A DNA stretch of 63,202 nt, filler included, from Choristocarpus tenellus KU-1152 (GCA_964200185.2; 13 parts of 13 records of this genome joined end to end with filler, not necessarily neighbours in it), one strand, 5' to 3'; shown: positions 1 through 63,202, counted from the first letter of the whole stretch. The notes: a model not told the origin generated them from the letters alone. Numbers and translations: made by a program.

Positions 1-475
1 GTCTGTCCGATACGCCGATCTGCACTTATCTATTTTCTCGTGCAAGTTGTTGGACTTGTAATACATCGCGAGAGAAGAACAGGGAGAGGAAGAATAATGC
101 CACAATATCCTAGGGCTAAAATATAGAAAAAAAAAATCTTGCATCACATAAAGTATAAGAAAACATCAGGTTTTTAATTTTGCTGCTCATTCGTTGTACC
201 CTTCCTCCCCCTGCCACCGCAAGAAGTTCTGCACGTCACCCGAAGCAATAATGGGCGCCGACTCTCGTAAGCATGTTACCAGGAATTATTGAGACACATG
301 AACAACCTGCTTGAACTAAGTACTGGACGAACGAGACATCATCAACAAAAAACACTCCTGTATCCTCTGTTTGCCGTTAGTCAATCATTACTTTGTCAAC
401 GTGTGCGCCCACCCGCCTCTCACCCCCCCCCCCCCTCCCTCCTTACCGCCCGCCGTCCTGATTATCTTCGTACTC

Positions 476-1222
476 CTATTCATCAGCCCCTTCATCCTTC
501 TCTGTATCATACCCTAACCCATCTTCTTCTTCCTCCTCGTCCTCCTCTGCGTTGCTGACATACTCCGGGTCGTCTTCCATGGCAGAATCACTACCTCCAC
601 TCCATACGTTGCGACCTTCCCCCTTTCCACCCGTGCCGGAAGAGGGATACTTGCGCTTTCTAGTGGTCATTGGCGTCAATTCTGAGTCCGAATCCACCAC
701 TTCGAACCCTTGAGAACGCACTACCCTACCACCCAGGAGTGCGTTGAATGGTGATCTGGTGTAATCTTTTGCCCGGGGTTTGCACACCCTCCCGACCACG
801 GGCGTGACGAACATCTGTCCGGGGCCAACCTGGGAGAAGGGGAGGAGGACCTGTTGACAGCTTCCGCTCTGCGGCACTTTTGACGTGAATTCGATGTTGG
901 CGTCGTCTGCCTTCTCGGTCCAACGCATGTAGTACAGAGGGCAAGTGGCTGCCACGCGCAAGTAGAGCTCTGCGCCCGGCCCACACACCTCCATTCCAGG
1001 CGAAAGCATGCGCTTGAGTTGTCTGTTGTTGACCACATGAAGTAGACGAATGTACTGTTCTTCTTGATCTTCAGGGGAGATCAAACTGAAGGCCTCTGAT
1101 CGAGAGTTGCGCACTTCGAGATCACCCCACGCAGGGAGGTCATTTCCGCCGACTTTGTAGTCTTTCCCTTCAAGCGGGAACAATGCCATTTCCGCGGGAT
1201 TCGAGGACGAGCTTGTATGCGG
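476..1222 (-). other. SET-domain-like terminal exon followed by basic patch (RKRK) and acidic tail
   Basis: YQIE|PHTSSSSNPAEMALFP...YKVGGNDLPAWGDL resembles SET N-terminal xxSxxxGxGLFA...GxxIxxYxGE. TCPLYYMRWTEKADDANIEF resembles ARYINHSxxxNxxF. Canonical NH and ELxxDY are absent. Exon is open in copy 1. Confidence 0.45.
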
Positions 1223-4200
1223 CTGAATATTGCAGAAGACAAAGACATCGGTGGGGTTGGGTGGGGTCGAGGGGTGTTGAAGGTGGGGGGGTAGAGTACG
1301 GCGATTCATGAATGTTCGTGATTTGGAGGTAATCGTCCGAAGAAGGTGGTGCAAGAACGGCAACCTTATTGTGGCAAAACGTCGAACACACTACCGATGC
1401 AATACTTACCTTTAAGGCCCACATTTTTTGTACACGACGTATTTGGGTGCCGCATTAGGTAGGTTAGGACTAACGAATAAAAATAAATAGTCTTTTCTGC
1501 GTGCTGGTAACTAAACTCTGCCGTTCGATCTTAACAAAATACGTAAGTTAGCGCATTCTATAACACATTCACCTTCACCTCAATCTGGTAGCCGAAGTCC
1601 GTCGCCACCGTCTTCGCAACGAAAATGGTCGCCTCATCGCGTCCCATTGCCTTTCCCTGAGGATGGATGGCCTCAGCAAAACATCGCTGCGTCTCCGTTG
1701 GGACGAGGGTCTGCCCCAAGGCTTCCGGCAGGCTCGAACGGCCTATCACGCGTTCTTGAGCGAGAGACGTGGATACCTGCAGCATCATTTACATATATGT
1801 GATAGCCCAACAATGTGGCAGTGAAGTGGGTTAGCCATGCGATAAGGTTTTGTCACATATGTATGGGTTATTCCGGCGTTGATTAATGATGTTGTAGTGT
1901 ACTGCAGCACGTTTTGTTTTGTTTTTTGTGCGGGGATGGAGGACATTACGACGTACCGACGATCACAGCAAAGTCTCGGGGACTCGCGATTTCCAGCGGT
2001 GGTGTGGGTAACTACATGCACTCTGTTGGCAACGTGTAAACATCTACAAGGAAGCATCACCAGTACAATTGCACGCCCGAGACCTATCCATAGGGAATGT
2101 AGGCAAACAACAAGTTGGAAAGCAATGGAAAAAAAAAGCCAGCACATCCTTCTTACCCTCCGCTTGCCGCCCTTGTAGGCTTGGCCGAAGGACGTGTCCA
2201 TCTTCTCTTTCACCTCGTCCTTTGACGCCGCCTTGGACACGAACACCTCCACCCTCCTGCTCCGTTCAAGGGCCGCCTCCACCACATTGTGCCTCTCTGC
2301 GCTGTAGGAGACGACGGTGTCCCACCCAGCTCGTTCTGTTACTGTTTAACGATGTCCTACACCTTCTACAAAAAAAAAATCGCTGCTTCTGCGAAGAAGG
2401 ATGTGTGTGACGTTATTAACGAACTTGTTAACAAGGAAGTGGAGGGCTCTCATGGGGATGTCCGAGGCAGCACCTTCGTATTCGACGTCCATCGTGGTTT
2501 GGAAAACCGGAGGAGGTGCATCATGCCCGTGACCAAAGATGTCGTCGACGGCGACTCACTTATTGCATGTGAACATTGTCCCATCGTTGTGCGCGAAAAG
2601 AATCATGTCCTGACAACATCTGAGATGGTTATCTGTGCCTAATTGAGGGCGCCCCCCCCTCCTCGTCTTGTATATTAGGGTTAGGGGATGATCCTCCACA
2701 ATCAAGCCCACCTTCAACACGCAGTGAGAGCCTCTGAATGAAGAGAAGGTGGGAGCGAGCGCGTGGGTCCGGCATGCGTCAAACTTGACAGTGACATCAC
2801 ACAAGTAGTTATCATAGGGATTCATGAAATTTCATACCACTAACATTATAATAGTAAAATGAGTGTGGAACGCAAGGCAAATAACCAATGCAAAAATTGC
2901 AAACAATAGGAGATTAAGTAATAATAGAAGTAAATATGTTAAAAAAATGTAGTTAAGACGAGTAACGCCAGCATGCGATTCGCGGACAATGAAACAAAGA
3001 AGTATGTGGGAAAGAGCAAGCGACACAAAAGGAAGTAGAAGGTACGAAGGACATGAAATAACATGGGGAAAGTGAAAAATATAGGAGTACACACGACCTA
3101 ATCCGCATCTCCTGAACGGTCGCACAAAATTCGATCGGCACACGGACGGAATGATAACGGCCATGGTGGATTGCAATAGTCTCCCGCAATACACCCCGTA
3201 TTTCAGCGCTGGCAAACTCTGCAACTCACCGTGTAGGCGGTGTGCTTGCGCGGCCCATGAGTGGGGCATAAATAGCGCGATGGTGCCCTGAGGATGCATC
3301 TTAGACCGCAAGCACTGAAGCATCTCGTGCAGGTGTGTGTTGGTCGCCTCTTCGTCGATGAGGAGTCTTGGCTCGGCGGCAATGGACACTATGGCGAGCT
3401 TTGGCGCGTTGCGGAAGGTGAAATCACCAAGTTTGTCTAAGGATACCGTGGGGTCAAGAGGGCGAAGGTCGTGTAGTGCAGTGTTCTCACTCCTGCTTGG
3501 ACATCACGACACACGACACAGTAGACAGACAGCACGACAAGAAGGACGGCATTGTAAGCTACCATGCAGGCAATCTTTTCATTAAATGAGTTCCTGACGA
3601 TATTTCCACGGCATCTCCAAAAAGTCAGGCCGTACCCTCCACAACGCCAGACTCATCAGATACATCTCGTGGAAGGAGGGTAGACGTCAAAACACTAAGT
3701 TCCATGGCCCATGGAACCCTCCAAAAAAGCGACACATCCAATGTACAAATGATGAGCAATCCACATGATGTACAAGCAGCCAAGGCCTATGTGCAAACCA
3801 ACGCGAAAACAAACACACAGAGACGACTTGTGTGTCTGTATAATGTGCAAACACGCCGAGACCCACATGTACTTCTCCATGTCGGCCGTTTCGCTGCGTG
3901 AGGGGGGACGTAAAAGGCTTTGCTTCGTGGGTGACCCGCCCGCACTCCTTGCGCGAGCCTTACCCTTGCCCTTGCCCCTGCCCTTGATACATAATCGATC
4001 CTTGTGCCTCTCGTCGCCTACAATCTCCACGTAGGCACATTCGCCCATATGCGTGATAGAGCACTGCGGGCATGTATACTTGTCACACGTGTCATCGGAC
4101 GAGAGCGTTAAACAGACAGGATAGTATTTTTCGAAATCATTAATTGGGCACAACAACGCAACGCAGGGGTCCACGGTTATGAAGGACCATGAAATTGGTG

Positions 4201-5075
4201 GCGCAAAACAGCACGAAGAAGTACTGGTGAGATACAACAGTCGGTGATGTACATGCATTAACACACAATCGGACAGTGGCAAGTAAAGAGACGTGGGGGT
4301 AGCGACCACAGCGCTGCACACAGAGGGACCCCGCAACATTCCACCGGTTCAATGGCGTGCGCCACTGAAAAGATACAACGTATCTATCCATTCTGGGGAT
4401 TGGATGGAAACCAATCTTACGCTATTAATTACACTCCGCCCTACACGTGTATCGTTACAACTACATTACTCACCGAGACGTAGGTGGAGGATTGCATTCA
4501 GTATAGCTAAAGCCTGCGTTTCACCCTCCCTCTTCGTTTTGTTCTTCTTCCGCACCAGGAACACTGCCGACAGAACCCCCTTCGCCCGTATCCTCCCTGT
4601 CTGGCAGTCCGTTCCCTCCCTCGTCTTTGTCCCCTCCTTTGTGTTCGTCCCCTCCCTCGTCTTCTTTCTCACAGTCATCTGATGCCAATCCGTTCTTGCT
4701 CTCAACTTCTGCGCCGCCGCCATCACAGCCCCGCCCGCGGTGAACCTGGTGGAGATTGATCTGGTTGAGTATATCCTGGTATTTACTATCCCAGGTGGTG
4801 AGGTAAGCGCGTAGAGCCGAGTCCTTCTCAATAATCTAGTAGTGGAGACGGCGGAGGACGTCGTTGAGGAGAGGAGGGGACGATGGTGACGTCAAAAATG
4901 GGAGAGTGTAATGGAAGTACAATAGCATGTCAGTCGGGCAGAGCAAACGATATGGTTGACGTGGTGAACGTGTTTAATGGAGGCGGCTTGGGGGGCGAAA
5001 CAGTTTGAAACAAGTCAATGTCGAGGACGCCAATCAGTATGTAGTTTTTTTCAGTGACGCGTATTGGAAGCAGAA
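898..5075 (-). repeat. Long dispersed repeat: reverse complement of 15392-19862
   Basis: Colinear reverse-complement homology across exons and introns, e.g. 5000-5075 matches 15392-15470 and 898-1222 matches 19538-19862. Roughly 80-90% identity by eye, with indels. Confidence 0.97.
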
Positions 5076-5145
5076 GAGCCAAAGTATCTTAGAGGGTAGA
5101 ACCTCTAAGATTGGGGGCCAAAAGACAATGTTGTGATTTTGATGT
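5076..5145 (+). mobile_element. MITE family A left end inserted in long-repeat copy 1
   Basis: GAGCCAAAGTATCTTAGAGGGTA begins exactly where homology to contig 4 (15392) stops. Confidence 0.85.
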
Positions 5146-5245
5146 NNNNNNNNNNNNNNNNNNNNNNNNNNNNNNNNNNNNNNNNNNNNTTAATTAATTA
5201 ANNNNNNNNNNNNNNNNNNNNNNNNNNNNNNNNNNNNNNNNNNNN
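5146..5245. other. Artificial contig-joining spacer (N44-TTAATTAATTAA-N44); 12 in the window
   Basis: Identical 100-bp spacer with a six-frame stop linker at 5146-5245, 10527-10626, 13853-13952, 19863-19962, 22705-22804, 34851-34950, 38237-38336, 40960-41059, 45490-45589, 51066-51165, 56982-57081, 59753-59852. A separate 10-N scaffold gap lies at 6907-6916. Confidence 0.99.
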
Positions 5246-5644
5246 GGGGGGTGGGGGGGTTAGGTGGCGGGGGACGGGGGATGGAAAACAGGGGATAGGG
5301 GAAGGGTCGGTGGGGTCCGGAACTGCTATGATAGCTCTCGGCTCACATGACTACAGTTGGCGGTTGAATTGTTAAAAAAATTATAAAGTTAGAGTTAGGG
5401 TTAGGGTTAAGGCTCGGACATTATAATGGAGTGCGGAATATATATATATATACATATATACATACTATGGAGTGTATGTACAGGAGTCACATGAACAAGA
5501 GTTTCAAACTTGACTCAGGGAGGAAGATCAGGTCCCTAAAGTGACACCGTTGGGTAGAGATGACTCATGTAAATGTCATTCCTAGTCCGGTACATCCCAC
5601 GTAACATCGGGTAGGAGACATCGATGACTTACTGCACATTATCA

Positions 5645-5978
5645 TAACACTACCACAACACTACCACAACACTACCATAACGTTGCACTCAGATGCACAT
5701 AGATGCACATAGATGCACATAGATGCACATAGATGCACCGTAACTAGTATTTCAACTATTTTTCCAACTGTATAATTGAACTTCAATTTGACGTGGACTG
5801 ATCGATTCTTAGTGGCTGGAGGTGTGTGTATGTGTGGGGGGGTGGGAGTAACAAACCCACAGCGAGCTAAAAGTTGGACCTAGGGAGAGGGGGCATTGCA
5901 TAGTCAAGTGCTAATAGCGCATTAGTCAAGTGCTAATAGCACATTAGTCAAGTGCTAACAGTGCATTAGTCAAGTGCT
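5645..5978. repeat. Cluster of short tandem repeats (11-, 10- and 22-bp units)
   Basis: ACACTACCACA x3, AGATGCACAT x5 (5691-5738), TAGTCAAGTGCTAATAGCGCAT x4 (5901-5978). Confidence 0.9.
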
Positions 5979-6872
5979 TTGTGCAGTACACAATAGGGGA
6001 CTTTGGGGACTGGAAGAGGAAACAGTTATGAGGACAATGCGTAGTTAGGAAAGTAACATAGATTGTTGGGAGGAGGGTAACCGATTTGCAGAAGTCAAAA
6101 CTGCATCACCCACCGCAAACATTGACAGGACGTAGTGACTAGTGTATCACTCAAAAGTACTCAAAGGTACTCAAAGTTGCTCGTCTCATAGGCTGTTCGA
6201 TAGCAGGGCCAAGCAAAGAATATACTCTTAAAGCTGTACTCTAGGAACAATCGAATTCAACAGTGGCCTCTAAGCTATAACACCTCTAAGCTATTACCCA
6301 AATCCACCTGAAATGTTCCAGATCCTAGACTTACCCCAAGCCCCATCCTCAACTCTACCCCTACACCACCAAACAGTAACCATGAACACTATACTACCCC
6401 TGACCACATCCCCAGCCATAAACCCAACTACAACAAAAACCTTTATTTATCATATCTCCAACACTAACCACATCTTCATCCCTAACCCTACCCTTAACCC
6501 TAACCACAACAAAACACTACAATTGACCATAACTGATACCTTCTTGATTATATCTCCAACCATAACCCTACCACTAAAAGAAAACCTAAACCATACCCTC
6601 AGCAATATCCCTCACCACAATAATAACCTAAATTAGCCATAACCCCCACTATATTGCCAACTCCACACTCGGAAACCTCAAACTCCAACCCTAGCCCCTG
6701 ACAGCTTATCCTACCACCTCCAATTCCCCCTGCAGAGTATCAAAACAACAAACCCCACTACTTTTTAAAAAATATCACAAGCCTCTTAAAAAAAAAAAAA
6801 AAAAAAAAAACATGGTTACTACTTCGAACAAATCACTCTAAACTAACACCAACACCAAAAAACACAAAAATA

Positions 6873-6906
<34 letters not shown>

Positions 6907-6978
6907 NNNNNNNNNNAAACAACCTAACCCAACCCCCCCAAAACCCCCCCAAAAAGAAAAAAAAAAAAAAAACCCAAA

Positions 6979-7030
<52 letters not shown>

Positions 7031-8599
7031 ATGGTTACTACTTCGAACAAATCACTCGAGACTAACGCCAGGATCAAGTCACACAATTATTATTACGTAC
7101 CTTTTCTTATTCAACCTCACTATGCCCAAGATAACTAACAATAAGAACAAAATAGGAAGAAAACAAAAATTAAAAAAGAGCACCATGATACAAGAACAGA
7201 GAGTATAACCACAGAGCCAAAAAATCCTCCAATGAAACTACTCTATTCGTGACATCTCAATCGACCAAACACGTTCACACCTCACGATCCTCCCCTACCC
7301 CCACTATAAACCACACCGTTTGTGTTGTTCTCATTGCTCAACACTTCAATCAAACACAAAAAGAAACTACATAAAACACACACAACACACACAACACACA
7401 CACACAACACATGCATAACACACGCATAACATACACGTAACACACACACAGTGGTGTTCGTAGAGAGAATAAGAGGTTGGAACAGGGGAAAGGCATTCAT
7501 CGCAATGAAGGGTAGCATGAGACCTGACACCAGTAGGGCCACGATGCACCCTTAGATCATAACCTTCTTCCTCATGTCTCGCATACATGTCCTGCTCCAT
7601 CAAACGCTCCTGATCAACAAATTGAAGGAGGGATGAGAAGGGGGGCCAGTGGCGGGGGGGGACTAGAACCTAAACTAAACCAAAATTAAACATAAAAACA
7701 AAACCAAACAATTTTAACAGGTTTTAGAATGGGCTGAGACTGAGACATCCTACCTTGTGTGGATTGGTGTAGGTGAGCCTTCCCCGTACCCTAATTCTAA
7801 CCCTAACCCTAACCTCACACACACAAGACAGTTACATAAAAAAACATACATTGACATATACCACTCTCCTACCAAAAATCAGATGCAATAGTTGAGCGAC
7901 CGCCTTCCACGTTAAAAAAACGCCGAGGACGCCACCAACCCTAACCCTAACCCTAACCCTAACCCCATAACCATAATCCGCGGTCCATTACCCCTAAAGT
8001 CATTCCCTGTATCCTAGCAGCCTAGCACCGCCTCAACATCTTCACGCTTTCCCCTTTCAAGAACACTCCCGAACCCTTCTCTCACTCTCATCTCTATCCT
8101 TCTGTCTCAGGGAGACAGACACCCCCGCCGCAGCCGCGGGACGACAAGCGAACAAGGCGTAAAATTCCATCCCGTAATATCTTATTTATTTTATCATTTT
8201 ATTCTCATAACAATCGCGTACCCCCTACCTGCTGTTCCACAGGGGAGGAAGACGGGTCCCGTGACTTGCCTCTGTCCTCTCTCGTTAGTTAACAAAAGTA
8301 CCTAGCGGTAATCCCAAAATCTCTCTACAAACCCCCAAAAATCGGAATCGAATAGATTCGTCGCTTTTCAGTGAGCCCGTCAAAAATTAAATAAAAAATT
8401 ATAACATTATTTATTTATTTTTCTTTCTTTCTTTGTGGCCCGTTCGCAGTGATAAAACAAAGCCTTTTTTTCTTTCTTTCTTTTTTTTTGTATACACACC
8501 ACACAACTTCAAAACAGTAGTAGTAGTAGTAGTTAGTTGATTTCTACTTGGTGAATACACTGTTCGGTTCTATCAGACCAAAAAAAAAAAAAATCTTCA

Positions 8600-8962
8600 A
8601 AAAAAAAATTGAAGTTTGGATGTGAGATACAATTTTTTTTTGATAAATCGGATTGGAATTTTTCTTTTTTTGGTGAGATGTGGAGTTGAGATACAAAATT
8701 CTTGAGAAATCGGAATGGATTTTTTTTTTTTTGACAAAATGTGGGGGAGATAAAAGGTCATTAAGAAATCGCAATGGACATTTTTTTTGGTTAGATGTGG
8801 AGGTGAGATACTGGATTTTAAGAAATCGGAACCACTCTTTTTATTATAGTTGAGATGGGGAAGTGAGATAAGAACTTTTTGATAAACTGGAATGGAACTT
8901 AATTTTTTTTTGTGGTTAAATGTGGAAATGAGGTACAAAAATTTTGATAAATCGGAATGGGA
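8600..8962. repeat. ~60-bp minisatellite, about 6 degenerate units
   Basis: Unit ~TTTTTTGGTGAGATGTGGAGTTGAGATACAAAATTCTTGAGAAATCGGAATGGA. Confidence 0.9.
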
Positions 8963-9802
8963 AGTACACTATACAAAACTCGACATTCTTACCTTGTGGC
9001 CAATGCCTACAACCCACAAGTCATCAACACATTCTCTGCAATGAGAACATTTATATACAATAAATCACTTCAAAAAAACAAAACAAAAAAAAACAAGACT
9101 TCCAAACCTCCTCCTCGAACAAGTTGAAGTGCATTGTGGATATTGTGGTGATCAAGGATTCTGCAATGCATGCACTCTGATTATTATTATTTTTTTTTTA
9201 ACGAAATGACAAATATGCTTCCAACACTATTTCTATTCTAGAATTTATATGTCTCTTTATCCAAGTCCTCCATCAAATACCATGATACATGCCCTCAATC
9301 TATACACCTATCAACCATACGCAATGATTCTTATCTCACCAAGAAGGACATTGTAGATTTTTGTTTTTCTTACGAGATATTAAGTGATATATAAGTGAGA
9401 TGTAAGTGAGATGTAAGTGAGATCAGATACGATTCATCAATCACAGGCATCCACTCTCATCAAAAAGTAAAAATAATCCAAATTCGCGTTTGTTTTTTTT
9501 CCCCTCCCCTCTTGTGATTTCTCACAATTCCTGTCTCATCTCCAAATCACAAAAAAAAAATGAAGCTCCGTTCGGAGAGTCACTTCACTAGCAAACAATG
9601 TATATAAAATACATATATAGAAAATATAAAACATATATATATTTCTGATTTTGTATGAAATTATATGTCGATATCAGTCAATTGATCAAGGACTAGAAAA
9701 CAACTACAACATTATACTCGTTATGAAAATAAAAAGAACAATGTATGGGGATACCTACAGTAGAGATCATTACTAACTGCGAGAGAAATAATCGAAAAAA
9801 AG

Positions 9803-9890
9803 AAATTATATTTGTAATGAGCTTTAAGAAGAAATTATATTTGTAATGAACTTTAAAAACAAATTATATTTGTTATGAACTTTAAAAACT
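9803..9890. repeat. 29-bp tandem repeat x3
   Basis: AAATTATATTTGTAATGAACTTTAAAAAC-like units. Confidence 0.85.
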
Positions 9891-10829
9891 AATGTATATA
9901 TAATTGTATATATATATATCCTTCATTCAATTCCACTCAGCAGTTACACCACAAAAAGAAAGGAGGAAGCGATCAAGTCTAGAAAAACTCTGGACTCTTT
10001 TAGCACCAGCAACCAATTCCTCAGTCTCCCGCTTCATGAAAGTATCAACTACCCCACCTTTAAAGAGGCATCTTGCAATGTCCAAAAAAGGTATACCATC
10101 TGACGGTCGCGTGCGTTTCTGCCTCACCCAGGCTGAACCAACTATAACTTAGGAAAATAATAATAATAATAAATATATTGTTGTCACTCCATTCCACTTC
10201 AACATGTTCTTATTTGTCAAATAAAATGGTGATATCCTTGCGTCGTACGTGCTGATACAAAAAAAATAACATAGTTTCCATGCATGTTTATCTTTGGTTT
10301 GGTACAATACAAAATTGTAACGCGAAAAAATGGTATCATGAGTAACGGTATCAGGAGTAACGGTATCATGAGCCCATGTTCATTCATATGTCAGTGATAC
10401 TGGACACCTCGTGGGCAATTGAATTATTCATTGATAATTCAGTGCATGTTCTACATGTAACTCAACCAGTGCCTCTGGGCGACGAGCCTTTTCATGCACT
10501 GAGATGGGTCAAAGTATCTGGGGGGGNNNNNNNNNNNNNNNNNNNNNNNNNNNNNNNNNNNNNNNNNNNNTTAATTAATTAANNNNNNNNNNNNNNNNNN
10601 NNNNNNNNNNNNNNNNNNNNNNNNNNCCCTCACAAACCACCCCTCCCCCCCAGATACTTTGACCCAGCTGGGTCATTCCAATATTGTAGTACAACACTTT
10701 CATGACTTGGTGTACATGCAAAAGGAATACATTGAGTTGAACACATGTTCAACAAAGCTATAGCCTAGTCATCAAGTGTCTATAGATACGATCGTAAGAA
10801 GCTAAATCCTATTGATTTTGACGAAGTAC

Positions 10830-11532
10830 CTTGGGATGGCCGATGGGAAGAGTTTGCAAAGGGAAGGAAACAGTACCCTCTCCAAAGCCTTGTTGAACCA
10901 GGTTTGCGTTTCCGGAAGGTCCGCTACGTGCACCTCTTGGTTCGTCTGTAACAGTTACCATAAACAGAAAGTACCCATATCCGCAGGCATCAGCTCTGAC
11001 TTTGTTAGGCAGGTTGGCATTGTCTACATCAGGTCCAAAAAATACTTGCCTCTCCAGGTAGGATGCTCGACACATTCTGTCGCGAGGATGCAAGATACAA
11101 TTGCAGTCGATCCCCAGCTACTAATACCAGGTCGTATACCTACTATCTCATTTTCACCTTGTAGGTAAAAGTGCTGGTCAGGCCCCTTGTCCAAGCGTTC
11201 TCTGCTTCCTCCATGATGCGGTTGCACTCACTTGCAGTGAAAAACGGGCTTGCGCTGGAGAACACCAGATTTGTCGAATTGAAGGGTTCATTGCTGGGGC
11301 TCAGGAGGTTGGAATCGACAGGGTAAGTAACGAAATCCGGGGATCTTCGGGTAAAGCTACCCGACAAGAAGGCCCCACTTGTCTTAGAGTGAAACAGTCC
11401 ATTGTGTTCCAACTCGTTCAGACGGAGGCCATCAGACAAAGCTTGACCTATTTCAGTTGGTACCATGCGTGTAAAGGAATAAGTAGGGCATAGCGCATGC
11501 GCAAGTAGAAAAGCAGAAGACACACTTCGCAT
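10830..11532 (-). CDS. 2OG-Fe(II) oxygenase / prolyl-4-hydroxylase-like protein, first two exons (11532-11158, 10945-10830)
   Basis: PFFTASECNRIMEEAE...STFTYK|TNQEVHVADLPETQTWFNKALERVLFPSLCKLFP is typical of the N-terminal part of algal P4Hc-type oxygenases. Phase-0 GT-AG intron. N-terminus MRSVSSAFLLAHALCPTYSF looks like signal peptide + F. The catalytic HxD lies beyond the contig. Confidence 0.7.
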
Positions 11533-11949
11533 CTTACGAAAATAGCACGATCACAATAGTGCATGGAGAAGTGGACCTATAACGCTCTATGGGACCCACA
11601 GCATTCAAGATCATGAAGTATTGAGACAAAGAGGCCTTCGCAGGTATCGAACCCCCTAACTAAGTTCCAACATCAATTACCAATGAACACCATAATATCA
11701 TACGTAAGGTTTGACACAACATGTGAATACCAGGTATATAGACGTCACTATCGCCGATAGAGCAGTTAAAATGACAAGTGGGATCATTTCTCACACTCAC
11801 CGAAACACTTGGATGTCCATTAAAGTCTGCTATGTCAGTTGGTATTGGTTACTCTATCTTCTCTCGAGTCTCAAGTTCCCACAAAGATAAAGTACCCTCC
11901 TCAGCATGCTTCACATGGTACAATGACATGTTTTTAAGGTGCATATAAA

Positions 11950-13010
11950 ATTTACCTTCGAGTATCGGGTTCACCTTTGCAAAACCTTTCTGATCCCTAA
12001 CATGGCCCGTACTGGACTTTAAGCTCCTCAAGAAGGATGAGAGGGAAAAAACTCATGCGACTCTGAAGGAGGCACGAGTACCTGTAAGAGCACACAAGGA
12101 AGATGATATTTTACCTGTCTAGATCGCTGTTGTCAATCTGTCGTCTAGTCTAGACTCCATTCAGCATGAGAGCGCAAATGCCATGCACTTCTTGTAACAT
12201 CTGAAGCGATGAACCTCCGAATAAATCTTGATACGGGTAATCACGAAATGCCTTTCCCCTATGCTTCAAGACAAGCTAAGGTAGAGGAGGAGAAACCCAT
12301 TGTGAAACACACTCGAGTCGAGGGATAGCAGTTGGCGAGGGCCGATGATGGTATTCGTTTCCTTGCACGCCCCGACCAAAGTGAGCTACCTGTCTTCCAC
12401 TCTTCTTCCCTTGTTCTCCCACCCCACCACTGTTAACAATCCCGTCCTCCACTTCCCATCATCGTTGTGTACCGTGTGCGGTAGCAATGATGTTGAAGAG
12501 GTTGTTACCTTCTTGTGGTGGAAGAGAGTTGTGAAAAGTGTGTCATGCCGTTTCAACCACCCTACTATATCGATTGATTTCTTAACTGCTCTTCATTGAT
12601 ATAGGTACAGTGTACCTACCTGTATCTGTTTATACGGGGGCAGAGAGGATCGCCTGAGAGTGGTTTTGTGAAGCGGTCAAATCGGATGAAACATGACTGG
12701 ACTAAGACTGTAGGTCCAAATTTGCTGCAATTTTCAGAGACTAAGTTAAAAGCATAAATGTCCCTATAACTCAGATTGGTCTGGCAGACTCACAAGTAAT
12801 GACCTCCCACTATCTCTTTCTTGGGGAGAGGTTCAGACCCAAGACACAATGCAATCATGTCTACCCCTACTAACGTGACGGGTGGATGTGATCAAGTTGG
12901 ACATGAAAGATTCTCTGGTCACTGATGTTTTACTAGGAATAATGATCCATTTTTCCAAGTCCAGGAAGAGTCGGTCTTCTATCTGACCTGTATCCATCCC
13001 CTTCAAGCGT
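11950..13010 (-). pseudogene. Possible exon fragments of an unidentified gene
   Basis: Splice-bounded segments such as QIDNSDLDR|YSCLLQSRMSFSLSSFLRSLK...NPILE, with an upstream in-frame TAG; no family recognised. Confidence 0.25.
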
Positions 13011-13613
13011 TAAAATGTAAAGGGAAGCGAAACATCAAAACTATAGTTGTGAATAGTAGGAATTGAACTGGTCTGCTTCGATTAAATCGCAGTTTAATCG
13101 AAACCCAAAATCTTGGAACCGATTATTCGTTTTTTTATTTTTTCCGTCGAAGTATATTAGTTGGACGAGAGGACAATTTCAGCTAAATAAACAACCGCAC
13201 AACATCATAAACATATTTAGGACTGCATAATAAGTCACGATGTCCCCAAGTATTCAGTGAGGGTGGATACTTACGTGAGTATGGTGTCGACCCATCGTTA
13301 GGATATCCCTTATGTGTGTGGAGAACGATGGGGAGGAAGGTGAAGGGGTAGGTGAAGACGCAGAATCTGCCTTGAAGGCACAGACAGTGAGTCATCAATA
13401 GTTAAGTTGGGTCGTTTCTGGAGGAGGAAGCCCGCCATATCACGACCCACTGCTGCATAGATCTATGTTTGGGAGTGTGTTGCTGGTATGGCATTCAACA
13501 GGGAGAGGGTGCTAACACGATTATATTTTATTTCGTTTTCCACTTGGTACAGGGAGGGATACTGCCCAGTACTCTGAAGGAAAGAAAAAGGTGGACCAGA
13601 TGATTTAAGTGGA

Positions 13614-13852
13614 GACCCGAAGTATCTTAGAGGGTAGAGTCGCGTCCATTTGGGGGTCAAAACCCAATGTTGCGATTTTGATGTAATTTTGGCCGTCGAG
13701 TTTATTGGGAAGTGTCAATATCCATGTTCTGAACACACCTTTTCATCGTGTATACACTTTACCTACTCCTAACATTTTGGAGAAGGAAAATGTCATCAAA
13801 GAACCAATAGGAAGCCAAGCCCCAAATGGACAAACAGGGCAAAACTCGTACC
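13614..13852 (+). mobile_element. MITE family A copy, right end cut by contig end
   Basis: GACCCGAAGTATCTTAGAGGGTA left TIR; body colinear with 57082-57337. Confidence 0.9.
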
Positions 13853-16369
13853 NNNNNNNNNNNNNNNNNNNNNNNNNNNNNNNNNNNNNNNNNNNNTTAA
13901 TTAATTAANNNNNNNNNNNNNNNNNNNNNNNNNNNNNNNNNNNNNNNNNNNNTTTTTTTTTTTTTCTACGGTTTTCCCCGAAACCCCCCCCCCCCCCCCC
14001 CACACACACACACATACATACCGCGTTGGCGTGGTAATAACGATGCCTCATCCTCGCTGGCTGGGTGCATAATATTTTCCGTTTTCTGCCCATCGCGAAG
14101 GTGGGCGTTACTACCCCGGCGAAAACAACTCTACGAAACTGGCAGCAAGGCATAAAGTCCCTTCAACCAGAGTCCTTCGAGATACTGAAAGAAGTGTGTG
14201 AGACCTCGTCACCACAGGTTGAGCACAACACAGTCACACTAAACTATCTGAGCCGCGAGGAGTTTGCCGGCTTCACTTCTCTCAAGCAGGGGCTATGTAT
14301 CCATCTGCTTTCTAGGCAAGTCAAAACGCCACTGTGTTTTATCGTGTAGACAGCAGTAAGCGCAATTAGTGCAGGTCGCTGCACATTGCACAGGAACGTT
14401 AAATAAGTGTCTCCTGCGATGAAGAATGTAGTCGGGCATTGTTGTGTCGAACGAAAAACCCTTCTTGGTATTCTGGTAATTCTACAGTGTGTGTTTCCTG
14501 TGTATGTGCGCTCTTGTCTTTTATGAAGTACGACAATCGATCCATGAATATTTGCTGCAGTGGCGACCTTTTCCTCGTCATAACCTGCACATCATTCTCG
14601 TTGACGTCCTTCATGGCCATTCTCTTTTAGCAGGTACAAGTCGTTCTACGGCAAGGTTCCTACGGCGAGGGACTACAAGGATATCGAATCGGATGCGCAC
14701 ATGTCTGAGATGGTTGTCTCGCGCACCAGGCAGATTGTGCCCAAGGAGAAGTGGACACCAGAGCTCCAAAGGCTGGAAAATGGTGCAGTTGCAGCGGTTA
14801 TCTTCTTTTGCCTTTTCTGTATCTCCTGTGCACCCATACGTCACCCTGCGCCCCTCAATTGTAAAATACACCGTCAGCGTCTTTTTCTGCACCGCACTTA
14901 TTGATTGTTGCAAACCGTTCTGAATTCTGGACGTTACGTGAATGATGCACGGGCTGCCAGGGAAATGGACAGGCTCGCATACGAGAAGTGCAGTATGCAC
15001 AACGTCTGGGTCTAGCCCCACTACGAGGAGATGAAGAGGGAGGTGGCCCAACTCCTGCAGAAGGTTTCATCTGGCGACCAACAGGCGGGGCCCGTCCACC
15101 AGCTGAGGGCAAACATCTCCGCAGTAGTCGGAATGAAACCTCTGCAACGGATCAGAGCCGTGAGTGTGCCTCCTGTGTTCGTAATTACAGCTGAAATGTC
15201 TTGTACCAAAAAAAATAGTTGATGCTTGATAGGATTGGTGGTGGGTCTTCGTCATCATCATGAACTACAGAGTTGCCTTCCCTACAACAAACGTTGCTGT
15301 TTTGTCAGTTCTAGTGTTTCGTTGCTAATAGTGGGAATAGCCAATCGTTTCCTTCAACTGTAGACAACGATCTTGGTCAATCTCCGCCTTGTTTCTGCCT
15401 CCAACACGCGTCACTGAAAAAACCAACATACAGACTGGCGTCCTCGACATGTACTTCTTTCAAACTATTTCGCCCTGCAAGCCGCCTCCATTAAACACGT
15501 TCACCACGTCAACCGTATCATTTGCTCTGTTCGATTGACATGCTTTCGTACTTCCATTACACTCTCCATTTTTAACGTCACCATCGTCCCCTCCTCTCCT
15601 CAACAACGTCCTCCGCTGTGTCCACCACCAGATTCTCGAGAAGGACTCGACTCTACGCGATTACCTCACCACCTGGGATGGGAAATACCAGGGTGTACTC
15701 AACCAGGTCAACCTCCACCAGGTTCACAGCGGGCAGGGCTGTAATGGCGGCGGTGCAGAAGTTGAGAGCAACAACGGATCGGCATCAGATGGCCGTGAGA
15801 AAGAAGGCAAGGGAGGGCGTGAATACCAAGGAGGGGATGGAGACGTGGAGGGGACGAACGCAAAGGAGGGGACGAAGACGAGGGAGGGAAAGGACTGCCA
15901 GACAGGGAGGATACGGGCGAGATGGGTTCTGTCGGCAGTGTTCCTGGTGCGGAAGAAGAACAAAACGGCCATGGAGGGTGGAACGCGGGCGTTTGCTGTA
16001 CTGAATGCAATCCTCTACCTACGTCTCGGTAAGTAATGTAGTTGTAACGGTGCACACAAGGATGGAGGGTAATTAATGGCGTAAGATTGGTTTCCATCCA
16101 ATCCCCCGAACGGATAGATACGTTGTATCTTTTCAGCGGAGCACGCCATTGAACCGGTGGTGTGTTGCGGGGTCCCTCTGTGTGTGGCGCTGTGGTCGCT
16201 ACCCCCAAGTCTCTTTATTTGCCACAGTCCGATTGTGTGTTAATGCATGCACATCACCGACTGTTGTTCTCACCTGTACTACTTCGTGCTATTTTGCGCC
16301 GCGAATTTCGTGGTCCTTCGTAACTGTGGATCCCCGTGTTGCGTTGTTGCGCCCAATTAATGATCTGGA

Positions 16370-16525
16370 AAAATACTATCCTGTCTGTTTAACGCTCTGG
16401 TTCGATGACACGTGCGACAGGTATTCATGCCCAAACTGCTCCATTACGCATATGGGTGAATGTTCCTACGTGGAGATTGTAGGCGACGAGAGGCACAAGG
16501 ATCGATTATGTATCAATTGCCCCAT
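16370..16525 (+). other. PHD-like Cys/His zinc finger
   Basis: YYPVC...TCDRYSCPNCSITHMGEC...DRLCINC: CxxC, HxxxC and CxxC ligand groups. Copy 1 has CPQCSITHMGEC. Followed by a GRGRGRGRGKGKGK basic stretch. Confidence 0.5.
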
Positions 16526-17082
16526 GGCACAGGAGGGCAGTGAAGGGTCTGGATCGGTGGGGAATGAAGCGGCGGGTCGGGGCAGGGGCAGGGGCAGGGG
16601 CAAGGGCAAGGGTAAGGCTCACGCAAGGAGCGCGGGCGGGTCACCCACGAGGCAAGGCCTTTTACGTCCCCCCCCACGCAGCGAAACGGCGGACATGGAG
16701 AAGTGCATGTGGGTCTCGGTGTGGTTGCACAATATACGGACATACAATTCGTCTCTGCGTGTTTGGTTTTGCGTTGGTTTTCACGTAGGTCTTGGCTGCT
16801 TGTACATCATGTGGATTGCTCGTCCTTTGTGCCTTGGATGTGTCGTTTTTTTGGAGGTTTCCATGTGCCATGGAACTTAGTGTTTCGACGTCTACCCTCC
16901 TTACACGAGATGTATCTAATGGGTCTGGCGTTGTGGAGGGTACGGCTTGACATGTTGGGGATGCCGTGGAAATATTGTCAGGACCTCACTTAATGATAGG
17001 ATTGCCTGCACCGTAGCTTACAATGCTGTCCTTCTTGTCGTGCTGTCTGTCTACTGTGTCATGTGTCATGATGTCCAAGCAG

Positions 17083-18619
17083 GAGTGAGAACACTGCACT
17101 ACACGACCTTCACCCTCTCGACCCTACGGTACCCTTAGACCACATGAAAGAGTTTGCCTTCCGCAATGCGCCAAAGCTCGCCATAGTGTCCATTGCCGCC
17201 GAGCCAAGACTCCTCAACGACGAAGAGGCGACCAAACACTCTTGCGTCAGGTGCTTAAGTGCTTGCACGTGAAGATGCATCCTCAGGGCACCATCGCGCT
17301 CATTGTACCCCACCTGTGGATGGCGCAGTTACACCGCCTAGGCGGTGAGTTGCAGCGCAAGCGCTGGAATACGGGGTATATTGCGGGAGACTGTTGCGAT
17401 CCGCCATGGCCGTTATCATTCCGTCTGTGTGCCCATCGAATATTGTGCGGCCGTTCAGGAGATGCTGATTAGGTCGTGTGTCTTTCTTTTTCACTTTCCC
17501 CATGTTGTTTCATGTCCTTCGTACCTTCTAAGATACTTTCACTCTTTTGTGTCTCTTGCTCTTTCCCCTGGGTCCTTCGTAGTTTTTGTTTCATTGTACG
17601 CGAATCGCATGCTGGTGTTACTTGTCTTCACTACATTATTTTTGCCATATTTACTTCTATTATTACTTAATTTCCTATAGTTAGCATTTTTTGCATTTGT
17701 TATTTGCATTGCGTTCCACACTCATTGTACTATTATAATGTCAGTGGTATGAGATTTCATGAATCCCTACGATAACTACTTGTGTGATGTCACTGTCTTG
17801 TTTGACGAATGCCGGACCCACGCGCTCGCTCCCGCCGTCTATTCATTCAGGGGCTCTTATGGCGTCAAAAGTGGGCTTGATTGTGGAGGATCACCCCCAA
17901 ACCCTATTATACAAGACGAGGGGGGGGGGGCACCCTCAATCAGGCACTGATAACCATCTCAGATGTTGTCAGGATATTATTATTCTCGAGCACAACGATG
18001 GGACAATGTTCACATGCAACAAGCGAGTAACCGTCGACGACATCTTGGCCACGGGCGTGATGCATCTCCTCCGGTACTCCAAATCATGTTGGACGTCGAG
18101 TACGAAGGTGCTGCAACGGACATCCCCATGAGGGCCCTCAACTTCCTCGTTAACAGGTTCGTTAATAATGTCACACACACCCTTCTTCACAAAAGAAGCG
18201 ACCTTTTTTGTATAGGTGTAGGAGATCGTTAAACAGTAACACAACGGACTGGATGACGGTTCAGGGGCGTCAAACCATCCCACGAGTGTGTTTCCCTGAA
18301 TCAGTACATTAAGCGTCAAACTGCACCAAGAGTGTGTTGCCCTGTATCAGAACGTTACTCATACATTGCGATATGATGAATCCGTGCGCAATACAATGTA
18401 CTCCTCGGAATAATTGACGAACTGCCCTCCTATGATAGGTACACGAATGCTGGGGACACCGTTGTCTCCTTCAGCACAGAGAGGCACAACGTGGTGGAGG
18501 CGGCCCATGAACGGAGCAGGAGGGTGGAGGTGTTCGTGTCCAACGCGGCGTCAAAGGACGAGGTGAAAGAGAAGATGGACACATCCTTCGGCCAAGCCTA
18601 CAAGGACGGCAAGTGGAAG
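17083..18619 (+). other. Beta-class amino (N6-A/N4-C) DNA methyltransferase-like domain, 3 exons, degenerate active-site motifs
   Basis: Spliced segments follow the N6_N4_Mtase order: KLAIVSIAAEP (position of DLIVTDPPY, motif IV), CLHVKMHPQGTIALIVP (RVLKPGGSI), GLIVEDHPQTLLYK...HLRCCQDIIIL (GF..IIWxK...HExIL), IPMRALNFLVNRYTNAGDTVVSFSTERHNVVEAAHERSRRVEVF (KPxxLLxxLIxxYTNxGDxVLDPFxGSGTTxxAAxxxxRxFIGIE). By-eye alignment to the family consensus. Confidence 0.65.
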
Positions 18620-21263
18620 GTAAGAAGGGTGTGCTGTCTTTTTTTCCCATTGCTTTCCAACTTGTTGTCTGTCTTCGTTCCCTATGGATAGGTCTCGGGC
18701 GTGCGATTGTCCTAGTGATGTTTCCTTGCCATGGTTTACGCGTTGCTAACAGGGTGCACCCTACTACCCACACCACCGCTCGAAATTGCGAGTCTCCAAG
18801 ACTTTGTGTGTGAGCGTCGGTACGTCGTAATGTCCTCCTTCCCCACACAAACAAAAAAAAAACGTGCTGCAGTACACCACAACATCTTTAACCAAAGCTG
18901 GAATAAACCCTACATATGTGACAAAACCTTATCGCATGGCTAACCCACTTCACTGCCACATTGTTGGGCTGTCACATGTACGCACATGATGTTGCAGGTA
19001 TCCACGTCTCTCATTCAAGAACGTGTGATAGACCCTTCCTGCCTGCCGGAAGCCTTGGGGCAGACCCTCGTCCCAACGGAGATGTAGGATGTTTTGCTGA
19101 GGCCGTCAATCCTCAGGGAAAGGCAATGGGACGCGATGAGGCGACCATTTTCGTTGCGAAGACAGTGGCGACGGGCTTCAGCTACCAGATCGAGGTGAAT
19201 GTGGTATAGAATGCACTAAGTTACATATTTTGTGAAGAATGAACGGCAGAGTATAGTTACCGGCACGCATATAACCTTTTTTTTTTATTCCCGATTCCTA
19301 ACCTACCTAATGCGGCACCCAAATACGTCGCGTAGAAAACTATGGGTCTTGCAGGTAAGTATTGGATCGGTAGTGTGTTCAACTTTTTGCCACAACAAGG
19401 TTGACGTTTTTGCACCACCTTCGGACGAGATTACCTCCAATCACGAACATTCATGAATCACCGAACTCTGGCCCCCTCCCCAACACCCCTCGACCCCACC
19501 CAACCCCACCGCCGTCTTTGTCTTCCACAATACTCAGCCGCGTGCAAGCTCGTCCTCGAATCCAGCGGAAATGGCCTTATTCCCGCTTGAAGGGAAAGAC
19601 TACAAAGTCGGCGGAAATGATCTCCCTGCGTGGGGTGATCTCGAAGTGTGCAACTCTTGATCAGAGGCCTTCAGTTCGATCTCTCTTGAAGAACAAGAAG
19701 AACAGTACATTCGTCTGCTTCATGTGGCCAACAACAGACAGCTCAAACGCATGCTTTAACCTGGAATGGAGGTGTGTGGGCCGGGCGCAGCGCTCTACTT
19801 GCGCGTGGCAGCCACTTGCCCTCTCTACTACATGCGTTGGACCAAGAAGGCAGACGACACCANNNNNNNNNNNNNNNNNNNNNNNNNNNNNNNNNNNNNN
19901 NNNNNNTTAATTAATTAANNNNNNNNNNNNNNNNNNNNNNNNNNNNNNNNNNNNNNNNNNNNATGTTTAAAAAAAAAAGAAGGGATTTGTCTCACAGAAA
20001 GGCTAGGAGGAGGGCGGCATTGCTTTGCCTTTTGGAGCCTCCCCCCACTTCCACAAATCGCTTTCCAAGTTGCTACCAAACTCGCGTTAACTTTTGGTCA
20101 ACTACATGAAGGGAACGGCGATCAAAACCATCCCTCCACCAATTCGACTGATGCATCACCTTAGGATCATTCATACCCCAACCAACTCGACACACTCCAT
20201 AATTTCAATTCAATTCTAAGGCCATGCCAAAAATTGCCCTTTCAGTCTTCGGGTGGTGGTATCCAACTACTCTCAACGCTTGTCCAACAATAATACACAT
20301 ACATACATACATACATACATTCATAAATACATTATATTATATTATATTATATTATATTATATATATTGGTTTAAGTAACCGTCGGATGCGAGATTTGTTG
20401 ACACGATCACATCAACCATCATTATCTTCTTTTTTTTTGTTTTTTGTTTTTGTCGACAAAGTAACGAAACAGCCGTGAGGAGGGGACCCTCTCAACTGTA
20501 GGGTTCAGTTAAAAATAAAAATAAAAAAAATAGACGAACAAAATATTTACAGTAGAGAGGCAGGCACGCTCACCGAAATATTATTTTTTTTCCTTGGGAG
20601 TGGGGTTCGAATTGGTGTAAAGGGCAAAGGGTGCACGATTTTCGGGTCGTTAGGACTAGGAATGCTACATACTACTCTTAGAGTAATATGCCTCAATTCA
20701 GCTATTGTAACACATAGTAGTAGTCTTTCCGATTGACCTTGAGGCATGTTTCAGTCCATGGTTGGAGCTCTGTTCTTGACAGCACAGTCGAGGTTAAGTC
20801 TATTATTTTCCCCATGTTGAGTAATGATGACATCATCACCCTTCAACGGCGAAAAGGGTACCATGATATCAAATACGACAGCTACCCTCTACTACTATGT
20901 TGCAAAATAGCTCCATCCGGAATTTAGAAAACTCATCCGCATATATACTCTATATGAGATGTGTCATACATATTTTGTATTAGATGTGTCAAATATATTA
21001 TATATATATCAGGTGTGCGTATCCCCTAGGTTCTAACGAATTTTGATACCTACATCAATAGCACAGTACCATCACGGCAATGAGTTGAAGTCTAAAGATT
21101 CACCCCAGTTATAGAGAGCTCCAATTGCCATATTCACCTATATATATATATATTAATATTAATATTAATCTTTACGCTGCAAGTGCACCCCAGTAAGGTA
21201 CAGGTTACGCTACCACCATGGAGACAAAAAAAAAAAAAGAACCGGAGAGTATCATCATTGTAC

Positions 21264-21299
<36 letters not shown>

Positions 21300-22441
21300 A
21301 TTATCTAGACTGTAAAGTCCCGTGGCAGGAATAGCACCCACGGGACTACCAAGGTTGCACACAGTTTTTCAGCGTCTCCATGATTGCCAACAGTCAGTTG
21401 TAGATTTCTGACGCTAGTATTGTGGTATAGACCAACAGTCGACACTTTCCCCAGTCGTAACTGTAACTGTAGCTGTAACAGTGAAACAAGGGTGGTTGTT
21501 ACCGCAGTCATACAATCGCGCTGTCTTCAACCCTAACCACAATGTTATTTTTTGCTTCGAATCGTCGCTTATGAAAAAAAAAAACCGTTGCCTTACCGAA
21601 AAAATAAAAAAAAAAATAAAAGAAAACAGAAAACAAAGGGGGGGTGCACAGGGGGCATCATCAAAGGGGTGCCTGTTCATTGTAGGTGGGAGAAGGACAC
21701 GGAAGTCTTGTGAGCAGACACAACAGCAAGCGCTTCAACCCCACGGAACCAGCCGCTAAACAGAGGCTACTCTTACTCTCACCAACTCAATAGAGCAACT
21801 AGTCCATACAAAAATATTGAGAACACAGGGAACTACTTGTCCCTTGTGATACTGCGAGGAATACGATGTCACAGTCAAATTGATTAGGGAGCAGAAAGAG
21901 GCCACTACTCCCAAACCATCTCGTCCTGAATAAGGCTAGTTTACCCTTCACTTCACCACAGTGGAGGTTTCATCAGAGTATGATGTGTGTGTGTGTTGGG
22001 CATTACGTCACACGGACACACGATACTTGCTATCATTGTCGCAAGAGGGGGGAGTGGGGTCCATTCCTATTGACCAACACAAAAAAAGAGAGAGAAAAAA
22101 GGGGTCTGCTCTGTCACCAAATCCCAACACCAAAAAATGCTTTCGCTTTTGCAGCTGGTTGATACCAATGAGACATTGCCCAAGTCAAACATTTTAGAAA
22201 CGTGCGCACACAACAAAAAAAAATAATACATGCATAATATGTGCACACACATACACACACACATACATACATACATACATAATATGCACACACACACACA
22301 TACATACATATATGTATTATATTCTTTTCACAAGAACAGTCCTGGTGTCCGTCATTTGCAAGGCAATAATAGTACAAGGGCAACAACCAACCACAACACT
22401 GTGCACCACCAACCAACAGAGATTTTCCACCACCATCCCAC

Positions 22442-22570
22442 CTGTAGTGCTCCATCAGCAAGGGCAGAATAACCCTAACCCTCTCCCGATTACGCAGGGC
22501 AATTTCCACGATGAGCACCTCCGCAAACGCCAGCGAAGCTCCAGAAACCACAGGTAGTGCTTTTCCTGGC
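22442..22570 (-). CDS. Internal exon of GBF1/GNOM-type Sec7 ARF-GEF
   Basis: AG/GT-bounded 129-bp exon encoding SLAFAEVLIVEIALRNRERVRVILPLLMEHY, matching the conserved (L)xNRDR motif C-terminal to the Sec7 domain. Confidence 0.7.
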
Positions 22571-22804
22571 CTGGTGCAATGTGTGTATGTATAGTATATA
22601 TTTGTGTCAAGCACTGTTTTTTTTTCTTAATCTAGGGATTTTGAGTACTTTGGGGATGGGTTGAGCACAGGAAGGAGGGAGGGAGGGAGGGAGGGGGGGG
22701 GGGGNNNNNNNNNNNNNNNNNNNNNNNNNNNNNNNNNNNNNNNNNNNNTTAATTAATTAANNNNNNNNNNNNNNNNNNNNNNNNNNNNNNNNNNNNNNNN
22801 NNNN

Positions 22805-22877
22805 AAAAATACATGGGAAGCCAAGCCCCAAATGGACAAACAGGGCAAAATTCGTACCCTCTAAGATACTTTCACTC
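22805..22877 (+). mobile_element. MITE family A right end
   Basis: CCAAATGGACAAACAGGGCAAAATTCGTACCCTCTAAGATACTTTCACTC matches the family right terminus. Confidence 0.88.
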
Positions 22878-24071
22878 TGGTATGTCGCAATGCCGGTCTT
22901 TGGTGTAGTTGTTTAGATCTGAGCTATTCCCCGCTACTATGGTGGGTAGAATGACCCTCGGGGAGAGTGCCCTAAATTGGTTTACTACTGCACCCTGAGC
23001 TCTGAGGGTCTATAGACTCTAGGAGTGGCTTTAAAAGGCTACTCTACTGTACGATATCAACACAATATGCCTATCATTGTTTTCTACTACTACCAAGACT
23101 TCAACGAATACAGCACTACAATTCTTTCTAGGGCAATAACATGTTAGTACCCCAGTTCGGCATGACTTCATTCAATCTTGGGTATCCATCAGTCCCTCCC
23201 CTCCTTACCGCAAGAGTCATCATTACATTTGTACTATATCAAATACCTGTGAAAACATGCAATAAAGGGCGAAAGGCTTGGAATCTTACATCCTTTTATT
23301 AAGCACAGTACTAGTGGGTTGAATGACCTCATTTTGAATATGAGGATGGTTGTTAAGCACATACACTTCACAGAAAACCAATTAGTATAAAAACAACTGC
23401 AATAGGTACAACGTCCTCTTACTGTTGTCAGTCGTTTGTATGAAAATGAACCACCATTATCCGATTACTAGCGAGTCAAAGCAGGAGACAGAGTACATAA
23501 TCAGCACATAATCTCTATCCCCGAATCATGTCTTACTGATTGATCCAAGGTATCATCACATTCTCGAAAACATTCCTCCCAACTATAACCCCTGCCCGTT
23601 CACCAAAAGGCATACTTCAAAGCACATTGATTTTGCTGCACCCTTCTTTTGGTCTGTATTCAAAAGTGGCAGTCATGCTTGATTGTACCATGTTAGTGTT
23701 CAACAGGGACTAGAAAACAATAATCTACTACTGGAGGTGCTTTGAGTACTCAGCAGTGCTGTAATATGGCAACATTCAAATTCTCATAGTGTGTCACATG
23801 GAGATCCAAAACACAGAGACTACAACGCAGTTCCAAGGCAAAGCAGTAAGCACCAATCTCTCTACAGCACAATCTTCACACATCACACCAGCGTGCATGC
23901 AACAATATGACCACACACCCAAGATTGCATCATATATCCAATCTCTGTATAACAGACATCACACTTTGGTCCCGGAGATCTGGTCAGCATTGCCAAGTTT
24001 TACTTCGTGCCACCTACCAATTGGTTGAACACTGATATGTCCACCCGTCTCCCTAACCCAGCAGAACTCAC

Positions 24072-24600
24072 CTTGCCAACATCAGAAGCCTCTAAAAAGA
24101 AATTTGCACCCAGGTCAGGGAGTGACACCTCCTCCTCATCTATGAGAGAGACCATCCCCACTCCTGCCAGCACTAAGTTCTTGGCTGCTTCCACCCCAAG
24201 ACCCCTAAATATTTCAAAAACACAGCAAGATATGTTGTGATAAAGATGTGGAGATGGAGCAGGGGACGACTGGAAGATCAATAATCACTATTGACATCGA
24301 ATATGAAATGATACTGGGGATTAATGTAGAGATCCAGAGCAGTATAGATTAGGGGAGCTGTTGCAAAGTTTTTTGTAGTCTTCAAGATTGTCTGCGATTG
24401 CCTACTGTCTTCAGATGCCGTATGAAGGGGAAGATTCATAAATTAGGTACTGTGATTTGCACAGGGCACAGGGGACTTTGAGGCTAAGTGATAGGTGATG
24501 CATACACAACTGGGACGGATTCATTGGAGGGGAAGGAACAAAGAAGGTTCACCTGAGACCAACAATGAGAACCTTCAAGTTGAGAATCTTGGACACAGTT
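24072..24600 (-). CDS. UBA1: Ubiquitin-activating enzyme E1 (UBA1-like), two internal exons (24600-24553, 24204-24072)
   Basis: Spliced ETVSKILNLKVLIVGLR|GLGVEAAKNLVLAGVGMVSLIDEEEVSLPDLGANFFLEASDVGK = ThiF/E1 N-terminal adenylation-domain signature; canonical splice sites. A related E1 subunit is not excluded. Confidence 0.85.
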
Positions 24601-27546
24601 CTAGTATCTAAGCCATTGGCAGTTTGGTTGCATCCATCCATGCACTCTTTCTTTACATCCACCAATGGTACTGTGCGGGGGCTGGAAGATCAGGGAGAGA
24701 GGTCCAAGGAGAGATGATACTGAGTTGGATGAGAATCGAAGTACAGCAAAAAGAAGGCTGCACACACCTGCTAAAATAGTTTGAGCGATCAATTTCAAAC
24801 ATTGAGTTGCTCGAGTGACCAAGGGAGTAAGGTGCCTGGCATTGAGTATAAATCTAAGCCCAAATTGTTGCATTTATGAGTGGGGACTGAAAATGATGGA
24901 GAGTTAAAAGGCAATGACCTTGCTACTGTGACACAGCAATATTGTTGCAAAGCAAGGTCTTGTTGTATTAATAGTTTGAGTCAAATACGTGGAACAGACC
25001 ACTTGTAGTGAGTCAAAGTAAAAGACATGTGCCCAGAGTTGCATTTTAAGGATGCTGACAAATATGTGCAAATTCTGGCTTTTGTACGAATATGTATAGG
25101 ATATATCCTGTGAAAATGTTTACGCAATTTTGGTACACAAGGCGAAATGCCACCACCAATGGATGCTAGCCGAGGACCCTTCTCTCTGCCCCAGAAGTTC
25201 AATCCAAATGTCCTGTTGCATATTTGCTATTTTCATTTCACATTCTTGTTGATGTCCTTTGAAGTATCATATGGTCTGTTTTCTGTGCAAACGTACCCTA
25301 CATAGTTCAACAAACGTCAGAAGGTCAATGCAGGTTCTTGTCTCTTTTATGTTTTCAAAGGACTTGGTTATCAAATATATTTCCTCTGCGTCCAAAACCA
25401 CACAGGGATTAACCAGATGAGGAATTCCGCTGTTGCTTACCGGAAGGATTCTTGCCTAACTTTACAATATTTTTTATAATTTCTTGAACCCACGGCTGTA
25501 GAGAAGAGAAATTATGGAGGGGAAGTAATTCGGCTCAATGCAGGTGAGAGCAGGCTAGGTAGGGTAGGAATAGCCTTGATAATACATATTCACCAGATGT
25601 AATAGCCAGCCCAAAGAAATTGCTGAGCATCTTCATTTCTGCACCCATGTAGGTGGCGGCATCTAAATAGCTGATCCATCATTATCATATTGTACCTTAA
25701 TTTGTTAGACAAGAACACAAAACACTAACTCCTAAACCCGCAAACAAACATATTTGACTGTGACCGCACGAGCGTACATAACGCAGTATGCATCACTCCG
25801 TAGCTGGTGCTTGGTATTAAGAAGCACTGCCTCAGTCCTCAAACGGAGAGATGGATTTTCTCCAAAGAGTCATTGAAAACCAGAGGTGCCCAGGATGTGA
25901 GCGATTTCCATCTTAAGCCAGCTTTCAATCTATTGAAATTCACCCATATTTCTATTGATGACGTGCGAAGTTTGGAACGAGAGCACTGATTTCTTCATTG
26001 TTTCAATATTTTCGACAGAATTCAGAATATTTTCTATAGCCATTTGCATATAAAAAGCAGAAATTTGGGTACCTCTCGTTTCTGCTGGCTCAAATCACAG
26101 TTCACATCACCACTTCACCACCACGTTTGTTGAGAATCACATTTTTAGCATTGCTGTTATTCTCACCTCGTAGTTTTCAACTCTTGGATACATTGTTCAT
26201 TCTTCCAGTTGGACTTCTCTAGCATACAGTCCAATTTCTCCGAGGAAGCAACGACCTTCACCTCCTAATTTTATTATCACCGTGTTCAGGATTAGTATTT
26301 GTTTTGTTCCCAAGGCCTTGTATAGGGAAGCTGGGGCCACCAGTGAAGTCAATGTAGCTGCCACAGTTGTATCAGTTCATGCTTTGAGTATTTGAGCGGC
26401 AGGAGTAAGGGTTCGATGACAATTTATTGCCTGTGGTAATGGGTGTACACATAAAATGCTTAAATCATCTGTGTCATAACACCAGTGCTGCTTACCCAAT
26501 AAAAGTGAGTGCTGAGGTAGCTTAAGTCGATTTTTGCCGAATGACACAAAAGTGTTCAAAGGTCAATATATCAACACTACAATGAGGACTGGAATTAGGT
26601 CATAGTTGCACTGGGGCAGCAACCATGTTATGGTCTATTTCATCATTAATAAGACGTTGCGGGGACAAGATTTGGACCACAGGTGCATCAGTCAGAATCC
26701 AGGTTCAGGTAGCTTTATAGTTATTAAAACTTGGCCATATTGATCATGACATTGGTACCAATAATACCACCTACAAACTAGATGCTACAACATGCAAGCC
26801 TGTCATAGCTACTGTCATTGCCCTAGGGTTGGTCATTGACACTGACCGCCACAGTTATCCCCGGCACAAAGCTAGCATTCTCAAAACTAAAGAACGCGAT
26901 GTGGCGAATGGGTTCAGCACCAGAAATAACGATGACGGCAAATACATTGGGATGAAGTATTCCACAACCTTACCTTCCAAATTAAACAAGTAGTATCAAC
27001 ATGTAAACCGAAAACACACGACTGTCATTAGATATCCACAAACCTAGTCATGTCTTTGCAAGATCCAAACTCCAACATCAGAAATTAGTTAAGCCCTGCC
27101 ATAGATAACAACATCAATGTGAAAGACTCCTCCAGATTGATACATTCCTCATGTTACATAATTCATGACATTACAGCTAAACGATCAAACACGAATATAT
27201 TATCTTCCAACAATAAACTCACTGTCAAACCAGATTTTGGAGTTCAACTGCAGTACCCCATAACACGATAAATACTGCATCTGCAGACCGTTTAGAACTG
27301 AGAGATCAACATATTATGATCATAAACTCCACAATTCCTCAACTAAATGTGTTCACCACCCCAAGGAAAAGCACTTGCCACAAATTAGAAAGTGAGACAA
27401 ACATAAAAGGTGTGCCGGAAGTAAGGTTAATCAAAACTGCAAACAAACACCATAGCCCAAAAACCATTTAAATCGCCACATTGGATTTTTGATCACAAAC
27501 GGACGGGATAGAATCCTCAAAACTGTTTTCGTTAATGATCAGAATC

Positions 27547-29490
27547 TTTCCTCACCGCAGTCTCTGCCCGCAGCAGAGTAACCCCCTCTGACGCCATAAG
27601 GGCCTCTTCCCGGACACTTGATTCATGGATCTCCCTCTCCTTCAGCTTCAAGTTATCGCTGATCATTGTCCATGTCAAGTTCAGGGGCACAATATCAGTT
27701 ACATTAGTCAGGTTTGGGAGTAGGGTGGCAATGATGGGAGGAAGAAACACGATGAGTGTACCACCTGGAACTAGATGTTCCGTGCATCCCTCCGGGTCAG
27801 TCCATCCTTTCTACTATGCCATCGTCCTACATCTCGTCTACATCATACAGGAGTTCAAAATCTCGTATCACGCTGTGTACATGACTGCAACGATACCGGA
27901 GTGCACCACACAATGTAGCATAAGATGCAACCCGTCGAGTACTACAGGTGATTGAGACAGCTCTGCTCACCTCATGTTTGCCAAGGAAGTCGAAGAAACA
28001 CCAAGGTTCGCCTTCGTCTCCTCTAGGCAAGCCTCCTGTATGTGAGTATGGATGGGTGGAAGGGTGGAAGTGTGTTGTGAAACCTAGGGCTCCAGACACA
28101 GTGTAAGTAGTGTGTGAGTGTTGTGGGGAGATGAGACCTGGGCACAATGGAGTGGGCTTTGAGGTGTCCACAACGGGTCCAATGGTGATGAGATGCTCAG
28201 CGTACGTTCATAGTCTAGGGACTTGACGTACAATGCCAAGATCAAACGTGCAAAACTTTGATGTTGTCAACATCAACACCAAGGTCACAATAGCCTAATC
28301 TATCGACCATAGGTTTGCATACCGGGATGGTAACAGGAAAGATTGGAGACAATACGATAGGTGTTCCAACATTGTTTTGAGTGCCTTTGTGACAATCTCT
28401 TGATTAGGGGGAGAGGTGATATTCAATATCAAACTACACAATCCACTGTATTCCTCCGAAATCCAAGGTTCCTGTGCACATCCTCTATTTGAGATCAATA
28501 CACGCGTATATTGCATAATCGATAAATTGCCTCATTTTCATTATCACAATGGCCTTCCCATGCACGATGGGATATTTGGCTTCCCAAAGACCATCCCCTT
28601 TCCTCACCGCAGTCTCTGCCCGCAGCAGAGTAGCCCCCTCTGACACCATAAGGGCCTCTTCCCGGACACTTGATTCGTGGATCTCCCTCTCCTTCAGCTT
28701 CAAGGTATCGCTGATCATTGTCCATGTCAAGTTCAGGGGCACAATATCAGTTACATTAGTCAGGTTTGGGAGTAGGGTGATGGTGATGGGAGGAAGAAAC
28801 ACGATGAGTGTACCACCTGGAACTAGATGTTCCATTCCTCCCTTTTTGTGTCAGTCCATCCTTTCCACTTTAATATCATAGTTCCTTCTGCTTATGTTCA
28901 GTAGACAGAATTTGAAAAATTTGTATGAGATTGGGTAGATGACTGCAACAATATTTGAGTGCACCACATAAAGTGAAAGATTATGCAACCCAGCGAGTGC
29001 GGCTGGTGATAAGGGGACATCTGCTCACCTAATGTTCGCCAATGAAGCGTTTGAAGCACCGAGGTCAGCCTTGATCTTATCGATGGGGGTCGCCCGGATG
29101 TGCGTATTATTCAGACAAGAATCATCAGTATGTTTTGAAATCTAGAATTCTAGACGCAATGTATGTAATGTGCCAGTTTGTGGGGAGATCAGATCTCAGC
29201 GTAAAGGTGTGAGCATCGAAGTCGGCAAAGGTATGGAAGAATTGTGATAAAACTCTCAGCAAAGGCAAGCGATATAGGCACCTAATGTAAAATATGGAGA
29301 TCCAACACAAGTAATCTATATCATTGACTTCAACTCCTAGATCAGAGCAAGATTGAGAATTCAGTATACATTTGCATACTAGGGTGCTTACTAGAAGAAT
29401 TGGAGATAATTCGGCGGGTGTGCTGACATTTATTTGAGAGTCTTTATGGCAATCTCTTGATTAGGGGGAGAGGTGATATTAATTCTTTTA
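27547..29490 (-). repeat. ~1.05-kb tandem duplication of a decayed multi-exon segment
   Basis: 27547-27800 is nearly identical to 28599-28850; paralogous mini-exons KANLGVSSTSLANMR|gt and KADLGASNASLANIR|gt; shared CAATCTCTTGATTAGGGGGAGAGGTGATATT at ~28394 and ~29450. Confidence 0.85.
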
Positions 29491-30421
29491 TGATAGGCAG
29501 GGATTGAAATACAAGTAGGGTTGTGTCAAGTAGGGTTGTGTACAGGTTCATTCAAGGGCTTCAAGTCAATACTGTCCAGAATGTAGTCCATACCAGGAGT
29601 CAAAACCAACCTCTAGGGTATCTTTTTTGGGTTATCATCCTTCGCACCTTGGACCGGTCATGGATGAACCTTACCAACATTGCTACAAGCATTGCCACCA
29701 TAATGAGCAGTATAACCTTATGTTTGGGGAATGTTTTGATGAGACAAGGTGTGTTCATTTTTGGTAATGTGGAGGTTGGCAGATACAGAGATTGGCAGAT
29801 GTACATTAGAGCAAAATTTATAGTTGGGACTGAGGAAGGAAACTCTCGCATGTTTTATAACTTGCAGGATTGGCTGATTAATGCGAAGGGAAGCAACGGG
29901 AGGCACAATAGACATGAAAAAATGTACATTGAAGTGCATTTTTCTTCGAGTGCAGTAAGAGATTGTGGATTGTGGGAGGTTATGATGGTATTAACTTTCT
30001 TCGGAAATATAGGGAGGGTGAGAAATGTTCCATTTGGAAGTCACTCAATCTACCCATCGAGGGCCCATGCACTTTTTACCAAAGACTATTATACCTCTCT
30101 AGGCACCCTTTTCTGAAAAGAGTCTGGATGTAGGGACTATTAATACACAGACCCACTGTCATCAGAAGTGAATGGCGTCTCCCCTTCTTCCATGTTCTGT
30201 CATTGATCTCTAAGTCCAGGTGCAACACTACCAAGAACTATGCATTGTGCTGAGAATTACAACAACTATGGGAGTTACTCCAAGGATATGCCTGAATCCT
30301 GCCACCATGGCCACCGACTCCTTGCAAATCCAGAGTTTGGGTACTTGCACACCATTGCGACCATTGGTGCAGGCAATTGCGTGTGATAATTACTATGAAT
30401 GATAATTTCACATGAATATTT

Positions 30422-31199
30422 CAGGGCTTTTCACCAGGCCTGGCAGTTAGCATGTCCACTGTCGGCCATATGGCCTCAAGGCGGTCCGTGGGTCAGCTAT
30501 GTTGAAACGGTCAATAGCCATGGACTCAGTCATGTTCAAACTTGGTTATACATGGCCGACCGGTGGTCATGTTGAGGAAGCAATGGCAATGGACTCGGTC
30601 ATGCTAGAACATTTTATCTATGACCAGCCAAGTAATACTTTCTTACGCTTCCCCCAGCCACATCATGGTCATGCCTCCTTTATTATATTTTACCACTCTT
30701 GAATAATGTATCCTACATTCCAAATTTCTGCTACTGCTACTTCAAGTACTAAATATACTATTTATATTTCAGTGGTATTTCAATATTAGTTGATGTTGTT
30801 CCATTCAGAATTTTAAAATTGTAAAAGTAAACAATGCATTGTTGGGTCTTTCAGGTGATCTGTGGTTCGTGTGTGAGAAACGCAGTGGGCATAGTCTGGA
30901 CACGGAAGGAAAAATATTAGAATGACCAGGTGGTGGACATGAACCACTACAATACCTAGTGCACATGGACCAGGACACGCTAAGGAACTCCGAGACCAGT
31001 CAGGACATGGACATGGACCAGCTCAATGACTGGTAGACATGGATTTGGGACATGTTAAAAAAAACTGTGGGACCGGTCTGGACATGGACATGGACCGTTT
31101 CAATACCTAGTGGACATGGACTAGGACATATTAAATAATTGTGGGACCAATCGAGTCGGTGGATGGGACTCTGTTTTGCTGATCTGGTGAAAACTCCTG
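30422..31199. mobile_element. Non-autonomous hAT-like element
   Basis: 16-bp TIRs CAGGGCTTTTCACCAG / CTGGTGAAAACTCCTG (14/16 match); flanks GAATATTT / GACAATTT (6/8, decayed 8-bp TSD); reiterated subterminal GGACATGGAC motifs at 30930-31130. CAG termini with an 8-bp TSD are typical of hAT. Confidence 0.7.
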
Positions 31200-33501
31200 G
31201 ACAATTTGAAAAATTGAAAGGTAGAGAAAAAATGGTTTTTTTTTTTCAAGTGCAAAACATGTTCTAATCTAAAATACTGTTTGTAAATCATTTTCTGTGT
31301 ATAAAGAAAACATATTGCTGTCATTATTAATATTCAAATACTGGTATTAAATTAGAATTTAAATTACATTTTGCGCTTGTTTTCTTTATATTATATTATA
31401 ATACCCTCTGAGATTTTGTAGATGCGTTAGGGGAAAAAACAATGAAAAGTCAATCAAATATCAGATCAACCCCTGAAAAAGTAACCATGTCGTAAGTGTG
31501 AATGACGTTTTACTATTATTTCAAAAACAATGATAATACCAATATAAAGAAGATAGTAATTTGTGATGTGAATGGTAACAGGTCATAGGACTTCAGCTCA
31601 GTTAATTGGAAAGAACTGAACTAAAATGTTTGGTCATTCGGGGCAGGGATATCTATTAAGTACAAACAGAAGTAAGACTGAACATCTCTGAAGTCACAAA
31701 ATCACACACAACACAACCTAGTGCATTGGTCACAAGGTGTCTCTACCCACAACTCTCTACACATTCATGACTTTGGTTCTGCCTGAAGCCTTAGGAGTAT
31801 TTGGGTCTCAACAGTTTTGTGGATCCATCTACCAAACCGTCATGCATCTTCAGCTTTCCATTAAAGCAGGACATGAATGAGCAATATTCCATCTCAAAAA
31901 CTATTGGAGAACACGCGTCTGGAGATGAGAAAAAGGGCAGGATTGAGTGTAGGACAAAATTTGCTTCTTTGGAGGGGCTCTGTTCGAGCCCAGGAGTCTT
32001 GCACCTCACAGCACCATGTAGCACTTGGCAAACTGCGCAATTTGAGGGTGTCTGCCTGTGCACCAACAGTTCAACCACATCAATAGGAAATTTTCTAGTT
32101 GCCTTCAACTTAACCGCAAGTTCTTTGACTAATAACACTAATTGTAATATGATATCAAGACTAGTAGCTAAAAGAATACATTTTGCAACTCCAGTAGTGT
32201 GATAGTAATGATGGTGAATATATATAAAATAAATGAAAAAAAATAAAATATCTTCCAAATTACAGAAAAATATGTATCATTTTTCAATATCAAAATCTAT
32301 ACAACAATTTATAGGGTCCTCTGAGAGGGGCTGGATCCCTCAGGGGTTGTGGGCATAAAACAGGGAGAGGGATAGGGAAGAGGAGAGGGCCTGGCGTGAC
32401 TCCTTGAGTCTTTTGCATGCAAGGTATCTTATGTTGAAGTCAAGGTGTTGTGTCAAAATCTGACCTATATACAAACTGTAACTATTCCTTACTCTACACA
32501 TGTGGATGAGAGTCGGCACTGCTAATGTACAGGCGGATAGACGGACGGACAAAAAGGAATCAATTCATTTTGAACCCTATGTACATGAAAGGTAGAAAAG
32601 AGGTCTATAGAGCTGGTGCTTTCATCTTTTTTTTTCAAGGTTTATGATTTTTTTGGAACAAGTAGGTTTCTAAGGGAAGGAATTGCTTGGTTTAATTCGG
32701 TACAGGTGTGAGAGGGACCCAAAGAATCGATTACTTTTGGAACAAGTAAGTATGTGTGTGCACTCAGGCGAGTGTACGCACAAGGATGAGAGATGGTTCT
32801 GATAACGTACCGATAGACACAGACAGATGGGAGGAGAGCAACTACTTGTATTTTTTCTATGTGTACATGAGAGAGCTGGTGCTGGTAATGTGCAGACACT
32901 GACACACGGACTAACGGTCAAACAGACATTCAGACAGGCAAAAAGACAGACAAGCATACAGTCAGACAGAGAGACGGGTGGATGGAGGGGAATTAGTTGG
33001 TCTTACACGGTATAAACTTGAGAGAGTCCCAAAAGGTAGGTAAGGACCCCTTCAAGTAATAAATTTTATTTTTTTCATATCTTTTTTTGTTTATTAAAAT
33101 GCAATGTATTTGAATAATATAGGAAAAATATGGATAACGTTGATAATAGTGATGATAGTACTATCATAATGACAACAATTATTTTAGAAAGTTGGAATCG
33201 AAATATTTCTAAAGCGCACAAAGAAAACAGTACCTAGTTAATACTAATATCAAAACAATAGATGATAGTAATAACAATTACAAATATTTTCAGATAATAA
33301 AAATATTCTCTACAATGTGTATATGTAGATATTGACAATGACATATACAATCAAAAGGTATTAAAAAAATACTATATGGACAATAATCATAGCAACAACA
33401 ATTGTAGTTATGGCAATTACTGTATGTAGTGAATATATGTTAATAAAAGAATAGTGGAAATTATGTAGATATATTCAAGAATTGCAATAATAATGTATAT
33501 A

Positions 33502-33996
33502 TTATTATGACCTCTGACATTTTGCAGATGTGTCAGGGGAAAAACCAATGAAAAACCATTCAGATATCAATTATCAGATGACTAGGTCAATTTTTAAGTA
33601 ATACTTAGGGTCACAGTTAGAGTTGGTTAACGCATAAAAGAGTAGATACTGTTATTCTACTATTGTTTTTACGTTCTATGCAGATATCTGTAATAAATCG
33701 CAGTATAAACAATATATCCTAAACATCTTCATTATATTATATGTATAGAAACTGTGATAAGTCATATATTTTATTTTTTATCATTTATGAAGACTATTAC
33801 AGAAGCATCTAGAACTTGCCTCTCTCATTTCCACTAAATTTCTGTAGTATTATGATAAATACAAATGTCAACGATAATGTATCAGTATGTCACTTTTTGT
33901 GACGATTGTTACTCTTTTAGGGATTTTTCAGACATGTGAATAGTCTTCATTAGTTTTTCCCCTGGCAAATCTGGAAAATGTCAGAGGGCATAATAA
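33502..33996. mobile_element. MITE family C (~495 bp) with ~65-bp imperfect TIRs
   Basis: TTATTATGACCTCTGACATTTTGCAGATGTGTCAGGGGAAAAACCAATGAA vs reverse complement at ~33930-33996. Related ends at ~31395-31510, ~36490-36580, ~37360-37480, ~45140-45250 (-), ~45315-45360. Confidence 0.85.
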
Positions 33997-36757
33997 CGTA
34001 GTAGTGTATCAACAATGAAAATATTGGTAAGGTCATAATGATGAAATGATAAGAACTATCGTAATTGAAATAAGAATATATTAATTTATTGCAATTGAAA
34101 ATAATTATGAAAATGTCAATATATAATAATGATGGTACTAATACTGTTAGAACTTAGGAAGTGGGAGGTGAGAGGATCCCATATCAACTCAATGTGATGT
34201 TAAGGGCATTCTTGCATATGCTATTTTTGGTGTCAAACTCACTGCCCCTCAATCTCGCCAATACTCCAGAGATATTTTGAGCTGCAACGGTTTGAGAACA
34301 TATGTACCCACCTCTAGCATCTGTTCATCAGCCTGGTCTAACTCCAGTTGCTCGACCTGGGCAATTATATCAGAGGAGGAGGTTTAGGTTAGATCTTCAG
34401 TCTGGATTTCGTCTTTAGGAGAGTACTTGAAATGAAAGCTGTACACAGCAACTGAAGAACCAGGTGGATAACATTAGCAACTAGTCATAGCTTCATCACA
34501 TGAGCTGTTAATTGACCTGCACAACCAGGATTGTTGTTGTTGTCTGCTGATGAACAAGGCAGAAAGGTAGCTCTGACTGGGTGGAATACAAAACAAGATT
34601 TTGCAATATCCCCCCTCAGTGCCTCCAGAATTTCAGATATTAACCCGTGCAATATTTACTGATGCACCAGGGCTCATTTCTCAAGCTAAAGAACTCGGCA
34701 TGGTTATTTTCTCCTTGATTAAATGATGCATTGGAAGCTGAGAGCTATGGTTTGAAGTTGTGTAGGGTCAAAGTATGTGTGTGTGTGGGGGGGGGGTTGT
34801 GAGGGGGAGCCCGTTTCGGTCACACAACTCTTTTTTTTGTTGACATTTCANNNNNNNNNNNNNNNNNNNNNNNNNNNNNNNNNNNNNNNNNNNNTTAATT
34901 AATTAANNNNNNNNNNNNNNNNNNNNNNNNNNNNNNNNNNNNNNNNNNNNCCCCTCCCCCCCCCAGATACTTCGGAAGTCTCATGTATTTATTCTCTATG
35001 ACCACCCTGTTTCCAAAACTGCCTTGCTCTGATTTTATTTTGCTTTCAGAGAAACTGATGGGAGTGGGCACTGGAACGGAACTACTTACCAACGAAGAGC
35101 TCTTTTCGATTTTGCACCCGACAACGGGGAAGCTCTCCTATACGTACACCAGCTTCAATAGCTGGGGGACATGCCAGAATTGGTACCCATGCCCAGAGTG
35201 CCAGAGCTAGAAGTTACAATTTGATTGACTGGTATCATGCAGCATATGGAACCTACACCCCAACTGTTACAGTGTGTCAAGCCTTGTACTTTGTTTTCCT
35301 GACGTTGTGAAGTAGTAGTGATGTACCTCAAAGGGATAGACAAGTGTTTGGTCTTTCTGTTGGTTGTAGCTGGGATTGTTTGTGACATATGATTTGAGAG
35401 ACAAAGTGTATTTGAAGGGGTGTACATCACGTTCAAAGCTTGGCTCACACAAATATTGCTCTTGACTGTGAAGCGGTGGTGAGGATTGGGATATTATGGG
35501 ATAATTTGCTGCAGTAGACCAATGAACATGAGTAGGGCTTTAATCCAAACAGGGTAGTTACAGGACCAGGTTGGGATTTGAACTGACTTGGAATAATTTA
35601 ATTTTTTCTCTGGGGTTGGACTAGAGCCGACTTATCAAATCCTTTTTTCAGACTTGGATCTGGGCTGTAGTAATTTTGGCAGGATGGCCAAGGGCTGACT
35701 TGCACAACATTTTTTTTGTAATGACCTGCCCAGGTACCAGTTTTAGGTAACCAACATGCGTGTTTGTTTAATGAGTGAAAACACACGTCTATGTAATACA
35801 TTGTTTATGTAGAAACAGGGTTTTTGGCGACTTGCCTTCCTTTTTTGAAAATCTGCCACAATTTGATGCTTTCGTTGCATTGGCATTGGATGTGCCATTG
35901 CATACTTTGGTGTGTGTGTGAGCATTCCTTACGTTGAAATATATTTCCTTTTTTGATGACGTACGCGAAACCTTCAAATGATGAGCTACATATGGAAACT
36001 GAAGGTTGTGGATGTTGAGGCACATCCTTACAAAATATGACTTCGGAGTTCAATATTTCCTATGTTGATCCCAATCGCTTGTACCTACTGTTTTTCTCTG
36101 GGAGTGGTGTCGGACAATTGTTTTGACAACATGGTGGCATGTTCACAATTCAGGACACACTGATTGATACAAGTTGCACTCACAAGGTCAATGCATTGTG
36201 AAGGTATGAAAATGGACTTTTTTTTGTATCAGGGAACCATTTACAGATCTTTGCAAATGGGAGAATCATACCGACACAATATTTTTATGTTCTGAACACA
36301 GAAGGGATGCACCAACACGAGAAATGCAACCCACTGACCACAGATATACGGAATAATGTAAGGTACATGTTTTTAACTTGATGAACTCACAACATCACGG
36401 TGGAGAAGTCATGTTACTCAACATCCGAATGGGGCCTCCACAACGTTTCAATCTAGATAGAAGTTAATACTATTTATTCTGTCATAGAATGATGCATTAT
36501 GTAGATATATGAGGGAAACTGTCGAACCAATGTCACAAGGGACGTTGCAAAAGTAACAGTTGTCACGGTGAAAGATACCTCTCTAAAATCTAATTTCTAT
36601 TGAAGTACCATTTTATCATAGAATAAACCAAGTACTGCATGGAAATAAATCGAATATGGTAGGAACTTGAAATCATTAGACTTTGTTTTCCCAACTATTC
36701 CTCAATATAAACACAACAGTAGTTACTCTTTCCTACTATATCGCAACGTAAAATCAG

Positions 36758-37245
36758 CATTGCTTTTCACCAAGTCAGCAATTTTAGAAATTCTTCTCCA
36801 CTGGTTGGACCAGGTCAAGCAGTCTCCGACATGTCCGGAAAACGACCACTGGATATCGTACCAGACCATGGCGGCCAACAAGTTCAATATTTTCACCAAG
36901 TCTGGACCATGTCTATTATTACTTGTTCTTCTACAAGTCCATCTATCTGTCAGTCTCGTTTGGCCTTCCCATGGAAGCAATAAAAATGTGTGCAGCATAT
37001 TGAAGGTTAAGTTACCATACGTGGATCACAAATCACCTTTACCACTAATATATAGAATGTTTTATAGGGTGGTTAGAGTAGAAGTGTATTTTTAGTACTA
37101 ACATTAGTAGTATAGAATAAAAGATTCTAGTAGAGCGAATTAGAGACGCATGGTCATAAAGCCGAAAATAACTGAGTTCATGGTCATTGCTTACTGAACA
37201 TGACTGGGCCCACTGGCCGGCCATGTATTTGTGTATCAAGATGAG
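36758..37245 (-). mobile_element. Decayed inverted relative of the hAT-like element
   Basis: GCTTTTCACCAAGTCAGCAA terminus, and CATGGTCATTGCTTACTGAACATGAC...GGCCATGTAT matches the reverse complement of ~30540-30620. Confidence 0.55.
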
Positions 37246-37569
37246 TTAGGGACAGATCACATCTATCTTCTCTCCATTCATAGGGACAAACCGTTTACAC
37301 GTGTTGATAATATGGTGAGGGATACCTCCAAATCATATATATATATACAAGTATTTTATTATCATACCTTTTGAAATTTTGTGTATGTGTAAGACAGGGG
37401 AAAAACTAATGATAACTATTAACATTTCTGAAAATTCCTAAAAGAAGTAACAGTTGTCACAAATGTGAAAAACATCCATCTATTTGCTATTTTACTTCTA
37501 TGTTGTACCACTGCCTTCCTGTGTCTCCAGCCTATCTATTCCTGTACCTCAGGGTGAGGAGCTAGGGAA

Positions 37570-37818
37570 GACCCAAAGCATTTAAGTCGGTAGGTCATGT
37601 CCATTCGTGATCGTAAATCCAATGTTACGATTTATGAATTTTGGCTATCATGTTAGCAAGTGTCAATACCCTTACTCCGGACACAACTTTTGTAGTCATA
37701 TTCATTTAGGTAACTGTGTTCACACAGAAAACCTAAAAACGGCATAAAAAATCCGTAGGAAGCCAAGCCCCGATGGATAAACAGGACAATACTCCTACCC
37801 TCTTATATGCTTTGGGTC
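37570..37818 (+). mobile_element. MITE family A, old complete copy with 4-bp TSD GGAA
   Basis: Termini GACCCAAAGCAT...ATGCTTTGGGTC, flanked by GGAA on both sides. The uninterrupted target is present in reverse complement at 45017-45050. Confidence 0.88.
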
Positions 37819-38115
37819 GGAAGCATCCCAAGAATCTAACATGCCATGGTAGGCAACAAATATATACGGATAAATGGGATTTGTCCATCATTTCTCAACG
37901 TTTAGTTACACTCAGTGAATTGTTTGTGTTAACCCATCCCTGTGTTGATCACTCCTACTCCTACACGGGGAGGATTATACTCTTACAGAATGAAGTGCAG
38001 ATGTCACCTGTCACCTATCAAACCTGTCAACAGATGCTGTATACGTCTTTTGTCATAATCTCTATCACACATACCCTGTTCCTTCTTCCTTCACATCAAA
38101 CGTTCGTGACAGTGT

Positions 38116-38236
38116 GAGTGAATGTATCTTAAAGGGTACAAGTTTTGCCCTGTTTGTCCATTTGAGGCCTGACTTCCCATGGCGTATTTTTTTTTACATT
38201 TTCCTACTCCAAAATGTTTCGGAGTAGGTAAAATGT
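38116..38236 (-). mobile_element. MITE family A partial copy
   Basis: GAGTGAATGTATCTTAAAGGGTACAAGTTTTGCCCTGTTTGTCCATTTG is the reverse complement of the right end. Confidence 0.85.
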
Positions 38237-38866
38237 NNNNNNNNNNNNNNNNNNNNNNNNNNNNNNNNNNNNNNNNNNNNTTAATTAATTAANNNNNNNN
38301 NNNNNNNNNNNNNNNNNNNNNNNNNNNNNNNNNNNNGGGGGGGATGGTGGGGGGGGGGGGGGGGGGGGGGGGGGGACGGGGACTGGCAGGTTCTGGCGGG
38401 GGGGGGCGGGGGCGATGCTGCAGGTGAGAGGATTGGCATGTTGATTGTGTCGTGTTGTGCTGTGTTGGGTGTGTGTGTGGGGGGGGGCAATGCGGAGAGA
38501 GGATGGATATGCAAGTTGTTTTTAGGGTTGACATTTGGGTGGAGTGCTTAAGCCTCCGCCATGAATGCCTCCACTGCAGTAGACATGAGACAGGTGTCTT
38601 TTTCTAGAACTCGGCTTGACTACAGTAGTCATGTTATTTTCTACCAGAAAAAAAAAGTGAGTGAATATTCAGGACATCTGGTTTTTCAAGTCATACGTAC
38701 TCCCTTCCATGCTGTCTGCCCCTAACACATGGGCACAAAAATAAAATGAAGCATCCAAAGCAAGCTCTCAGACATTTGTGAAATACAGGAACACCCTCCA
38801 CCTGTTCGAACAGTAGTTCAGTAAGGTTTCTTGTCATACGCTACCTTACCCCTTTCTTGGTTGCAG

Positions 38867-40671
38867 GTATTTGAGAGCCGTCCTTGGAGGGTGTTTGAGG
38901 GCCACACTAGTGACGTGGTGGACATTAGCTGGTCTCAGTCAGCATTTCTTTGCTCTGCCAGCGTAGATAAGACTGTAATACTGTGGCATACTTCCAGGTG
39001 GGTAGGACTGAGGTTGAGGCTCAGAGGGGTAAGGTTCAGGGTGGTGCTCTGGCATACCCCTTCCACTGGGTCAAATGTGGGGGTTTCTGTCTGTAGGAAG
39101 GTGGTAGATACTGCACACACCTTAGCACACAACAGCCCCTTGTAATTTGTGTATGGAGCTCCCTACCTGGGGGGGTGGAAGCTCTGCTTGTTTGAGCTGG
39201 GTTCTGACACTAAGTTTGTTCAAATGACTTTCTATATGCTACATTGACGTATTCTACCTAAGTGGTTGAGAGAATGGTATATGCAATATGTGTTAATGTT
39301 GCTAACCCTAACCCTACTCTTAAAATCCTAACTTTTTTTTGGAGTACAGTGGTTCATTGCAACATGAGTTGCTGCAAAACCCTGCTGACTTGTTTTATGC
39401 TCTGTAGAAGACATCTTTTCACCGTTGTAAGTTAGTTGGTTGTATATACCGAACCCCACCTCCCAATGGATATATCACCCCCTGGATGAAGTGTGATCTG
39501 GTATGCAGTGCCTTCTGTGTGGCACTGTAATCTCAGCTTTAGTTCATGCTAATTTGTTAGTGGACATCTCTGCTACGAGGTTTGGACATACTTGTCATAT
39601 GTCCTCTCTGTGTGCACATAATATGCACATAACAATATATTAAACAATATATTATATATAGAGTATTATGCACCTCGCTTTCAACCTCCCTCGTACCCGT
39701 TTACCCATCCTTTCCCACTGAGATATTTCTCTTTCCCCTCTCCTTTGTTTGAATATGTTCAGGAAGGAATGCCTAGGTGTTTATAAACACCCTGATTGTG
39801 TGACCTCTGTGGTCTTCCACCCCCGGGATGACCGTATCATGATGACTGGCTGTTTCGACAAATATCTCAGATTGTGGAATGTACAACAGAAGAGGTGAGC
39901 ATGAAGATGACTGTGCCACCATGCTCACATAGAAAGTGTTCGCTGCTAAGGTACATCAATTGTAGTACTCATCTTGTTTTGTTATGGAGGGTAAGTCCGC
40001 CATGCACAATATGCGTTGTTGTTTGCATCTGCGAGTGCGTCTTTTTTTATGTCTGTTTGGAGTTGTGATCAGAGTACTCATCTTGTTTTGTTATGGAGGG
40101 TAAGTCCGCCATGCGCAGGCGTTACTGTTTGCATCTGTGAGTGCGTTTTTAAAATATCTGTTTGGTGTTGGGATCAGAGTCAAGGCAAGGGATGTTGCTA
40201 TCTGATATGTAGGTCTCTGGAAGAAAGATTGCAGTATTTCCACATCCATGCTTAATTTTTTTTTTCTCATGATTCAATTGCATAGGACTACTTCAAATTA
40301 AAAAAACTGTGTGTTTGAGAGGATTGTTTAATAAATGTAACTTTACAAAAAAATAAATGCTGCCTTGCGCACCCGGATAAGAGCTAGATTGGCCCTCCTC
40401 GCCTATACACCCTGTTTGTATTGCGTGCTCTGCTTACTGGTATAACACCATATATATATATATATTTTCACCACATCCCCTGCTGGCTTATCTTATGTGC
40501 TTCCCCCACACATGCTTTTTTTTTTTAATCCAAAGAGTTTTGAACTGGACTCAATGCCCAGACATTATCACCACGACAAACTTCAGCCCAGACGGCCAGT
40601 TGGCAGTGGGTGGGCTGTTCGATGGGCGTGTCATATTCTATCACACCCAGGACCTCAAGTACTACACGCAG
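38867..40671 (+). CDS. WDR44: WD40-repeat protein, WDR44/Rab11BP-like; three internal exons (38867-38997, 39763-39894, 40536-40671)
   Basis: FEGHTSDVVDISWSQSAFLCSASVDKTVILWH|...CLGVYKHPDCVTSVVFHPRDDRIMMTGCFDKYLRLWN|...DIITTTNFSPDGQLAVGGLFDGRVIFY..LKYYTQ; frames join across GT-AG introns. Confidence 0.88.
39964..40180. repeat. ~109-bp intronic tandem duplication
   Basis: AGTACTCATCTTGTTTTGTTATGGAGGGTAAGTCCGCCATGC at 39964 and 40073. Confidence 0.9.
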
Positions 40672-42809
40672 GTATTAAACATTACACGCCTGGCAAACCC
40701 GACTGTTTAATGTGGATTTTTTTTTACAGTTTTTTTGTTTTTGGTGTTGTCAGTGAGTGTGTTGTTTGTATTATGGTGCACAAGGAATGAGAGTGTGTGG
40801 AATTTGGTGCTGTTGTAGGTATATAAGAAAGCCTTCCCAATATTCCAATTTTAAATGTAGGGACAGATGCAAGATCAGGTCGTCAAAACACAGATGACCC
40901 AACAGACTGATGGGGGGGGGGGGGGGGAGGGGGGGGGCGGGGGGGATTATTTTGGAAAGNNNNNNNNNNNNNNNNNNNNNNNNNNNNNNNNNNNNNNNNN
41001 NNNTTAATTAATTAANNNNNNNNNNNNNNNNNNNNNNNNNNNNNNNNNNNNNNNNNNNNACCAAGTAATCTCGCCGGGTTTATCACCTTTATCCTCTTTG
41101 ATGATTTTGGGGATACTTTAACAATATATTGGATTGGAGATCCCATGGCACTGACTTCCAAAGGCCCTCCATAGTATGGTCTGAGAAGAATATTGTTTTG
41201 CTATAGACCCAGTAGTAGTGTATAGTGTTTGTGCAGCAAGGAAGAGAGTTCGAAGCTCGTGTTGCTGATAAACTACAAGCACTACCGGTGGAGTTGGCAT
41301 TCGGTGGTAGACCCAGCCAGTGATGGCTCGACTGAGAGATTGTAGTTTTTGGTTGGATAGTTCGTTCGTGTATCTGATAGGTGAAATCTGTTGGTTGTGT
41401 TCCTTGATATGGTAGTATGTGGTTTTTGCGCAGGAACGGGGAGGGTTTGTATATAGTGCTGCTGATACTCTGTAGATTTCACCGATGGAGTAAAAAACGG
41501 GAGGTAGAGTAATTTTTATCCAGGTTTCGGTTTACTTCTACCCGCCGATCAACCATTGTTGGGTTCTGGTATTACACTATTATTCAATGTATCACATGGT
41601 GCATGAGATTGAGGTGTAGTATATCACCATTATCAGGGCGAATGTTCACCAACTCAATTTTGATATCCTTGGCCCTGGTGCTGGACACACATCCGATCAA
41701 TCGTGCAAAAAAATAACACCCCCTTGCACTACTCTCCTCGCTGCCTGGTGGTTGTCCTTCCTGACCACGGGATTAACCATTTCTATATTTCTATATTTCT
41801 AGAATGACAACCTCACATGAACGACTATTGGCATTGTGGTTGCCATACCCTTGATGATTTCAGTTATGTATGTCTCTGACCTCTTCTTCTGAAGCAATGC
41901 TGAGCGAGATAGTCCTATTCCTAAAGATAATCTGAGCACCTTGAGGTTGTTTGTTCAAGATGTCCATGAAGAATATGCACACTTGCCTTCCTCCCCTCCC
42001 CAGAGTGTTTCAGAAGGCTACCAATGCCGACCACTGCAAGATGATGGTTAAAAGACCTGTCCAAGAATAAGGATCATTATAGTTTGATGCAGGTCCAAAT
42101 GAACACCATATAGCCAAATGGCACTTCTATACCTTGTTCTGCGCAGAAATATGAAAATGCTTGCCGTACTCTCCAAAGTGTGACGTGTAGACCACAAAGT
42201 TTGCAGGCAGTGGGTGGTTGTAGGTGGACAACAAGGGCAGTGCTCTGTTGGGCAAGGTGGAGCAGGTCATTGCTCTGAAAGAGGTAGGGTGCTGAATAGA
42301 GTCTAGTGTACTTATAAATTGAGGTGAGCTTCCCACCACGAATATCGCAGGAAGACTCGAAATATGTCGGAAGACCTTAGGTTCAACAACTTATCTCTTT
42401 TCAACGAACGTTTTTGTCCCATTTCAAGACGACAGAAGGGGGTTACATACATCGATCCAGAGAGCATGAATTAAATAAAGGTGGTTCTAGATGAGTAACT
42501 GAAGAATAAATGAATGCAACGCACAAGGTTCGGCATTCGTTTTTCTCGTCTTCTATCACACCCGACTCTGTACAAAACGCGGAACACCATGACGCACTTT
42601 GTGCGTCAGCAGAAGCACACATTGTGACGTATCAGGCTCATCAAACATATCAAACATCAAACATCAAACAGGTAGACTCCGAGTAACACCAAAAATGAAT
42701 TATCTAGACCACGACTCTCTAGACTGCCCCACACAACAAACTCAATCTTGACTTTATGCACACATTTTGACGTGCAACGATATCTCTAACTGGAGAACTC
42801 CTGCGGAAC

Positions 42810-43330
42810 TGCCTATCCCTCCTGCGTAACTAAACAAATAATCCACACACTGAATCATCATCGACACCCAGCCGTTCAAGTTGTGATAAATTGGTGAGTA
42901 TGCCTGGTGTGGGCATCGTAGATCATGCAACATCCTCAGACCCCCGTTTCTTCGACATGGTTGCGTCTTTACTAGTGCGGTCTTGACGTCTCCTCGGGGG
43001 ACTGGTTGCCGAGATTGAAGATACTAACGCTTGAACCCAGGTGCCCCCACCCCTCTCTCCTACGCAACTAGAGAAATAGACAACATCGAATCATCATCGA
43101 CACTCAACCGTTCAAGCTGTGATAAATTGATGCGGCAGCCTTGTGCGGGTATCATGGATCAGGTCACCACTTCAAACGCCCGTTTCTTGCTAAAGTTCCA
43201 CATGGTTCCACATCGTCACTAACGCCTTCTATCTGTGACTAAAAATAGTCGATCTCGATCTCTCCTCGGGTGACTGGTACCCGAGTTTCAAGATGTCGAT
43301 GCTTGAACCCGCCTACCCCATCCCTCGCTC
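42810..43330. repeat. Two degenerate ~240-270-bp tandem units
   Basis: GAATCATCATCGACAC..CCGTTCAAG.TGTGATAAATTG and TCTCCTCGGG.GACTGGT..CCGAG...GCTTGAACCC each occur twice. Confidence 0.8.
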
Positions 43331-45620
43331 ATGTCCTCATCTCAGAGTTCTGTTCCATGAGGACGGTGCCTGTTGTGGCCTTACGTACCACACGTCAAGA
43401 AATTGGTGGTGTGGAGTCTGCTGAAAGCGGGTTTTGAGGGCGTCAAGACAGTTAGGACTGTAGAATATTTGAAAAGAGCTGATTTTGAAGAAACAAAACT
43501 ACAGTGGTGTGAGTTGCAAAACTAGTGAAGGTAAAATCCGGAATCTCGTTGTCATCGTGGTCAGCTTTTGTCGTAACAGATTCGCAATGCAAAGTTGACC
43601 GATTCAAGTTATGTGTAAGACTTCAACGTTCAATGGGGGCATAGGCAACTACCGTGGTAGAGAGCAGAGAACCACTCCCTCACCTTTATCAACAAGGATA
43701 CCAACAGCGAGCCAGACCAGGGTGACCCTTGCCGACGGCACGGCACGCGAAATCTCTTGATTGGGTCTTAGTTCGGCGAGAAGCGGAGGAGGTGTTACAC
43801 CTTTGTGTAAGGAGGGTTCATTAGGTAGAACGGCAATGTCTGATGGGCAGAGCTCCAGCCCATTCGAACTGAAGCAGAACCGACCACGGCGACCTCAGTT
43901 CAGACGCGACGTGGAGAGGAGGATGCTTTGGTACATGATGGCGGTCAAATCGACAAACAAGAAAGTGGGAGATAGTGTTTTTATCATGTGTTTGCACAGT
44001 GAAAAGGGAGGATATGTTCTGAGTGGCGTCGGTGCGGTCAGTACTGAAAAAAGGACTCTTTGAAGAATCTTCCAATCATTTCTTATTTTTTCCCAATCGA
44101 GATTCATGGTTGTTGACTCAGAAGTTGCAAACTCGGAAAACAATCCTTGTTCAGTTGTGTTAAGTGGCTATGTTTTGTGTCTCTGCCTTCCCTTTCATGT
44201 TCTTTGCTTCACCTAGCAAAAAATCTTGAAGGATTATTTCCACCATCAATACCAATATATATGTATAACTTAATTCAGACTTTATGGAGCCAAATAAAAC
44301 ACAACCTAGAACTGTCCTTCGTATTGAATCACACGGCAAAATTGTTAGAATGTGAAATATTGAAAGTTGAACCAAACCTCAACTTTTGCCTCCTCTAATC
44401 TGTTCATTGATCGTTCGTTGATGTAACCAAAGCTAAAAACACATCGCGATATACTGTATATATGAAAGAGTAAAAAATATTAGATACACCAACACAAAAC
44501 GATTGAAATTCGAACGAAGTTGGGACGAGGTGTTGGGTATGGGTTGATAGGTTAGGGTTTGAGTTCGAGTAGGGTTGAGTAGTAGTTGGAAGTGGAAGTT
44601 GAGAGATAAGTGTTTTGTCCTTTGAATGAGAGAAGGATATTGAATTCTATATACTTTATTGCGAACCATACTTCCTATTTTACCTGCCTCCTTCATGTGA
44701 AGTAATTGATGGAGTGTATCCAGTTGTTATAATTCGAAGATGAGGTTGAAGTTATTGAGGTTACCCAAAGTGTTTTTAATGGGAAAAGGGCATGATGTTG
44801 GATGGATCAGATAGGAGGTTTTAATGCTTGCATGTGTTGTAAGGTATTCGAACTTGTTGATCTTCTGGAGTGGTCGTACGGTAAAGGGGTGGAGGGCAGT
44901 AAAATAATGGAAATATACTTCAAAATCTTACAACGCAAGTAGTTGCCCTACTACTCTCTAAACGTGTCATGTTTTGTAAGTTGGAGACAGAAGGAAGATG
45001 TGCAAGTGGGGCCTTATTAGATTGTTTGGATGCTTCCCTAGCTCCTCACCGTGGGTGTAGGACTAAGGTAGGTTGTAGGTACGGGAAGGTAGTGGTGCAG
45101 CATAATAGATAGGTGAAAGGGGTAGTAAAATAGAAACAGATAAAATGTCTTTCACATTTACGACAACTAACTGTTACTTTTTGGGAAGGTTTCTTAAATG
45201 TGAATAGTATTAGTTGTTTTTTCTGGACACATCAATAAATTTCGACATCCAAATCATTGGTTCAACATAGATGTTTATGTGGTCAGTGGAAATCTCTAGT
45301 TATATATATATTTATTATTATGCCCTCTGACATTTTGCAGATGTGTCAGGGGGGAAACCAATCTATACTATATATATGTCGTTATTAACCCTAAAAAAAT
45401 AGAATATCCTAAACATAAGAACACTATAAAATATTGTAAGTGTAGAAACCACTAATCAGTTACTTCACCACTATCAAATATTGTACTACNNNNNNNNNNN
45501 NNNNNNNNNNNNNNNNNNNNNNNNNNNNNNNNNTTAATTAATTAANNNNNNNNNNNNNNNNNNNNNNNNNNNNNNNNNNNNNNNNNNNNGTGGGTGTTTT
45601 TTTTGTGTGTGTGGGTGTGG

Positions 45621-45675
<55 letters not shown>

Positions 45676-46448
45676 CTGAGTTGTTTTGTGATTTTGTAGT
45701 TGAGGTGAAAATGACAGTTACATTTTGGGCTGGTAGATGGATTGGTTATTGACTCTGGTAGTTTGGGCTGTCTTCTGAGTTAGGATGAAGTGTAGAATTG
45801 GGTTGTCAGGTGTTGATTTTTTTTTTGTTACAGTGCATTAACTGGTGTGTAGATTATACAGTGCATTTGAGGTCGTGATTGACTAAGTAGCAGTGCCCGT
45901 GTCAGTTTGATGGAGTGGCAGATTGATGTATATATATAGGTAAGGGTATAGACCCGTTTTGTAATTTTTTTTATATTGCTAGAGTTTCGAAGAAAAATAA
46001 TTTTTTTTATATTGCTAAAGTTTCAAAAAAAATAATAATTTTGTCCGTTTCTGTCCCGTTTTTTACATTTTTTACTGACCACCTCTCGTATCTTTTATTT
46101 ATTTTATTCTAAGACTATTATTTTTTATTTGCAATTGTACCAAAAAGTTATCCTTCCCCCCCTTACACACACACAAACACAAACACCATGCCCATAGGTA
46201 GATACCACCAAGGGCTCTCGCAAGCCTGCCATCACTAAGAACCAACGCCTGCCTCATATTCTGCAACTCCCCCTACTGAAAACCCCAGAGTCCACCCTGA
46301 CATCTGAGAATGCAGGGCCTTCATTACTCTCCAAAGTAACTTTTATTTTATGTTTTGTAATTTTTATGTATCATATTTTATTTTATTTTATTATATTTAA
46401 TGTACTGTGTATGTTTCTAAATGCAATGACTCTCTGCTTTCCAAACAG

Positions 46449-49400
46449 ATCACAGAGTTGCAGAATATGAGGCAGGCGTTGGTTGTGGCGACAAGCACGC
46501 GGAGCTTGGAGGCCATCAAGGAGGCTATCAATAAGGTGTATCTTCTTAGTTTTATTTTTTATTTTATTGTGTTTTTTCAGTTACCGTTTGAGCGGGTTAG
46601 GGTTAAGGTTATGTGGTGGAAGCGGAATGTTTATTTTTATTTGAGTGTGTGCTTTGTTCTTTGTTGCATCAAGATTTAAAAATTAGAAGAGGGATTTTAA
46701 GGTGTGTAAGTATATATGTTGCATGTTGTGTGTTTATGATTCACTCCTTTTTTGCAAGGGTTAGGGTTAGGGTCAAGACTGGACTGATTGAATGTAATTT
46801 TTCACTCTGAGTCGCATCTGCCAAGTACTGGAGGTATATAATGATTTATTTGTTTTTGGTGTATGGTGTTTGTTGTGTGTAGTACAATTTTTAATTTTAC
46901 ACTATAATTTTACATTTGCTCTTGTCATGGTCCAATCATATCAAATCGAATCACACCCACTCCCTCCCTCGCGCTTGCTTGCTTGCTTACATGCATGCAC
47001 ACCTTCCTGTGGATGATCTATATGTGGTAGTTTATAGTAGTGTATTATAGTCTATGATACAATATGGCTCTGAACATGTACTGAAAAAAGAATATATATA
47101 TCGGCTTGCCTTGCCTTGCTGTTTGCTGCATGTGTGTGTGTCTATGTGTATCTAGGCTGAGTCTATCCAGTTCAGAGGCAAGGAGCTTGCTGATGCGCAT
47201 GACATGAAGAGAGAGCTGGAGGAGAAGGAGAAGGTGAGCTTACTTTACTTTATACTTTGTAAGTGTTTTCCTTTCATCTAGGGTTAGGGTTATCAATGGT
47301 GTTGTTTTGTTTTTGTTTCTTAAGCTGTATGTTTTGGAGGGAGTGGTGAGTGCTTAGGGTTAGGGTTACACGGGGTAGAGAGTCTTTTATTTTTTATTTC
47401 GGAGTTGATATATTTGTTTTTTTTATTATTGGAGGGAGATGAATTTGTGCATGTGTGTGTTTTTTATTATTGGATATTAGATTACAGTAGTTGGAGTGAG
47501 GGAGAAAAAATGGAGTGGTTTGATTGGTTCTTAAGGCAACAAACGGGTTATTTTCATTGGGTGAATGATTTAGTCTACTGGTGTATGAAATATAAAACAT
47601 TTATGCAGAGTGATCTCTCCCTGGAGTATTTTTTAATAAAAGAGAACTTTTAGAGTTATCACATTGAACATCTATTTTTACCTCCCCTCCCCCCATCATA
47701 CATGATTCTACCCCCTTGTGTATTGTGTATTTTTTATTTATTTTTTTAGTTGATGCTGTAACCTTTCTTGGAAAAAATCTGATGATGTTTTTTCTTTTAT
47801 CAACACTTTTAAGATGTGATTATAATGTTAATAAATTCACTCTTTTGCAGGTAATGGCAGATGTGCAAACTGCAATGAACACTAAGGATATTACTGCTCT
47901 GGGGAGGGCACTCAAGGAGGCAGAACGACTGAATGTTGACATGGTGAGATGCCTGTTGTGGACACCCTTCCCTTCCCTTCTAATACCATCCCTTGTGATC
48001 TTTTCATCCTTGATGTTTACTCCTGCTATCACTGTGTGTAATGTATGTGTCTGTTACACTCTCCTCTAATATAATAATAAAATAATATCTTTTGAATTGT
48101 GGTGAATGTGAAAAAAATCTTTTATTTTTTTATTTTTTGTAGGGATATTAGTTACTGTGTATTGATAGACTGCATCTCTACTTGTGAACATACTTACTAT
48201 GGATGTCTGTAACACACACTCCTTGCCCTCTATCCAAAATAAAAAAAGATAAGGAGTAGCTGACTGATGTGCAATTTAAACTGGCCAATCACTGCACCTA
48301 GAGTCACCCACCTAATACATTACACCCCAACCTTTTTTTTTTAATTGTGTGTCTAGAAAGTGCATGCAGACAAAAAAAAAGTATATATATTATAGACTAT
48401 AGACTATAGATTATAGATTATCTATTTGTGTGCGATTTGGAACGCTCCTATCCTTTATTTTATTTATAACACAAGCCAGTAGGAACAACAATAACTCTTG
48501 ATAACCAGGGCTTTTCGTTGGTCAGTTAGGGTTACCGCTTCCACTCTCGGCCTTGTGGCTACGGGCCGGTCCATGGGTCACCCAGCTAGCCATGTTGAAA
48601 CGTTCTGCGGCTATGGACTCGGTCGTGTTTCAACTTCAACTTCAACTTGGATGTACATGGGTCACGTGGAGTAGTTAGTGATGGCCATGGGACAAGACTG
48701 TCAGTGTGTTGTTTTTTTAATGTCTTGTCTATGCCCTTCAATATATTTTTTTGTGTTTTATGGTTGGACTGTTGATGTTGATGCCTTGGTATTTTACATG
48801 GTGTATCCTGTTCTATTTCAATAAAAACTGCTGTTGATAACTGCCTACAATATATATATATATATTTATTTATTTTTTTAATGTTGATATTTCTGTATTG
48901 ATATGTGACAGCCATAGGAGTGTTGCACCAACTCAAGGCAGATTGATTGATAGAAAATGGGTACTTTTCTCAATATGGAGAATTGATAGATGTATGTATA
49001 AGATTTCCTTGTGGCGTTGATATATGATTGATATAAGGTCTCAGAGTCTTCAACCGTTGCAAATATATGTATGAGGACATCAACCATCAACCTTGTCCCA
49101 GATCAACAGTTTTGGGGGGGCTAAAGTGCCTTTTGGGATACTGATTCCTTCATCTAATTTTATATGTTACTCTTTTATGTGCCATAAAAAACTCCACAAG
49201 TGTGTCCCTCCTAACCCTAACCCTAACCTAGGTTTTAGTATCGTTATCATTTTTGATAATTACAATTAAGTCCCTTTGAAAGAGTATCATCTATGTGCAG
49301 ATAGTTGGAACATAATTAAGGAACACTTAAACTTCGATGCATGTCCAATCTACTCTATTAGATTTAGTTTTTATTGTTGTGGGGTTTGTTACCCAAATTT

Positions 49401-50754
49401 TTTTATTTAGTACATAACTGCGTGAACTGGACATGGTCAGGTCATGCCAGGCCAAATAAAAATGATAAAAGTTTAGACTGGCATGAAAGTTCCATGTCAT
49501 TTTATGTCCAGTGCCTACAGACATGGACATGAATAAACAGAACTTCACGAATGAAAAAAATAAAAAATAAAAATAACTATGGGACTGATCAGACACTGTT
49601 TTTTATTATGATTATTTTTTTATTGGTTTGAAATGTGACGACTCTTTTTTTTTGTTCTGTTATTTGTTGTGATGGTTATTATTTCTTACAATGGTTGTTA
49701 TTTGTAGGATATGGAAGACTATGCGGAGCTCCAGGAAGTCCGTAACGCCCTGAACAGAGAGGAAAAGGTACTGGAGGTGAAGGCCCGGCTCAAGGAGGGG
49801 GTCAGGGGAGAGAACCTGGCCCTCATCAACAAGGCCCTGGCTATGGCTCTGGAGCTGGGCTGTCAGGAGGATACACAGGTGGTGGCTGCTCAGGGGGTAC
49901 AGAAACGCCTTACCATGTGTGAGGAGGCCCGCAGTAAGGTCATGGCGGCTCAGAGGGCTCTCATGGTGAAGATGCAGAGCAAGTCTGGTGTTGCCAGGTG
50001 GGTTGGGGTTAGGGTTAGGGTGAATTTGATTTGATTGGGTAGGTTTTTTGAGGGGTGGGGAGAGAGGGTGATTGGTGTTTTACCTGTTTTCTATGTTCTG
50101 TGACAGGTATGAAGAGGAGTGTGTTAAAAAAAAAGAACATTTTTTTACTGTCCGGGGGTATGTTTGTAGCATCGCCTTCTTAATTTTAATAAAAGTAGTG
50201 AGTGAGATGTAATGAATGACATGATGTCTTCCTCAAGTCTCCGTCCTTTTCTATCAAAATAATAATAAAATAATAGTACTATTGTTGTGGTGGTGGTGGT
50301 GGTGGTGCAGGATTTGAAACAACTGTTTACCTCTTTTTTGTGTTGGATTTTTTTTTTATAGGAGGCTGTCGTGTGTGGATTACCTCACTACGTTGTGTTG
50401 TGTAGTCTCCTTTGTTTTTCAAGTTGTTTTTATCTTTTTGAGTTTAATAAATATATAATTTGATATATATTTTTTTTTAACCATTCTTTAATTGTGCTTC
50501 AAAAACGAGCATTGATCATACATACGTAGTAATACACAAGTTTTATTTATTTTTTATTTTTTTGTGACACATGGAAAGGGAGGATTTGGATGCCATGTCG
50601 GAGGCAGTGGAGGAGGCTAAGGTGTGTGGGGTGAGTGATGCCACAGCATTCATGGTAGATGCATCTATTTTGAATGACAAGGGGGAGAAGCAGCTAGAGG
50701 CACAAGGGATGCTCACGCAGGCATTGGCCAGTCTGAGCAAGTCCAAGATGCGAG
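46449..50754 (+). CDS. Alpha-helical repeat/coiled-coil protein, possibly unconventional myosin tail; five internal exons (46449-46535, 47156-47233, 47851-47943, 49708-49997, 50579-50754)
   Basis: The exons splice into one open frame of Ala/Glu/Lys-rich helical repeats (SLEAIKEAINKAE, DITALGRALKEAE, NLALINKALAMAL, DLDAMSEAVEEAK). Myosin assignment is by resemblance only; no motor domain in the contig. Confidence 0.75.
48505..48700 (+). mobile_element. Left-end fragment of the hAT-like family inside an intron
   Basis: CAGGGCTTTTC...TCCACTCTCGGCC...ATGTTGAAACG...ATGGACTCGGTC colinear with 30422-30600. Confidence 0.6.
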
Positions 50755-53186
50755 GTGGGTGTAACTGTCACTTTTTATTTTTTAGGGGTTAGGGTTAGGG
50801 ACGGGGATGATGGTGGGTGGGTGTCTGTGTCTGTGTGTATGAAACAAGAGGTGTTTGTATTTTGAAAGGTTTGTTGGGAAGTGGGTTTGATTTTTTCTTG
50901 TGTTTGTTTGTTGGTGTGTATATTTATTTTATATATGGTTGAAGAAGAAAAAAATGTGTTTATTTATTTGGATGTCGATTTTTTTTATTTGAGGGGGGGG
51001 GGCGCGGGAGGAGGGGGGGTGGGGAGTTTTTTTCTTAATTGATGTGTATTTTCTATTTTATTGTTNNNNNNNNNNNNNNNNNNNNNNNNNNNNNNNNNNN
51101 NNNNNNNNNTTAATTAATTAANNNNNNNNNNNNNNNNNNNNNNNNNNNNNNNNNNNNNNNNNNNNATGTAAAGATTAGAATATCGTTAGTATTCTGTAAA
51201 AACCCTAACGCACGTATTTTGGCTGTTCAATAGTTTTAATGATCCGATTGTGTTATAAAAAATACGAATATCGAACAGCATACGATTTCATATTGAAAAG
51301 AGACAGAGAGTAACTGTTTTTTGTGACCTTTTCATTTCTTATGTTTGAAACATATTGGATCAATACAAGGACGTGGTTTGTAATTGTATTTGTTGATGTA
51401 AAGATTAGAATATCATTATTATTTGTCAAAACCCTAAAGCACGTGTTTTGGCTCTCTTGATTTGTCAAGAACAGAAATCTAGTTCAAAACTAGAAGGTCC
51501 CCTTATGTCATCTCTTCAGTTTTTAAAAATACTAACGTTGCCAAAAACCGGTTTTAGTATTTAAATAAATTGTAGGGTACCAGTTGGAAATGAGCTTTAT
51601 GTTTATGGAAATTGGAAACGTTTTAGACCGATAAAGTGCGTGCTTGGTATTTTAAAAAATGGTAAGAACGGATACGACTGGATTTACTATTTCTAAAAAT
51701 CCTCATGCACATGCTTAGGGTTATTTCATTTTCAAAGAACAGAATGGCAATTCGAAACTGTTATTCCCCCCTTTGTCGTCTGTAGATTGTTTAAGAATGC
51801 ACATGTCCAACAATTTCAGATTTTGCATCTAAAAAAATTGGAGGGTGCCATTTTTTTTTACCTTTTGGTTTCTGGACTTTGGAACGTACAAGATCGATTA
51901 AGTATGTCTTACTACCGCCTTCGGCATGGATTCCCATTCAAAAAGGGTCCCTTAAAAAGTGCCGCAACATTTACAAAAAAAAACATACGGGCATTTTCCG
52001 CGCACCCCTTTGTCTTATTTCCTCCCCCCATGAAATAATCCATCCACCATTATCTCGATCCACTGTTCATTCCTCCTTGCTCTTGTTACCTCGACTATGC
52101 GTCAATCGGCAGCTAAGTCCAAGGCAGAGGCAGGAAGCCCAGCTCATCTTGATCCTTATGCCTCGACGCAGTCCCGAGTGTAAATAAGGAACGAGGTTTC
52201 AGCCCAGTACGAAAGGTTACAACGGTGCAACCATATACCTCGAAAAATTGTTGTTCGATAGTACTTGGTCAGACTTCTAACGATCTTGATCCAGCCCCTC
52301 AATTCACGGATTTTCCTTTTGTAGGTTGGAAATGAGTGCGCGATAGGGGGTGGGGTGTGGGTTGGAGGGTGTGTGATAAGACGTGCAAGTATAAACATGT
52401 TGGGGGTATGAGGAAACGTACAGCACACAAACACCCATAACAAACAACGGTCCTTGACCACTACCACTGAAGTTCCGTCTATTATTGTGGTAAGTTACAT
52501 ATTTTTGTAACAGTCCGAGATTCGTCCACAACCATAAGAAATTTAAGGAAACTACTGTGTGCAAAATGAAATTTATTATGGAGAAAGTCCTATGTATCAC
52601 CCCATCTTATAGTATCAGAACTACCATGTTGACATATGATGACATTTTAGACTTTTTAGATAGTGAATTACATTTTGCGCAAATGTTTTGAAATTTCTCA
52701 TTTCAAGTTCCTAACAATAGTGAATGTGGAAGTGTAAAAAGTGCCAAGTTCTCTGCTCAAACAATCACAATTACCGGAGTGAACTCTTCCACCTCAGAGG
52801 GTGAGACTGAGTATCAAAGGTCTTGACCCAACATCTCAAAGTCTCTTGACGAAATCCAGCACAGAACAAAAACCTCAAAACACAACAGATGTTCCCGAAT
52901 GACTGAGCAACGTCACAGCAAAGAAATGGATCGGTCAGAATTGGAAAGTCTCTTCGTTCTGACGGTCCATTTTGGCTGTTTGGTCAAATCCGGATCTTAT
53001 GGGTGTTATTGGTTTATTAAACTGATCGGTATGGGTGAGCTCAATTGACGTGGTTGGCGCGCGCAATTGTATATGACCGCGCGTCTTATACACAAGTGTG
53101 TGGGTCGGAGATCTCAAAAAAGGAACCTGTCCCTGACATGAAAAACATTTTGACGTTGTAAGACCTTCGGGGCAGTACTCAAAGGT

Positions 53187-56100
53187 TTGATGATCTATCT
53201 CATTGAGGAATTATCCAATCGAAGCGACCAATGCGCCTTTGTTTTAGTCAACCAAAATGCTACAACAGCTGTATTGTACAAGGACGAGACTCACAATGGT
53301 TTGTGTAGGATAACAGATCCGCGTCCCATGTTTGCTGACATGTCACACCCTTTCGCTGGCTCAGTCGAAACCCCAATCGTTAGGCAGAAACTAGGACTAC
53401 CTCACCAGAAAAGGACGTCCATGCACGATGAGGTATCAAGCCAAAACTCACTGCCACACCAAGAGGCTGTCAACAATAAACTGGCAACCCTTGCACCGAT
53501 GCTTCAACCTGTCTTAACCCAGAACTCCTCACCTGCTGCCCGTGCTGCCGTAAACAAACAACCTGCTTCGGTTCCTGCGAAATACGGACCTCGTTCATTC
53601 CAAAAGGCAATGCATCAAAAGCCGTTTGATCAGTCACATTCGTTCCCCAGGCTGTGCTTCTATCCCCACTTACTTTAGTCACAGACAGGGCGATTGATAG
53701 AAGTCGACACCATTCGGGCAAAGACCTACTTCCATCGCTCAATCCACTGAGGAATGTCTAGGGAAGGGTCAAAATAGACGGAAGCTAGCTCAGGCTACGG
53801 CAGACTGCTCTTTCGTCACATAGTGCCCACTAAAGGTGGTGAAGATTATTTGTATTTCCCCGTCCCTTTCAAGTGGCATTTCCTGTTTTTCGGATTTTTT
53901 CTTTTTGATAGTGAATTTCATTTTGCACATACTGATTTTCGTAGTGGATTATCTTATCGGTGTTTGACAAAACACCATACTGAATTTCATGTTTCGCACT
54001 CTACTATCAGGGTTTTTTCCACACTCAAGTTACAATTCATTGATACTTCATTTCAATGATTTGTTATTTATTCAGAGTGTTCCGGGGGTGTGGTTCTGTG
54101 TGGTGGGGGGTGATGAGAACCACCAGAGATGAGGTTCGGAAAGGAAGTGAGGGATGAGATTGAGGCATGATGGGCGTATGTTGACAGCATCAGAGTGCCA
54201 TGTGGATCAATCTCGAGTGTGATTGGTTGTGACCAGTCAGAACAGAAAACACAATCTCGGACTTTGCTGGTTTGAATCCACACATTTCTCTTCAACCATA
54301 CATAGTCTGATTGAGTCAAACGTGCCTTCAGATGCACCAGACCGAACCCACAGGTGTCTTGTTACACTATGAAACACACCTGTCTCTAAACGTGCTAACC
54401 ACAGCACAACCAAACACACTTTCACATCAATTATAGCCTGCTTGAGTAAAACATGCTGCCAGACGTACCAGTACACATTTCACATCAACCATTGTCTGAT
54501 TGAGTAAAACATGACTTCAGATGCACCAGGCCGAACCCACAGGTGTCTTGTTGCACTATGACACACATCTATCTGTATCTAAACGTGCTAAGCACAGCAC
54601 AACCAAACACACACTTTTACATCGTTGTCTACATGAGCATAACATGCCAGTAGACCTACCAGAACAAATTCACCAGTGCTTTGCTGCACTATGGTACCCT
54701 TCGTTACAAACTAGATACACCACAACAATGTGCAACTCACACCACATCAGGTTTCAAAATTGTTCCCGATCAGAGGGGGCGACCATACAACCCCAAGAGA
54801 TCATGCTTAATGGAAGCAATTCCTACCTATCTATTCGTAGACAAGAACAAGTATGGGTTAACCAACTAATAACTATTGTATTCTGACTCTACATGTATAC
54901 TACTACTGATATTCGTTACAGTTGGAGGAGTCTCTATTCGAACACCCACTCTCCATCGTTTCCATACATTAAACGCAATGCAAACAACATCAAGCCCACA
55001 CAGCATACATGCCCAACTCTCGTACCTCTTTTCCAGGAAGAAAGGAGTTGGGTGACCAACAAACAGTAGTACTCTTCCATCCTGAAAGAAATTCAAGATT
55101 GACCAAATCCTTTAACTATTTTGCTCCTTGCTTGTCGACCAGTATGGACAGGACGAGGGGGAAGGAGACAGGTACACATGGAACGATCTAGCTACCTGGT
55201 TCTTGGACGAGGGCACCCTTAGCAAATGCGCTAGAGAAGATCCCCTATCTCAGGAGAAATGTGAATCCACACCTGACGTTCAGGTCAAGACCTTCGAATC
55301 GATCAAGAAAGATCTTAGCATGGAGCACACTCACCAGGTCTACAACTCGATCCTCGCTGTTGAGAAGCTTGGCGCATGTAAGGCTCGTCGCCGGAAGCTA
55401 GCAGTTGAACTACATGGTAAAAGCACACACACTGAATTATTAATTATCCGCAAGGTATTGTCCACTTGATGCTATTGTCCCACTATACCATTTGTAATGT
55501 CCCACTAACTTACCATAACATACCGCTGTGTACGTTACTACCTTGTATTGTACTAAACTGAAGATCAACGTACATACAAGCTATGTCGTTTACTTGGATC
55601 AGCACAGATAACGTAAGGATAACACTAGGTTATTCGACACTCGCGGGCATTGCTCCTGATGTGAAACTACTTGAGGACGGGGTTACGTCCATGTACCAAC
55701 TATTTGACACAGCCAAGAAATATAACATCAAGATCCGAGAGATGCTCAGATATTTGGCGATGAAACGCACAGGATTCGTTTGTGTTGGAGCATCTCTGTG
55801 CTATGCATGTACATGGCATTGGAGACTCATTTCCCACTTCTTGCGCCCACGGCCTGCAGTCCTCTACATCACCCAACACTAGGCAAGTGAGGGTGTCTAC
55901 CTCAACCTAAAATATGTCTTATACCCAAGATTCGACCCTCAAATCCTGTCTCTTCCATTCTCGACAAGAAAACACAACAACAAAGAACCTTGCTCGTCCA
56001 CTATTTAATATTCTAACATACACTCCCTTCGTTATGTGCCCCTCCTTGTTAAGAGAAAGAAGAACAGGGCGAGGATATTCAACGTGGCCAGAGACAGCTC

Positions 56101-56767
56101 CTCCTGATGCTTCGATGTACAGCATCCTGAAACACACGCCCTTGGCATCACCGTATGGGATAGCAACAGTACCGCCATGCCCCACGATCTGATTAAGTCC
56201 CACGATTCTGATAAAGTATCGCCCAAGTCATCCAAAAGAATAAAGGTGATAAACCCAGGGAGATTGCTTGATGTCTGTAGAGTGATTGATTAAAGCTAAG
56301 AGGGGCATGCAGTACCCCATAAAATCATAAATATTTCCTTTTATATGAGAAATGTTCTCATATAGCTAATCACTAATAAAAGGTTCTGATGACTTTATCA
56401 CTAATGATTGTTCCCTTATTCCATATACAGTTTACCACAATTGTTCGATAGAGTTGGAAGAGTCTAATCGAAAAGATTCCACCGAAGCCATGCACTACTT
56501 GGATCCGCACACCAATATGAAAGTGTGCCATCTAGATGCACGATGTCAACAACACGCTCAGAGGTGTTGGATACACCCCACCAATAGCCGAACGCATTAT
56601 ACCTCCGCTCTTCAACCTACATCTAGCCGGCTACATAGTATGCACTCATCTCTATGACAAGAAGGAATAAACACGACATATGCTGTTGCCCACATATTTT
56701 CAGGGTACGGATTGGGATGGATGAGGATGTCTACATGAACTTCAGAGAGAGGTTTGAGATCAAGACA
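53187..56767 (+). pseudogene. Decayed multi-exon coding relic of unknown family (possibly TE-derived)
   Basis: Protein-like segments (e.g. 55128-55453 YTWNDLATWFLDEG...ELLIIRK|gt; ~55600-55770; ~56040-56215) separated by intron-like DNA, with stops and frameshifts; truncated by MITE A. Confidence 0.35.
54290..54670. repeat. ~190-bp tandem duplication
   Basis: GTCTGATTGAGT...CTTCAGATGCACCAG.CCGAACCCACAGGTGTCTTGTT...CACAGCACAACCAAACACAC occurs twice. Confidence 0.9.
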
Positions 56768-56956
56768 GAGTGACAGTATTTTAGAGGGTACGAGTTTTGC
56801 CCTGTTTGTCCATTTGGGGTTTGGCTTCCCTTTTTGTTTTTTTATGAAATTTCCCTACTCCAAAAAATTCGGAGAAGGTAAAATGTATACGTTATGAAAA
56901 GGTGTGTCCGGAACAAGGATATTGGCACTTCCTAACGGACACAATAGCCAAAATTA
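56768..56956 (-). mobile_element. MITE family A copy interrupted by a family B end at 56957
   Basis: Reverse complement of the family A body; switches abruptly to GGGTCGAAGTATATGGGGG at 56957. Confidence 0.85.
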
Positions 56957-57081
56957 GGGTCGAAGTATATGGGGGAGGTGTNNNNNNNNNNNNNNNNNNN
57001 NNNNNNNNNNNNNNNNNNNNNNNNNTTAATTAATTAANNNNNNNNNNNNNNNNNNNNNNNNNNNNNNNNNNNNNNNNNNNN

Positions 57082-57337
57082 CCAAAGTATCTTAGGGGGT
57101 AGGGCCGCGTCCATTTGGAGGCCAAAATCCAATGTTGCGATTTTGATGTAATTTTGGCTATCGTGTTTGTTAGGAAGTGTCAATATGCTTGTTCTGGACA
57201 CACCTGTTCGTAACGTATATACTTTACCTACTCCCAAAATTTTCGGTGTAGGTAAAATGTAAAAAAAACAACATATGAAGTCAAGCACCAAATGGACAAA
57301 CAGGGCAAAACTCTTACCCTCTAAGATACTTTCACTC
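57082..57337 (+). mobile_element. MITE family A (~255 bp), near-complete copy
   Basis: TIRs ccAAAGTATCTTAGgGGGTA ... TACCCTCTAAGATACTTTcactc; non-coding; 7 copies in the window. Confidence 0.9.
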
Positions 57338-58780
57338 AAATTTCGGATGTGCCTACCTCAATTTTCAATATTTCTGATTGAAACAACTTTCCCACCCTAC
57401 CCACTTTCCTCCTCACCTCACTAACCTTACCTTCACCACACTCTCCAGAACCAGCCTGCCATGTTTTTCCTTTTCCATGCCCTGTACCCTGACCTTCAAT
57501 CCTCTCTGCTCTGACATCCTCACTCCGCACCACTTCCACTTCACTCCTCCCTCTCCCTCCTATACCCTCCAGCGCTTGACACCTCCTTGTTGCGGGTGGG
57601 TAACTTGAAACATCTAGACTACCTCTCTGTCCGGCCCTCCCCTGCATGCTATCTCTGCAGCCACTACTGTCAGAGGCATACGAGTTCAACCGGCCTCCAG
57701 TTGAGTGCTCCTCCTCCCGGTTTGTGATACTATGTGTTGCCGCACTTGGGGGAGAAGAGTTCGATCGTAACATCCTGTTCCCATTGGGCCTGTTACTCAA
57801 GGTGGTTTGGGATGGCGAGGCTGGCGACCACATCCCATTGTTGCTTGTGAATCTGCTACCAGTTGTGCTGGAAGCAGGATCCCTGGAAGATGGCAGGAAG
57901 GACGTGCTGTGACAGAGGCCACTTGAGCGGTCGTCAAACTTACGGGTCACACAGGTAGAGGCAATGCTGCTCATGTCAGATACAGGAGTACAGTTGGCTG
58001 CATGGCCAGCGAGGATGTCGAGTCCATTGCCATGGGGATATTGGGGGTGTGTATGGGGGCGGGAGACACCGTGTCGAGAGAGGGAGGTGGAGGTGGAAAT
58101 GGGAGTGGAAGGAGAAATGGAACCCGAGGTGGAGAGCTTAGAACAGCTAGGGATATTCCCCCGACAGCTATATCGGTCAACGCCACAGTTGGGAGCTCTG
58201 AAGGGGGGATGATCTACCTGTCAGTGTGCATAAGGGTTCGAGACACAAGGACGCAGTTACAGGGGCAGGATCATTAACAGCATCTACAACTCTTAGACCT
58301 AAACACATTCAAAGGTAGAAAGGGTCCACACAACTTGGAAGAAAGAGGTGAGAAATACACCCATCTCTTAAGTATTTCTAAATCATATTGGGTGAGGCAA
58401 ATAGGATCCAAGACACAAGAACATGGAAGTGCTTTTATTTTAACTCCTGAAAATATGGCTTCAGTTACTCTCTGATACGTAACAGTGATATTACGGTAAA
58501 CACAGAGTGAAAGAGGAGAACATGACAGCCCAATGTTGAGAGCCAGCTTTTGCAATGGGGGGGGGTCGCCTCACCCTTTCTCGGTGCCCCGCCCAGTGAG
58601 GTGGGGCAATGGTAATTGAACCAGTGGTTGAAGGGGAGCCTGAGATGGAGGTATTCGCAGCAGCATGCTCCAAGTAGTTAATTCTTTCCTTCAATACGTG
58701 AATGAGATGATCTCGTTCTTGGAGGCTCTCCTTCAAGTGACACACCTCTGAATTCAAGTCCTTACCAGGTCCACGCTGTG
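57336..58780 (-). CDS. Hypothetical protein fragment: coiled coil + Ser/Pro-rich disordered region (exons ~58780-58575, 58217-57336)
   Basis: SEVCHLKESLQERDHLIHVLKERINYLE heptads; phase-0 GT-AG join HRER|VDHPP into a 294-codon open frame with a GLDILAGHAA motif. The 5' boundary is uncertain; could be a pseudogene. Confidence 0.45.
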
Positions 58781-59522
58781 AAAAAAAGATGCGACAGGGG
58801 AAGGAGGTCACCACTACATTGTGTCTAAATTTGTCCTGAGAAAAGTTTTGGGGTGTGTAGGACTCTTCTCAATCAAGTTGAGGTGGGAACAACAGGTGAT
58901 CCACATAGTGAAGTTTTCTTGACACAAGTTGTGTCAACTGGGCATGGAGTGGGGGGCGAACAGGCAGGTTGCTATGTCCCAAAAAGGTGTGTTCTTCTCA
59001 CGAGACTTGAAAGTCAGTATGACCTTTCTTCCGGAAGGTAATCCGTCCTCTTGTCCTATCCCTGAACGACCATTGTGGTTGCCGGGTGGAAACATAGGAG
59101 AAGGTGATGATCTCCCAAAATTCCCACCAAAAACAGATTGTGGATAAACGCTCAAGATGCGCATTGTCGAGGGAATGAACAGTCTTGCACGAGCTCTCTT
59201 GTGCTCTTAGCAAACATCTCCTTGAATAAAGAGTTAAACCAACTGAGAGGTAGGCAGGGTTGCATTTTAAGGATCCTGATAGAGGGAAAAAAGATGCCAT
59301 ATTGTACAATTGCAGAATCAGCCTTTGTTGAATTGTTGTGTCACTTTGTGTGTGGAAAGGGGACATATCAATTTTACGTACACTACTGTGCACATGAAGA
59401 AGCAATGAAATAGAGTACATTGCAAACGCAGGGAAGGTGGCTTAGAATGCAAAGGGTCCAAACCCGTCAACCTCTCAATTGGTTTGGCTCACAGAACCCT
59501 GCTTCCCAGGGTATCAAGTACA

Positions 59523-59695
59523 GGCTCAAAATATCTGGGGGAGGGTGGCGGCTGTCCATTCGGGGCCCATTTTTCCATGTCGCGATTTTTGGGTGATTTG
59601 GTTGCATGTGTTGGATGGATAATGTAAGTTCACTTCTCCTGGTCAGGGCCCAAATGGACTCTGACCCCCCCCCCTTCCCCCAGATACTTTGAGTC
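59523..59695 (+). mobile_element. MITE family B (~173 bp), complete
   Basis: TIRs GGCTCAAAATATCTGGGGGA...TCCCCCAGATACTTTGAGTC, flanked by ACA/ACA. Shares internal GTCCATT...ATGTyGCGATTTT and CCAAATGGAC with family A. Related termini at 10506-10526, 10627-10665, 34765-34850, 34951-34973, 56957-56981. Confidence 0.85.
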
Positions 59696-60621
59696 ACATA
59701 ATTTGCAAGAAAGATTCAGAGTCCACAACCACTGCACCCTATTTACATAGGCNNNNNNNNNNNNNNNNNNNNNNNNNNNNNNNNNNNNNNNNNNNNTTAA
59801 TTAATTAANNNNNNNNNNNNNNNNNNNNNNNNNNNNNNNNNNNNNNNNNNNNGGGGGGCGGGAGGGCTTGAGCCTTGTATATCTCAGGTGTCGCTCAGAG
59901 GTATATGGTGTTTCTGAACACATGAGAGGAGAACATATGGGAAACACATGTAGTTGGTCACGTTTGAGACTTCCCTGGTTAACATCTTTTCTTTTCTTTT
60001 CTTTTCTCATGCAGGGTTAGGGTTAGGATTAGGATTACATTTTAGTGGTTTTGGTAATGTCTCGAAGGCGATTGCTTGAGTTTGATCAATGCCTCGTTGA
60101 CCTCCTCTTGCGAGCTCCTCTCAGTGTAATACTATAGGGTATAGAATATACTAGTAACAGTAGTAATCGTAATCGTACTTACAATCATTATCATAATCAT
60201 ACTGTGAGGAATAAGTTTGGTCATGGCCAAAGCAGGCAGCCAGGGAGGTTGTGTAGAAATGTTTTGATTTATGGATCATGAAGCTACACCTCGATTGTCT
60301 TAGCTTGGTCGACATTGGATCCACATACTCCCCTTCCCATGATCATCGCCCATGCCAGGGATTGGTTACAGTTCAATGAAACATATTAACCACAATATTG
60401 CAGGAAATATTTATGGGTAAATTAATTATTTGAAACAACTGACCGAAGTAAGAAATCTTTCTCGTCATAAGAATTGGATGCATTCGCCCCCCCCCCCCCC
60501 CAAGGAACAACCCCTCAGGCGTCATTGAATCTGAGATTCATTGATGAATGAATTACCTGGGGGGGGGGGGGGGGGGGTTCCCCTATTATTTTTGATATCT
60601 TTTAATGTTGCAATGCCTTAG

Positions 60622-60734
60622 GAGTGGGGCATGATTGAGGAAGGTGATCGGCTGTGCTTAGGTCTCTCCGGTGGAAAGGACTCTATGAGCCTGCTGCATG
60701 TCCTTCTCACATTGAAGAAGCGGGCACCAATCAA
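60622..60734 (+). CDS. ttcA: Exon of TtcA-type tRNA thiolase (PP-loop ATPase)
   Basis: [38 protein letters not shown]: SGGKDS PP-loop in the MIEEGD...AP context of TtcA; AG/GT bounded. Confidence 0.85.
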
Positions 60735-60940
60735 GTATGATATTAATGTTCTTATAGTTGGATTTATTTTTATTTTATTTTGGTGGGGGGTGGGGTGGGG
60801 GAGAGAGGACTTGAATAGAGGCGTTATTGCGCATGATGGTCGGGGTATCTAATAGATTAATTAATTTCCACTATTGTATCCTTTTTTAGTTTGTTGTTAT
60901 TGTATGTGGGTATATAGAGTGGTGATACCAGAATCGACAT

Positions 60941-61005
60941 GGTTAGGGTTAGGGTTAGGGTTAGCTGTGAATGGGTTTTTTTTCTGTTAGGGTTAGGGTT
61001 AGGGT
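60941..61005 (+). repeat. Interstitial (TTAGGG)n telomere-like tracts in an intron (representative)
   Basis: GGTTAGGGTTAGGGTTAGGGTTAG; similar short tracts at ~5395, 6481, 7799, 7938, 24051, 39302, 46595, 46758, 47280, 47355, 49211, 50006, 50785, 60014. Confidence 0.9.
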
Positions 61006-61402
61006 TGTGTCTTGACCTGACTTTATTTGGGACAACAGATGATATCTTCCAATGAAATAAAATGCCTGTGAGTTTGTTGGGATGGCATAGTAGTGTAGGT
61101 TCTGAGTAGATAGTAAAATATATACATAAATAATTATGTATTTGTTTACATACAGCTTCTTTTTTTTAGAAACTGTTGGTAAGAAATTAAATAAAATTGT
61201 AAATGGCCCTGAATTTTTTTTTGTTCCATGTAAGTTTCTGAATAGGCATTGATGTGTGTATATTATAATGGTGTAAATATATATTTTTTTTTTAATGTAG
61301 TGTATCTATTTATTTATCTTATCCCATCGAAGCATGCACGGAGAAATCTTTATTATTATTCATATTATTTTCTTAAATGACACGTAAACGAGAATAGATT
61401 TG

Positions 61403-61620
61403 AAAAAAAACTCTTCCTTTTCTTTTTTAAAGAAAAAAAAACTTCGTAGAAAGATTGTTTTCGCAGTATTTTTTTTAACCCTAGTAAATTTCTGATAATT
61501 TTTTTAATATATATATATATAAAAACTCATCCTTTTCTTCTTTTTTTAAAGAAAGAAAACTTCGTAGAAAGATTGTTGTCACAGGATTTTTTTTTTAACC
61601 CTAGTAAATTTCTGATATAT
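61403..61620. repeat. ~118-bp AT-rich tandem duplication
   Basis: AAACTTCGTAGAAAGATTGTT...TTTAACCCTAGTAAATTTCTGATA twice. Confidence 0.85.
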
Positions 61621-63202
61621 ATATATTTTTTTTACAGTCCTCAAGAGCGTAGGCGGTGGTTGGTGCGTGTAGCAGCAACAAACAAAAAAAATGTATATTG
61701 TGTGAAACATCTTTGGGGTTGGTAGAAGGTGGTGCTTAAGGTGGGGTTAAGGTCGAAGGGTGTGTTAACAAAAAAAAACTACTTTGGTCCTACTTGCTAC
61801 AAATGGGGGGGGGGGGGGGGGGGTGGGGATTTTGATGGGGGTGCTGATTTTGCCCATTTTTTCATTTTGTTTTGTTTTTTCAAAGCAGAAGCAGGGAAGT
61901 TTGTCGAGTTCCTGTTCTTGTCGAAGGGTGTTGGAAGATATTCAAATTAAGTGTTATTATTATTAAATACAAGTTTTATATTATTCCGATTTTCTGTATC
62001 AATAGACTGAAGATTGCGAAGTATCTTTGGGGGGTACGATGATCGTCTTGTGTGTGTGTGTGTGTGTGTGACATCAGTGATTCTTAGTCAGGAGAGAGTG
62101 GATGTTTTCTTTTTTTTTGTGAAGACAAAAAATTTAAAAAAAATGGTCGGTGTATATTTATGTTCAAATTTTTTTGAGAGTAGAACACGGTTTCAAAAAT
62201 GGAACCGGTACACCTTTTTTTATGGTCTGGGTATTGGAAGGCGTGCAATTTCACCCAACGCGGTAGTCCACATCTGTATTTTAATATTATTATTATTATT
62301 GCATTGGTTTGATACAAGAAAAGGTGATAATTTTAGAATGAATTTTGTGTAGAAGGAAAATATATACGTATATATATGTATATGCAAAAAAAATTCAGAG
62401 TCTGTTGTACCTGATGCTGTCTGTTGGTCCAAGACATTTTTTACCATTGATTGCTGTGGGCCATTTGTTGTCTACAAGAATGTCCATTGTTCAGACAACG
62501 ATGCCTTGTTGTGTGGAAAAATAATCATTGCAAATACATTTAGTTGGGTTACGCCAGCATGGTATTGTCCATGGTGAACATCTGTGTGTGTGTGTGTGTT
62601 GTGAGTGTGCCTTTGTTTATATCCCCCTGCAGACTCCGTTGCACTCATCGAGTTAGCCATGCATGTACCTTATTTTCTGGAGGCATGGCCCCCACTTGTT
62701 CACGACCAACTCACTCCCCACCTCCCCCCACCCCCACTGTCTCTGATCCCATCCGCCCCCAAATTATACTGCACCATTGGGACTCAGCTTCGAGGTGGCC
62801 TGTGCAACAGTGGACCCACAAACGCCTTCCTTTGATCCTTCTCCCCTCATTCCGTACCTACGTAAACTTGGGGTCAAGGTATGCACTACCTCTTGTGTCG
62901 TTGCCTTGTTTATGTATCTATGGATGCACATAGATACATAAACAAGTTTGTGTGTGTGTGTGTGTGTGTTTAGATTTACCGAGCCTCGAAATTCAAACAA
63001 AGATTTGGCTTGTGAAGATGAGTTTCGGTTGAGTGGATGGATGTATTGGGAAGTGGCTTGTCATGTTGTTGTGGTGGAAAAGATAAGGGTCTCTTGGACT
63101 GTTTTGATGTGATTTTATTCTTTCTGGACTGAGTCTATCGCTTACATGTTGTGAACATGAATTCGAGTGCAGTAGGGTGTTACATGTGGAGGAGGAGGGG
63201 GG

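Follow-up and report, generated by a model that had tools for sequence, protein, structure and literature searches.

The window analyzed here is a stretch of 63,202 nucleotides from Choristocarpus tenellus in which 13 pieces were joined end to end with filler. Between positions 13953 and 19862 it holds one decayed copy of a highly amplified, intron-containing gene. Ten exons of this single gene, separated by nine introns, lie on the + strand within these limits (Table 1). An earlier, sequence-only reading had proposed that a spliced gene runs on the + strand from 14101 to the end of the piece; this was borne out by read-contigs lacking the introns and by public gene models. The junction 18156/18439, also proposed there, was found exactly, with GT..AG ends, in five intron-less contigs of run X3, and the spliced peptide ...IPMRALNFLVNR/YTNAGDTVVSFSTERHNVVEAAHERSRRVEVF was reproduced. 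Intron-less contigs of the same run showed GT..AG ends at 15159/15632, ~16028/16421 and 18619/18998 as well, whereas diverged copies supplied the junctions 16709/17086 and 17341/17852, whose two sides are a few letters apart there. Run X3, the library type of which is not on record, behaved like a transcriptome and showed a contrast in depth between exons and introns. Public C. tenellus gene models span the same junctions (P0004 reads ...FIVNR/YTNAGD; P0009 and P0012 span both the join of exons 8 and 9 and that of exons 9 and 10). The family is repeated, spliced and transcribed.

Table 1. Exons of the gene copy at 13953-19862 of the window and their matches in the more distant copy L001
Feature	Position	Strand	Description	Match in L001 (nucleotide identity)
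Exon 1 in the piece	14101..14315	+	VGVTTPAKTTLRNWQQ...GLCIHLLS; AG acceptor 14099-14100; placed by reading frame; 3′ end approximate, inferred from frame continuity	L001:1098-1362 (69.5%); adjoining introns unalignable
Candidate GC donor of exon 1	14316	+	AG/GCAAGT	
Exon 2	14634..14782	+	YKSFYGKVPTARDYKDIESD...ELQRLEN; open frame; both boundaries approximate, without read support; placed by the colinear tblastx match of L001 to Ectocarpus loci	
Exon 3	14932..15159	+	in-frame TAG 15013-15015; 5′ end approximate	
Exon 4	15632..16028	+	ILEKDSTLRDYLTTWDGKYQGV...; middle of low complexity, Gly/Glu/Lys-rich; resembles the N-terminus of Undaria model P0059	
Exon 5	16421..16709	+	short zinc-ribbon-like finger at 16428-16520, then Arg/Gly/Lys-rich linker	
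Exon 6	17084..17344	+	methyltransferase-like domain, N-terminal part; placed by reading frames	L001:4173-4481 (71%)
Exon 7	17851..18156	+	methyltransferase-like domain, middle: hairpin and variable region, conserved FTCNKRVT, DIPMRALNFLVNR helix	
Exon 8	18439..18619	+	methyltransferase-like domain, C-terminal part	84%
Exon 9	18998..19195	+	conserved C-terminal domain begins here, with LP.G.P...P and a helical pair	
Exon 10 (last)	19537..19862	+	NDLPAWGDLEV...YIRLLHVANNRQLKRML...ALYLRVAATCPLYYMRW; cut by the end of the piece	L001:6708-6933 (77%)

Fragmentation of the open reading frames had been attributed to introns and lesions. The introns are real, and the damage goes beyond them: because it carries six breaks, three stops and three frameshifts, the copy at 13953-19862 is a pseudogene. 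The stop in exon 3 is private to this copy, all other contigs of four runs having A instead of T at 15013; the remaining two, TGA at 19658 and TAA at 19757, lie in frame in the last exon. The first frameshift falls between ~17235 and 17250, with other copies departing from this one at 17235, where three runs show loose ends. The second lies near 18044-18050, where tblastn of P0004 and P0011 changes frame and where many other copies have an extra T after 18044. The third, of one base, lies at 19084-19087; at 19086/19087 the majority of other copies are one base longer, and P0009 and P0012 also show the change of frame.

Contig pieces matching the stretch numbered 6140 in run X1 (85-99% likeness) and 5114 in run X2, with dozens of variants per site among the matching contigs. 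With thousands of such read-contigs, the gene is therefore multi-copy, as had been claimed. Its nearest relatives are two C. tenellus contigs (L003 and L004), 89.7-92.5% identical with introns included, so that this copy has diverged from its sister copies by ~10%. In the comparison with L001, a more distant copy, alignment was confined to exons (69-84%), and judged by these alignments the coding parts appear to be under selection. The family ranges over brown algae, including Choristocarpus, Discosporangium, Ectocarpus spp. and Undaria. Its intact protein, of ~1,100 amino acids (estimates ~1,100-1,160), consists in order of a ParB-like N-terminal domain, helical and low-complexity linkers, a small zinc ribbon, a beta-class methyltransferase fold, a conserved α/β C-terminal domain and an acidic tail. 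The tail was seen in the relatives L001 and P0060; the piece stops within the last exon, before it.

The ParB-like exon, too, lies outside the piece, upstream and colinear in the relatives L001, L005 and L006. It matched, weakly, the PHROG ParB-like profile (E 0.0016) and, in a phage family of ParB-methyltransferases, the N-terminal part (E 0.005), and 27 of its 30 neighbors in a language-model search were phage ParB N-terminal domains (scores up to 0.94). An L/CLDG(A/N)HR motif is conserved in it; Pfam and PDB sequence searches of the region returned nothing. These matches, weak as their scores are, suggest that in the relatives the gene also encodes a ParB-like domain at the N-terminus of the protein. 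Such a domain is frequent in phage and plasmid beta-class amino-methyltransferases.

For the methyltransferase-like domain, an AlphaFold (AF2) model was made on the Ectocarpus homologue P0060, which is 31-39% identical to the window exons, rather than on the window copy (core pLDDT ~80-90). In a Foldseek search with this model, ranks 1-36 were all beta-class DNA amino-methyltransferases (E 1e-6 to 1e-4). VIA-align of its residues 76-337 likewise placed Rossmann-type beta-class enzymes on top (Z 15.9 for CcrM, 15.3 for TTHA0409, 15.0 for M1.HpyAVI, 14.9 for MboIIA, 14.5 for RsrI, 14.2 for Adineta N4CMT and 13.3 for PvuII), with the MT-A70 family next (Z 8-10.6) and then the first unrelated chain at 6.6. 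By hhalign, the family aligned to YhdJ (E 0.003) and to a profile of seven true enzymes (E 8.1e-5, 180 colinear columns), with exon 8 opposite their ...GDxVLDxFMGSGTTAVA...GRxFIGxE. PDB sequence searches gave no match, and PF01555 none at E up to 1 in Pfam searches with the window exons, the L001 exons, nine full or partial family proteins and the excised domain. The structure matches and the profile-profile E of 8e-5 thus support a predicted beta-class fold with the motif IV region first and the motif I region last, the order that the sequence-only reading had recognized.

Catalytic residues fared differently. Neither (D/N/S)PP(Y/F/W) nor FxGxG was found in any of nine longer family models, eight of which have other residues at both motif positions; the Undaria model is without the motif IV stretch. 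In exon 6, KLAIVSIAAEPRLL (17174-17215) occupies the strand-4/motif IV position, and VLKCLHVKMHPQGTIALIV comes next; the exon corresponds to strands E107-111 and E145-150 of the P0060 model. The motif IV position holds SIAA in the window and L001, DLTR in P0060, PLGL in the P0056 group and SPGK in P0022, a placement that is approximate because it was taken from the secondary structure of the model and not from a residue-level structural alignment. The motif I equivalent in exon 8, GDTVVSFSTERHNVVEAAHERSRRVEVF (18452-18535), has no FxGxG; hhalign set S-F-S-T-E-R (window), S-M-H-A-E-S and G-V-G-V-E-S opposite D-x-F-M-G-S-G-T-T. The Discosporangium member alone keeps P-G-E-G-T at motif I; it also retains S-P where motif IV would be, and these remnants suggest that an ancestor was once active. 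Because the catalytic motif and the FxGxG SAM loop are missing family-wide, the family is probably one of pseudo-enzymes, and an active DNA methyltransferase is unlikely.

The flanking domains had been read as PHD-like and SET-like. A Cys/His cluster is indeed present upstream, with the spacing C-x2-C-x3-H-x3-C-x15-C-x2-C in the window and C-x2-C-x3-H-x3-C-x13-17-C-x2-C in the family (conserved in P0056, P0060 and L001). A PHD finger was rejected, as there are six ligands instead of the eight of C4HC3 and PF00628 had no match in a Pfam search of the finger; matches to zf-Sec23_Sec24 (E 0.0011), FYVE and C1_4 were below threshold. This part of the AF2 model has a pLDDT of ~55 or lower. The linker behind the finger contains a GGGGCA repeat (16579-16617), and an 18-nt tandem repeat occupies 15828-15888 within exon 4.

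The C-terminal domain is marked by the conserved blocks NDIPvWG, VRLv.VA.N.L and LYL.V...CP.YY. Its assignment to SET found no profile support: PF00856 was unmatched in Pfam at E up to 10 in 15 sequences of the domain. There was no PDB sequence match, the best Foldseek E was 1.1, and an atlas search came back empty. Twelve of the 50 best VIA rows were SET/PR chains, with 89-104 residues aligned at a weak, sub-threshold Z of 2.6-3.5. Of the SET cofactor and catalytic motifs (GxG, NHxC, ELxF/YDY), neither an NH pair nor an acidic-aromatic end motif was present.

The architecture, which the sequence-only reading did not recognize as described, has counterparts in print, and the gene is of a kind already known from algal transposon cargo. 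The 21.5-kb Ectocarpus element Sola1-1_Ec32 carries a 1104-amino acid accessory protein with ParB-like and N4C/N6A methyltransferase domains, which its authors suggest may methylate its own transposon (PMC12477816). Both genes belong to brown algae, are spliced and multi-copy, and encode ~1,100 amino acids with ParB-like and prokaryote-type methyltransferase domains. The Ectocarpus homologues P0056, P0067 and P0060, with their upstream exons, fit this account in a comparison of descriptions. Self-methylation contrasts with the missing catalytic and SAM motifs in every family member aligned. The account of the Sola1-1_Ec32 protein (PMC12477816) says nothing of a zinc ribbon or a conserved C-terminal domain, and the Choristocarpus family is far more amplified, its window copy being dead. 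In red algae, Plavaka PAG2 joins a PF01555 DNA methylase to a PF00856 SET domain, and PAG3 a ParB-like domain to a 2OG oxygenase (bioRxiv 10.1101/2025.02.11.637652). Like these, the brown-algal gene would be transposon cargo in which another domain (SET in PAG2) follows a beta-class amino-methyltransferase fold; ParB-like DNA-binding modules are present on the same elements. In contrast to Plavaka, where the PAG2 domains are recognized by Pfam and the transposon superfamily is another, the brown-algal domains are Pfam-negative, the ParB-like and methyltransferase-like parts share one polypeptide, and the structural hints of a SET fold are weak.

By architecture, length (an estimated ~1,100-1,160 amino acids) and host genus, the gene would most likely belong to the accessory (cargo) class of the giant Ectocarpus DNA transposon Sola1, and we infer a transposon link in Choristocarpus. 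Beside the copies retrieved there was no sign of a transposase, a terminal inverted repeat or a target-site duplication, the Choristocarpus contigs being too short for context; L005 has no long inverted repeat, five short Sola1 transposase motifs had no exact match in any locus, and the flanks contain other nested transposons or host genes. The proposed bacterial or phage origin and role as transposon cargo agree with the published Ectocarpus and red-algal work (PMC12477816; bioRxiv 10.1101/2025.02.11.637652). We consider it likely that the locus is a decayed copy of an amplified brown-algal ParB-methyltransferase-fold gene, accessory to a transposon and probably encoding a non-enzymatic binder. 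The gene would have been amplified along with its own transposon. Where true enzymes have the catalytic tetrapeptide and the glycine loop that binds SAM, the family has other residues of its own, which are conserved within it. The protein would therefore be a DNA- or chromatin-binding pseudo-enzyme instead of an active methyltransferase, possibly loading ParB-like onto the element's own DNA and using the methyltransferase-like fold as a binding module.

That intact members are instead active chromatin writers, in which functional N6A/N4C DNA methyltransferase and SET lysine methyltransferase domains are fused with a finger that reads histones, is improbable. The fold does match true DNA amino-methyltransferases, PAG2 offers a precedent for PF01555 with SET (bioRxiv 10.1101/2025.02.11.637652), SET/PR chains make up 12 of the 50 best VIA rows, and the Discosporangium S-P and P-G-E-G-T hint at past activity. 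Yet none of the nine longer models has either methyltransferase motif, PF01555, PF00856 and PF00628 are unmatched in Pfam at E up to 1-10, the SET rows stay at Z 3.5 or less (best Foldseek E 1.1) with no NHxC or ELxFDY, and the finger is two ligands short of the eight in a PHD finger.

An unlikely reading makes it a host gene, perhaps domesticated in the distant past, that no transposon carries and whose many copies in Choristocarpus arose by segmental or tandem duplication. Members do occur in several brown-algal orders and share a conserved exon structure, their introns having diverged, and the Discosporangium copy adjoins fragments of a sugar-transporter gene. Also, none of the copies retrieved has a transposase in view beside it. 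Against this, the very high copy number, the ~10% divergence with introns included and the many disabled copies are typical of a transposon burst, the Ectocarpus copies lie among nested transposons, and the Ectocarpus protein of the same architecture is reported to lie within a Sola1 element whose terminal repeats measure 282 bp (PMC12477816). It is highly improbable that the gene is a fragment of an integrated phaeovirus (giant virus): such integrations are numerous in brown algae, ParB-like domains and amino-methyltransferases are common in viruses, and the nearest language-model neighbors of the ParB-like exon are viral, but the piece has nine spliceosomal introns, run X3 contains spliced contigs, a scan of viral contigs gave no relative, and viral neighbors were seen at no locus.

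Beyond the favored transposon-accessory reading, it is possible, if doubtful, that the gene belongs to an old brown-algal family, maintained by selection, in which a phage-type ParB-methyltransferase lost catalysis and kept its fold, now joined to a zinc ribbon and a cryptic, strongly diverged SET/PR-like domain. If so, the ParB-like and methylase-SET modules that are separate genes in red-algal Plavaka would be united in one polypeptide, and giant algal transposons would share a non-enzymatic epigenetic toolkit, with roles such as marking of self DNA, partition-like clustering or decoying of host silencing; the burst would have shaped the Choristocarpus genome.

Among better-known relatives of the fold, the bacterial and phage enzymes CcrM, M.RsrI, M.MboIIA, M1.HpyAVI and YhdJ (N6_N4_Mtase) share with the family the permuted order of elements (Z 13-16, colinear profile alignment). 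Unlike them, the family lacks a DPPY-type motif IV, an FxGxG motif I and a Pfam match, and adds eukaryotic introns, the zinc ribbon, the C-terminal domain and the acidic tail. Bdelloid N4CMT (PDB 8s9n, 8s9o; Z 14.2) is likewise a horizontally acquired eukaryotic beta-class fold joined to other modules; it differs in that its motifs are intact, it is active as a 4mC enzyme and carries a chromodomain, and it is a host gene that silences transposons instead of cargo. ParB-linked loci have been described, as has the MT domain of DIRS1 retrotransposons, a transposon-borne, catalytically dead methyltransferase fold (PMC4738411). METTL14, ciliate MTA9 and the DIRS1 MT domain resemble the family in that the fold was kept under selection after active-site and cofactor residues had been lost; they belong to other clades (MT-A70, PCIF1-like), and their structural match, where compared, is weaker (Z 8-10.6).

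The piece of the window at 13953-19862 (~50% G+C) is without a long open reading frame (ORF), although many short stretches in succession are open on its + strand. Large internal repeats are absent, if two coding arrays of microsatellite type and a 45-nt duplication within an intron are set aside. When three public sequencing runs of one study (X1, X2, and X3) were compared with it, 6140 contig pieces from X1 and 5114 from X2 matched at 85-99% likeness over the full stretch, with dozens of sequence variants at each site, which bears out an earlier, sequence-only reading of a multi-copy gene. In X3, exons were far deeper than introns, and among the three runs only X3 yielded contigs skipping introns (see the table). 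X3 is transcriptome-like by this behavior, its library type not being on record, so that processed DNA copies are formally a possible source as well. Because X3 contigs skip the intron there, the previously proposed junction 18156/18439 is exact; the proposed exons 17083-17344 and 17851-18156 agree with X3 contigs within one or two bases.

Coordinates of exons, splice joints, lesions, and neighboring elements (L001, distant copy on a 7.4-kb Logan contig; L005 and L006, Ectocarpus loci)
Feature	Locus	Position	Strand	Remark
ParB-like first exon	L001	65-412
ParB-like first exon	L005	6060-6455
ParB-like first exon	L006	6207-6602
Intron-skip joint	window	15159/15632		GT..AG; X3 contigs
Intron-skip joint	window	16027(+1)/16420		GT..AG; X3 contigs
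Intron-skip joint	window	16709/17086		X3 contigs
Intron-skip joint	window	17341/17852		X3 contigs
Intron-skip joint	window	18154(+2)/18437		GT..AG; five X3 contigs
Intron-skip joint	window	18617(+2)/18996		GT..AG; X3 contigs
Intron-skip joints, two variants	window	between 19166-19193 and 19514-19537		X3 contigs
Private TAG	window	15013		A in all other contigs
Frame shift	window	~17235-17250		vs sister copies
Frame shift	window	~18044-18050		vs sister copies
Frame shift	window	19084-19087		vs sister copies
In-frame TGA	window	19658
In-frame TAA	window	19757
Pogo-like DDE_1 transposase fragment interrupted by Copia-type reverse transcriptase gene	L006	16453-16968 and 17750-19862	minus

Some local peculiarities accompany this structure. 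The piece opens (13953-14015) with T13, a run of ~18 C, and (CA)n, within the intron that precedes the first exon; fewer reads cover this part, which was treated as repeat and left out of the read comparison, and its composition probably explains the contig end. The first intron within the piece (candidate donor at 14316, next exon from ~14634) has an apparent GC donor (AG/GCAAGT), assigned from frame continuity and not from reads; the distant copy L001 has the same heptamer. In exon 4, an 18-nt coding tandem unit (15828-15888, 3.4 copies) gives rise to a KEG/TxT-rich stretch, and some other copies skip 53-58 nt within this array. A GGGGCA hexamer array (16579-16617) encodes an RGRGRGKGKGK linker after the zinc ribbon, and the 45-nt direct duplication (18267-18357, 80% identical) lies in the exon 7-8 intron. 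At ~18895, one X1 contig leaves the intron sequence for CTAACCCTAACCCA, a repeat of telomere type; one or more gene copies may abut, or be cut off by, telomeric repeats.

Two C. tenellus contigs aligned with the window piece, introns included (89.7% over 2.7 kb and 91-92.5% over 2 kb); these are sister copies within one genome. L001 could be aligned with the window in exons only (69-84%), as expected if the coding parts are under selection. The window copy is certainly dead, carrying six lesions compared with its sisters, and several annotated C. tenellus fragments are likewise frame-shifted (e.g., the C-terminus of the gene model P0012).

With the exon-8 piece as query, C. tenellus fragments annotated as 'unnamed protein product' were matched at 85-90% identity, together with more distant ORFs in raw assemblies. 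A phmmer search of the whole library with the public spliced C. tenellus fragment P0004 matched 55 proteins, including a long gene model (P0022, 555 aa) from Discosporangium mesarthrocarpum; long models also exist in at least three Ectocarpus species (P0056, P0067, P0068, P0069, P0046; P0027/P0060) and in Undaria pinnatifida (P0059). With models in these lineages besides Choristocarpus, the gene family is brown-alga-wide. Its range includes Choristocarpus and Discosporangium, the brown algae that branched off first; in Choristocarpus its massive amplification may help explain the fragmented state of the assembly. Window exons 6-8 share 74-90% identity with C. tenellus fragments, exon 8 shares 35-39% with P0022, P0056, and P0060, and the two family lineages of Ectocarpus have only ~26% identity between them. 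Word-index searches of proteins, run with P0056 and region 60-469 of P0022, returned nothing beyond the query and close relatives from Ectocarpus, and scans of metagenome and viral contigs revealed no family relative. Two bacterial/metagenomic proteins, P0023 (5477 aa) and P0037 (1626 aa), each with 5-8 matched stretches in the whole-library search with P0004, were rejected as relatives: the matches fall on an adhesin-like reiterated repeat (TDTDGT...VTATDGFGN) and represent summed chance similarity.

Exons 6-8 had been read as a β-class DNA amino-methyltransferase, and both Pfam and structure prediction with Foldseek had been proposed as checks. Window exons were searched singly and unjoined; joined fold and profile work used spliced gene models that are public for relatives (P0004, P0012, P0022, P0056, and P0060). 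For the METHYLTRANSFERASE claim, nothing relevant was retrieved from Pfam, PHROGs, or PDB sequences with window exons, L001 exons, long homologues, excised domains, or a family profile. The Pfam queries comprised ten window pieces free of stops, nine exons of L001, seven proteins of the family, and six excised domains, none with a relevant match; PDB sequences returned chance rows only (phmmer/hmmsearch with single exons and the profiles A1, A2, and A3), and a protein atlas search with the exon-8 piece gave no usable match. It was the structural check that upheld the reading. An AlphaFold2 model of Ectocarpus P0060, computed template-free from a family alignment of 25 sequences, had an overall pLDDT of 61.9; within residues 100-340, block means were mostly ~75 to 90 where the chain is ordered, with a low-confidence loop at ~219-262. 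Foldseek ranks 1-36 for this model were exclusively β-class DNA amino-methyltransferases (E 1e-6 to 1e-4, TM by target 0.5-0.67), including TTHA0409, M.MboIIA, M1.HpyAVI, CcrM, M.BceJIV, rotifer N4CMT, type III Mod, and M.RsrI; M.PvuII ranked 46. A Foldseek-independent structure search gave Z scores of 15.9 for CcrM (218 residues), 15.3 for TTHA0409, 15.0 for HpyAVI, 14.9 for MboIIA, 14.5 for both RsrI and BceJIV, 14.2 for N4CMT, 13.3 for PvuII, and 12.3-13.0 for type III Mod, followed by the MT-A70 family (8.2-10.6) and then a drop to 6.6. Under a hypothesis fixed beforehand, hhalign aligned the family with E. coli YhdJ (E 0.003) and with a profile combining YhdJ with six phage enzymes (E 8.1e-5, 180 colinear columns); opposite the block YTNAGDTVVSFSTERHNVVEAAHERSRRVEVF it set SNxGDxVLDxFMGSGTTAVACxxTGRxFIGxE, exactly the alignment made earlier from the sequence. 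The β-class fold and its order of elements are therefore supported for the family to which window exons 6-8 belong. That this methyltransferase-like domain, invisible to Pfam in the brown-alga members, is clearly identified by fold should aid annotation of 'unnamed protein product' entries in new brown-alga genomes.

All longer members that cover the positions of the catalytic and SAM-binding motifs have other residues there. Opposite F-x-G-x-G, the family reads S-F-S-T-E-R, S-L-S-A-E-R, S-M-H-A-E-S, or G-V-G-V-E-S, the Glu at this position being family-conserved. After the first core strand, the expected DPPY/SPPY/NPPY is replaced by SIAA, DLTR, PLGL, or SPGK, where the position of motif IV was derived from strand positions in the model and not from residue-level superposition. 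P-G-E-G-T is retained, among the family members aligned, only in Discosporangium, whose traces suggest an active ancestor of the S/D-P-P-Y type. The domain is thus probably a conserved pseudo-enzyme, a claim that is testable. The replacement of motifs in the longer members also argues against the published idea of such proteins methylating the transposon that carries them. For comparison, the transposon-borne methyltransferase domain of DIRS1 is inactive according to Iyer et al. (PMC4738411).

The remaining domains are less clear-cut. The finger in exon 5 (16428-16520) follows C-x2-C-x3-H-x3-C-x15-C-x2-C, with six ligands kept in Ectocarpus and L001; this is not C4HC3, and its former assignment as a PHD finger was wrong. 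It is poorly modelled and matched small zinc ribbons below threshold only. L001 and both Ectocarpus loci have a first exon upstream of, and colinear with, the exons shared with the window, with the conserved pattern ...SI.E.GW....P.V......(L/C)LDG(A/N)HR.... It scored weakly with ParB-like families of phages (E 0.0016) and with the N-terminus of a DNA-methyltransferase family, also from phages and 633 positions long (E 0.005), and Pfam and PDB sequence searches gave no match; in a protein-language search, phage ParB N-terminal domains made up 27 of the 30 nearest clusters (scores up to 0.94). Several eukaryotic amino-methyltransferases have been traced to phage ParB-linked loci (Iyer et al., PMC4738411). 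From the sum of its exons, the product of the Ectocarpus gene is estimated at roughly 1,100-1,160 aa.

The C-terminal domain (exons 9-10; conserved blocks LP.G.P, NDIPvWG, VRLv.VA.N.L, and LYL.V...CP.YY), previously read as SET-like, was modelled by itself with a pLDDT of 74.9 and a pTM of 0.73. Neither Foldseek (best E 1.1) nor the ESM Atlas search returned anything for it, and an exhaustive structure search found no chain at Z 4. Among the 50 best rows of the latter, 12 were SET or PR domains (SET8, PRDM2/5/9/11, NSD2, Set1, Set2, and EZH2; Z 2.6-3.5 over 89-104 residues, rows not independent), and SET motifs are absent from the conserved sequence. Red-algal genes make the SET reading more plausible: in the Bostrychia genome paper, the Plavaka accessory gene PAG2 combines PF01555 with SET, and PAG3 has a ParB-like domain (bioRxiv 10.1101/2025.02.11.637652). 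On balance, a SET domain is a tentative assignment that would more readily prove wrong than right. The acidic tail, found in relatives, lies beyond the end of the window piece.

The architecture had been thought undescribed. It is of a published kind, since PAG2/PAG3 and an Ectocarpus counterpart have been described: a 2025 survey of Ectocarpus transposons reported a spliced accessory gene on the 21.5-kb Sola1-1_Ec32, opposite to the transposase (PMC12477816), and the present family, matched by description, is like it in host, splicing, and size and in the order of its domains. Giant algal transposons were first reported in 2025 to carry accessory genes that resemble DNA- or chromatin-modifying enzymes, with putative functions. 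The class being in the literature already, what is added here is the annotation, by fold, of a brown-alga family that Pfam does not see, together with the claim of a probable pseudo-enzyme. Transposon cargo is the likeliest setting of the family. L005 showed no long or terminal inverted repeats, and five short Sola1 transposase motifs had no exact match in any locus. A minus-strand gene downstream of the L006 copy (Ectocarpus CCAP 1310/34), in a region with runs of N, was rejected as Sola1 transposase; it encodes a Copia reverse transcriptase and lies nested inside a pogo-like element. The Discosporangium copy lies near sugar-transporter fragments. An ORF (L005:3548-4033) upstream of the copy in Ectocarpus sp. 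6 ends in ...CSHCNAILWKEEKG, which is reminiscent of the Cys motif at the N-terminus of Helitron Rep proteins.
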